Of a DNA stretch of 64,000 nucleotides, positions 1 through 64,000 are shown piece after piece. The notes below the pieces were generated by a model. It did not search any database and was not told where the DNA came from. It saw only the letters and a list, made by a program, of their open reading frames with translations. The first letter of the stretch is position 1. Every line of letters starts with the position of its first letter. The position numbers were made by a program, and so were the translations under genes. The DNA is taken from contig OX597837.1 of the NCBI GenBank assembly GCA_951406725.2, forward strand, positions 12,338,001 through 12,402,000. The letters are read 5' to 3'. Source of the stretch: Octopus vulgaris (taxonomy: Eukaryota).

Positions 1-170
1 ACTTTTCTCTACAGCACTTTTATGGTTCAATCTATTCTAGTATTGTAAGGATAATTACACAACATTTAGTACTTTTTCATTTATTGAAAAGTATTTAGGA
101 AGTATAATATTAGTTACAACAAAAAGAAACAATAAAACTCTGCACTGTAAATGCCTTGATAACGTTTTTT

Positions 171-965
171 TTAACATGGGAAGTGCTTTGACAATCGAGA
201 TTTTCTAGAGTGTATACCTTCATATCTTCTGACTAGAGACCATATATAATCTCCCATCATAGCAGTATCCCATTGGCCTTGGTTTCTTCTTTTCATTGTT
301 GTGACGTCATGATTAAATCTCTCACCATGATCTTCACTTAATGGCGTTTCCAGTACACAGATGTCTTGCAGTCTCCCCCAAGTAGATTCCATTCCTTCAA
401 CCTTCATGAAAGTTCAGCTCCTGACTTAGTAAGACCCAGATCCCTGATTAAATCATCTAGCTCACTCTGATTTGGAAAGTGAGGCTCCGAAGTCGTTCAT
501 GGTATGAAAGCTTCCTCCAATTCTTGGCTGCTGCTACTTGTTGACTCTTCAGATGAAATATTTTCTGGTGATAGTGATACTCACAAATTGTCAGGTGCTC
601 TAGATGATGGCATGTCTGGATTCTGAAGAGCTTATCTTCTTTTCACTTTTCTGTACTTTGTCACATCGATCATACAAAAGTAACAGTCATCGTGATGGTT
701 CTTTGGCTCTGTCCATACCCTTGGAATGGCAAAAGGCATTGACCTTCCTGTACCTCTTAACCATCATTCTAGAGTAGGCTGACAGCTTCCACATATGGGG
801 GCCCATGGTTTGTCTTGGTCACCCATGGTCATTCCGAAATAGTCTGTACGCTATCCACAATTTAGCACCTTTCACGATCTTATGTAATACCTGCTTTTTT
901 CCAATATAATAACCACAAACATAGCAAAATGTATCTGGAGAATTTTTACATACTAGAGTAGCCAT
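171..965 (-). mobile_element. Degenerate, internally deleted DNA transposase remnant (Sola-like, probably Sola2)
   Basis: Minus strand reads MATLVCKNSPDTFCYVCG from the ATG at 965, then DQDKPWAP, MPFAIPRVWTEPKNHHDDCYFCM and the C-terminal SEDHGERFNHD...QGQWDTAMMGDYIWSL. I recall these motifs from Sola-type transposases. Stops and frameshifts are present. Confidence 0.6.
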
Positions 966-2460
966 CTTGAATGTAACACAACTTAGTAATTGGTCTGAAG
1001 GAGAAAATTAGACATACATTTAGTAGCGGAACATTATAACAATACCGAATATATAATATTGAAAATCGACATATTTTATAACTGTTGTTGATACACAAAA
1101 AATAATTTCATTTTTGGAATCAGCGGAAAAAATTGATTGATAAACAATAAAATAAATACAATAAACAAATTTTATTTTTGGTTACGTTGTGTAATTTTTA
1201 TTTACTAAAATAGGTCAGAAACCATTGTCCAGGATTAGATGGTAAATGTTTTTATTTTTCATTCCCGTCGAGAATTTATCTCTAATCAGTGGTTTGGACT
1301 TTAACTGGTTTTTTTTAGCGTAATGGATTCCTATGATGGAAAATCACAGAGAATGAGCAACTTGTACAACCACACACACACACACACGTCATGACTAGTT
1401 ATCTCCCTTGCAAAGCTACATAAAGGTTAAAATCTACAAAATGGCGACAGTCTCACTCCGTTGTGATTAAGAGAGGAGTACAGTGTGTCTGATCGGACTT
1501 TTTCAGCTCAACATATTTACTAGAACCAAGAAGATTAAAAGGATAAAGATTTTGAGTGAAAAACATTGAATGATTAGTTTATTAGTTTGGAGCAAACTTC
1601 ATTTCTTTCTGCAAAACTGTTCTGTTTATAGCTACGTCAGAAAAAGAAAGAAAACTGCTCGTGTGTGAAAAGTGAAGAGTAATCTGGACATCCCTAGATG
1701 TAAAGCATCGTCTGTATGTTTGCAAACAGAGTGGGTCTTCCTGAATTCTTTCAAGAGCCAAATGGTTAAACTATACAACGATGTTTTATAGTAATTCGAA
1801 CAGAATAGTGTAACTATATCATATTTGTATTTTGCCATACTCTGTTTTCCTGAATAAAAGAAGAATCTTTATTTCCTGACGTAAACTATGTGATATAATG
1901 ATTCCTTTATAGTTTTAAGGTTTTTGTTTTCTATTTCAGGTCGATGGACAGAGACTGAAAACGAAATATACTAAATTTTGACCAAGAAAATCTCAGCAAA
2001 TCCTACTAACAATTGTCTATCACAAAAGAGGAGTTGTTCACCGTCTGTTTGTCCATCACAACATCTATTAGAGGGAGGGAAGAAGGGAAGGGATCAAAAA
2101 GTGAGATAACCCCTGTCACGGCGTTCTTTTTAGAAGCAAAGGAGGGGGTGTTGTTGGGGAAAAAATCAGGGAGAGAGAATGTGAAAGAGGTAAATAAGAC
2201 TGATAGATTAATTTTAAGTTAAAGTCTTTCAACGCAACATAGACCTCTATATATAGACTGGGTCGTTACTCGGAAGCATAGCGACAAGAAGTCATTAGTA
2301 TATTATTAATATTAATTTGGATCACAAGACACTGATGTTTCAAATTTTACGTCGTAAATACGGGAATTAGATTATAGTTAGTGTATAGGATCTTGCCGTT
2401 CCTCAAACTCACTGAGCCAACATTGGGAAAAACAGATTAGAATAGAACCTGTCAAAGAAA

Positions 2461-3912
2461 ATGTCGAAGTTGAACGAATTTGTCAGCCATTATGGTTCAT
2501 GTCGATGGCGGCTGTGCTATGTCAGCTTTTTCGCTTTGCTTCTCATGCAGACTTTACGTGTAGACCTGAGTATGTCGTTAGTTTGCATGTTAAAAACACC
2601 CAATCGTACAACTGATGAAGTCGACCTTACTCGAAATAACGAACACTGTTCTCGTTTAGACAATCGTACATCAAATGGAGAAAATTTTGAAGGAGAGTTC
2701 GAATGGGGCAATACTCTTCAATCAAACATGTTAGCTGGATACTATTATGGATACATTATTACTAATCTTCTTGGCGGTGTATTAGCTGACAAATATGGCG
2801 GAAAGAGAGTTATGGGGGCTTCCATATTCTCGGCTTCTCTCCTGACCATTCTTCACCCAAGTCTAACACGAATAAGTGGTTATTTCACTCTTGTATTAAG
2901 GATACTTACAGGTCTGGTTTCAGGGCCCATGTGCCCTGCTGTCTTATCTCTGTGGGGACGGTGGGCTCCGCCATTAGAAAACAGCGTGTTGGTTGCAGTC
3001 TCTTTCTCTGGTTTATTAATCGGTAGCATTCTGGGTTTGTCAATTTCCGGTTTCCTTTGCGTTTATGGCTTTGACAATGGATGGGGTTCTATATTTTATA
3101 TATTTGGGGGTATATCTTTGGTGTTTAGTTGTGTGTGGTTTTATGTCGTTTATGATACCCCAGATGTCCATCCGACTATCAGCGACAAAGAACGTTCCTA
3201 TTTAAACAAAACTATAATACACAAGGGCCAAGTGAAGAGCGTTCCATGGAAGAGAATCATGTGTACTCCCGCTGTTTGGGCTCTTATAATTGCTCACACA
3301 TTCTACAATTGGACGATTATTTCTTTCCAGCTGCTTCTGCCTTTGTATATGAAAGAAGCATTAAATATCGATACGAAATCAAATGGTTTAATGTCTTCAG
3401 CTCCGTTCATTGGACAGTTCGCGGCTGTGCAATTCTGTGGAAGGTTTGCAGATATTTTGCGTTCAAAGAATTATCTTTCAACGCGTTCTGTACGAGTTCT
3501 CTTCCAGAGTATTTGTTTCCTTGGCTCAGCATCACTGCTGATTGCCATAGGATTCCTTGACTGTGAACAAACAACCCTGGCCGGCATTCTGTTCCTCTTC
3601 ACGGGTATCTGCTTAGCATTTTACATTGGCGGCTTCAATGTCAACCACGTGGACATTGCTCCTAGATACGCTGGTGTATTGATCGGCATTACCAACACTT
3701 TTGGTTCATTACCCGGATTCTTGGCTCCATTATCATCCAAAGCTCTTACACCGAATGGGACACAAGAAGAATGGCAAATTGTCTTAGCTTTGTGTGCGGC
3801 ACTTTCTGTATTCGGAACGATAATGTTCGCGATATTGGCGAGTGGAGATGTACAGGAATGGGCAAAATCTCAAGAAATGCCAAATAGTTCTTCTAAAGCG
3901 GAAGAATCATAG
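2461..3912 (+). CDS. SLC17/sialin-like MFS anion transporter, paralog 1 (483 aa, intron-free CDS, most divergent copy)
   Basis: Uninterrupted ORF with LRVDLS, FEW, GYYYGY, GGVLADKYGGK, WGRWAPPLE, GWGSIFYIFG, VYDTPDVHPTIS, VPWKRI, NHVDIAPRYAG and EEWQIV, the SLC17 family motifs. Confidence 0.95.
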   Translation: MSKLNEFVSHYGSCRWRLCYVSFFALLLMQTLRVDLSMSLVCMLKTPNRTTDEVDLTRNNEHCSRLDNRTSNGENFEGEFEWGNTLQSNMLAGYYYGYIITNLLGGVLADKYGGKRVMGASIFSASLLTILHPSLTRISGYFTLVLRILTGLVSGPMCPAVLSLWGRWAPPLENSVLVAVSFSGLLIGSILGLSISGFLCVYGFDNGWGSIFYIFGGISLVFSCVWFYVVYDTPDVHPTISDKERSYLNKTIIHKGQVKSVPWKRIMCTPAVWALIIAHTFYNWTIISFQLLLPLYMKEALNIDTKSNGLMSSAPFIGQFAAVQFCGRFADILRSKNYLSTRSVRVLFQSICFLGSASLLIAIGFLDCEQTTLAGILFLFTGICLAFYIGGFNVNHVDIAPRYAGVLIGITNTFGSLPGFLAPLSSKALTPNGTQEEWQIVLALCAALSVFGTIMFAILASGDVQEWAKSQEMPNSSSKAEES

Positions 3913-4048
3913 AATCTAAGGCAGTCTGCATGAAAGTTATTTCCATGTATTCCATTTTCTGTAACTTTTTTTGGTTTTGAATTTTATCAGACATAAAATT
4001 GTATTACTGCATCACATTTATCATTTTTAGTCTTTCTAGAATGATTAA

Positions 4049-4115
4049 GCCGGCGAGCTGGCAGAATCGTTTGCATGCCGGACAAAATGCTTAGCGGCAT
4101 TTCGTCCGTCTCTAC
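4049..4115 (+). mobile_element. 5' fragment of tRNA-derived SINE (family A)
   Basis: gccggcgagctggcagaatcgtttgcatgccggacaaaatgcttagcggcatttcg matches the head of the fuller copies at 25082 and 30123. Confidence 0.75.
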
Positions 4116-4286
4116 TTTTTTCCTTTCGTCTGTCTTACTATTATTATTACTGTTATTTTTCCCCTTTTAAAACTTGCTTGCAAATATCCAATTTTTTTTT
4201 TACCCCACTTGTATTCTCCCTTATTGTATCTTATTTTAATTTACTTTATTTTATGAAACCTTTTTGATGTTCTTACAAAACTTCTC

Positions 4287-4385
4287 CACACTGATGAAAA
4301 TGGCAATGCATAAATTTAATTATAATTACTGTGGTTATAATTTCTTTCTTGCATATTTGTATTGTCCTTTGAAACATGCGTATGT
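4287..4385 (+). ncRNA. Type I hammerhead ribozyme motif, long stem II
   Basis: aca-CTGATGA(4291)-aaatggcaatgca...tgtattgtccttt-GAAA-catgcg-TA-tgt. Stems I and II pair, and stem III is minimal. Confidence 0.75.
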
Positions 4386-4796
4386 ATTGAATCCTATTTT
4401 GTATTTAATCTAATTTTGATTCAACATATTTTTCTCCTCCATTTTGCTATAATTGTTTATAGTATTTTTATACCTATAACGATATTTTTCAACTACAATT
4501 TTCATATTCGTATTCTTGCTCTGGCTGTTTTTCTATAAATACGATGAATCTTTATTAGAAATCATTCTCTCTCTCTTTTCTGACCTCTCAAAAAGTTTGA
4601 ATTGTTCTCCGCCCCCCAAACAATAAAAATAAGTACCAGTTGTATAGTGGGGTCGATATCATCGACTTAAGCCCACCCCCCGAGCATTCTGGCCATTAGC
4701 CAAAATTTAAAACCAATATTACATGAAAGCGCATCAGGAAGTATACTTACTGTATGTATGTATATGTATATATCAATCTATCTATCCATCTATCTA

Positions 4797-4852
<56 letters not shown>

Positions 4853-4893
4853 CCGGTACAGAACGGTCTGTACATCTAGGATTATGAAGGCTC

Positions 4894-4966
4894 CCTACTG
4901 ATGATTCTTGTCTTGGCAGATAAATTCTGTTTGTTTGCCAAAAATAGATGAAACCGTCGGTCTAGG
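4894..4966 (+). ncRNA. Type I hammerhead ribozyme motif
   Basis: ccta-CTGATGA-ttct..ttggcagataa..ttgtttgccaa..agat-GAAA-ccgtcgg-TC-tagg. Stem I is ccta/tagg and the cleavage triplet is GUC. Confidence 0.8.
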
Positions 4967-5160
4967 ATATAGCTGAGATGGTAAACGTTTTTAATTTTCA
5001 TTCCTTTCATGAATTCATCCATTTTTGTGTGTCTAGCACAGCGCTTCTTTATTTGGAAGCCCTTTATTGTATTTCTATATGAATAATATATAGTCTAATG
5101 ACTAATTCGTCTTTTGTGCTGGGTCACTGGTAATAATAATTTATTTTTTATTATCCTATT

Positions 5161-5233
<73 letters not shown>

Positions 5234-6094
5234 TTAGAGACAGGTGTCCACTATATAGAATACAGCTCGAAGGGTAAATTGGAGCGGGTAGATGAGTAAA
5301 TGAAAGCAAGTTAGATAAATCGATTTACACAGGATATTAAATACATTAATATATTAATAAAAAACATGTACATGTGTATGAATATTAAATAGTGCGACTT
5401 ACAGAATATAAATGATATCAAGAGTTAAATGGGTAGGGTTTGAGCTGTTGGACACTCGTAAAACTCTACCTATTTATATATACATTATGATCAAGAAATA
5501 ATTTATGATTAAAAAAATAAACGTAATTGCGCTTTGCTTAAATATAGAATTTCCAACTACGAACGAAATTTGGGACGCTATATGCATGCAAGAATACAAC
5601 AATGGATGGTGTTCAGAGGAATCGAAAACAGATCTGATAAAAATCATGTAGATGTAATGCTTTATATTCTATAAAATATTAATCTCAACCATCTTGTTCT
5701 GTTTTTCTTTGTTTTTTTTTAATATTTTTTTTTCTTATGCATTTGTCTGCTTCCTTCACCATGAAGGTTGGAGGCGCGTGGCTTTGTGGTTAAGGTGTTG
5801 GACTCATGATCGACAGATTGTAGTTTCAATTCCTGGATCGAGCAATCCGTTCTGTTCTTCATTTCACCTTGCTCCAGTTCACACAGCAGGCAGAAACGAG
5901 TAATCCGACAACGGACTGGATTTATATACCATTCATCAGTCTTCTTTCTCAATTAAACATATTCCATCGTTATTAAGCCGATGTTTAGAACATAAATTAA
6001 CGTGGTTTACATTATAGAACCAATGGCGGTCTCAGGCGAGTCGGTGCCAGAATGGTTGATCATATCTATGCCTAACCTCGTAAAAGCTTGGACA

Positions 6095-6970
6095 CAGGTT
6101 TCAAATTTTGGCGCAAGGCCAGCAAGATCAGGCGAGGGGATAAGACGTTTACATGGACCCCAGTACTCCACTGGTACTTATTTTATCGACCACAAAAGGA
6201 TAAAAGGCAAAGTCGATCTCGGTGGAATTTGAACTCAGGATGTAAAGGCAGAGGAAATGTTGCTAAGCATTTCGCCCGGTTTGCTAACAATGCACCCGTG
6301 TCACCGTCTTAAGTGAAAGCTGTTGATTTTTTTTTTTTTAGTAAAGACACAAAGCCTGAAATTTGCGGGGAGGGGATAAGTCGACTACATCGACCCCAGT
6401 GTTTAACTGGTACTTATTTTATCGAGCCCGAAAGGATGAAAGACAAAGTCAACCTCGGTGGAATTTGAACTCAGAACGTAGCGACGAGCGAAATACCTAT
6501 TTCTTCACTACCCCCAAGGGGCTAAACACAGAGAGGACAAACAAGGATAGACAAACGGATTAAGTCGATTATATCGACCCCAGTGCGTAACTGGTACGTA
6601 TTTTATCGAGCCCGAAAGGATGAAAGGCAAAGTTGACCTCGACGGAATTTGAACTCAGAACGTAACGGCAGACGAAATACCGCTAAGCATTTCGGTCGGT
6701 GTGCTAACGATACTGCCGAGTCACCGTTTTAAGTGAAACCTTTGGATATTAAAAAAAAAAAAAAGAAAGGAGTCCGGCTAGCAAACTAGCTAGCATGCCG
6801 GTCAAAACGCTTAGCGGCATTTCTTCCGGCTTTTTCTTTCTGAGTTCAAATTCCGCCGAGGTGTACAGTGCCTTGCTTTCTTACGTTGTCGATAAAGCGA
6901 TTCCCAGTCTACCACCGGAGTCGATATAATCGACTAGCTCTCAACTTCCCCCCACAACATGTTTCAGGCC
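6095..6970. mobile_element. Cluster of family A SINE copies (minus-strand copies 6095-6730, plus-strand copy ~6770-6970)
   Basis: Repeated aaggatgaaaggcaaagtcgacctcggcggaatttgaactcagaacg (reverse complement of the SINE body with a B-box-like gagttcaaattcc). Confidence 0.8.
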
Positions 6971-7649
6971 TTGATATTACCAAACAGGAGAGAGAAGTTA
7001 TAACAAGTTTATCTTTTTATTATCATGGCCAATAATTGCTATTGTAAAATCATTGTTTTATAAACACTTCAGAATGAAACTTTCCATTCTCTTACATAAT
7101 CTGTATAATACACTTTCCAACCACTAGAATCGCTTTCTGTTTATATTTTCATTTAGCCTATTTCCTCTCCAGCTCATATTATAAGCTCCCAAATTTCCCT
7201 CGCTCTCCCACTATCCCTCCTCTATTTTTCGCTCATGCCAGTAGGCGTTTGATTTAGTATACGTTTAGATGCGTGTGTGTAAGTGTGCGCGTGTCTGTAA
7301 CTAATTACTAACTTGTGTGTACGTGTGTGTTTGTGTGTTTGTGTGCTAGTTCATGTGTCGATAATGTTAACAGAGCCCCGCCACGGTGAGTGTACATACG
7401 TCACCAAATGCAAAAAGCTACGATTAACAAACATATCAGATCTAGTAATCTGCGGTAACAGCTGGATTCTGCAAAACTGTAAACACTCGGCCAAACAGTA
7501 AGTATAAAAATGATTTACTTTTCAATTTTTAAGAAGCATGTACAACGTATTACCCTTCTGTTATGAATGCGTGGAGAACCTCTTCAGCATTATTACGTTA
7601 GCCGAAAAGAAATCCGAAGTCGGAATGCTTCGTTTCTCAGAACCAATGT

Positions 7650-9895
<2,246 letters not shown>

Positions 9896-10096
9896 TGTGA
9901 GTGTGTATGCGCACAATTCCAATATTTACTTTTGAGTAGTCGCAATGACTAGAGAAATGTAATATCTTGGGTAGTTTGAAAGGAAGCGTCGGTTACGAAT
10001 ATGTAATATGTATATATGTATGTATAAGAATGTATGTATATATGGCCACAGCTCGTGAGCTGAAACTAGATAAAATAAAAAAAATATACATACATA

Positions 10097-10500
10097 GGCG
10101 CAGGAGTGGCTGTGTGGTAAGTAGCTTGCTTACCAACCACATGGTCCCGAGTTCAGTCCCACTGCGTGGCACCTTGGACAGGTGTCTTCTACTATAGCCT
10201 CGGGCCCACCAAAGCCTTGTGAGTGGATTTGGTAGACGGAAACTGAAAGAAGCCCGTCGTATATATGTATATATATATATGTGTGTGTGTGTGTTTGTGT
10301 GTCTGTGTTTGTTCCCCTAGCATTGCTTGACAACCGATGCTGGTGTGTTTATGTCCCCGTCACTTAGCGGTTCGGCAAAATAGACCGATAGAATAAGTAC
10401 TGGGCTTACAAAGAATAAGTCCCGGGTCGAGTTGCTCGATTAAAGGCGGTGCTCCAGCATGGCCGCAGTCAAATGACTGAAACAAGTAAAAGGGTAAAAG
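10097..10500 (+). mobile_element. tRNA-derived CORE-like SINE (family B), near full length
   Basis: ggcgcaggagtggctgtgtggtaagtagcttgct...gagttcagtcccactgcgtggcaccttggacaggtgtc shows A/B boxes and a CORE-like segment. Related copies lie at 26148-26310, 36060-36135, 37095-37160 and 54402-54855. Confidence 0.8.
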
Positions 10501-10507
10501 AGAGCAA

Positions 10508-10580
<73 letters not shown>

Positions 10581-10670
10581 GTATATATATATATGTATGT
10601 ATATATGTTTAACAGATTGATATAAAAAATCCAAGGCTGTGAATAGTTTTCAGAACATTTATAAATAAAA

Positions 10671-10716
10671 CTTACAGCTGTTTCCGGGATATTTTATATA
10701 TCCCTTCATCAGAGAC
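10671..10716 (-). ncRNA. Minimal type I hammerhead ribozyme motif
   Basis: Reverse complement: ct-CTGATGA-a-gggatat-ataaa-atatccc-g-GAAA-cagctg-TA-ag. Stem III is the palindrome cagctg. Confidence 0.75.
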
Positions 10717-10789
10717 GGTGTGAGAAAATGTTTTAGTAATGGTTATTGTAGAGAAGATATGAAATACAGAAGGAAGTGAAGGATTGAAA

Positions 10790-11065
10790 AGAGCTGGCAG
10801 AATCGTTAGCACGCCGGGCGAAATGCGTAGCCGCTACGTTCTGAGTTCAAATTCCGCCGAGGTCGATTTTGCCTTTCATCCTTTCGGGGTTGATTAAATA
10901 AGTACCAATTATGCACTGGGGTCGATATAATCGACTTAATCCGTTTGCCTGTCCTTGTTTGTTCCCTCTGTGTTTAGCCCCTTGTGGGTAGTAAAGAAAT
11001 AGGTATTTCGTCTGCCGTTACGTTCTGAATTCAAATTCCGCCCCTCGTGGGCAATAAAGAAATAT
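10790..11065 (+). mobile_element. tRNA-derived SINE, family A
   Basis: gagctggcagaatcgttagcacgccgggcgaaatgc...gagttcaaattccgccgaggtcg. Confidence 0.8.
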
Positions 11066-11595
11066 GAAACCTCTGGGGCGGCAAGGAATCGAGGCGCAGT
11101 AAAACAAACAAATTACATAATATTCAAAATTACAAAATAGCGTTAATTTGAAATTACACAAAATATTCAGGTTAATTTGGGCCATTTTATTAACGAGGAG
11201 CGTCAGTGAAGGAATTTTTTGCTTCGAAGGACAATAATGGATATGAGCGTGAGTTCAAAACCTGGCAGAAAGGTAGCTTCAAATGGAGCAACCCCATGGC
11301 CTCTGCTGTGAATACTAGGATGCTTTTGTTGTAACAGATTACAGCAAACAACTTACCAAAATTTCGCAAAACTTTTGCCTCAACACAATATTAGACAAAA
11401 GCCAACACTTACTGATCTTCGTGTTACAAAAACAGCATCCATCGACGTCTGCCTCGTGTAAAATTCCCATTAAAATTAAGTAGTGGTTACATAGCAATCT
11501 ACGTAATTTACGTCCTAAATTAACTGGAATATTTTGTAGCCATGAATATTTTGTAATGTAGGTAATTTAGAATGTAATGTTGGTAATTTAGAAAA

Positions 11596-14318
11596 TTGAC
11601 AGGGAATGACAGGGACCAACAGACAGACATAAAACCCAACACTAATATCAACAACACATATACCAGAAACAGGAACAATGAATATATCACTAGCGATGAT
11701 AGTAATAATGGCAATGGTAGGAATAAAGGTAATAACAATAATAGTGGTAGTAGTAGTGGTGGTGGTAACAGTAGAAGTAGTAATGAGGATAGTAGTGATA
11801 GTTGTGGTGGTAATAGGAATACTAGTAGTAGTAGTAGTAATGGTGATAATAATAATAGGAAGGCTGATGTTGGAAACAGTAACGATAATGAAGATAACCC
11901 TAGAAAGACCATTGACATGTATACCCATCCCTTTGACACTCAATTCTTCAACGTATGCGACAAAACTTACTGCATGAACCGAATTTATCAACAACATTAC
12001 CCTTCAACAAAAGGGTATACATCCCAAGACGTACTAATGACCACATGGAAGCACAGTTTACTATAGCTAGGACCAAACTTAGACAGATTTTAGGATTATA
12101 CATTAAGAGACAGAGACAGAATAAGACAGATGCCCAACAACTAGGATTAAACCTGCATGTGGCCTACAGAAGCTCATTCAGCGCACGAGGAACGGAGAGG
12201 TGATATGCCTTCCCACGGATAAGTCCGGCAGGATGTCAATAGACAGCTTACCGAACTACATCCAGGCAATGCAACCTCATATCGCCAATACAAAAATAAC
12301 AACTGTACAGGCGCATGAGGAGAGAGAAAAGGTCCTCAATGCCCACATGATGATATGGACAATTGTTGTGGGACCCCAGAAACGTACTGCAAAGAATTTC
12401 CAAGCCTGGAACAATGATATCCCGGTACTGTATGGACTTCGCAAGGACCATAAAGGTTTTTACTGACCCTATAGCAGGACCACCAACAAGACCAGTCTGT
12501 GGAGCGAATATCGCTAGCAATTACAGAATCTCCTACTTCCTCTCAATGATCATACGCCCTATAATCAGGATGTCACCTGATGTGTGTGACAGCACAGAAG
12601 ATCTCCTAAGCAGGATCAGTGACTGTAACAAAACTTGTGACTTGACAGGATGTATAGTAGGTAGCATGGATGTGGTATCCCTATACCCATCGATTGACGT
12701 GGATTTTGCAGTGGAGAAGTGCGTGGAGATGATCAACGAGAGCCAGGTGGAGTTCTGTAATGTCGACACAGAAGAACTGGGCCTCCTACTTAGACTGACA
12801 TATAATAGTGAATACTTAGATAAACATAATCTTAGTAGTTTCTGCCCCAGTAGAGGTTTAAGAGGTAGACCGCCTACAATTACTTCTATGGCTAGGAAGA
12901 CTCATATAGAAAGATGGCGCGGATGGACCAGAGCCATACGGAGCCCCGCAAATGTCCATCAGGTAAAGAAAATGATCGCACATGCACTAGTAGCTAGTAT
13001 AAGAGTTACCCTAAAAGGCCACACATTTAAATTTAATAATAAAATATATGCCCAGGACGAGGGGGCAGCCATCGGTGTTAGTATCGCTGGTGATGTGGCC
13101 AACATTTTCATGGTATGGTGGGACAGAAGGCTTAAAGAACGCCTACTGCAGAAATCCATACTCGTAAACATGTACTCTCGCTATGTTGATGATATCAACA
13201 TAGTAGTAAAGGCACCCCCACAAGAGAGTAATGTTGATATAGTAATAGAAACTAATACTATGGAGAGCATCCAGCAAATAGCTAACTCCATCCACCAGAG
13301 TATTAAAGTCACAATAGACTACCCCACTAAACACCCCAACCATAGACTACCAGTACTAGACACTGAACTCTGGCTAGAAATTGTGAAAAATAAAACCCAA
13401 ATCCTTCATTCATACTATGCAAAACCTATGGCCTCAAAATACCTGATCCACCGGAACTCAGCCATTGCGGGCAATGCCAAATTCAATATTTTGATGGCAG
13501 ACCTCGTCAGAATAATGAGAAATGTGTCACGCATGTGCGAGCCTACAGAATTAAAGAGACACATACAGTATTTCATTCACCGCATGCAGTTCTCAGGTTA
13601 CAGCCATAAAGAAAGGATCAGAGTATACAAAGGAGCCATGAAGAAATTTGATAATATATTATGTAATGATAGGAATGGTATTTGCCCACTCTATAGGAAC
13701 AAGTCATGGAACACTATAGAAAGGACAAAAAAGAAAATAGGGAAGGCCAACTCTTGGTATGATAGCCATAAATACCAGAGTGTCATGTTCGTTGACACCA
13801 CCCCTGGAGGTGAACTAGCGTACCGCTTTAGAAGGACCCTAGATAAACTTAAACTAAGAATTAAGGTTGTTGAAAAGCCAGGCAACCCTATCAAATCTAT
13901 AATTGGTAGAAGCTATCCTTTTAGTAGAACCCTCTGTACGGATAACTATTGCACCGTATGTAGATTTAGCCCACAAACAAACTGTAAAGCCAGAAATGTA
14001 GTCTATAGTATAAGATGTATAGAGGGACGATGCAGTAACAAGACAATAACATACGTAGGGGAAACGGCAAGAAGCATAGGAGAGCGGGTGAATGTACATT
14101 GGAGACAGCTCAAGGAAGGTAAAAGCTCATCGATTCTGTACCAACACGCCGAACAGGAACACGGGGGATCAATCAATAACATAGAGATTAAGATATTGTC
14201 CACACATAGAACAGATGCAACAATTAGACAAATTACAGAAGCTACACATATTATAGAAAATAAACCTAGCCTGAATAGAAAACTAGAATGGAGCAATAGC
14301 ACACACCACAACATATGA
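11596..14318 (+). mobile_element. Penelope-like retroelement (Naiad-like): RT plus C-terminal GIY-YIG endonuclease; N-terminus broken by at least 2 frameshifts
   Basis: Fragments read LPFNKRVYIP, GLQKLIQRTRNGEVICLPTDKSGR and PVLYGLRKDHK. An open frame then carries GPPTRPV, GSMDVVSLYPSID, GAAIG, YSRYVDD, LPVLD, YYAKPMAS, CTDNYCTVC and NVVYSIRC...YVGETARSIGER. Confidence 0.9.
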
Positions 14319-14412
14319 CGATAGAGGATCCCGAAAACATAATAAATAAATACACAGATAAATAAACAAATAGAAATGAATAACTATATATATGTATATA
14401 TGTCTATGTATG

Positions 14413-14461
<49 letters not shown>

Positions 14462-14563
14462 TCGGGGTGAGTACTTGATAATTATAAGCACATGTGTATA
14501 CCGTTTGGTGGTGTAGGTGGTGGAGTAAATTGATCAAAATAAAAACATGATGCCAAGGATTCA

Positions 14564-14641
14564 GCGGTACATATGTTTCGGGCCTTTATTAGACAGATTT
14601 ATAACAATGCATAATGTATGTCTGTGGCCTTCTTCAGCCGC
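14564..14641 (-). ncRNA. Type I hammerhead ribozyme motif
   Basis: Reverse complement: gcgg-CTGAAGA-a-ggcc...ggcc-c-GAAA-catatg-TA-ccgc. Stem I has 4 bp and stem III is palindromic. Confidence 0.8.
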
Positions 14642-16274
14642 GCACAACAGCTTCCACAAGGACATGTGTTACATCAAAAATTCTTGGTTGGGGATGCAAA
14701 TCCTCTCATTCGCGTACGACATAATGCGACAACAGCATAGAATTGAAGCGTCCATCTCTTTCTTCTCTCAATGTAGAATGAGGAAATTTGGATGTTGAAG
14801 TAATGTAAATAAATTAATAAATAAATACATATATAGACGTGAAAGAACCTGGTAATAAGAGTAAATAGGGGTAAAGATGGAGGGGCGAGAATTCAGGACG
14901 AAGGATAAAAAATATATAAAAAGTGTAAGTATAGAAAAATATAAAAATGTAGGGTATAAAGATATAAAGAGATATAAGGAGATATAAAGGGGATATAAAG
15001 AATATAAAAAAATATAAATGAATATAAAGGCATAAGGTTATAAAATAAAAATAGAAATAGAAATAAAAGTAAAAAAATAAAAATAGGAATAAAAATGATA
15101 AAAATGTAAAAAAATGTAAAAAAATATAAAGATAAGGGATGTATAGAGGTTACGGACCAAACATGGTGGTCAGGAAATTGACATAGTTTAGTTGTAGAAG
15201 CTTTGGGTGTCAATAAATCAACAGGGACGTCTGGGGACCTAGTGTATTGTAAATCAGAGCTGTTGAGCGGTTAATCTAGTTCTTTGAATTACGTGGTCAT
15301 CTTGTACATACATACCAGCATGGATACATACACCCATATACATGCGCACATATACGCGCGCATACACAGCTCTAAGCATATAAGCATATATACGCACTCA
15401 CGTGTAAACATGTACATAAACATATATACACCCACACACATGCGCATACATACATACATACAACAGAATATGCGCACATATACACGGACATTATACGTGT
15501 ACACACCCATATATATATATACGTACGTCCCTCTTTACATACACATACACAGATGCCGACACGTCCAGGTTTAGATATAAGATATTAAAGGATGTATATA
15601 AGAACGCATGTAAAGAATCACGCACTCACGTCTACACGTGCACGCACACACGGCTGTGTGTCCATATGTGCGTGCACATATACACTTACATACACACACA
15701 GAGACATACGCGCGTATAGGTATAGATATAAGATATTAAAAGATGTATACAAATAGGTGTAAACGTATGCATATAAGAAATCTGCGAAAAAATGTAAAAA
15801 AATGTAAAGAAATACGTAAGAAATTTTTAAAAATTATTAAAGAAAATTATTAGAGATGAGTAACGGGGTATGCACATCCAGACGTAGATGTTTACTCGTA
15901 CATATGTACACATATGTATACGTATACATACGTACACGGACGCGCGTATAATCATAAAGCGGATCCGTAGATAAGTAAATAAGGGATAAGCAAAAAAAAT
16001 AGACATATATAGAGATATAAAGCGATAAGTTAGGGGTAAGAATGAGGGTAAGAATAAAAATTAGAAATAAAAGTAAGAAATACAATATAAAAGTTAGAAA
16101 TGAAAAATAAAAATTATAAGAGCTATAAGAATTAAAATAAGGGATGAAAATAAAAATAAGAATAAAGGTAAAGCGAAATAGAATAGGATAAAGTAAAATA
16201 AAAATATAATCTGGTAAAGTTTAACATGAGATGAAGGTGGTTGAAAGTTAAAGGTGTGTGCTAAAGGTGCCCAC

Positions 16275-16334
<60 letters not shown>

Positions 16335-16711
16335 GTGTGTGTATGTGTGTATATGTATATATGTATATGTATATATATATATTTTTTTTTCGATTAGATT
16401 TATTATTATTATTACTAATATTGTTGTTATACATACATACAAGCATATGTACTGATAATAATGAGTGGATGTAAACACATGAACAAAATTAGAACAAAAG
16501 CAACAACAAAAACAAAATACAAATTACAAGAATGTATATAAACAGAAGATACAAATATTACAGGCATGATGCTTTGGCCACACACACACTAAATAAACAT
16601 AGACGCACATAGAGATATATAAGCATGCGCAAATGAAGACATACAATAGAAATACAAAATGGCTGACGGTTAGTAAGGAGAGACACAAATACGAAAGAAG
16701 AAAACAAAGGA

Positions 16712-16751
16712 CCACTGATGCGGTCACAGGAGTGTGACGAAAGAACTCTGG
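16712..16751 (+). ncRNA. Hammerhead-like motif with A9C core variant
   Basis: cca-CTGATGC-g-gtcac-aggagt-gtgac-GAAA-gaac-TC-tgg. All stems pair, but the core has C in place of A9. Confidence 0.6.
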
Positions 16752-16928
16752 CCGAAATAAGATTAAGATTAATGTAAAAAATAAATATCACTGAAGCAAA
16801 ATAACACCAAATATATAGTGCGTGTGTTTTTATTGGCTAAACTGGCAATATGACCATTCCGAAATATAACAATATCTGTTTCAACACACGACTTCACATA
16901 AAAAATCTTGCACAACAAATATTCAAAC

Positions 16929-16991
<63 letters not shown>

Positions 16992-17433
16992 ATATATATA
17001 TATTGCAGATGGAAGTGTTCAGGTAACACTGAGACGAAAGGAAAAACAAATTGAAAGATATGATGACTAAACGCTCTAACTGGTCAAAACAAGTTTATAA
17101 CATTCCTACTTTATCATAAATCGAACATAAATATATATTAAGCCATCAAGTCGTCTAATGGAAAATGTCAATAGTATAAAGTATACACATATATACGAAT
17201 AAAAGGTGATAAAACCTGAAAGGGTAATACGAGTGAGGTCGAATGAAAAAAATATATGGATTAAATTGATGCATAATAAAAGGGGCTAAAAATTTAAGAC
17301 AATGAAACTAAAATAATATAATGCATAGCAAAGGCGTTGCAAATGGTCGAAAAGGAGCGGGAAGCGATGAAATCGAGAAATTATATCCACCAAAACGCTG
17401 TTGAGTACTCTTATTCATCGATCGCCATTTACG

Positions 17434-17502
<69 letters not shown>

Positions 17503-17597
17503 TCAAAATATATATTCATTCAAAATGTGACCGCGTGTGTACCGTTGGCGATTTTTTTCTTCCGTATTCCCTTCCTTGGATCTTTCCTTTTCCTATG

Positions 17598-17630
17598 TTT
17601 CTGACGAAGAGCTTCGCTCGAAACGTTAAA
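17598..17630 (+). ncRNA. Minimal hammerhead ribozyme motif in a short repeat inserted in (TA)n
   Basis: ttt-CTGACGA-a-gagc-ttc-gctc-GAAA-cg-TT-aaa. The host repeat spans about 17520-17731, and a copy lacking the ribozyme lies at about 51700-51832 on the minus strand. Confidence 0.75.
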
Positions 17631-17734
17631 TCCTCCTTCTTTCTTTCCTTTCCTGAGCGTCCAATAACACTATACTTGTTCCAGGTCCTCGCGTTGTGTT
17701 TTCTCTTTGTGTTTTCATGTTTGGATTAACTATA

Positions 17735-17770
<36 letters not shown>

Positions 17771-17792
17771 TGTATGTATGTATGTATGTATG

Positions 17793-17883
<91 letters not shown>

Positions 17884-18442
17884 TAAATTAGAGATAAAAC
17901 CACTATTAGGCAAATCAAACAATGAAAAACATAAACCAAAACATAAAAAAAACATAATTAATATAGAATATATAAAATATAAAATTTATAACTTAAATTA
18001 TTTAAATTTAAAGTTTTTAATTTATATTTATAAATTTTTATATTTTTTAAATTTTAAATTAATAAATTCTTAAATTTTTAAATCTAAATTTTTTTTTTTA
18101 AATATATATAACTATCAAAAGGTTTAATATAAGATAATAAATAATAAATAATAAATAATAAATAAATATATAAGGACTTATATAGCAGACACAAATAGCG
18201 TTATTCATTTCGATAAATGACACCGGATATCATTACCAGGTGTAACTCTTTCGACTAACACCGTCGGTCAACTGGTCATCTTCCCACTTACTGCTCTATT
18301 CATCTACTTGAAAAAATACAAACACGCGTGCAACCTTTAAAGGGCACAAAAATATAAAACTTAAGGCTTAACAAACTTTTCTTTCTTTCCTTTTTCTTTT
18401 TTTTTTTCTCCTGTTAATATTCCTCTGATAAAACTCTAAATC

Positions 18443-18520
18443 CTTCTGACGATATTTGTTGGATGGAACGAGATAAATGCAAATTTACCCTAAAAAATAA
18501 CAAACTGAAACAGCTGTAAA
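18443..18520 (+). ncRNA. Type I hammerhead ribozyme motif with a weak stem I
   Basis: tt-CTGACGA-ta-tttgtt...aacaaa-ct-GAAA-cagctg-TA-aa. Confidence 0.6.
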
Positions 18521-18624
18521 TGTTATTTTAACTACAATTAAAATTATGACCATTTAATACCAATGAGCAACTTCTAATTGTTAATTGCTGCTCCATTTCC
18601 TTTCTTATCTATCTATCTATCTAC

Positions 18625-18699
<75 letters not shown>

Positions 18700-18775
18700 C
18701 GCCATGTTGGATCGTTAGCCCCTACACGCAATTTTTTTCTCTACTTGTTTCTCTCCTTGTTTCTTTTCTGTGTAT

Positions 18776-18811
18776 CTTTCTGTCGAAGAGCGTAGGCTCG
18801 AAACGTAAAAG
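18776..18811 (+). ncRNA. Minimal hammerhead motif with A6U core variant
   Basis: cttt-CTGTCGA-a-gagc-gtag-gctc-GAAA-cg-TA-aaag. A related 3' half occurs at about 58964-59073. Confidence 0.65.
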
Positions 18812-18906
18812 ACTTGTTCTATTTCTATTCCTCAGCGCCATACTAATACATTTGTTTGTTTGTACTCCACCTGCCTTCGTCTTTTGTTTATTCTCGTAAA
18901 CTTTCC

Positions 18907-18983
<77 letters not shown>

Positions 18984-19090
18984 ATAAATCCATTAAACCC
19001 AACATTAATATACTACAATTTATTGCACTCTCTACCAGTTCCACTGGTAAATACGACTTTTTGCATGCCACTCAAAGCTTCTAAACTGCG

Positions 19091-20056
<966 letters not shown>

Positions 20057-21520
20057 ATGTCTCGATTTACGAATTGTATTCAGCGCTATTGCTCGTGTCG
20101 ATGGAGATTATGCTATATTTGTGCAATAGCTTCTCTTGTTATGCAAACATTAAGAGTCGATATAAGTATGGCGTTTGTTTGTATGTTGAAAACCCCGAAT
20201 CGTACAAGCGAAGAAGTTAACGTTACTACAGACAACCAACATTGTTCCGGATTCGATAACCGTTCAATGATCGAAAACTATGAAGGGGAGTTTGAATGGA
20301 GCGACACGTTACAATCAAACATACTGGCCGGATACTTCTATGGATATATAGCAACTAATTATTTGGGTGGTTTATTGGCCGATAAATACGGTGCGAAAAG
20401 AGTTGTCGGAGGTTCAATACTCTCAGCATCCATTCTGACCATTCTTCATCCAAGTTTGTCTCGAATTAGTGGTTACTTGACCCTCGTTCTAAGGATATTA
20501 ACAGGTATGGCATCAGGATCAATATACCCGGCGTTTCAATCCCTATATGGACGTTGGGCGCCTCCGCAAGAAATTGGTTCGTTGGTTGGGCTTACATTCG
20601 CTGGTCTGTATTTAGGTAATATTGTAGGACTTTCAATATCAGGTTATCTTTGTCTTTATGGATTTGACAATGGATGGGGTTCTATATTCTATGTATTCGG
20701 TGGATTATCGTTGGTGTTTAGTTGTGTGTGGTTTTATGTTGTTTATGATACTCCAGATGGCCATCCAACCATTAGCGAAAAAGAACGTTCTTATTTAAAC
20801 AAAACTATAATAAGTAAAAAAGTGGTGAAAAATGTACCATGGAGACGACTCCTTTCTTCGCCTGCAGTTTGGGCCATTAGCATTGGCTGGTTTGCTAAAA
20901 GTTGGACTGGTTTGTCTTTCCAGGTGTTGCTACCCCTTTATATGAAAGAAGCCTTAAACGTTAATACGACCTCTAACGGTTTAATGTCATCTGCTCCTTC
21001 GGTCGGACTGATCATTGCACTACCACTGTGCGGGAACCTGGCTGATTTTATACGTTTAAAGAAATATATGTCAACTCGTTGTGTTCGCGTTTTATTCCAA
21101 ACCGTTTCTCTGATTGCTTCAGCATGTCTGTTGATAGTCATAGGATTCCTCAGATGTGACCAAACCATTCTAATAACTATCTTATTGTTTCTCATTGGTA
21201 TAACTCTATCATTTTCCAGTGGTGGTGTTATCGTCAACAACAATGATATTGCTCCAAGTTATGCTGGAATTATATTTGGAATTGCAAATACAATCGCAGC
21301 AACCTCGGGAAGTATTTCTCCTTTATCTGCAAAAGCTCTCACCCCAAACGGTACACAAGAAGAATGGCAGATCGTGTTTGCTTTGTGTGCTGCTATATGT
21401 GTTGTTGGTACAATATTATATGCAATATTAGCAAGAGGAGAAATTCAAGATTGGGCGATTTCAGAAGACCCTGGGCCATCTGTTCCCCTTAATGACATGA
21501 ACACAAATGAATCGGCTTAA
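20057..21520 (+). CDS. SLC17/sialin-like transporter, paralog 2 (487 aa)
   Basis: Intact single-exon ORF, colinear with paralog 1. Confidence 0.95.
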   Translation: MSRFTNCIQRYCSCRWRLCYICAIASLVMQTLRVDISMAFVCMLKTPNRTSEEVNVTTDNQHCSGFDNRSMIENYEGEFEWSDTLQSNILAGYFYGYIATNYLGGLLADKYGAKRVVGGSILSASILTILHPSLSRISGYLTLVLRILTGMASGSIYPAFQSLYGRWAPPQEIGSLVGLTFAGLYLGNIVGLSISGYLCLYGFDNGWGSIFYVFGGLSLVFSCVWFYVVYDTPDGHPTISEKERSYLNKTIISKKVVKNVPWRRLLSSPAVWAISIGWFAKSWTGLSFQVLLPLYMKEALNVNTTSNGLMSSAPSVGLIIALPLCGNLADFIRLKKYMSTRCVRVLFQTVSLIASACLLIVIGFLRCDQTILITILLFLIGITLSFSSGGVIVNNNDIAPSYAGIIFGIANTIAATSGSISPLSAKALTPNGTQEEWQIVFALCAAICVVGTILYAILARGEIQDWAISEDPGPSVPLNDMNTNESA

Positions 21521-24050
21521 CTAGCTTACTGAAATTTTAGCAGAACCAAACACATTATCAACTAGAATGCATAGTTCTCTTTATTTCAGTGATTCCGTAA
21601 TATATGTATGTATACATGTGTGTATGTAAGTGTGTATGTAGGTATGTGTGTAAGTATGTTATACATACACACATAAAAATTTCATAAAAATTGTAGCTAT
21701 AAAATTAACATAGAATTATATACTACTACATTTTAAGTACAAAATCAGAAAATAATATTGCTGTATATACATCTTTCGCTTCCTTTCCCGATCTCTCTCT
21801 GTCTTTCTCTCTGTCACATCTATTTATCTATCAATCTATTTACAATTTGGCAATCTAGATTTTATAACCTTTCTTCTTCATTTAAGTTTAGAAGAACACG
21901 TAATTCCACGAACCTTAGTAATTGTAATTGGAATTTGAAAGAGAGGAAGATTAATTAAGATACAGAGTGGTCCAATATGAGTTACGCTCCATTGAATAAT
22001 ACTCATATTTTTAAATGTGATTCTTGTCCAGAAAAATCTATTATATAATTACTTCAAGATTAAAATTATAAAATTCTAGAACCAATCTCATGTTGAAATG
22101 TTCCCATAAATATGAAAGTGCATTTATATAGTTCAATAGAAATAACACCTTAATTGTTTAGTCTCTTAATTGTTTCAGTCATTAGACTGCGGCCATGCTG
22201 TGGCAGTGCCTTGAAGAATGTTAGTACTTTTTTATCTGTATAAGGCATCCTAGTTGTTTTATCTCTTTGCTGAACCGCTAAGTTACGGGGACGTATAGAC
22301 ACCACCACTTATTGTCAAGCGGTGATGGGGGAACAAAATTATCGATGCAATCAAATTTGAAGAAAAATTTTCATAAAATATATTTTATATAAAAAAACAT
22401 TTTTTAAAAATCAGAATGATACGAACTTTTCAGGATCGAACTTTTCGTTTTGTGCATCTACACTTTCACCGTGTATTTTCTCTTGAACACAGTGTTGGCG
22501 GTTATCCATAAAGTGGAGGATATTTCTAGTAACGGTGCTATTTCAAGTTTTGTTCATCATTTAAACATCTAAAGTATTTTCCCTTTGCCTTTCGCAGTAA
22601 CTCATCTTCTTTTTCCTTTACTTTGAAAGAAAAATGTGTATTTTCTATTCGTACACATAATTATTAATGCATGTTCACTTCATATTTCTAAGAGATGAAA
22701 TTTTGATTTGATGTTTATGTACCCTGATTGTTGTATTAATTGTGACCCGGTTTGGCCGACGTAATTTTTATTGGACTTCACTGTTTGAGGTGCAGTTAAT
22801 ATGATTTTTTGTTTAACAAGTCATAGTTGCATTAACCTTTAATTCCTTCATAATCTTGAATTTTTTTGTCCTTCCCTCTTCAATTGTTTCACAAGTTCTA
22901 CGGCGAAGGTCTCCACAGTATGTTACTTGCATTATTTCTCTTTCGGATCTGAATTTCCTCATTGTTTATAGACTTTCAAGATTGCGTACGTTTGCATATA
23001 CATGCATATGCGAACGGTGTGAGCATGTGATGCACTGAACGTCGGACAAAGTAACAACTCGACATATTAAAACCTTCTTTGACTGTCAGAGTGGGTCAAT
23101 GAAATCGTTAGCAATTTTGAATAATAAGAGGAAGTAATTTCAAAGCATAGGCAATTGAATAGTTGCTTACCGTTTGAAATATAGTTGTGGGACCAGTGTT
23201 TCGGCCTTGAAGTGTCCTCATCAGAGAACCTTTGTCTCGCTTTCTTTCCATTAATATGAAACGTTTTTATATGCATATTGCTGTTGAGAACTTTACTAAC
23301 CATTTCAAAATGAACACACGTCCATCTAATATCTGTCTGCATGAGTGCTTTTGTCCCTCAACTGAAAATAATAAACCAATAAATATTTCTTGACCAATAA
23401 AGCTTTCATGTTATTAATATATTTATTACTCTATGATTAACTCAACGGTCAATCATACAAAAATCACAGGAGGACAATGTGGACAAACTTCCACAGCTGC
23501 TTCTCTCCTATTATTTACTTCTCACCCTACTACTCTTTCTTTACTGTTATATTTCCGGGTTTATTCCGGCCTTTTCATCTTTTTTGTATTATAAATAATA
23601 AACACACTAACAAACACCATGAAAAATATTATTCCATTTCCTCCCTTAAGACAACAGTTTATCATGACCCACTTTTCCTCTGACAGGTGGCAATAGTGAA
23701 GAAATTTGGTACGGTTGACGAGTATGAATGCGCTGTTGAGAGACAATTTTTCATCAACCAAATCCTTATAAAATTCTTAAGTAGAAGTATCAGAGGAAAA
23801 AGGGAGTGGACAGGGAGATACTGTCTTTCAATAAGTCTCTTGAAAATTGTATGTGAATGACAAATACGGTGCGAGTGAACGGGCCTACGATAAGTAGATG
23901 GCTATTGACCGAGATGTGGCAGAAGAATGAAGACACATGCCCTTGATGGACTGTGTATTCTAGGATCTGTCTCTGGGTTCCTTAACTGCCTCTTGTTAAA
24001 TATTGTGTCTACCGGGAGTCGGTACTCTCTGTCAAGTCACAACAACGACC

Positions 24051-25950
24051 TCAGAGAAACAGTACTTTACTCAATATCAGTGCAGTTCCAAGTAATGCCA
24101 TTTTTTTCAATACACTTAGATTGTAAGCTATTTCTAATGTTTTCAGATGTTTTCTTAGGTTGGGTGGTTTTGAACCCAATGCTCCGATGACAATAGGGAC
24201 AACCTTTATGTTTTTCTCTCGCAGCTGCCACATCTTGACAATCTCAATTCTCAAGTCTCTATATTTATCAATCTTTTCTCTTTCATGATAGTGTGTTGAT
24301 CTCCTGCCACTGCTACGTCGATTATTAGGTATTCTTGTTTGTCCCTCCTAAAGATTACTATATCCGGCCTTCGGTGATCTAACACGTTGTCTGTCTGGAA
24401 GTCAAAGTCCCTGAGGATTTTTGCCTTCCCCTTTTCGCTCATTACCTTTCCCGGTGTATGTTTGTACTAAGCACCCTTTTACCTCGCATCCATACTTCCG
24501 GCATGGTAGTCGGGGAAGATTTTGGGGCTACCTTGTTGTGTCTGCGCTTGTACTCTTTCTGCGCAAGACCTTCACAAGCACTAATAATGTGAGACATGCT
24601 TTCGAATCGTCTTCCCGCACATTCTGCAGAGGTTCGTTGCATTTGTCTGGTATATATCCCTTTTCACTGAGTTCGTGTTCAATGTCTGGTCCTGGGTGGC
24701 CATGATTAGGCTTTTTCAGTATTCTTTTTTAGGTCAACCTTGCCGAGTCACCTCCATGATGCTTCATGTTCTTTTAAGTTGTTAGTTTCACGGTGGAACT
24801 GACCATGTAATTCCATGCCTAGTAGATTTCCTTCTTTCTCGTTGGCTATTCCTGATCGGAATTCACAAGAACTCTCAAGTTCATTTTTGGTAAATCCGTC
24901 TACATCATCCGCATACTGTAGCAGGTCACGTTTGCTGTTTACAAAATATTTTGCCATGTTTCTGATTTCACTCTTAATGCACCTCCATACGCTAGTCAGC
25001 CCACATCCACTTTTACACGTGTTCATGTGAAGCCTGTGTACGTTCGCCTTAGGGTGGAGGGTACCATATATTGTTATGTAAAGGCGGCGAGCTAGCAGAA
25101 ACGTTAGCACGCCGGGCGAAATGCTTTGCGGTATTTCGTCTGCCATTACGTTCTGAGTTCCAATTCCGCCGAGGTCGACTTTGCCTTTCATCCTTTTGGG
25201 GTCGATTAGATAAAGTACCAGTTTCTCACTGGGGTCGATGTCATCGGCTTAATCCGTTTGACTGTCCTTGTTTGTCCCCTCTATGTTTAGCCCCTTGTGG
25301 GTAGTAGAGAAATATATATTGTTATGGTCTTTCGTGTAGTGCAATCGAATTGGTTAATCTCCGCTTGTGTCCATTTCAGGATGGGTGCTCTGTAACACAC
25401 TTCAGCAACAGCCCATGTGTTGGTAGCAGTCACAAGGTTCCTTGAGTTGAGTTTTTATTTCAAGAGAAGTTTGAGGCGCTTCAAATATTCAATGATTATC
25501 TTGCCTTTCATTTCTCTGAGCAAGATAGTGTCTAACTCCAGGATCCCAAGACGTGTGGACGCATTCAGAACGCCTGATATGTTCCTCCCTGTTGGCCACC
25601 GTTTCGCAGTGTCCGTTGCTGTCCATATCACGTCTTACATCCTTAAAAGTGTCCACAGATCATTGAGCAGCAGTCATGATGCCAGCATTTTGATTACTCG
25701 GCGCGAGTCCTCATAATACAGGTAACTCTTTTCTATTATTCAGACGGTTTCCAGTCCTCCATGTCAGCTTATAATGTTTTTTATCAACTACAAATTTTAT
25801 GTTTGTTCTCTCCAACACCGTTGACTGTTTATCAGGATATAATTCCGTTCCTGAAAAGAACAAAACAGATACAAACAATCGTCAAAATTAATTCGCACGT
25901 CCTGTACATTTTAGAATTATTTTTTCACGTGTTTTCGGTTGCTATTGATT
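24051..25950 (-). mobile_element. Degenerate R4/Dong-clade LINE with restriction-like endonuclease, interrupted by a SINE at 25082-25312
   Basis: Fragments read LHPKANVHRL..GCGL, LHGQFHRE, ESMSHIISACEGLAQKEYKRRHNKVA, DFDFQTDNVLDHRRPDIV..LIIDVAV and KVVPIVIGALG. Confidence 0.8.
25082..25312 (+). mobile_element. tRNA-derived SINE, family A, full length
   Basis: aggcggcgagctagcagaaacgttagcacgccgggcgaaatgc..., nested in the LINE. Confidence 0.85.
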
Positions 25951-26377
25951 CAAAACAATCACCTCTTGGGGTATGAGGAAGGGAATCGGGACACAAACGT
26001 GGAAGTCCCGAATACATCTTGAAATTGCAAGGTTGCGCTGTCAGAATAAAGGCAGGTAATTCTTCGATGGGACGAAAGCAATAACTGTTCGATGGAGCCA
26101 GGAGACAAAGTCAAAGAAAAAAAGAGTCGGAAAAAGATACAAGCCTAAGGCATAATTGCGTGGCTAAGGAGCTCGCTTTACAACCATGTGGTTTGGGGCT
26201 TAGCGCCACTGTGCGGCAACCTGGGCAAGTTTCATTTTTGTACAGACCCGGGCAGGCCAATTTCTTATGAGTGAATTTGGTTGATGGAAACTGTGTGAAA
26301 GCCCGACGTCCATATATGTATGTATGTGTGTATATTTATCTATCTATATATCTATATCTATATCTATCTATCTATCC

Positions 26378-26790
<413 letters not shown>

Positions 26791-26836
26791 TTTACGTTCT
26801 TGTCCCATTTTGTATTATATATAAATACATATATAG

Positions 26837-26902
<66 letters not shown>

Positions 26903-28434
26903 AGATAGATAAAGAGAGAGAGAGAGAGAGAGGGAGAGAGAGTGAGAGCAGTGCAGGGAAGTAGGCAACACGGAAACACACGAGGTCACACGGCACGCTG
27001 TCGTGCGTACACACAAATTGGTGAACTCACACTCATACACATACAGACAAGAGAAAGGCAAGAGCCCGTTACGAAGCATATAATCATATACACACTGATG
27101 CGTACGCATACACGCACTCACACACACACACACACAATCTCTCTCTCTCTCACTCACACCCGAACACATATGCACAGAGCATATATTGAATGAAAGACTT
27201 TTTCATCTCTAGAAATACAAAAAGCTTGATTATCGAAGAGAATGCGGTTTACAGGATGTTCTGGCGACGTTTGACGATGTTAATGTCTCCTTTTATTTTC
27301 CAGAAACAGCGCGATGTTCTGGTAAACAATGAACGGTGTTGAAGAGCAGAAACATCAAAGTTGTAGTTGAGAAAAAAGTTAGCTGTCATGGCAGACTGGA
27401 AGCCATCTGAATATTGGAAAAGAGTCACCTGTGTCACGATGAATCGCGCCGGGTATCAAAATACCGACATTCATGACCACCACTCGGTGCTTTGTGAATA
27501 CGGTAAAGGCTGTAAGATTGGATTTGACATGTAACGGCTGTTATGGAAATGGTATCATAATCAGTGGGCACAGAATTGGTTGAATTGTATTTGCAGGTGA
27601 ATAGATGCTGCTAGGCTCATCAGAAGGTGATCTCCAGTATACACTGGAGAGACTCGCAGCCAAATGCTGCAAAACATAGATATTGATTTTAATAATTTAA
27701 TATTGATTTTTTTCTTCTTCATTTGTACAGGGTTTCAAAATTCAGAGAATTCACAATCGATTGAAGTAAGAACATAACGAGACGTGTGAGAGAAAAAAAA
27801 TACTCAAAGAATTTTATTTCTCAACTTCACCAATTCTGTTCACCAACATTTGTCACAGTTTCTGCCACAGTCTGGAAACGAAGACCAAATTACATGGAAT
27901 GACTCAACTGGTTCTTAGGTATGTCTAAAGCTTCGAATTTAACAGAGGAGGAATTCCAAGGCGCGAAGATTTTCCAAGCTTTACAGACAGTAACAGAATA
28001 CCAGAACGTGTGTCCTCTGTAACTTACTGTCACAACTTTGCACCTCCACAGTTTTTTTTATTTCTTGATTGTGTAAAGGAGACACGAAATACAACTAACC
28101 TATATTGATTGTTATAACGTATAACATATATTGATACTTGTCTTATATTGATTGGTAAATGACATACTTGTTAATCGATAATAAATGGTGCTGATGTTCT
28201 GCGAAATATAACTGAACTGCAGATATTTTGTTCATTATTTTGGAAGAACACATAACGCTTCAATAGCGTTACACTTTTGGGACCAAACTCCTTTTATGCA
28301 ATGAAGTCAAACGCAACAAGTGTCTGTTAGTATTCGTTTAAGTATCTTGGACTTACATCTTTCATCGATTATATTTTCAGATTCTGATCAAGTAAAAGGT
28401 TGTGAAAATTGTTAAAAATTGAAATTTACACAAA

Positions 28435-29898
28435 ATGTCTAAATTTACCAGCTGGATTAAGCGTTATTATTCTTGCCGATGGAGATTATGTTATGCCTCT
28501 ACTGCAGCATTTCTCGTTATGCAAACATTGAGAGTTGATCTAAGCATGGCATTTGTGTGTATGTTGAAAACGCCCAATCGTACAAACGAGGAAGTTAACA
28601 TTACTGCAAACAACCAAGAATGTTCCGGTTCAGGTAATCATTCAATAAATCAAAATTTTAAAGGAGAATTCGAATGGAGCGATACGTTACAATCGAACAT
28701 GCTGGCTGGGTACTTCTATGGATACGTAATAACAAACATTCTAGGTGGTATATTGGCTGATAAATACGGTGGGAAAAGAGTTGTTGCAGGTGCAATAATT
28801 TCAGCAGGCATTCTTACCATTCTTCATCCATGTTTAACTCGAATTAGTGGTTACATTACGCTTGTTTTCAGAATATTAACAGGTTTGTTATCAGGACCGA
28901 TAGTCCCAGCAATTCAGTCCTTATATGGCCGTTGGGCGCCTCCGCAAGAAATTAGTTTATTGGTTGGGCTTACATTTGCAGGTCAGATTCTAGGCAATAT
29001 TGTAGGACTTTCAATATCAGGTTTTCTTTGTGTTTATGGATTTGATAATGGATGGGGTTCTATATTCTATGTATTCGGTGTATTATCGTTGGTGTTTAGT
29101 TGTGTGTGGCTTTATGTTGTTTATGACACTCCAGATGACCATCCAACCATTAGCGAAAAAGAACTCTCTTATTTAAACAGAACAATAATAAGTAAAAATG
29201 TAGTTAAAACAGTGCCATGGAAACGACTCCTTTCTTCACCTGCAGTTTGGGCCATTTGCATTGCTTGGTTTGCTCATAGCTGGACTGATTTGTCTTTCCA
29301 GGTGTTGCTCCCTCTCTATATGAAAGAAGCCTTAAACGTTAATACAACCTCCAACGGTTTAATGTCATCTGCTCCTTCGGTCGGACAAATCATTGCCCTT
29401 CCCCTGTGCGGGAAATTGGCTGATTTTATACGTTTAAAGAAATACATGTCAACTCGTTCTGTTCGAGTTTTATTCCAGACCTTCGCGCTGATTGCTTCAG
29501 CATGTCTGTTGATTGCCGTAGGATTCCTCAGATGCGACCAAACCATTCCAATAATTATGCTCCTGTTTCTCATTGGTATAACTCTGTCATTTTCCAGTGG
29601 TGGTGTTATCGTCAACAACAATGATATTGCTCCAAGTTATGCCGGGATTGTATTTGGCATTGCTAATTCTTTCGCAACAACGTCTGGTGGTATCAGTTCC
29701 TTAACTACAAAAGCTCTCACCCCAAACGGTACACAACAAGAATGGCAGATTGTGTTGGCCTTGTGTGCCGCTATATGTGTAGTCGGTGCAATATTGTACG
29801 CAATATTGGCAAAGGGAGAAACCGAAAAGTGGGCGATTCCGAAAGACTTAGCTTTATCTGTTCCTCTGAACGATATAAACACAAATAAAACGGTTTAA
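28435..29898 (+). CDS. SLC17/sialin-like transporter, paralog 3 (487 aa)
   Basis: Intact single-exon ORF, with putative acceptor ttttcag at 28380. Confidence 0.95.
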   Translation: MSKFTSWIKRYYSCRWRLCYASTAAFLVMQTLRVDLSMAFVCMLKTPNRTNEEVNITANNQECSGSGNHSINQNFKGEFEWSDTLQSNMLAGYFYGYVITNILGGILADKYGGKRVVAGAIISAGILTILHPCLTRISGYITLVFRILTGLLSGPIVPAIQSLYGRWAPPQEISLLVGLTFAGQILGNIVGLSISGFLCVYGFDNGWGSIFYVFGVLSLVFSCVWLYVVYDTPDDHPTISEKELSYLNRTIISKNVVKTVPWKRLLSSPAVWAICIAWFAHSWTDLSFQVLLPLYMKEALNVNTTSNGLMSSAPSVGQIIALPLCGKLADFIRLKKYMSTRSVRVLFQTFALIASACLLIAVGFLRCDQTIPIIMLLFLIGITLSFSSGGVIVNNNDIAPSYAGIVFGIANSFATTSGGISSLTTKALTPNGTQQEWQIVLALCAAICVVGAILYAILAKGETEKWAIPKDLALSVPLNDINTNKTV

Positions 29899-30122
29899 CT
29901 CGTTTTACTGAAATCTTAGCGAGATTAAACCTGACAAGATCTTACATTTATTTACACCGGTGTTTGTGTCATGTAAGTATGTATATATATATATCTGTTA
30001 AGTAAACATTGTAGCTATACAATGACCATTAATATATTTTATTAAAAATATCACAGAGCTAAATCGTCGAACACATAGGTCTCGGTAACTATTTTCCTCT
30101 CTCAAATATATTGACATACCAA

Positions 30123-30300
30123 AGGCGGTGAGCTGGCAGAAACGTTAGCGCGCCGGGCGAAATGCTTAGCGGTATTTCGTCTGTCGTTACGTTCTGAGTT
30201 CAAATTCCGCCGAGGTCGACTTTGCCTTTCATCCTTTCGGGGTCGATAAATAAAGTACCAGTTTCGCACTGGGTCGATGTAATCGACTTAATCCGTCTGT
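30123..30300 (+). mobile_element. tRNA-derived SINE, family A
   Basis: aggcggtgagctggcagaaacgttagcgcgccgggcgaaatgcttagcgg... Confidence 0.85.
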
Positions 30301-30748
30301 AGTTATCTATAGTTATGTTTTTATTCATGTAACAAAAATATCTTTAAATGATTATTCCGGAGCATATTCACCATCTACTTCAATTACTGCTTCCCATTTG
30401 CTTGGCAGACGGTGAGACCATCATTTAAAGATGTTTTTGTTAAATATTGTTATCGTTTTTGTTGAATAAAATTTGTTGAAATAAAAAGCTGCAATAATTA
30501 TGCACCAACCCAATAGTTGTTATTATTGCTGTAGTATCAATCGTGGTGATGGCGGCAGCGGTAGTACAAGAGGTCATCTTCATTATAGTAGTAGTATTAG
30601 TGGTAGTAGCAGTAATAAAAATGACAGTTGTTATAGAAGTGTTGGGCGTGCAGCAACAAGATTTCACACCTAATCTAGCAATGCAAGTACGTCTCCGTAA
30701 TATACATGTGTGTGAGAGAGTGAGAGAGAGAGAGAGAAGGGAGAGTAT

Positions 30749-30781
<33 letters not shown>

Positions 30782-31494
30782 TACGTCTGTGTGTGTGTGT
30801 ACACATGTAAGTTTATCCTTGTCTTAGTCTATCTCTACCTCACCGCTTGACAACCAAGGGAGGGGCAGTCTCGGCGAGATTTGATCTCAGAACGTATATA
30901 TAGATATATTTTTTAAAATTTATTCATCTACTTATTTATGTATTTATTTATTCGCTTTTTACTCAAAACGCAAGGGAGGAAGGAGGTTGCTCTTGCGTGG
31001 TAGATAACAACAGTCCAGTAGGAGTCCGATGTGAGGCTCAAGGAGTCATCTATGATGCTACGGTGATACCTAGAGCTGCTATCCGCTTTACCAGCAATGT
31101 GCCATCCAACGACAACATTAGCAGATTAACCAGATTTAACGCCGGTAAAACCGCCACACACAGAGATGTTAACTAGTCCGAGATCAGCGTCACAGATTAC
31201 CACCACCACAGATAATGAACAAGCCACTATCATTGATATAAATAGTGTGACTAGGCCCGCAACATGTTACCACCAGGACAATCGCTACACCTAGAGATGA
31301 TAACCAATCCAGGACCAGCCACACAGAGGTGGTATCCGGCGTTCCCAGCACCACCAATACAATTATGACCAAATAATTGTATTCGACACCGATGGGATGA
31401 CCGGCCCCGATCGCGAAAATTTTTCCCACAAGAGTTCCGGACCCCAATATATATTATAATATCTATATATTATATAATATATATATAAATATGA

Positions 31495-34785
<3,291 letters not shown>

Positions 34786-34989
34786 TGTCAAAAATTTCAA
34801 AATTAGGTATATAAGAGTTGTTCCCCTTGAAAACTTAACTCATTCAGTGACATCTTTTTGAGTTGCGCCGACGGTGGTTTTTTTTTTTTCTTCTTGTAAC
34901 AGTCACGATGGCAGATGATGAGAGGCAGAGGTAAATCGGATAAACTTTCATCCGATGCTACCGAGAATCTGCGAGTTTTGAATGTAAGT
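34786..34989 (+). promoter_or_regulatory. Putative promoter plus non-coding first exon of the SLC17 unit (copies at 44750-44944 and 54905-55113)
   Basis: TATATAAG at 34808, an Inr-like TCATTCAGT about 32 nt later, and a terminal aat|GTAAGT donor at 34984. Donors recur at 44939 and 55108. There is one copy upstream of each of paralogs 4, 5 and 6. Confidence 0.45.
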
Positions 34990-36131
34990 GTTTCAAGCTT
35001 GTATTATAATACATTTGGCTGGTGCATAATTATTGCGGCTGCTTTTTCAAAAAATTTTATTCAACGAAAAATTCAATATTTAAAAAAAAACATCTTTAAA
35101 TGACGGTCTGGCTGTCTGCCAAGCAAATGGGAAGCAGTAATTGAAGTAGATGGTGAATATGCTCCGGAATAATCATTTAAAGATGTTTTTGCTACGTGTT
35201 GTTGTTTTTGTTGAATGAAATTTGTTGAAAAAAAAGCCGCAGTTACTTATTCTATCGATACCTTTTTGGCGAACTGCTAGGTAAGGAAGACATAAACACT
35301 CCAACACCAGTTGTCCAACGCTATTGGGAGACAAATGCACACACACACACACACACATACATGTAGCCCGTCACAAGGTTACTCGTGCACAGCTACGTAG
35401 AATGAAGTGTGTTTTGCTCTAGAACACAACACGGTACAAAGTGCGCTATGAATGATTCGTATCTCAGAACATAGAAGTTTGTGTCCAGGCAGGAAAGACA
35501 TTTAAGTAAACCAAGCAGATAATAATAAGATGCGTCACGAGTCCAAAGATTCATAAGGCTGATGCTGTCTGAAGGTATCTGCACCGTGAGTAGTTGCACG
35601 GGTGGTGGTGTTGCTGCTGGTGGAGTGGAGGCCGCACGAATGTATCGGCCTAATTGTGATCTATGCATTTTGTGGCTCGTTATTAAGTAGATATTATACG
35701 GCCCCATTCACTAATTTATCTGCGGATCTATAAAGCTGTTAAAAAACGGCCCGGTACAAGGCCTCGGGTTAACCCGAATTTCATGGTGTATAAGTGACTG
35801 ATATCACAGCTCTGTCAATCTTCCCACCAACACCACTGAATGGGATGCCGGACTGTTGCAGGGATAATTCCCCAGTTTCTTCTAGGAGTCATTTACGGTG
35901 AGTGGACTGATTTTCGTGAAATAAAGAGTTTTGTTCAAGAACACAACGCACTGATCAGCCCAGCAGTCGAAACCAGTATCTTAGCATCATGAGTCGAATA
36001 CCCTAACCACTTAGCCATGGATCTAAAGAACGAAAAATGGAGAAAAGCTAAAGGAAAAAATTGCTTGGAGTGCTTCCAAACCAAACGGTTCCAGGTTCAG
36101 TCCCACTGCTTGGCACATTGGGTAGGTGTCT

Positions 36132-36191
<60 letters not shown>

Positions 36192-36194
36192 CTT

Positions 36195-36288
<94 letters not shown>

Positions 36289-36563
36289 TATATTAGAGAT
36301 AAAACCACTATTAGGCAAATCAAACAGTGAAAATCATAAGCCAATACATAGAAATAAAATTAATTAAAAAATATAAAAAATATAAAATATGAAATATAAA
36401 AATCCAATTAAAATATTTGAATTAAAGTTAAGATTTTTAAAAATTATTAATTTTATTATTTTAAAATATTATTATTATTATTATTATTATCATTTTTTTA
36501 AATATTAATTTTTCCCTGTAAGTTTGGATTTACTCCCTAATATTATATATGAATATATATATA

Positions 36564-36699
36564 TAATTTATTTTATAGAAGGAGCTTCTACAGGACTAGA
36601 ACTGTTTCATTCAAAAGAAATCATCAGGAAGCTTCTTGATGATTTCTTTTGAATGAAACAGTTCTAGTCCTGTAGAAGCTCCTTCTATAAAATAAATTA
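36564..36699. ncRNA. 136-bp near-perfect palindrome encoding a hammerhead on each strand
   Basis: Centre is gaag|cttc at 36631/36632. Minus strand: gcttc-CTGATGA-tttcttttgaat-GAAA-cag-ttctagtc-ctg-TA-gaagc. The plus-strand copy is identical except TTGATGA. Confidence 0.8.
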
Positions 36700-36761
36700 A
36701 TTTACTCTGCTATGTATTGAGTACCTTATTTACTGTGGTTAACCCCGACTCAACCCGGGAC

Positions 36762-36807
<46 letters not shown>

Positions 36808-37166
36808 TTTATAGTTTAAAAAACCTAAATTAATTTAGAAAAAGGCACACATGTATAATTTAGAGAATGTTTCCTAAATTATAACCCGTTTCCATGAATC
36901 CATCTTATCAAAATTTATTATAAATATTAGAACGAATTTTGGTGGGAGTAAGAATTATAAACATTTTTGAGGTGTGTTTAACAGTTTTTACCCATGTTTG
37001 AGTTCTCAATGTGTAAATATAGGTACTAAATATGGATACAAATTGTTAAACCCTACCAAAAATTTCTTTTCTCTTTGACTCCCCGCCGAATTCTTGCTCG
37101 GAGTGCTTCCCAATCACATGATTCCAGGTTCAGTCCCACTGCTTTGCACGTTGGCCAGGAGTTTTT

Positions 37167-37256
<90 letters not shown>

Positions 37257-37305
37257 GTCTGTCTGTCTGTCTGTCTATCATTCTATCTATCTATTTCTCT
37301 ATTTA

Positions 37306-37355
<50 letters not shown>

Positions 37356-37455
37356 TACATTAAAAGGCCTCTAAAAGAAGAAGCAAGTACTAGATACACA
37401 AAAAGAGGATAAATTCATGAAATGAAAATCAAAAACGTTTACAAACTCAGCTCAT

Positions 37456-37528
37456 CTTGTACTGCAGTTTCGTCTTTTTTTTAGCAGATGGATATAATTT
37501 ATCTGCCAAGGCTAGACTCTTCAGCAAG
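37456..37528 (-). ncRNA. Type I hammerhead ribozyme motif
   Basis: Reverse complement: cttg-CTGAAGA-gtc..ggcagat..atctgct..gac-GAAA-ctgcag-TA-caag. The core is canonical, and the stem II extension is related to the motif at 4894. Confidence 0.85.
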
Positions 37529-37989
37529 CAGCCTTTGTCATCCTAGAAGTCCATATCGTTAGAAGTCCTAGAAGTCCATATGTGCGATTCTAACGACTCG
37601 CATTCTCTAACTTTTCAGACCAGTGCGCAGACGCAAAACATACCCGGCGAACAGAGAGGATGCCGGTAGAAGGTCTACGAGCAAAAATTTTATCAATTCA
37701 ATAATGAAAAATTGAATTAGACCATATTTAGAAAACTTACATATTATAGAAAGATTAAATATAAGATGAAAACATATAACAATGATTAAGTAATGTGCAA
37801 AATAATAAACAAAACGCATATATTTGTTATATATTATTTTGTACATAATTAATCATTGTTATATGTTTTATCTTCTATTTAATCTTTCGTGGAGCTTTAG
37901 GTGTTTTCGCTCAATAAACACTCACAACGCCCGGTCTGGGAATCGAAACCGCGAGTTCGCTTTCCTTGCCACCGGGTAATTGCGCTTCC

Positions 37990-38085
<96 letters not shown>

Positions 38086-39236
38086 ATACATACATATATA
38101 TTTATACATATACATATATATATATATCATATTTTGTGAAATTTGATTTAGTATTTTTAAACTGAATTTTTTCCTGTAAGTTTGGAATAATATTCCCTCA
38201 TATAATAATAATAATTATTATTATTATTATGTATATATATATGTATATATATGTATGTGCATATATATATATATATATAAATCCATTACATCTAATATTA
38301 TATGTTACTATTTATCGCTTTATCTACTTTGAGTTCTAGTTCAAGGCTTCTAAACTTTTATGCTGTAAAACAAAATATATATATAAACAAATGAGTTCAT
38401 ATTGATTCCTTATATTGACACAGGTCCACACAAGTCAGTGAATGCACAATCGACAGATTCTTGCCTCAACAGACGACATAAAGAGACGTTAAGTAATTCT
38501 GAAGAATATTTTTTTCTCAATTTCGCCCATTCTGTCCACCCATATTTATCACTGGATGCAAATTTTCTGAAGAGGGATCTTCACTTTTCGCCACTCGTTT
38601 GAAACAAAGAGTAAATTACTCAGGAAATGAATGAACAGTCTGCTTTTTTTTTAAGTGTAAAGATTCAGAGAAACGGTGGACAGAAAAGGAATTGGGAATT
38701 TTGTCTCCTCGATTTTCCGTATCATTACAGTGTAAAAAAAGTCTTAGAATCTATGTTCTCTGTATATTACTGGTATAAAGTTGTACCTTAACAGTAATTT
38801 ACCTTTTTTCTTGATTGTATATTTGTCTTGCTCTGAGGAATTTAGTGTCAAAGAAAAACAGAAAAGAAATACAGCTAAAACAAATCAATATATGTCTTTA
38901 CAATGTGTGGTAAATGGCATGCATGCTTATCGATTATAAATAAAGCTAAATGACTGCGAAATGTAATTGTACTAATGAGATTCTCATCATAGTTTTGGAA
39001 GATTATATCTCATTCTATGAAAAAAAATACGTTTTAGAGAACACAAAAACATATTTTATATAATAAAATTATTTTAAACAAAGTGACCAAATCAATGAAA
39101 TAATTTGTTAATTGTCGAACGCTACCTTTCAGGGTTTATTTCAGCAGACAGAACGTACACCTCTCAGGAATTGATATCCTTTCAGATTCGAAACCTCAAC
39201 CAAAACCTCGGGAGGATCCGTAGAAAAGATACAACA

Positions 39237-40699
39237 ATGTCTCGATTTACTTATCGCATTCAGCGTTGTTACTCGTGTCGATGGAGGTTATGTTATATTT
39301 GTGCAATAGCTTCTCTTGTTGTGCAAACATTAAGAGTCGATATAAGTATGGCGTTTGTTTGTATGTTGAAAACCCCGAATCGTACAAGCGAAGAAGTTAA
39401 CGTTACTACAAACAACCAACATTGTTCCGGATTCGATAACCGTTCAATGATCGAAAACTATGAAGGAGAGTTTGAATGGAGCGACACGTTACAATCAAAC
39501 ATACTGGCTGGATACTTCTATGGATATATAGCAACTAATTATTTGGGTGGTTTATTGGCCAATAAATTTGGTGCGAAAAGAGTTGTCGGAGGTTCAATAT
39601 TCTCAGCATCCATTCTGACCATTCTTCACCCAAGTCTGTCTCGAATTAGTGGTTACTTGACCCTCGTTCTAAGGATATTAACAGGTATGGCATCAGGGCC
39701 AATATACCCAGGAATTCATTCTTTATATGGACGTTGGGCGCCTCCGCAAGAAATTGGTTCGTTGGTTGGGCTTACATTTTCTGGTCTAAATTTAGGCAAT
39801 ATTGTAGGACTTTCAACATCAGGTTATCTTTGCGTTTATGGCTTTGATAATGGGTGGGGTTCTATATTCTATCTATTTGGTGGATTATCATTGGTGTTTA
39901 GTTGTGTGTGGTTTTATATTGTCTACGATACTCCAGATGCCCATCCAACCATTAGCGACAAAGAACTTTCTTATTTAAACAGCACAATAATAAGTGAAAA
40001 GGTGGTGAAAAAGTACCTTGGAAAAGACTAATTTCTTCTCCCGCTGTATGGGCCATTAGCATTGGTCGGTTTGCTCATAGTTGGACTAGTTTAACTTTCG
40101 AGGTTTTGCTCCCTCTTTATATGAATGAAGCCTTGAACGTTAATACAACCTCCAACGGTTTAATGTCATCTGCTCCTTCGGTTGGACAAATCATTGCACT
40201 ACCTCTGTGCGGGAACTTGGCTGATTTTATACGTTTAAAGAAATATATGTCAACTCGTTGTGTTCGCGTGTTATTCCAAACCTTTGCGCTGATTGCTTCA
40301 GCATGTCTGTTGATAGCCACAGGCTTCCTCACATGTAACCAAACTGTTCTAATAACTATCTTATTGTTTCTCATTGGTATAACTCTATCATTTTCCAGTG
40401 GTGGTGTTATCGTCAACAACAATGATATTGCCCCAAGTTATTCTGGAATTATATTTGGAATTGCAAACACTTTCGCAACAACTTCGGGAAGTATTTCTCC
40501 TTTATCTGCCAAAGCTTTCACCCCAAACGGTACACAAGAAGAATGGCAGATCGTGTTTGCCTTAAATGCTACTGTATGTGTAGTTAGCACAATATTATAT
40601 GCAATATTAGCCAGAGGAGAAATTCAAGATTGGGCGATTTCGGAAGACTCTGGATCACCTGTTCACCTTGACGACATGAACACAAATAAATCGGTTTAA
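39237..40699 (+). pseudogene. SLC17/sialin-like paralog 4 with a 1-nt frameshift (pseudogene or assembly error)
   Basis: 1463 nt versus 1464 in intact copies. The A-run at 40008-40012 has 5 A, where paralog 5 has 6 (gtg aaa aaa gta). Both halves are otherwise open. Confidence 0.85.
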
Positions 40700-40854
40700 C
40701 TAGTTTACTGAAATTTTAGTTAGACCAAACATAGCATTATCAATTAGAATGTATAGTTCTTTTTATTTCAGTGATTCCGTAATGTATATATTGCAAACAC
40801 TTTCGCATATGTATGTATGTGTGTGCGTGTATATATATATATATATATAATATA

Positions 40855-41493
40855 TATATATATGAAAAAACAAGTCAAAATAGGAAATGCTAAAATAATT
40901 TTATAAAGAACATTTCAGTACCGGTTTCGGTCATTTTGAGACCTTTTCAACTGTAACGATTAAATAATTAAATTTAGAAAATTAGAAGAAACGTTTTTTT
41001 AAAAGAATATTTGTATAGAGTTCAAATATAAGTGGCATTCTGCCTTTCTCTGTCTCCCTTGTTTGCACTTGTGTGTTCGAGGTCGTTGTGAATTCTTGGT
41101 AGGGTAGAGGCAGAAGAAGGCATAGAAATATTCTCCTGAATTGAACTGCGACTGCTAGCCGCCACTGACCATTCAAAATACGACCATCAGGGCACTCCCA
41201 GATTTTCCCACCCCCTCTCCCCATGAGCCTTCTTCTGCCTCTACCCTACCGAGAATTCACAACGACCTCGAACACACAAGTGCAAACAAGTGAGACAGAG
41301 AAAGGCAGAATGCCACTTATATTTGAACACTATACAAATATTCCTTTAAAAAGACTTTTCTTCTAATTTTTCTAAATTTAATTATTTAATCGTTACAGTT
41401 GAAAAGGTCTCAAAATGACCGAAACCGGTACTGAAATGTTCTTTATAAAATTATTTTAGCATTTTCTATTTTGACTTGTTTTTTCATATATAT
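40855..41493. repeat. Foldback element: ~265-bp inverted arms around a ~105-bp spacer, each arm carrying a U3-A8 hammerhead (40916-40953 minus; 41396-41433 plus)
   Basis: Arms 40855-41121 and 41227-41493 are reverse complements. The motif is cag-TTGAAAA-ggtc-tcaaaat-gacc-GAAA-ccgg-TA-ctg. Confidence 0.85.
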
Positions 41494-41519
41494 CAACTCG
41501 TGTGTTCCTTTTCACCCTT

Positions 41520-41603
<84 letters not shown>

Positions 41604-41951
41604 GTATGTGTGTGTGTGTGCGTGTATGCTTGCATGTAAGCCTGTTGTCCTTTTCTATTTTATTTCAGAATAAATCTCGACCGGCCACCTACTTGATAGT
41701 GAGGCTGTGAAGGAAAGCATCTTCCTTTAGCCAACACCCTTTAAATTTTTTCAAAAAATGACTTGCAGATTTTTATTCTGTGTGTCTGTCTGACTGTTTA
41801 AATGTTAGTATGTATTTGTGTGTGTGTATATATATATATATATACCGTGACCGACCAGGCTATCAGATGTTGCTACACATCGCTGGTCACAATGCGCTTT
41901 GCATTGTTTTTAGCCTTCAAATGACGCCACCCCGCTGGCTAAGCGAGCAGG

Positions 41952-41993
<42 letters not shown>

Positions 41994-42608
41994 CATGTAT
42001 GTATGTGTGTGTGTGTATGTATGTGTGTGTGCTTGTATGTACGTTCGTACGTATGTGTGTATTTCATTAAAAAAATTGTAGCTTTAAAATTAACATAGAA
42101 TTATATCCTACAACATTTTGGCAATCTAGATTTCATAACCATTCGTTTAGGTTTAGAAGAAAAATGTTATTCCACGAAACTTAGTAAATGTATTTGGGAT
42201 TTGAAAGACAGGAAGATTAACTACGATATAGAATGGTCCATTACGTACTGCGCTCCTTCGCACAATACTGATAATTTTAAATGTGATTCTTGTCTAGAAG
42301 AAATCTTTTATATAATTACTACAAAAAAAAAATTATAAAATTCTAGAACCAGTCTTACGTTTGAAATGTTCCCATAAATATGAAGAATTTTTTTTCTATA
42401 TCTAAATATGTTGGCACAATAGAAAAGATCGTTAGTAATGTGTGATGTAATCATCAACTGACGATGTGGTTTCCTCTCTTCTTGTTGTCCAATATTCCGA
42501 ATTTATCGAAATTCTTGTAAGCGATATTGGGATCTACTTGTCATACATGCAGAATTACCTCGGATGTTAATTCTATTCGAATTTATTGGTACCTGTTTGT
42601 TTGATGTA

Positions 42609-43907
42609 TCAGGTCATCCCAAAAGTTCTTTCCAATTTTACCTTTTTAAAATTGAATGAAATTTAATACTATTTTTGAATATCCAGTGGAATTAAAATTT
42701 ATTTTTTATGCATTTTGTGTACATTTAAACTAATTAAATATTATTTTACAGAATAACAGAATTAAAATTTCTTTGATTAAAACCCTTTCTAACATGGAAG
42801 TATCCAAAGAGCATTTAAGGCACATAATGCTTTATGACTACAAAAAAGGAAACTCTGCAGCCGAAGTGACTCGAAACATACACTCAGTTTATGGGAAAGA
42901 ATGCTTGAATGAAAGAACTTGCAGAAGATGGTTTGCAAAGTTCAGAAGTGGAGATTTCAGCCTTGAAGATGAACATCGAACAGGACGTCCAGTTGAGTTT
43001 GATGAGGCATTACTTGAAGAAAATCCTTGAGGCATTACTTGAAGAAAATCCTGCATTATCACTTGAAGAATTGGCAATAAAGCTTAGTTCAAACCACACA
43101 ACTGTTCATCGTCATCTTCCACAACTTGGAAAGTCTCCTAAACTTGAAAAATGTGTGCCTCATGAATTGTTCGAAAGCAACCGCAAATCCCGAGTTGATA
43201 TCTGCTCTTCTCCCCATTTTCGCGAACTCAGTTCACCCTTTTTCGATAGACTTATGACTGGTGACGAAAAATGGATCTTATATTGGAATGCTAAACGTTG
43301 TAAACTGTGGCTTGGTAAAAGGGAAAAAGCCCAACCGCAACTGAGAAGGCAAGTTCATGGGAAAAAGGTTCTTCTCTCTATCTGGTGAAATTGCAAAGGA
43401 GTAATTCACTTTGAATTGTTACCACCTAATGCAACAATCAATGTTCAAGTCTACTGTCAGCAATTAGAGAGTTTGAACAAAGCTTTGAAGAAAAAAACTC
43501 GCTTTAGTGAATCAAAAAGGAGTGATGTTTCATCAGGACAATGCGTGACCCCACACCGCAAAGATCACATCACAGAAGATTGAAGAACTTAGTTGGGAAA
43601 AATTCCTCATCCACGTTATTCTCCAGACTTTGCTCCTTCAGACTACCATTTGTTTCGTAGTTTACAGAATCATTTGGGGGACATAACTTTCGCAAGCCAG
43701 GAGGAGGTCGAAACTGGCATTTCAGAGTTCTTCACTTTGAAACCAAAAGAGTTTTACATTGATGGGATTAATAAGCTTGTAAATAAATGGAAGGAAATCA
43801 TAGATTATCAGGGAAAGTAGATTGATGATTAAATTTCAATTAAATATAACATTTGATCACCTGTTTTCTTTATTCAAAATTCAAACAGAACTTGTGGGAT
43901 GACCTGA
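42609..43907 (+). mobile_element. Full-length (1299 bp) inactive mariner transposon
   Basis: TIRs tcaggtcatccca.aag / ctt.tgggatgacctga with TA on both sides. The transposase starts at ATG 42794 with an HTH and carries MTGDEKW, HQDNA*PH and HPRYSPDFAPSDYHLF. A 25-bp internal tandem duplication at about 43003-43052 and stop codons disrupt it. Confidence 0.93.
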
Positions 43908-44169
43908 TAGTAACATATGTTCATCTGAATAAAACAGCGATAATCGGTTCGCACGTTCGATATCACAGCTTTCTACCTCTGCTTGTCGTCTCTATCGTGT
44001 CTCACACCAGCGGAGTCCAAATGAAACACATTCCCAACTAAATACATGGCCGCGAGCTACTTTCATCGTTTCCTTGTTTCTGTCAATGAACTGTGGCCAT
44101 GTTGGGGCACGGCTTTCAGGGTTTAGACGAATTTAATTCTCAAGACTGGTACGTATTCTCCGTATCTCT

Positions 44170-44750
44170 TTCGCCTAACTACCGTTTTAGCGTGGCGGGC
44201 CCCCTCCCTTTCGGAGGTGTTCAGCTCTGGTGTTGGGTGCATGTCTTCTTTATTCTGTTCCCTGGCCTTTTCGATGTAGCGTCAACGAGTGTCAGCGGGC
44301 GACTGACTGTTTTGTCAAATTTTTCCCTTTAAATACCTGCTGATATGCTCCAGCAGGCAGCCCCAGCAAGTTGTCCCGTTACACTGTCTCAACTTTCACT
44401 GACCAATGGAGGGTGCGTAGTCTTAGCCCGCGCATTCTCTAAACGACCGTCACCTGTCAGTCAGCGAAGCTAATTCAGTGTCAGCTTGTCTCACCTCGTG
44501 ATGTTATTTTCCGCCGGCATGTTATGACTTTCAAGCCATTTTTGGTCTTCCCGCTTCAGCCATATATAGAAGCTGGCTCTTTCGACCGCCTCTTGTATTC
44601 TCCTGATTAGTTTTCTCAGCTCTGAGCTAGAAAAAACAAATCTTCTTTTGAATAGCGTTGTAATTTTTTTTTCAATGAAGTCCCTAGCCCCACTGCGAGG
44701 TGGTAATACTCGACATTTCATCCCTGTTCTCTGCACTCTTCGATTAGGTT
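44170..44750 (-). mobile_element. 3' fragment of an RLE-type LINE (HERO/NeSL-like)
   Basis: GMKCRVLP..GARDF...IQEAVERASFYIWLKRED resembles the C-terminus of HERO-type elements. Confidence 0.55.
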
Positions 44751-44966
44751 TTCAAAATTGAGTCTATAAGAGTTGTTCCCCTTGAAAACTTAAATCATTC
44801 AGTGACATCTTTTTGAGTTGCGCCGACGGTGGTTTTTTTTTTTTCTTCTTGTAACAGTCACGATGACAGATGACGAAAGGCAGAGGTAAATCGGATAAAC
44901 TTTCATCCGATGCTACCGAGAATCTGCGAGTTCTGAATGTAAGTGCTTCAAGCTTGTAATATATAT

Positions 44967-45217
44967 ATTGGGTTGAAGCATAATTATTGCGGCTATTTTT
45001 TCAACAAATTTTATTCAACTAAAACAATCGATATTTAACAAAAACATCTTTAAATGACGGTCTGGACGTCTGCCAAGCAAATGGGAAGCAGTAATTGAAG
45101 TAGATGGTGAATATGCTCCGGAATAATCATTTAAAGATGTTTTTGCTACGTGTTATTGTTTTTGTTGAATGAAATTTGTTTAAAAAAAAGCCGCAGTATT
45201 TATAAACCAACACAATA
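44967..45217. mobile_element. Mariner-derived MITE (~250 bp); related copies at ~35012-35245 and ~30320-30515
   Basis: Long imperfect terminal inverted repeats attgggttg..gcataattattgcggct..ttcaacaaatttt / gaaatttgtt..agccgcag..ccaac.caat, flanked by TA. Confidence 0.65.
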
Positions 45218-45295
45218 TCAAATCTAGTCCTCTATTTCAACGATATTGAGGTCTACTTCTTTTTTCTTATACATTTGATTTATTGAAGTGTGTGT

Positions 45296-45358
<63 letters not shown>

Positions 45359-45878
45359 CACACAGACACACACATGTTTATTAAAGCAGAAATATTACCC
45401 CAAAAAAATGTTATTCAAACTTTCCGTTCCCGTTAGTCGGACAGCTGCGATGATATTCCACGATTATTTTCCCACCTTGTTTTGCCCTTATGTGCTCATC
45501 TGTGTGACTGTGTGTGCGTGTATATCTTTTATATTTTGCTTGTTTCAGTCTTTAGACTGCGGCCCTGCTGGGGCATCGCCATGAGGATTCCTTCCTTGAG
45601 TGAATCGAGTTCAGCGTTTATTTTATCTTAAACAAGTTACTTATTCTATCGATAACTTCTTGGTGAACTGCTAGGTAAGGAAGACATAAACACTCCAACA
45701 CCAATTGTCCAACGGTATTGGGGGACAAATGCACACGCACACGCACACACACATACATGTAGCCCGTCTCAAGGTTAATCGTGTACAGATACGTAGAATG
45801 ACACAACGTGAAATGAAGTGTTTTGCTCTAGAACACAACACGGTACAAAGTACGCTTTGAATGATTCGCAGGTGTCTG

Positions 45879-45925
<47 letters not shown>

Positions 45926-45942
45926 CCTATCTACCTATCTAT

Positions 45943-46024
<82 letters not shown>

Positions 46025-46035
46025 TATATATATAA

Positions 46036-46329
46036 ATTAGAAAAAATCCACCTTTTATCAATTCAATAATGAAAAATAAATTATACAATATTTATAAAAA
46101 TTACATATTATAGAAAGATTAAATATACGATAAAACATATAACGTTGATTAAGTAATGTGCAAAATAATACATACCAAATATATACGTTTTATTTATTAT
46201 TTTGCACATTAATTAATCATTGTTATATGTTTTATCTTATATTTAATCTTTCTATAATATGTAATTATTCTAAACGGCATAATTCAATTTTTCATTATTG
46301 AATTGATAAAAGGTGTTTTTTTCTAATTA
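46036..46329. mobile_element. AT-rich foldback/MITE inserted in (TA)n; partial copies at ~37686-37888 and ~55481-55596
   Basis: aattagaaaaaa..ccttttatcaattcaataatgaaaa ... ttttcattattgaattgataaaagg..ttttctaatt. Arms are about 135 bp. Confidence 0.75.
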
Positions 46330-46402
<73 letters not shown>

Positions 46403-46462
46403 TGATTGATTGATTGATTGATTCTAGTTTCAGCTTATGAGCTGTGGCCATGCTGGGGCACC

Positions 46463-46520
<58 letters not shown>

Positions 46521-46590
46521 TTTGTGAAATTTGATTTAGTATTTCTTAACTGAATTTTTCCCTGTAAGTTTGGAATAATATTCCCTCATA

Positions 46591-46652
<62 letters not shown>

Positions 46653-46688
46653 GTTGTTGTTGTTGTTGTTATTATTATTATTATTATT

Positions 46689-47117
46689 CAGTAGTTTTAT
46701 TTTTATAGCGTGCTTTCACTTCACTACCGAGCGCAGCTCTGTGTGCCTTAGGTATGTGTTGTGATTTGTTGTGATGCTCTGATGGTTATTGTATGGAAAG
46801 TGTTCTGCGTAGGATGTGTGCTGTGCCTTGTAGTGCAATTTTCTGTATGTTATATGTGTTTGTAAGTCCTGGTGTTTTTGTTATGTATTTGTCTGAATAT
46901 TTTTTTATCATGCCTAATGCACCTACTATGATAGGAATTGTTTCTGTTTTTAGATTCCACATTCTGGTTACCTCTATTTCCAGGTCTTTGTATTTTGAAA
47001 GTTCCTCCATTTCTTTTAGAGACACGTTGTCATCTGCCGGTATTGGTACATTAATTAGAAAGCATTTTTTTCTTCATGATCTCTGACAACTATATCTGGT
47101 CTCTTGGCCTTAATTTC

Positions 47118-47118
<1 letters not shown>
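46689..47118 (-). mobile_element. R4/Dong LINE 3' end embedded in (TAA)n
   Basis: KYKDLEIEVTRMWNLKTETIPIIVGALG...IQKIALQGTAHILRRTLS, with (TAT)n on both sides. Confidence 0.8.
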
Positions 47119-47183
<65 letters not shown>

Positions 47184-47184
47184 C

Positions 47185-47238
<54 letters not shown>

Positions 47239-48198
47239 CCATTAAATCTAATAGTATATGTTACTATTTATCGCTTTATCTACTTTGAGTTCTAGTTCAA
47301 GGCTTCTAAACTTTTATGCTGTAAAACAAAATATATATAAACAAATGAGTTCATATTGATTCCTTATATTGATACAGGGCCACACAAGTCAGTGAATGCA
47401 CTATCGACAGATTCTTGCCTCAACAGACGACATAAAGACACGTTAAGTAATTCTGAAGAATATTTTTTTCTCAATTTCGCCCATTCTGTCCACCCATATT
47501 TATCACTGGATGCAAATTTTCTGAAGATGGATCTTCACTTTTCGCCACTCGTTTGAAACAAAGAGTAAATTACTCAGGAAATGAATGAACAGTCTGATTT
47601 TTTTTTAAAGTATAAAGTGTAAAGCTTTGGATAAACGGTAGACAGGAAAATAATTGGGAATTTCCTCTCCTCGATTTTCCGTATCATTACAGTGTAAAAA
47701 AAGTCTTAGAATCTATGTTCTCTGTATATTACTGGTATAAAGTTGTACCTTCAGAGTAATTTACATTTTTTCTTGATTGTATATTTGTCTTGCTCTGAGG
47801 AATTTAGTGTCAAAGAAAAACAGAAAAGAAATACAGCTAAAATAAATCGATATATGTCTTTACATTGAGTGGTAAATGGCATGCATGCTTATCGATTATA
47901 AATAAAGCTAAATGACTGCGAAATGTAATTGTACTAATGAGATTCTGATCATAGTTTTGGAAGATTATATCTCATTCTATAAAAAAAAATACGTTTTAGA
48001 GAACACAAAAACATATTTTATATAATGAAATTATTTTAAACAAAGTGACCAAATCAATGAAATAATTTGTTAATTGTCGAACGCTACCTTTCAGGGTTTA
48101 TTTCAGCAGACAGAACGTACACCACTCAGGAATTGATATCCTTTCAGATTCGAAACCTCAACCAAAACCTCGTGAGGATCCGTGGAAAAGATACAACA

Positions 48199-49662
48199 AT
48201 GTCTCGATTTACAAATTGCGTTCAGCGCTATTGCTCGTGTCGATGGAAATTATGTTATATTTGTGCAATGGCTTCTGTTTTGGTGCAAACATTAAGAATT
48301 GATATAAGTATGGCGTTTGTTTGTATGTTGAAAACCCCGAATCGTACAAGCGAAGAAGTTAACGTTACTACAGACAACCAGCATTGTTCCGGATTCGATA
48401 ACCGTTCAATGATCGAAAAATATGAAGGAGAGTTTGAATGGAGCGACACGTTACAAGCAAACATACTGGCTGGTTTCTTCTATGGATATATAACAACTAA
48501 TTCTTTGGGTGGCTTATTGGCCGATAAATACGGTGCGAAAAGAGTTGTCGGAGGTTCAATATTCTCAGCATCCATTCTAACCATTCTTCACCCAAGTCTG
48601 TCTCGAATTAGTGGTTACTTGACCCTCGTCCTAAGGATATTAACAGGTATGGCATCAGGACCAATATACCCAGGAATTCATTCTTTATATGGACGTTGGG
48701 CGCCTCCACAAGAAATTGGTTCGTTGGTTGGGCTTACTTTTGCTGGTCTAAATTTAGGCAATATTGTAGGACTTTCAATATCCGGTTATCTTTGCGTTTA
48801 TGGCTTTGATAATGGGTGGGGTTCTATATTCTATGTATTCGGTGGATTATCGTTGGTGTTTAGTTGTGTGTGGTTTTATATTGTCTACGATACTCCAGAT
48901 GCCCATCCAACCATTAGCGACAAAGAACATTCTTTTTTAAACAGAACAATAATAAGTGAAAAGGTGGTGAAAAAAGTACCTTGGAAAAGACTAATTTCTT
49001 CTCCCGCTGTATGGGCCATTAGCATTGGTCGGTTTGGTCTTAGTTGGACTGCTTTGACTTTCCAGCTGCTGCTACCTCTGTATATGAAAGAAGCCTTAAG
49101 CGTTAATACAACCTCCAACGGTTTAATGTCATCTGCTTCTTCGGTTGGACAAATCATTGCACTACCCCTGTGCGGCAAGTTAGCTGATTTTGTACGTCTA
49201 AAGAAATACATATCAACTCGTTGTGTTCGCATTTTATTCCAAAGCATTGCCCTGATTCCTTCAGCATGTCTGATGATTGTCATAGGATTCCTCAGATGTG
49301 ACCAAACCATTCTAATAACTATCTTATTGTTTCTCATTGGTATAACTCTATCATTTTCCAGTGGTGGTGCTACCGTCAACAACAACGACATTGCCCCAAG
49401 TTATGCTGGTATTATATTTGGAATTGCAAACACTTTCGCAACAACTTCGGGAAGTATTTCTCCCTTATCTGCCAAAGCTTTAACCCCAAACGGTACACAA
49501 GATGAATGGCAGATCGTGTTTGCCTTAAGTGCTGCTGTATGTGTAGTTAGCACAATATTATATGCAATACTAGCAAGAGGAGAAATTCAAGATTGGGCGA
49601 TTTCGGAAGACCCTGGGGTATCTGTTCCCCTTAAAGACATGAACACAAATGAATCGGCTTAA
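48199..49662 (+). CDS. SLC17/sialin-like transporter, paralog 5 (487 aa from the ATG at 48199)
   Basis: Intact ORF. The track's extra 44 aa start at a TTG and are not conserved across paralogs. Confidence 0.95.
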   Translation: MSRFTNCVQRYCSCRWKLCYICAMASVLVQTLRIDISMAFVCMLKTPNRTSEEVNVTTDNQHCSGFDNRSMIEKYEGEFEWSDTLQANILAGFFYGYITTNSLGGLLADKYGAKRVVGGSIFSASILTILHPSLSRISGYLTLVLRILTGMASGPIYPGIHSLYGRWAPPQEIGSLVGLTFAGLNLGNIVGLSISGYLCVYGFDNGWGSIFYVFGGLSLVFSCVWFYIVYDTPDAHPTISDKEHSFLNRTIISEKVVKKVPWKRLISSPAVWAISIGRFGLSWTALTFQLLLPLYMKEALSVNTTSNGLMSSASSVGQIIALPLCGKLADFVRLKKYISTRCVRILFQSIALIPSACLMIVIGFLRCDQTILITILLFLIGITLSFSSGGATVNNNDIAPSYAGIIFGIANTFATTSGSISPLSAKALTPNGTQDEWQIVFALSAAVCVVSTILYAILARGEIQDWAISEDPGVSVPLKDMNTNESA

Positions 49663-49791
49663 CTAGTTTACTGAAATTTTAGCAGGACCAAACACAACAT
49701 TATCAACTAGAATGCATAGTTCTCTTTATTTATGTGATTCCGTAATGTATGTATGTATGTATGTATGTATGTATGTATGTATGTATGTATG

Positions 49792-49909
<118 letters not shown>

Positions 49910-50183
49910 CTTGCATGTAAGTCTGTTGTCCTTCTCTATTTTATTTCAGAATAAATCTCGACCGGTCACCTACTTGGTAGTGAGGCTGTGAAGGAAAGCA
50001 TCTTCCTTTAGCCAACATCCTTTAAATCTTTTCAAAAAATGTCTTGTAGTTTTTATTCTGTGTGACTGTATAAATGTTAGTATGTATTTGTGTGTATATA
50101 TATACATATATATATACATGCACGCAGAATTACCTCGGATCTGAATTCTATTCGAATTTATTGGTACCTGTTTGTTTGATGTA

Positions 50184-50578
50184 TCAGGTCATCCCAAAAG
50201 TTCCTTCCAATTTTACCTTTTTAAAATTGAATGAAATTTAATACTATTTTAGAATATCCAATGGAATTAAAATTTATTTTTTATGCATTTGTGTACATTT
50301 AAACTAATTAAATATTATTTTACAGAATAACAGAATTAAAATTTCTTTGATTAAAACCCTTTCTAACATGGAAGTATCCAAAGAGCATTTAAGGCACAAA
50401 ATGCTTTATGAGGACAAAAAAGGAAACTCTGCAGCCGAAGCCACTCGAAACACACTCAGTTTATGGGAAAGAATGCTTGAATGAAAGAACTTGCAGAAGA
50501 TGGCTTGCAAAATTCAGAAGTGGAGATTTCAGTCTTGAAGATGAAGATCGAACAGAACGTCCCGTTGACTTTGATGAT
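50184..50578 (+). mobile_element. Truncated 5' half of the same mariner
   Basis: Near-identical to 42609-43003, including the 5' flank ...gtttgtttgatgTA. Confidence 0.88.
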
Positions 50579-51613
50579 AAGCTCGACATATCATGCACGC
50601 AGAATTACCTCGGATCTTAATTCTATTCGAATTTAATGGTATCTGTTTGTTTGATGTAGTTATTCAAGTTCGCTTAAGACTCAGGGCTTCCAAGATATTT
50701 GTTGGATATTAAAATCCATTCTACCTTTTGTTGTCAATGTATATGCTTAGTCTCTTAATTGTTTCAGTCATTAGACTGCGGCCATGCTTGGGCAGTGCCT
50801 TGAAGAATGTTAGTCGAATGAATCGACCTCAGTATTTTTTAAAATCTTTATAAGACCTCCTATTTATTTTATCGGTCTCTTTGTTGAACCACTAAGTTAC
50901 GGAACGTATAGACACCACCACTGATTGCCAAGCGGTGATGGGGGAACAAAATTATTGATGCAGTCAAATTTGAAGAAAAATTTTCATAAAATATAATTTA
51001 TATGAAAGACATTTTTTTAAAAAGTCCGAAGCTTCTTGAGATTGAAATTTTCAGATTGCGTCTATACACTTTCACTGTATTCCCTCTTGAACACAGTGTT
51101 GGGGGTAATCCATAATGACGAATATAGTTCTAGTAACGGTGCTATTCCAGGTTTAGTTCTTCATTTCAAATTCTTTTAAATTATTTTCCCTTTGCCTTCC
51201 GCAGTTAATCATTTTCTTCCTTCATTTTGAAAAATGGAAATATTTTAAAATTTTTATTTGTACAAATAATTATGTTTACTCCATGAAATATTACAAATGG
51301 AAGAAATGTTGATTTGGAGCATATACACTCCAAGTGCTGTATTTATTTTGACCCTGTTTGGGACTGTATAAGTAAATAATTCTTGAGTCAAATTAATACA
51401 TCTTCTTGTTGTTCCCTCATCTGTCTTCGTCTTTTATTTTTCTGTAAATTTCAATTATATATATATAAAGAGATAGATACATATTCATACATACATACAT
51501 ACATACATACATACATACAAATATATATATATATATAGATAGATAGATAGATAGATAGATATATACGTAATAAGTATAGAAACACGCACACACATATATA
51601 TACATACGCATAC

Positions 51614-51644
<31 letters not shown>

Positions 51645-51847
51645 CATACATACATACATACATACATACATACACACACATACATACATATATATATATA
51701 TAGTTAATCCAAACAAGAAAACACGAAAAAAACACAACAACGCGAGGACGTGGAACAAATATAGCATTATTGAACGCTCAGGAAAGAAGGAAAGAAGGAA
51801 ACATAGCCAACGGTACACACGAGGTCACATTTTATATATATATATAA

Positions 51848-52331
<484 letters not shown>

Positions 52332-52796
52332 GAAAGTGACAACAAAAGAAAGAAACCTCGATATTAGGTAAGTAGAAGATTATTTATATATGTATACTTA
52401 GGACAAACAGTAAAGGGTTGTCATTATAGTACTCGGAGTTTCGAAACTCAGAGCGAAGAGCTACGATGCATTCTCGTCGCTTATTACTGGCAATAGACGC
52501 TATGAAAACCCATTGAGTAAAAGGGAAGTTACTCTGATAGGTAGAGAAAAAGAAAAGATAAAAAACGCAAGCAACCATATTTTCACAATATAGGCATAAA
52601 ACCTCCTGCGTTCAAAACTTCTACATACGAACACACACACACAAAGAAGTATATGTGCATGCACATACACACACAAACATATATCCACACACACTGGCAC
52701 ACACATATGTATATGTGCACACAACTTCATGCTCATATACACATAGGTGTGTGCATGCATACATATATATTTAGACATTTATGCATAAAAATATAC

Positions 52797-52878
<82 letters not shown>

Positions 52879-53282
52879 ATACAAACTGGGACAAGAATGC
52901 AAAGCATTTAGTAGACGATACAAAAAACACGGACGGGACATTCGAAGCCTTCAATCTTCAGTCAAGAACCGGATCATCCTTGCAATTTCGGCTGATTAAT
53001 CTTGAGATGGTTCCGATCCGGCCAGCCCCAAGGAAAAACTAAGCTACGAGCATTAGATTTCTAGGAAAAAGGATCGAATGTATACGAAACAAGGACAGAA
53101 AAACGGACGATGCCACACGAATATAAATACAAAAAATAAAAATAGTAATAACAAGACAAAAACAGCGGCTGTCTTACGACTTTAGACAGTTCAACTTAGT
53201 TTAACTGGCGTATTTGGAAGAAAAAATATATATATATATATATATACAGGCATATACGTATATACATACACACACACAGACA

Positions 53283-53353
<71 letters not shown>

Positions 53354-53789
53354 TTGTCTGTTTATGTCTGTGTCTGTACCCCCCACCGTCGCTTAGCAAC
53401 CGATGTTGGTGTCTTTACGTCCCCATAGCGGTTCGGCATGAGAGACCGATAGAATAAGTACTAGGCTTACAAAAATACATCATGGGGTCGATTTGTTCGA
53501 CTAAAACCCATTATTGTGGTGCTCCAGCATGGCTGCAGTCAAATCACTGAAGCACATAAAAGAATTAAAGAAAATAATCTGTGTGAACGACTTTATGTTT
53601 ATGTTTGTCCCCTATGACCGCTTGACAAGCGGTGTTGGTTTGTTGATGTCTCGGTTACCTAGGAGTTGTGCAAAACAGACTGACATAGCAAGTGCCGGGC
53701 TTGAAAACATTCTTCTTCGTGTCGATTTGCTCGACTAAAACTTTCAAAGCGGTGCACCAGCATGGCCGCAAACTAATGACAAAATAAAA

Positions 53790-54267
53790 GAAGAAGAAGA
53801 AGAAGAAGAAGAAGAAGAAGAAGAAGAAGAAGAAGAAGAAGAAGAAGAAGAAGAAGAAGAAGAAGAAGAAGAAGAAGAAGAAGAATTGGAAGAAGAAGAA
53901 GAAAAAAAAAGGATTGGAAGAAGAAGAAGAAGAAGAAGAAGAAGAAGAAGAAGAAGAAGAAGAAGAAGAATTGGAAGAAGAAGAAGAAAAAAAGGATTGG
54001 AAGAAGAAGAAGAAGAAGAAGAAGAAGAAGAAGAAGAAGAAGAAGAAGAAGAAGAAGAAGAAGAAGAAGAAGAAGAAGAAGAAGACGACGAAGGAAGAAG
54101 AAGAAGAAGAAGAAGAAGAAGAAGAAGAAGAAGAAGAAGAAGAAGAAGAGGAAGAACTGGAAGAAGAAGAACTGGAAGAAGAAGAAGAACTGGAAGAAGA
54201 AGAAGAAGAAGAAGAAGAAGAAGAAGAAGAAGAAGAAGAAGAAGAAGAAGAAGAAGAAGAAGAAGAA
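53790..54267. repeat. ~480-bp (GAA)n polypurine tract
   Basis: Directly visible. It accounts for the poly-E/K/R ORFs. Confidence 0.97.
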
Positions 54268-54401
54268 ATGTTAAATGTTAAAAACTGAAAGTAAAATAAA
54301 ATGTAAGAAAAGTAGAACAGTTAAATTAAAAAGTATAGAAAGAGTTGAAGTCTGCTCAATTCTGAATTCCTATTTTCAGTTTTAATTTTAATTTTGACCA
54401 T

Positions 54402-54589
54402 GGAGGCGCAGACGGGCCTGTGCGCGTGAGGAGGCTTGCTTCCCAAGCACATGGTTCCGGGTTCAGTCCCATTGCATGGCACCTCAGGCAAATGCCTACC
54501 ATGGCCTCGAATGACTAGTATAGCCTCGGACCGACCAATGCGTCGTGGGTGGATTTGGTGAACGGAAACTGAAAGAAGGCCGTCGTGTG

Positions 54590-54666
<77 letters not shown>

Positions 54667-54855
54667 GTGTGTTTGTCCGACCACATTCGCTTGACAAACA
54701 ATGCTGGTGTGTTTAGTTCCCCGTAACCTAGTGGTTCGTCAAAAGAACCGATAGAAGAAGTACTAAGCTTACAAATAATAAGTCCTGGAATCGATTTGTT
54801 TGACTAAAGGCGGTGCTCCAGCACAGCCGCAGCCAAATGACAGAAACAAGTAAAT
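54402..54855 (+). mobile_element. CORE-like SINE, family B
   Basis: Homologous to 10097-10500. Confidence 0.75.
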
Positions 54856-55202
54856 CAAAAATTTAAATATAAAACGATTATACAATTTCTCAATTGTATA
54901 ATGATCCATTTTGTCAAAAATTTCAAAATTTAGTTCACAAGAGTTGTTCCCCTTGAACACTTTGATCATTCGATTGCATCAGATTGAGGTGCGCCGACGA
55001 GGATTTTTCATTTTATTTTGTAACAGCCACGTTGGCAGATAACGAAAGGCAGAGATAAATCGGATAAAATTTCATCCGATGCTACCGAGAATCTGCGAGT
55101 TCTGAATGTAAGTTCTTCAAGCATGTATTATATATCAAATCTATTCCTGTATTTCAACGATACTGAAGTCTACTTCTTTGTTCTTACACATATTATTTAT
55201 AG

Positions 55203-55260
<58 letters not shown>

Positions 55261-55411
55261 AACAATTGCAGCGTGGAAGGTGTTTATAAGCCATTTAAGA
55301 AACACACAAAAGCCGTTCGATTCACTTCAACATTTAAGTTAAACTTAAATGTATTTGTATTCGTTCCAGCACACGATCTCAGATCAAATTACTTGCTATG
55401 CGAGTACATCT

Positions 55412-55481
<70 letters not shown>

Positions 55482-55682
55482 AATTAGAAAAAACCCACCG
55501 TTTATCAATTCAAAAGGAACAAATAAATTACACCATGTATATATTTTATATATTTGTTCATTCTGAATTGATAAAAAGGTGTTTTTTTTAAAATTTGTAT
55601 ATATATATTATATTTTGTGAAATTTGATTTAGTATTTCTAACTTGAATTTTACCCTGTAAGTTAGGAATAATATTCCCTCAA

Positions 55683-55733
<51 letters not shown>

Positions 55734-55851
55734 TTTTTTTCTTCTTTCAAATTTGCTTCCATTTCTTGCCGAGTGTCTTCCCGACTCCTAGGGCAAAGAA
55801 ACTCATAGTATTCATTGGTAGGCCATTAAACCAAACTCAGTAGTTCGTTCA

Positions 55852-55911
<60 letters not shown>

Positions 55912-56574
55912 GATTACTATTATATACATACATATATATATTTGTTGGTGTGTCATGTTTCGGCCGATATACTCTCCACACTTGATCAGGTGTCTTGAGG
56001 AAATTTCAAATTGGGCTCTCATTTCTGAGGTATTTTTCAATATTGTTATTATTGTTTTTGTTGTTATTCATGTCACTGCCCAGAACTACGATGCGCAAAC
56101 GTTCAGCTTTTGCCGAACGATCTGGAGAAATAATTTGTTGATAGCGCTCAGATGTATGTGGCCTACATGACCGCCCTCTCTGCATCAAATCGACGCTGCC
56201 CGAACAGGTGCACGGTTCACCACGGCTCAGGTGTCGAAGTGCTCGCAAAGCAACGTGAGATGGAGTGTCTTGCTCAAGAACACAGCGCACCACCTGATCA
56301 AGGATTGAAACCAGGATCTTGCGATATATTAAGTAGGAGTAGTAATTAGTAATTGTAGCGGCTGTAGTTGTTATTATTATTTTAGTAGTAGTAGTGATTG
56401 TGGTGGTAGCATCAGCGGTAGTTGTGGAGGTCGTCTTGGCTATCGTAGTAGTGGTGGTGGTGTTGGTAGTAGTAGTAGTAATAATAATGGCAGTTACCGT
56501 TGTGGGAGTCGTGGGAGTGGCGGGAACACGAATTCCACCAAAACTCGCCATGCAAGTAGGTCACAGTAATATAC

Positions 56575-56575
56575 A

Positions 56576-56606
<31 letters not shown>

Positions 56607-57090
56607 GCGTGTGTGTGTGTGTGTGCATGTGTGTGTGTGAGAGAGAGGGAGAGTATGTGTGAGAGAGAGAGTGTATGTGTGTGCGTGTATGTGTGTGAGT
56701 ATGTGCGCGCGTGTGTGTGTGTTTGAGTGTGTGTGCGTGTGTGTGTGTGAGAGAGAGAGGGTGAGTATGTGTGTGAGAGAGAGTGTACGTGTGTGCGTGT
56801 ATGTGTGTGAGTATGTGTGTGTGTGTGTGTGCGTGTGTGTGTGTGAGAGAGGGAGAGTATGTGTGAGAGAGAGAGTGTATGTGTGCGCGTGTGTGTGTGT
56901 TTGAGTGTGTGTGCATGTGTGTGAGAGAGAGAGGGTGAGTATGTGTGTGAGAGAGAGTGTACGTGTGTGCGCGTATGTGTGTGTGTGTGTGTGCGTGTGT
57001 GTGTGTGAGAGAGAGGGAGAGTATGTGTGAGAGAGTGTACGTGTGCGCGCGTATGTGTGTGAGTATGTGTGTGTGTGTGTGTGTGGCTAT
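56575..57090. repeat. Complex (GT)n/(GA)n higher-order minisatellite
   Basis: Recurrent gtgtgtgagagagagggagagtatgtgtgagagagagtgta units. An unexpanded homologue lies at 30705-30805. Confidence 0.85.
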
Positions 57091-57127
57091 GTAAGTGTGT
57101 GTATACATGTGAGTATATCCTTGTCTT

Positions 57128-57163
<36 letters not shown>

Positions 57164-58273
57164 TCTCCCTCCCTCTCTACCTTACCGCTTGACAACCACG
57201 GGAAGAGCGATCTCGACGAGATTTGATCTCAGAACGTATTTGCCTACTTATTTATTTATCTCCTTATTTACGTATTTACTTATTCGAAGACATTTGGAAA
57301 TCTGAATTATCCACGTGGCATTATTATGGTTTTAAAATTCGATCGAGATGTCTATGAGTGACCTCCTTCCAGAGACATTTGTCCGGGTTCCATAGCTGGA
57401 GCTCTGACAATTGCTACAATACGGGGCCAGAGTAGATCTTTGAACAATAGTGGTTCAGAAATGGTTCCACATTCCACAAAACCAGCAATTTCGAGAAGGT
57501 GGTAATTCGATTACATTGATCCCAGTGCTCAACGGGAACTTGATTTATCGACCCCGAAAGGATAAATGACAAAGTCGACCTCAGTGGAATTTAAACTCAG
57601 AACGTAGAGTCGAACGAAACGCCATTAAGCATTTTGCCCGGCATGCTATCGATTCTGTGAGTGCTAAATATCAAAGTTTAATTATGAAAGTTTAATCATG
57701 AAGGTGCATGACTCAGTGGTTATAACGTCGGGCTCACAATCAAGAGGCAGTGAGTTCGATTCCCGGATTGTGTGTTGTGCTCTTGAGCAAGACACTTTAT
57801 TTCACGTTGCTCCAGTTCACTCAACAATAGAAATGAGTCGTGATGTCGCTGGTGACATGCAGTTTCAGTCCCCTTTGCTTTTCTCTTGGATAACATCGGT
57901 GGCGTGGAGAGGAGGACAGGCTGGTATGCATCGGCGATTGCTGGCCTTCGATAAACAATCTCGCCCGGACCTGTACGTCAGGGGGTAACTTTCTAGATGC
58001 AACCCCAAGAGAGTCTTTAATTATTAAACATAACAAAAATTTGCAGTAACAGATCGTGACGGATTACATGTTAAATGGAAATCAATTGTAATATTCATCA
58101 TCCGGAATGAGCATGAATATTTGGACATTTCATTACGGAGATGTACTTGCATAGCAAGTGACCTGATATGAGATCGTGTGCTGGAACGAAAACAATTGCA
58201 GCTTGGAAGGTGTTTATAAGCCATTTAAGAAACACACAAAATCCGTTAGATTCACTTCAACATTTAAATTTAA

Positions 58274-58324
58274 TTTGTCCAAATATTTTCGTCGCTTTGA
58301 GACCGCGACCTGTTCGCTGACAAA
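58274..58324 (-). ncRNA. Hammerhead-like motif with swapped G3-C8 pair
   Basis: Reverse complement: tttgtca-GCGAACA-g-gtcgc-ggtctcaaa-gcgac-GAAA-atat-TT-ggacaaa. It also carries U4C and one stem I mismatch. Confidence 0.5.
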
Positions 58325-58918
58325 ACTTCGTGCTGCATCCATTCGTGCTGAGATGCAGCACGAAGCTGCAATTGTAGTTTATTTTTAGTTTTATTTTAAT
58401 GCTTAACGTCAACCCAAGACCTCCCTTAGTTATTCTGGCATTTCTTCATTATGTCTTTTCTGCCATTTTCACCCAGGTTCTTTCATACCGCGCTTTGTAT
58501 CCGGTCTGAGGACAGGAAACACGAAATTCGAAAATAATCTGGGGTAAGCTGTGGTAATATACAGTATAAGGCCTGAAATTTGTGGAGAACGCTCTAGTCA
58601 TTAACGTTGACCTCAGTACTTGAGTGGGACTTAATTTATTGACCCCGAAAGTCGACCTCGGCGGAATTTGTGCACAGTACAAAAGGACGGACGAAGTAGC
58701 GCTAAGCATGACGGTTCCGCCAGCTCGCCTTTCAACGAGGCTGTGTTTTCCAAAATGGAGGCGAACACCTATCTCCATGTGATCGGCTTAATAAGACACA
58801 AGTATTTTTTCCTACTTTACCTAATATGAAACCAATGGTAGCCTTAATTCACAAATAAAGAACTTTTATTCACCAATGCAGTGCTAAGCTCTCATTTTCA
58901 TCGTTCGACATTTACGTA

Positions 58919-58958
<40 letters not shown>

Positions 58959-59071
58959 GATATCGTAGGGTCGAAACGTTAAATACTTTCTCACTTTCGC
59001 GAGCGACAACCTAATACACCCATGCTTGTCGTTCATACACCCATGTTTGTCTTTTGTTTTTCTATAAATTT

Positions 59072-59148
<77 letters not shown>

Positions 59149-59150
<2 letters not shown>

Positions 59151-61712
59151 CAAGCAGACAAATTTTAAAAAATGCAGAATGCTCAAATGAAAGAAAATTT
59201 TCATAAAATGAGAAAATGAGAAAATATATAAATATATATTTATTCAAACCGGTTTTCGTCATTGTTTGACTTGTCAAGAATATTTATGTTAAAAAAGTTT
59301 TTTAAAAATTAGAAAGGGGAAAAAGAGAAAATTGCATTGTTTTTTGTAAAAGAATAATAATAAGAATGTACAAAAATTAAAAAATGAGTACTCCGATACA
59401 TTGTGAGTTCGTTGTGTATCTTGAGTTTAATGATTGTTCACGAAAAAATTACCTTGAGGTGTTAAGATCCAATGGGATTAAGAGCATGTGTTGTTTGGTT
59501 TAATTCAGGATGTTGGCAGAACAGGAAGTAGTAGTAATTGTGGTTCTTCAGTTCCTGTGTTGTGAGTAAGGGGAGACAACTCTTTTGAGTTCTTCAATAA
59601 AGGCTGTTGGTAAAACCCAAATTATAAAATTATCATTTGCGTTAACTTTTTTATATAATTGTTTGTTAACTTAACTTTCAGATTTTAACACTTTATTTAT
59701 ATTATTTTCTAATTATATAAATCTGCATAGACAATTGCATTTCAGATTGTCATATCATTTATAATAAAAATGATAGTAATAACAACAATAGTAAAAATGA
59801 TATTTAAAGAATATAAGTTTTAGCTTGTAGTGATGAATGCATGGTATCTTTATATATTTGTGTTAGTCCATCCATGAAGAGTGAGGTAGAAAAAGGAAGT
59901 TTGATCAACGAGGAGTTTGCATATTAAGTTGTGTTTGGAATTTTTCAATAAAGAGATTCTCCTTGTTAATTCTCTCTTGTGTGGTGATCCCGTCTTTACA
60001 TTGGTAGAAGGGGAATATATAGAATTTGGGGTTTAAGTCTTTAGCACATGAGTCTAAGTGGTCACTCAGTGGAATTTGTCGGTATTCCGGGAGATTTATT
60101 TATTCTTTATGCACCGTTACTCGTTTACGTAACGGGAGACTCGTTTGTCCAACATAATTATGTTGGCAACCAGCGCATGTGAGAACGTAGATAAGGTTCT
60201 CGGAGGAACAGGAGAAGTTAGTCTTGATTTTAAACTTCGTACCTTGTTTGAAGGTAAATTCAGAGCCTTCAAGTAGAAAGGGGCAGGTACCACAGTTTGA
60301 GCGTGCACATTTTTTTACTGTTGGGGGTGGATGTGGTGTATGAAGTTTGGCATTTGTCAAGAGTCTTTTTAAAGATTTGTGTTGCCTTTTACATTTGAGG
60401 ATTTTGTGTGTATTTATAATGTTTTTCATTTTTGGGTCTGTTGACAGTAGACTGAGGTTTTGTATGATTGTGGTGTATGCTTCGATATTTTTGGGGTTGT
60501 GGGTGGAAATGTATGGAAGTATTCTGAGGTTGTGTGTGGTGTTAGGTTGGGTGGTTTTCAGTGTAGTGTTATCTAGTTCTTTGGCGCGTTTTATTCCATA
60601 CTCTATAAGGGTGGAGGGATATTGACGTTGTAATAGTGTTTTTTTGAGGTCTTGAAGGCGTATTTCTCGTGTTTTTGGATCCGAGACAATGGTGCATACC
60701 CTTTTAGCTAAATTGAAAGGGATATTTGTCTTGGTGTGTTTTGGGTGGCATGAACTAAAGAGGAGGTATTGTTGTGAGTCTGTAGGTTTGTGGTAGATGT
60801 CTGTTATGATTTGGTTCTTAGGTGTTTTTATAATTAGGAGATCAAGGAATGGGAGATGATGTTCGCTTAATTCCATAGTGAATTGGATGTTGGGATGTAT
60901 GTTGTTTAGTATGGTTTTGAATTCCAGGAGTTTTTCATAAGGTTCTTTCCATATGATGAAACAATCATCTAAATACCTTTTCCAGTTTTCCATTAGGTAG
61001 GTGTGGAAAACATGTCCAAATTTCTGGCTTGATATTTCATAGAGTGACAGTTCGCAAGGACTGGTGCAGCCTTGGTACCCATCGCAATACCACATTTTTG
61101 ACGGTAGTGTGTGTCGTCGAACAGAAAAAAATTGTTTGTCAGAATGAACTTGAGAGATTCTGTAATAAAAGACTTGTTGATGCGGTCAGGGAATGTCTCT
61201 GGGTGTTTTCGCAAATGAAGCTAAAATGATAATTTTATAATTTGGGTTTTACCAACAGCCTTTATTGAAGAACTCAAAAGAGTTGTCTCCCCTTACTCAC
61301 AACACAGGAACTGAAGAACAACAATTACTACTACTTCCTGTTCTGCCAACATCCTGAATTAAACCAAACAACACATGCTCTTAATCCCATTGGATCCTAA
61401 TACCTCAAGGTAATTTTTTCGTGAACAATCATTAAACTCAAGATACACAACGAACTCACAATGTATCGGAGTACTCAATTTTTAATTTTTGTACATTCTT
61501 ATTATTATTCTTTTGCAAAAACCAATGCAATTTTCTCTTTTTCCCCTTTCTAATTTTTAAAAAACTTTTTTAACATAAATATTCTTGACAAGTCATACAA
61601 TGACGAAAACCGGTTGAATAAATATATATTTATATATTTTCTCATTTTCTCATTTTATAAAAATTTTCTTTCATTTGAGCATTCTGCATTTTTTAAAAAA
61701 ATTGTCCTTGCT
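59149..61712 (-). mobile_element. 5'-truncated Penelope-like element (Neptune-like) with ~490-bp inverted termini
   Basis: ORF remnant 61214-59905 reads YRQKCGIAMGTKAAP, WKRYLDDCF, LPFLD, YHKPTD, CARSNCGTC and ENLIYVLTC..YVGQT. There is an internal deletion or frameshift near 61050 and a premature stop at 60100. Segments 59149-59638 and 61224-61712 are reverse complements. Confidence 0.92.
59241..59282 (-). ncRNA. Hammerhead ribozyme with U3-A8 core in the PLE terminal repeat (inverted copy at 61580-61620, plus strand)
   Basis: Reverse complement: tattc-TTGACAA-gtca-aacaa-tgac-GAAA-accggt-TT-gaata. The plus-strand copy lacks one T at the cleavage site. Confidence 0.75.
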
Positions 61713-61757
61713 TATCATTTCTCCACGTGCGGTCAACACAACCCCACCATTTATTGA

Positions 61758-61885
<128 letters not shown>

Positions 61886-62687
61886 CAAATGAGTTAATAT
61901 TGATTCCTTATATTGACACAGGTCCACGCAAGTCAGTGAATGCACAATCGGCAGATTCTTGCCTCAACAGACGACATAAAGACACGTTAAGTAATTCTGA
62001 AGAATACTTTTTTCTCAATTTCACCCATTCTGTCAACCGATATTTATCACTGGACGAAAACCGGATTTTCAATTTTCGCCACTTTTTTTAAACAGAGTGT
62101 AAGTTCCCCGTAAGTGGAAAGCTTCAGATAAACGGTGGACAGAGTAGGAATTAGGAAGTTCCATTTTTGGATTTTCTATAAAATTACAGCGCACAAACAA
62201 ATCATTGAATCTATGTTCTCTGTAAATTACTGGCATAAATTTGCACCTTCACATTAAATTACCTTATTACATTTTTGTCATGATCCGATGATTTTAATGT
62301 GAAATTAAGGCAGAAAGGAACACCAACTCCAGCATATCGATACGTGTCTTTACATTGAGTGGTAAATGGCAGGCGTGTTTATCGATTGAAAATAGAGCGA
62401 AATGACTGCGAAATATAACTGTACTAAAGAGATTCTGACCATAGTTTTGGAAGAACATATTCTGTGAAGAAAATATAATTTAGAGATCAAACAAACATCT
62501 TTTATATAATGAAATTATTTTAAACAAATCAAGGTGACCAAATCAATGAAATAATTTGTTAATTGTCGAATGCTACCTTTCAGGGTTTATTTCAGCAGAC
62601 AGAACGTACACCACTCAGGAATTAATATCCTTTCAGATTCGAAACCTCAACTAAAACCTCGTGAGGATCCGTGGAAAAGATACAACA

Positions 62688-64000
62688 ATGTCTCGATTTA
62701 CTAATTGCGTTCAGCGCTATTGCTCGTGTCGATGGAGATTATGCTATATTTGTGCAATGGCTTCTGTTTTGGTGCAAACATTAAGAGTCGATATAAGTAT
62801 GGCGTTTGTTTGTATGTTGAAAACCCCGAATCGTACAAGCGAAGAAGTTAACGTTACTACAGACAACCAACATTGTTCCGGATTCGATAACCGTTCAATG
62901 ATCGAAAACTATGAAGGAGAGCTTGAATGGAGCGACACGTTACAATCAAACACACTGGCTGGTTTCTTCTATGGATATATAGCAACTAATTATTTGGGTG
63001 GTTTATTGGCCGATAAATATGGTGCGAAAAGAGTTGTCGGAGGTTCAATACTCTCAGCATCCATTCTGACCATTCTTCACCCAAGTCTGTCTCGAATTAG
63101 TGGTTACTTGACCCTCGTTCTAAGGATATTAACAGGTATGGCATCAGGACCAATATACCCGGCGTTTCAATCCTTATATGGACGTTGGGCGCCTCCGCAA
63201 GAAATTGGTGCGTTGGTTGGGCTTACTTTTGCTGGTCTGTTTCTGGGTAATATTGTAGGTCTTTCAATATCAGGTTATCTTTGTCTTTATGGATTTGACA
63301 ATGGATGGGGTTCTATATTTTATATATTTGGTGGATTATCGTTGGTGTTTAGTTGTGTATGGTTTTATGTTGTGTACGATACTCCTGATGACCATCCAAC
63401 CATTAGCGACAAAGAACTTTCTTATTTAAACAGAATTATAACAAGTAAAAAAGTGGTGAAAAATGTACCATGGAGACGGCTGATTTCTTCGCCTGCAGTT
63501 TGGGCCATTAGCATTGGCTGGTTTGCCCATTGTTGGACTGCTTTCTCTTTCCAGGTGTTGCTACCCCTTTATATGAAAGAAGCCTTAAACGTTAATACAA
63601 CCTCTAATGGTTTAATGTCATCTGCTCCTTCGGTCGGACTGATCATTGCACTACCACTGTGCGGGAACTTGGCTGATTTTGTACGTTTAAAGAAATACAT
63701 ATCAACTCGTTGTGTTCGCGTTTTATTCCAAAGCATTGCCCTGATTCCTTCAGCATGTCTGTTGATAGTCATAGGATTCCTCAGATGTGACCAAACCATT
63801 CTAATAACTATCTTATTGTTTCTCATTGGTATAACTCTATCATTTTCCAGTGGTGGTGTTATCGTCAACAACAATGACATTGCCCCAAGTTATTCTGGTA
63901 TTATATTTGGAATTGCAACTACTTTCGCTACGGCTTCGGGATGTATTTGTCCCTTATCTGCAAAAGCTTTAGCCCCAAACGGTACACAAGAAGAATGGCA
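62688..64000 (+). CDS. SLC17/sialin-like transporter, paralog 6 (partial, runs off the window; absent from the ORF track)
   Basis: ATG at 62688 (MSRFTNCVQRYCSCRW). The distance to ..GTQEEW is 1313 nt, identical to paralog 2, so there is no net indel. Confidence 0.93.
   Translation, partial: MSRFTNCVQRYCSCRWRLCYICAMASVLVQTLRVDISMAFVCMLKTPNRTSEEVNVTTDNQHCSGFDNRSMIENYEGELEWSDTLQSNTLAGFFYGYIATNYLGGLLADKYGAKRVVGGSILSASILTILHPSLSRISGYLTLVLRILTGMASGPIYPAFQSLYGRWAPPQEIGALVGLTFAGLFLGNIVGLSISGYLCLYGFDNGWGSIFYIFGGLSLVFSCVWFYVVYDTPDDHPTISDKELSYLNRIITSKKVVKNVPWRRLISSPAVWAISIGWFAHCWTAFSFQVLLPLYMKEALNVNTTSNGLMSSAPSVGLIIALPLCGNLADFVRLKKYISTRCVRVLFQSIALIPSACLLIVIGFLRCDQTILITILLFLIGITLSFSSGGVIVNNNDIAPSYSGIIFGIATTFATASGCICPLSAKALAPNGTQEEW

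Follow-up and report, generated by a model that had tools for sequence, protein, structure and literature searches.

An active question about the SLC17 family is how moving a handful of charged residues converts one mode of action into another, among H+ symport, H+ activation and voltage-driven uniport. Sialin is defined by two TM4 glutamates, E171 and E175. Either mutation, E171Q or E175Q, lowers sialin transport in insect cells by about 95% (PMC9858498), and double mutants lose more than 60%, with up to about 40% kept, in HEK cells (PMC11116495). Sialin transports NAAG and glutamate whether the pH is 5.6 or 7.5, and in its lumen-open state the cytosolic side is sealed by the pairs R195-Q273, S196-R353 and K197-D350 (PMC11116495). 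Sialin N59 and T153 line a lumen-accessible tunnel together with R168 (PMC9858498). In the bacterial transporter DgoT, residues N49, T110, Q113 and T129 line a buried N-lobe pocket beside D46, R126 and E133 (Leano et al., PMC6532931). Simulations of DgoT show R126 shifting from D46 to N49 as the outer gate opens, and N49 contacts R126 in the open state (PMC11649914). For VGLUT2, residue H128 has been proposed to be part of an allosteric H+ site (PMC9858498). The mammalian NPT1-4 proteins have no TM4 glutamate, show no dependence on low pH and reside in the plasma membrane (PMC6532931); a preprint puts their lack of proton sites down to Na+ dependence and not to uniport (bioRxiv 10.64898/2026.05.20.726482).

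The window, the whole 64-kb stretch of Octopus vulgaris DNA analysed here, contains six SLC17 open reading frames, all single-exon and all on the plus strand. Copy 1 (2461..3912; 483 aa; motifs LRVDLS, RILTGLVSG and PPLEN) and copy 2 (20057..21520; 487 aa; LRVDIS, RILTGMASG and PPQEI) are intact intronless coding sequences. Also intact are copy 3 (28435..29898; LRVDLS, RILTGLLSG and PPQEI), copy 5 (48199..49662; LRIDIS, RILTGMASG and PPQEI) and copy 6 (62688..64000; motifs as in copy 2), the end of which lies just beyond the window. Copy 4 (39237..40699; motifs again as in copy 2) carries a single-base frameshift within a run of A near 40010 and is either a pseudogene or a homopolymer assembly error. 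Traces of mobile elements are also found. Two retroelement frames, at 12354-14318 (plus strand; a weak reverse-transcriptase match, E 3.5e-4, below the Pfam cut-off) and 60100-61185 (minus strand; no Pfam match), are by eye presumably Penelope-like. A transposase fragment with weak Transposase_1 and HTH matches lies at 42909-43388 (plus strand), and a LINE fragment with a zf-RVT match (E 2e-8) at 8599-9246 (plus strand).

The six copies are part of a much larger array. A search of the octopus genome against itself yielded at least 79 matches, most of them within 12.29-12.83 Mb of the contig designated C24, which carries the window. Fifty loci were fetched, and 33 of these have an intact full-length frame (32 on C24 and one on C20); with copy 1 of the window the intact set is 34, two members of which are identical. 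At least 16 further fetched array loci, beyond copy 4, are broken or partial, which is a birth-and-death pattern. Copy 1 represents an older branch and retains the equivalents of sialin H298, Y301 and N302. The single intact copy on the other chromosome-scale contig (L034, G000:C20:45752200-45754400) is likewise intronless, nests in the array clade and has a counterpart in another octopus species. An octopus "sialin" expansion has already been reported (Albertin et al., 2015, as cited in an excerpt of the review PMC6110919), and it is very likely the same expansion.

The sister group of the array contains an 11-exon gene on contig C3 that already has D59, H153, T171 and S175 (sialin numbering). 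Since these four residues are present in the multi-exon parent gene, they predate the array. Retroposition of the 11-exon parent followed by tandem duplication would be the simplest account of its origin. A sister parent-type group (P0047, P0123 and P0124) reads Gly59 and Tyr153 with Ser at both TM4 sites. Other multi-exon SLC17 genes are also present in the genome (L052-L055 and L056); L056, at 30.62 Mb of C24 (G000), reads RVAQGFFE and keeps the glutamate at 175, as VGLUTs do.

That the copies are SLC17 proteins is clear from several properties. Pfam reports MFS_1 (E 1.3e-44) and otherwise only Sugar_tr. An AlphaFold2 model of copy 2, built on a 74-sequence alignment, has the 12-helix MFS fold of the family with a mean pLDDT of 85.3; its best fold match is sialin 8u3f (TM-score 0.85), and VGLUT2 is also among the top matches. 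The model is nearer to lumen-open sialin; no weight is placed on this, as AlphaFold predicts an outward-facing form for sialin too (PMC9858498). Among named proteins, those of Octopus and Argonauta are the nearest. The TM1 and TM4 arginines expected of the family are present, and R168 is found in 34/34 and R57 in 32/34 intact array copies (Lys in the other two), in keeping with the initial annotation, which stated that both anion-binding arginines are kept.

Alignment of copy 2 to human sialin (8dwi_A, E 1.4e-94) gives R33 = R57, D35 = N59, R146 = R168, T149 = E171, S153 = E175, E172 = E194 and I173 = R195. The sialin numbering in the initial annotation is thus right, and VGLUT2 TM4 reads RILQGLVEG in the same alignment, again as stated there. 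In copy 2 (plus strand) the TM1 triplet R33-V34-D35 (DgoT R47 and N49 at its ends) lies at 20153..20161. H131 of TM3 (sialin T153, DgoT Q113) is at 20447..20449. The TM4 residues span 20492..20515, with codons for R146 at 20492, T149 at 20501 and S153 at 20513 (DgoT R126, T129 and E133). The sequence PPQEIGS at the start of TM5, in which I173 and S175 stand in for sialin R195 and K197 of the cytosolic seal, is at 20561..20581, and the TM7 pocket residues 278-286 (sialin H298-Y306) are at 20888..20914. The interval 20480..20580, to which the earlier observations on TM1, TM4 and PPxER had been assigned, runs from TM4 to PPQEI of copy 2, and the TM1 Asp lies outside it, at 20159-20161. The observations themselves hold in the alignment: 6/6 window copies have Thr and Ser at the sites of E171 and E175, Asp at the site of N59, and no R195, PPxER having become PPLEN or PPQEI. 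Sialin numbering is used below unless copy 2 residues are named.

The absence of TM4 acids extends to the whole array and far beyond. Site 171 is Thr in 34/34 intact copies and site 175 is Ser in 32 and Leu in two, so that no copy has an acid at either position. Among the non-cephalopod matches P0051-P0091, the tuna sialin omitted (n = 40), Glu171 occurs in 0/40 and Glu175 in 1/40. Two homologue searches gave 150 rows, and 79 of 89 complete non-cephalopod ones have no acid at 171 or 175; a 50%-cluster search gave 202 rows, and 73 of the 107 complete ones have none. These counts include only rows without a gap at eight scored sites, and seven proteins are common to both sets. A FastTree phylogeny of 190 of 194 proteins (400-700 aa), from which NPT, VNUT and vertebrate VGLUT are absent, shows a 166-member clade with support 1.0; bivalves, gastropods, a chiton, cephalopods, nemerteans, Seison and a planarian are among its named members. 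Within this clade 165/166 proteins have no acid at either TM4 site, the exception being P0066, and outside it 21/24 rows have one. The cephalopod group nests inside this mollusc/nemertean/flatworm SLC17 clade; fish sialins are sister to the whole of it, on a 0.02 branch, in the same tree without NPT, VNUT and vertebrate VGLUT.

Loss of the TM4 glutamates is thus an old and common state among the invertebrate relatives and has a precedent in NPT1-4; as a headline it is ordinary, and it adds little to what those proteins already display. The initial annotation had proposed a rewired or absent H+ coupling mechanism in the clade of the six paralogs. The proposal is partly supported: sialin-type H+ coupling is likely absent from the array proteins with E171 and E175 replaced, but the loss is not peculiar to them, since nearly all members of the wider clade share it. 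Its main use is as a caution that molluscan "sialin-like" labels carry no implication of sialin function.

These labels, together with the fact that sialin is the closest solved structure and the partial activity of the sialin double mutants in HEK cells (PMC11116495), are the points in favour of viewing the copies as ordinary lysosomal sialic acid/H+ symporters in which the substitutions are neutral. This is hardly credible. E171, E175, Y54, R195 and K197 are all replaced, H298, N302, F305 and Y306 are widely variable, and the clade is separate from fish sialins in the FastTree phylogeny. An acidic dileucine motif is absent from the first 20 and last 35 residues in 34/34 copies, and a different SLC17 of the same genome, L056, keeps the 175 glutamate. 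Sialic acid is probably not the substrate.

The more distinctive features are two residues of the N-lobe, one of which, His153, had escaped the initial annotation. Asp59 is found in 33/34 intact copies, with Asn in the remaining one, and its pooled omega of 0.03 (0.01-0.16; D35 in copy 2) indicates strong constraint. Site 153 is His in 28/34 copies and Tyr in 6/34, with the Tyr on several branches and an omega of 0.3. Outside the cephalopods His153 occurs in 0/196 rows, and D59 recurs in 9/196, all without a TM4 acid. The two together are found in 29/43 complete cephalopod rows and in 0/196 others. Strict covariation of the pair is ruled out by the other combinations among the 43 rows (DY 6, NH 1 and DC 1). 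Nor is Asp59 supported as a general compensation for the lost glutamates, the association with TM4-acid absence outside cephalopods (9/152 vs 0/44) being non-significant at p = 0.21. When 326 helix positions were screened for ionisable residues frequent in the array yet scarce among 54 other mollusc proteins, D35 and H131 proved to be present also in 5/5 parent-type proteins, and K426 in 3/5; the screen was made after the His had been noticed and is descriptive, not an independent test.

When aligned to DgoT of E. coli K-12 (with an offset of 15 to the numbering of the papers), D35, T128, H131 and T149 of copy 2 fall on N49, T110, Q113 and T129, the four residues of the buried pocket (PMC6532931). 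This alignment rules out an equivalence of Asp59 to D46 of DgoT, as Asp59 occupies the N49 position. The Asp59/His153 combination is particular to cephalopods and is predicted, from these alignments, to lie in the same buried pocket as the proton sites of DgoT and sialin. It is a natural variant that places an acid at a third position of that pocket.

This raises the question of whether the pair is a regained proton site, in a lineage long without TM4 glutamates, that provides VGLUT-like allosteric pH sensing or DgoT-like H+ symport. The TM1 acid is one helical turn from D46 of DgoT. The correspondence with all four DgoT pocket residues, the tunnel that sialin N59 and T153 line with R168 (PMC9858498) and the exchange of R126 between D46 and N49 in DgoT (PMC11649914) are consistent with such a role, as are the low omega at D59 and the confinement of the pair to cephalopods. 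In addition, two of the four rows in which residue 59 has reverted to Asn carry Gln153, which is the DgoT pair. Against it, R57 no longer has an acid that could latch it, and in DgoT and sialin this latching is what ties H+ to substrate, E133Q and E175Q being nearly dead (PMC6532931; PMC9858498). The replacement of His by Tyr in 6/34 copies speaks against an essential proton site, D59 itself is lost in one of the 34 copies and is Gly in the three sister parent-type proteins noted above, and the association with TM4-acid absence is non-significant. A regained proton site is the main rival explanation and a serious one, albeit unlikely.

A second possibility is that Asp59 and nearby Thr/Ser hydroxyls form a site for Na+ or another cation, and that the proteins are cation-coupled anion or phosphate transporters. 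Some SLC17 proteins can act as Na+/phosphate symporters (PMC11649914), the preprint cited above calls NPTs sodium-dependent, and T171 is invariant (34/34, omega 0.01). R168 in the same pocket would nevertheless be expected to oppose a cation, and Thr occupies the 171 site in the H+ symporter DgoT as well; a cation site appears quite improbable. The genome provides its own controls in the one Asn59 copy, the six Tyr153 copies and a parent with an intact gate, and a role of the pocket is thus directly testable.

The cytosolic gate distinguishes the array from its parent group. Arg or Lys at 195 is found in 4/34 array copies vs 8/8 parent-group proteins. Lys or Arg at 197 is found in 0/34 vs 8/8, and in 108/119 other proteins; the loss of K197 is also absent from the initial annotation. 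As the parent group keeps both residues, loss of R195 and K197 is specific to the array. The former K197 site evolves neutrally (omega 1.2, 0.7-1.5). Its partner D350 is kept in 33/34 copies, E194 is also kept, and a Lys or Arg has been gained three residues before D350 (site 327) in 29/34.

Array-specific loss of these seal residues is one of the observations that might point to transceptors or leak-like anion channels, by which a variety of small anions would be bound, signalled or conducted instead of carried. Another is the make-up of the family, which is large, intronless and arranged in tandem, and in which the ligand pocket varies while the scaffold is conserved, the pattern of chemoreceptor families. 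Such functions are doubtful here, in that D350 and E194 are kept, the termini are short, Pfam detects no signalling domain (MFS_1 and Sugar_tr only) and positive selection is not detected.

The array as a whole is under purifying selection (omega 0.25), with R168, T171 and D59 near zero. Variation is concentrated in the putative substrate pocket, of which the TM7 segment is highly variable between copies. Fourteen pocket sites were taken from two sialin papers (PMC11116495; PMC9858498), the alignment having been seen before the test was chosen. Mean omega at these sites is 0.55, compared with 0.26 at 298 other helix sites (p = 3e-4). In the array, entropy is 1.74 at pocket sites as opposed to 0.87 at other helix sites (p = 7e-4); in the 54 other mollusc proteins the two values are 1.33 and 1.40 (p = 0.73). 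The pocket sites are thus among the most variable in the array, unlike in other molluscs (rank shift p = 0.002). Models of positive selection, run with our own script with branch lengths scaled from the nucleotide tree and gene conversion left out, show no gain of M2a over M1a, and M8a is at least as good as M8; M7 vs M8 alone gives p = 0.002 with an omega of 1.24. With positive selection not detected, new specificities and relaxed constraint in the pocket are indistinguishable. In two copies, L020 and L021, R57 is replaced by Lys and further lysines occupy pocket sites 298 and 302, which suggests a different, more anionic ligand. At site 285 (sialin F305, TM7) Asp is found in 13/34 copies (L004-L012 and others), a new acid facing the substrate cavity that might provide another site for protonation or for a cation.

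Assembled transcripts show that spliced RNA crosses the locus. The 3' end of an upstream exon, exon A (7468..7497, plus strand), has a single genome match and is followed by GTAAGT. Exon B (19247..19478, plus strand), upstream of copy 2, is flanked by AG and GTAAGT. The A-B junction, from the donor at 7497 to the AG acceptor at 19246, is found in contigs of three runs from three studies. A junction of exon B to exon C, from the donor at 19479 to the acceptor at 25379 (exon C begins at 25380), occurs in one run, with two mismatches at the contig end, and skips the copy 2 coding sequence. A possible antisense retroelement remnant at 24748-25716, with no Pfam match, overlaps exon C. Relatives of exon B are located ahead of copies 4, 5 and 6 and at six further places in the array. 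Portions of copy 2 are represented in contigs of four runs; as these also include intron sequence at low depth, they do not demonstrate a copy 2 mRNA. Exons A, B and C could reflect either a non-coding transcript or a promoter that several copies share, each as an alternative last exon.

The residues and their distribution over the phylogeny are observed, as are the parent gene, the purifying selection and the variability of the pocket. We infer with moderate confidence that the array proteins are NPT-like, voltage- or gradient-driven organic-anion carriers with diversified substrates. Among the uniporter, channel-like and transceptor options put forward initially, uniport is the best-supported prediction. 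The proteins would be plasma-membrane carriers driven by voltage or the substrate gradient, without protons, as in mammalian NPT1-4. R57 and R168 would still bind carboxylate, and with no TM4 acid to latch R57, substrate could bind without a protonation step. Within the N-lobe pocket Asp59, aided by His or Tyr153, likely balances R168 as a fixed counter-charge. With R195 and the K197-D350 bridge gone, the cytosolic seal would be looser, and the new Lys/Arg three residues before D350 likely takes over the K197 charge. Different copies likely handle different anions.

Several considerations weigh against NPT-like carriers. D35 and H131, in the pocket of the DgoT and sialin proton sites, fit a regained pH site at least as well, the preprint cited above explains the NPTs themselves by Na+ dependence, and pocket variation without positive selection may be relaxed constraint. 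A broader scenario can also be drawn, and it is a speculative one that we rate as unlikely: both TM4 glutamates were lost before mollusc diversification, cephalopods re-invented a proton site with Asp59 and His153 beside R168, and an octopod retrocopy with a looser gate gave rise to dozens of pocket-varied copies, a repertoire of pH-gated anion carriers or sensors that possibly share a promoter with alternative last exons.

A literature search, mostly of open-access papers, found no study of these residues in octopus, cephalopod or mollusc sialin/SLC17 proteins, none in the literature on characterised invertebrate or glutamate-less SLC17s, no characterised H+-coupled invertebrate SLC17 with these substitutions, and no transport, voltage or pH data on these octopus proteins. 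A sialin transcript receives a brief mention in one squid paper. Asp59 and His153 offer a handle on an octopus gene-family expansion for which the search found no functional study.

Compared with known systems, the array resembles NPT1-4 (SLC17A1-4) as an SLC17 group without a TM4 glutamate, a likeness drawn from the published description of the NPTs. The NPT1-4 genes also form a duplicated cluster. Human sialin (SLC17A5) is the closest solved structure, at 35% identity, and R57, R168, Y119, E194, N430 and D350 are kept in most array copies. The array differs from it in having Thr for E171, Ser for E175, Asp for N59, His for T153, Gln for Y54, Asn for Q123 and Gln for L309, by loss of R195 and K197, by the variable pocket and the absence of a detectable N-terminal dileucine motif, and by being intronless and multi-copy. 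The other members of the mollusc/spiralian "sialin-like" clade have also lost both TM4 acids, but mostly keep N59, R195, K/R197, N302 and Y306 and never have His153.

VGLUT2 (SLC17A6) has no acid at 171, as in the array, but keeps E191, and its H128 aligns to sialin L112; His153 is therefore a different site. Neither of these residues characteristic of VGLUTs (SLC17A6-8) is found in the array, where 175 is Ser or Leu and 112 is Leu in 34/34 copies. E. coli DgoT shares with the array a single TM1 acid, Thr at the 171 site and both arginines. Its acid, D46, precedes the Arg, whereas that of the array is three residues later, and Q113 is replaced by His. The two-proton arrangement of DgoT is also missing, the D46 site being L, M or F and the E133 site S or L in 34/34 copies. 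Accordingly, the array proteins belong to SLC17 without having the defining residues of sialin, VGLUT or DgoT, and the Asp59/His153 combination is the narrower, testable new element.

What the first reader, a model, noticed from the sequence alone, without database searches (positions are those of the whole stretch)
20870..20930. Hypervariable substrate-pocket positions among otherwise very similar paralogs
Seen, TM7: AHTFYNWTIISFQ (1), GWFAKSWTGLSFQ (2), AWFAHSWTDLSFQ (3), GRFAHSWTSLTFE (4), GRFGLSWTALTFQ (5), GWFAHCWTAFSFQ (6). The site equivalent to VGLUT2 R322/sialin Y301 is Y/K/H/H/L/H, and the site three residues before it is H/W/W/R/R/W. The sialin H183-equivalent is L/Q/Q/H/H/Q, and TM5 reads GLL/GLY/GQI/GLN/GLN/GLF. 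Neighbouring loops are nearly invariant. Inference: diversifying selection on ligand specificity, producing a repertoire of transporters or sensors for different organic anions.
Basis: partly seen in the sequence, partly recalled or inferred. Interest (0 to 1): 0.75.

Follow-up and report, generated by a model that had tools for sequence, protein, structure and literature searches.

The report
Octopus transporter array with varied pockets
An octopus chromosome carries a row of more than forty copies of a sialin-like transporter gene whose cargo-selecting pocket changed quickly after each duplication and then stayed put between species, so the copies likely carry different small acidic molecules.

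Summary
In detail: all six TM7 motifs and the residue lists are as stated. The genes belong to a 536-kb array of at least 47 near-full-length SLC17 (sialin-like) copies with intronless coding regions in an Octopus genome; 33 are intact. The array likely descends from a retrocopy of an intron-rich gene on another contig. The variable residues line the ligand pocket of sialin/VGLUT2, not the lipid face. Fifteen pocket sites taken from published structures evolve about twice as fast as other membrane sites in the array, but not in other molluscs (0.88x). The excess lies on branches after duplication (2.3x), not after speciation (0.87x; LRT 28). The anion anchor (R57, Y119) is kept; both proton-coupling glutamates are absent. 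However, dN/dS above 1 is not shown (M8 vs M8a LRT 0; pocket-only test on young branches p about 0.06), and gene conversion is present. Best reading: specificity divergence after duplication, giving likely proton-uncoupled organic-anion carriers. No substrate, tissue or sensor role is shown. The octopus sialin expansion is already reported; the pocket pattern was not found in print.

The parts
2461..3912 (+). g1: intact single-exon SLC17-like coding sequence, 483 aa, older sub-clade with the most sialin-like TM7 (H..YN)
7379..7497 (+). Non-coding leader exon of g2; ends at a GTAAGT donor (7498); start approximate, taken from the 119-base loose end in run X8
   Evidence: one match in the genome
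19247..19478 (+). 5'-UTR exon of g2 after an AG acceptor at 19246; acceptor also kept upstream of g4, g5, g6
20057..21520 (+). g2: intact single-exon SLC17-like coding sequence, 487 aa, predicted 12-helix MFS fold
20153..20155 (+). g2 Arg equivalent to sialin R57 / VGLUT2 R88, conserved anion anchor
20501..20515 (+). g2 TM4 Thr and Ser in place of sialin E171 and E175 (proton-coupling glutamates absent)
20525..20527 (+). g2 site equivalent to sialin F179 / VGLUT2 Y195; fastest codon of 456 in the array
20609..20611 (+). g2 TM5 site equivalent to sialin Q207; 9 residue types in 30 paralogs
20885..20923 (+). g2 TM7 motif GWFAKSWTGLSFQ; variable positions 279, 282, 283, 286, 287 = sialin H298, Y301, N302, F305, Y306, one helix face
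21230..21232 (+). g2 TM10 site equivalent to sialin S411; 8 residue types in 30 paralogs
28435..29898 (+). g3: intact single-exon coding sequence, 487 aa
39237..40699 (+). g4: copy with a one-base frameshift in an A run near 40010; pseudogene or assembly error
48199..49662 (+). g5: intact single-exon coding sequence, 487 aa
62688..64000 (+). g6: intact coding sequence, 487 aa, running past the window's end (complete in locus L002)

Best explanation
These genes are part of an octopus tandem array of SLC17-family transporter copies whose ligand-pocket residues changed fast after gene duplication and little after speciation, so the copies likely form a repertoire of carriers for different organic anions. 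Shown: the array, its single-exon coding regions, an intron-rich sister gene, a kept TM1 arginine and TM2 tyrosine, a variable second half of the pocket (sialin F179, Q207, H298, Y301, N302, F305, Y306, S411), and no TM4 glutamates. Inferred: the array began as a retrocopy; the kept Arg/Tyr pair holds one carboxylate or other anionic group as in sialin and VGLUT2; the variable sub-site selects the rest of the molecule; without the glutamates transport would be driven by voltage or gradient, or run as exchange, and not by proton symport; selection fixed new pockets in short bursts, then held them while gene conversion evened out other parts and many copies decayed. Substrates and tissues are unknown.
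For: Pocket set of 15 sites taken from sialin papers (PMC9858498 passages; PMC11116495 sections 8-10) and noted before the site tests. In 30 non-redundant intact paralogs dN/dS is 0.55 (0.47-0.64) for the pocket and 0.24 for 297 other membrane codons; random 15-site sets reach this in 8 of 100,000 draws. Amino-acid rate pocket/other is 2.01 in the array and 0.88 in 31 non-cephalopod molluscan homologs. On a 77-sequence tree the ratio is 2.30 on post-duplication and 0.87 on post-speciation branches (LRT 28.2); 0 of 40 rate-matched non-pocket sets reach that contrast. It holds without the three reader-named sites (2.08 vs 1.05, LRT 11.2) and without TM7 (2.06 vs 0.91, LRT 11.4), while 45 non-pocket neighbours give only 1.08 vs 0.85. 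In 18 O. vulgaris-O. bimaculoides ortholog pairs 26 of 263 pocket cells differ against 421 of 5145 other membrane cells; in 6 independent young paralog pairs 20 of 90 against 182 of 1781. Young branches have pocket dN/dS 1.08 against 0.43 on older branches (LRT 8.96 for a changed ratio). R57 is Arg in 28 and Lys in 2 of 30; Y119 is Tyr in 27 and Phe in 3. The model matches sialin best (TM-score 0.85).
Against: No test gives dN/dS significantly above 1: M8 vs M8a LRT 0, extra class at 1.02; free mixture gains 0.05; branch-site LRT 0; young-branch pocket 1.08 vs 1, LRT 0.18; pocket-only mixture LRT 5.5, reached by 9 of 150 null simulations. Gene conversion is clear (runs test p 5e-5; PHI-type test p 0.0025), and synonymous divergence also peaks near pocket helices in young clades (0.31 at codons 251-300 vs 0.06-0.08 at 13-155; L030-32 0.36 vs 0.11), so pocket pN is about equal to local pS. 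The pairwise paralog-versus-ortholog contrast alone has p 0.07, and with Octopus-only speciation branches and no reader-named sites the LRT falls to 3.4. Sialin itself tolerates conservative pocket changes with little change in affinity (PMC10149257 passages). 14 of 48 near-full-length copies are disrupted. No transport assay exists.
Confidence: 0.65

Rival explanations
1. Relaxed constraint after duplication: redundant copies lose constraint on the pocket for a while, drift, and are then conserved without any gain of new substrates; the array mainly adds dosage or expression domains.
For: Pocket dN/dS on young branches is 1.08, not distinguishable from 1; no dN/dS above 1 anywhere; 14 of 48 copies disrupted; sialin's recognition is loose (PMC10149257).
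Against: Relaxation should touch gates and other membrane sites as well: on young branches the rest of the protein stays at 0.30, and gates (1.28) and neighbours (1.08) barely move after duplication. Orthologs keep their pockets.
Confidence: 0.2
2. Gene-conversion mosaic: the peak at TM7 is a stretch that escaped homogenisation, or was copied in from a more distant paralog, by chance and not by selection on the pocket.
For: Mosaic pattern among g2, g4, g5, g6; pS up to 0.32 in the middle third against 0.04-0.11 in the first third.
Against: The excess is residue-specific (pocket 2.3x, neighbours within 6 residues 1.08x), spans TM4, 5, 7 and 10, and appears across 30 paralogs of about 65% mean identity.
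Confidence: 0.08
3. Continuous arms race: a pathogen or toxin binds the pocket and drives ongoing change in every copy.
For: Many residue types per pocket site, up to 9 in 30.
Against: Orthologs in different species are no more divergent at the pocket than elsewhere (0.87-1.11x); no dN/dS above 1.
Confidence: 0.03
4. Sensor repertoire: the proteins bind ligands and signal, or gate an anion current, in chemosensory cells instead of moving cargo in bulk.
For: Loss of proton-coupling glutamates and a receptor-like repertoire size; a sensing role is claimed for a mammalian sialin fragment (bioRxiv 2025.05.04.652104, search listing only).
Against: The glutamates are also absent in the intron-rich parent and E171 in all, E175 in all but one, of the non-cephalopod molluscan homologs of the same clade, so the loss is not special to the array; tails are short (11-12 and 17-35 residues); no tissue data.
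Confidence: 0.04

Closest known systems
Octopus 'sialin' gene-family expansion (Albertin et al. 2015, as cited in PMC6110919 and PMC6062618; passages read; the original was not held)
   Same: Very likely the same family: O. bimaculoides and O. sinensis copies annotated 'sialin-like' or 'slc-17.2-like' interleave with these genes as orthologs.
   Different: The two reviews only list the expansion. Whether the original or its supplements describe the tandem array, lack of introns or pocket change could not be checked.
Human sialin SLC17A5 (PDB 8DWI, 8U3D-H; PMC9858498, PMC11116495)
   Same: Best solved match by sequence (E 1e-94) and fold (TM-score 0.85); R57, Y119, R168, N430 mostly kept.
   Different: E171 and E175 absent in 30 of 30; Y54 mostly Gln; H298, Y301, S411 variable; N-terminal tail much shorter; many copies instead of one.
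VGLUT2 SLC17A6 (PDB 7T3N, 8SBE; bioRxiv 2022.07.26.501550 passages)
   Same: R88/Y135 carboxylate site kept; same fold (TM-score 0.84).
   Different: No Arg at the R322 position in any of 30 copies and no E191 equivalent; the second carboxylate and amine sub-site is the variable part.
Vertebrate SLC17A1-A4 (NPT) organic-anion exporters
   Same: Functional analogy: membrane-potential-driven organic anion transport (reference titles seen in PMC10149257); their tandem arrangement and broad specificity are recalled.
   Different: No NPT sequence was compared here; four genes against more than forty; orthology not claimed.
Birth-and-death families with diversified ligand pockets (odorant receptors, cytochromes P450, SLC22; recalled)
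   Same: Tandem copies, pseudogenes, gene conversion, pocket change after duplication.
   Different: Here the scaffold is an SLC17 carrier, apparently confined to octopods among the hits.

Membership tests
SLC17 (anion:cation symporter family, MFS) | 12-helix MFS fold closest to sialin/VGLUT | tested here: met
   Pfam MFS_1 E 1e-44; 12 long helices in the model, pLDDT 86; top fold hits sialin and VGLUT2
SLC17 (anion:cation symporter family, MFS) | TM1 substrate arginine (sialin R57) and TM4 arginine (R168) | tested here: met
   R57 Arg in 28 of 30, Lys in 2; R168 Arg in 30 of 30
SLC17 (anion:cation symporter family, MFS) | Transport of organic anions | not testable with these tools
   needs a flux assay
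Sialin (H+/sialic acid symporter, SLC17A5) | Proton-coupling glutamates E171 and E175 | tested here: not met
   Thr in 30 of 30 and Ser/Leu in 30 of 30; roles from PMC9858498 and PMC11116495
Sialin (H+/sialic acid symporter, SLC17A5) | Sialic-acid contacts Y54, H298, Y301, S411 | tested here: not met
   Y54 is Gln in 28 of 30; H298 7 types, Y301 8 types, S411 8 types
Sialin (H+/sialic acid symporter, SLC17A5) | N-terminal lysosomal dileucine signal (recalled) | tested here: inconclusive
   No motif in the 11-12 residue tails, but the pattern also missed the fish sialin control
Vesicular glutamate transporters (SLC17A6-8) | Second arginine R322 in TM7 and TM4 glutamate E191 | tested here: not met
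   No Arg at g2 position 282 and no Glu at 154 in 30 of 30
Retrogene-derived tandem array | Intronless coding region with an intron-rich sister gene elsewhere | tested here: met
   Single-ORF copies on C24; sister protein P0043 maps in 11 pieces over about 31 kb on C3
Retrogene-derived tandem array | Poly(A) remnant and target-site duplication | not tested
   the founding event predates the Argonauta-Octopus split, so traces are unlikely
Genes under diversifying selection (site-model sense) | A class of codons with dN/dS significantly above 1 | tested here: not met
   borderline p about 0.06 for pocket sites on young branches
Functional divergence after duplication (different between paralogs, constant within orthologs) | Ligand sites fast on post-duplication branches and ordinary on post-speciation branches | tested here: met
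   2.30 vs 0.87, LRT 28.2; 2.29 vs 1.11, LRT 13.5 with Octopus-only speciation branches

The most novel reading that the evidence does not exclude
Octopods have turned one SLC17 retrocopy into a repertoire of about thirty proton-uncoupled anion carriers or sensors with a fixed anchor and an exchangeable selectivity sub-site, serving a receptor-like role in chemical sensing or secretion; in this window four whole coding exons (g2, g4, g5, g6) may be chosen by alternative splicing from one shared leader exon.
Probability: 0.12. Interest if true: 0.8.

Novelty: new variant of a known kind. Interest (0 to 1): 0.5.

Why it matters
The sialin expansion is one of the few gene-family expansions listed for the octopus genome, yet no account of what it does turned up in the searches. 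The array is a natural mutagenesis series of the SLC17 pocket: about thirty intact variants on one scaffold, with orthologs across species as replicates. It makes two questions testable: which residues set SLC17 substrate choice, and what chemistry octopods needed many anion carriers for.

Tried and rejected
Site models M1a/M2a, M7/M8/M8a in my own code (M0 log-likelihood -20990.37 against IQ-TREE's -20990.47; branch lengths scaled from M0; 8 beta classes): M8 beats M7 by 8.5 but not M8a, so no positive-selection class. Branch-site model on six young clades: LRT 0. Best single site F179, LRT 5.8 uncorrected among 456, not accepted. 'Glutamate loss is an array novelty': rejected. Sequencing runs: no RNA holder listed on record, no tissue labels; contig depths were not used to rank genes. 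Per-branch substitution counts were not obtained; a branch-class likelihood test stands in. Dileucine search: control failed. Literature: 'octopus'+'sialin' gave 8 papers, 7 listed, of which I opened the two cephalopod reviews; 'SLC17'+'cephalopod'+'expansion' 6 papers, listing only; a six-term expansion search 0; further listings showed no title on this family; word searches in PMC9068888, PMC13218726 and PMC9795677 found no 'sialin' or 'SLC17' in the main text. The 2015 genome paper and its supplements were not held and may bear on novelty. Earlier scan notes: 8 of 34 genome-wide matches were shown, none on this array; none nearby. Rows dropped: 4 of 34 intact copies above 98% identity; 13 of 14 disrupted copies (g4 kept); in the 77-sequence tree 8 partial or redundant database proteins as well.

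Full report
What is there. The window holds six copies of a 483-487 residue MFS transporter gene on the + strand, each coding region a single exon. The closest solved structures are human sialin and rat VGLUT2 by sequence and by fold of a confident model (mean pLDDT 86; TM-score 0.85 to sialin). The nearest database proteins are from Octopus and Argonauta, and O. vulgaris records lie on a contig of the same length as C24, so the genome is taken to be O. vulgaris.

The array. A genome search scored 88 of 98 candidates and placed the window within a cluster at C24:12.295-12.831 Mb. I recovered 33 intact copies there, one on C20, 14 near-full-length copies with stops or frameshifts (g4 among them) and several fragments. 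This is a lower bound, and some near-identical copies may be assembly redundancy; 30 intact copies remain below 98% identity. In a 128-sequence tree the array is one clade with copies from three Octopus species and Argonauta, and its sister is a cephalopod gene (P0043 group) that maps in 11 pieces over about 31 kb on C3. An origin by retroposition followed by tandem duplication is the inference. Contigs of two coded runs from two studies join an exon ending at 7497 (GT donor) to an AG acceptor at 19246, so g2 is likely transcribed and spliced in its 5' UTR; the runs are only guessed to be RNA.

Do the variable sites line the pocket? In TM7 the variable positions are 279, 282, 283, 286, 287 and 290, one helix face, matching sialin H298, Y301, N302, F305, Y306 and L309. 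Across the array the pocket splits in two. R57, Y119, R168 and mostly N430 stay; F179, Q207, H298, Y301, N302, F305, Y306 and S411 show 7-9 residue types in 30 genes. In VGLUT2 the first group binds one carboxylate, and much of the second binds the other carboxylate and the amine (bioRxiv 2022.07.26.501550 passages; the residue matching beyond Y135 and Y195 is my inference from spacing). E171 and E175, which couple protons in sialin, are absent from all 30; this is shared with the parent and nearly all molluscan relatives. In DgoT, removing the equivalent glutamate leaves exchange but not net flux (PMC10149257 passages).

Is it selection? Over the whole tree, no. Mean dN/dS is 0.247, and neither M2a nor M8 improves on its neutral null. 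The pocket is still far faster than other membrane codons (0.55 vs 0.24), a pattern absent from 31 non-cephalopod molluscan homologs (0.88x against 2.01x). On six young paralog clades pocket dN/dS rises to 1.08 while the rest stays at 0.30; allowing values above 1 for pocket sites gains 5.5, reached in 9 of 150 null simulations, and an all-site branch-site test gains nothing. Gene conversion complicates this: informative sites among g2, g4, g5, g6 come in runs (18 against 31.5 expected), and synonymous divergence peaks near pocket helices in young clades.

The most telling test compares branch types. With O. sinensis, O. bimaculoides and Argonauta proteins, branches were labelled post-duplication or post-speciation by species overlap (77 sequences; a BLOSUM62-derived model; FastTree lengths). 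Pocket rate relative to other membrane sites is 2.30 after duplication and 0.87 after speciation (LRT 28.2), and 0 of 40 rate-matched control sets reach the contrast. It survives removing reader-named sites or all of TM7 and is not shared by neighbouring residues or gates; it weakens to LRT 3.4 in the strictest combination. Orthologs often keep identical pocket strings, and the frameshifted g4 shares its R..HS..SL TM7 signature with an O. bimaculoides protein. Lasting relaxation or an arms race would make orthologs diverge too; they do not.

How it most likely works. Each copy is predicted to be an alternating-access carrier that holds an anionic group at the fixed Arg/Tyr site and tells cargoes apart with the variable sub-site, driven by voltage or gradient and not by protons. 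New copies take pocket changes quickly, useful ones are then conserved, conversion evens out other segments, and about three in ten copies decay. I give this 0.65; temporary relaxation without new substrates 0.2; conversion artefact 0.08; sensor role 0.04; arms race 0.03. The steps from pocket change to different substrates, and from missing glutamates to uncoupling, are inferred. Sialin's tolerance of pocket mutations is a real caution.

Known and new. The genes are SLC17 members but fail the defining residues of sialin proper and of VGLUTs, so the database label 'sialin' is loose. The expansion is on record from the 2015 octopus genome paper as cited by two reviews; I could not read that paper or its supplements. 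My searches and word searches in three cephalopod genome papers found no account of the array's pocket evolution, its likely retrogene origin or its function. Pocket diversification in tandem families is a familiar pattern (recalled), so this is a new variant of a known kind: solid, testable, not yet surprising. Interest 0.5.

Noticed in passing
window 7379-7497, 19246, and the matching acceptors near 38420, 47380 and 61920: The leader exon spliced to g2 has one match in the genome, while g4, g5 and g6 each keep the acceptor and UTR exon. They may share one promoter by alternative choice of a whole coding exon, have unrelated leaders, or be silent. Not shown.
   Followed up: partly
window 19479 and about 19953: A GTAAGT donor after the UTR exon is kept in g2 and g6 but lost in g4 and g5; a second possible acceptor about 100 bases before the ATG is kept in all four.
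   Followed up: partly
L020, L021 (C24:12.609 and 12.620 Mb): These two copies have Lys at the R57 position, a change that abolishes sialin transport, plus Lys at the H298, N302 and L415 positions: a strongly basic, unusual pocket. O. bimaculoides P0010 also has Lys at R57.
   Followed up: no
L034 (C20:45752633-45754039): One intact intronless copy sits on another contig, with orthologs in O. sinensis and O. bimaculoides.
   Followed up: partly
L012/L013/L019/L033; L011/L035/L041/L045; L015/L016/L023: Groups of copies 97-100% identical in DNA, many with single-base gaps or stops: recent segmental duplication or assembly artefacts.
   Followed up: partly
window 8296-9246 and 12354-14318: Reverse-transcriptase-related ORFs (zf-RVT, weak RVT_1), likely LINE remnants inside the 11.7-kb first intron of g2.
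   Followed up: no
window 60100-61185 (- strand): 361-codon open frame with no Pfam match, between g5 and g6.
   Followed up: no
window 45974-46390: A 417-base inverted repeat (89% self-complementary), probably a small DNA transposon, with related pieces near 37700-38200.
   Followed up: no
g2 codons 241-257 (window about 20775-20825): Second variability peak among g2, g4, g5, g6 on the cytosolic helix before TM7, lying in the high-pS conversion segment.
   Followed up: no
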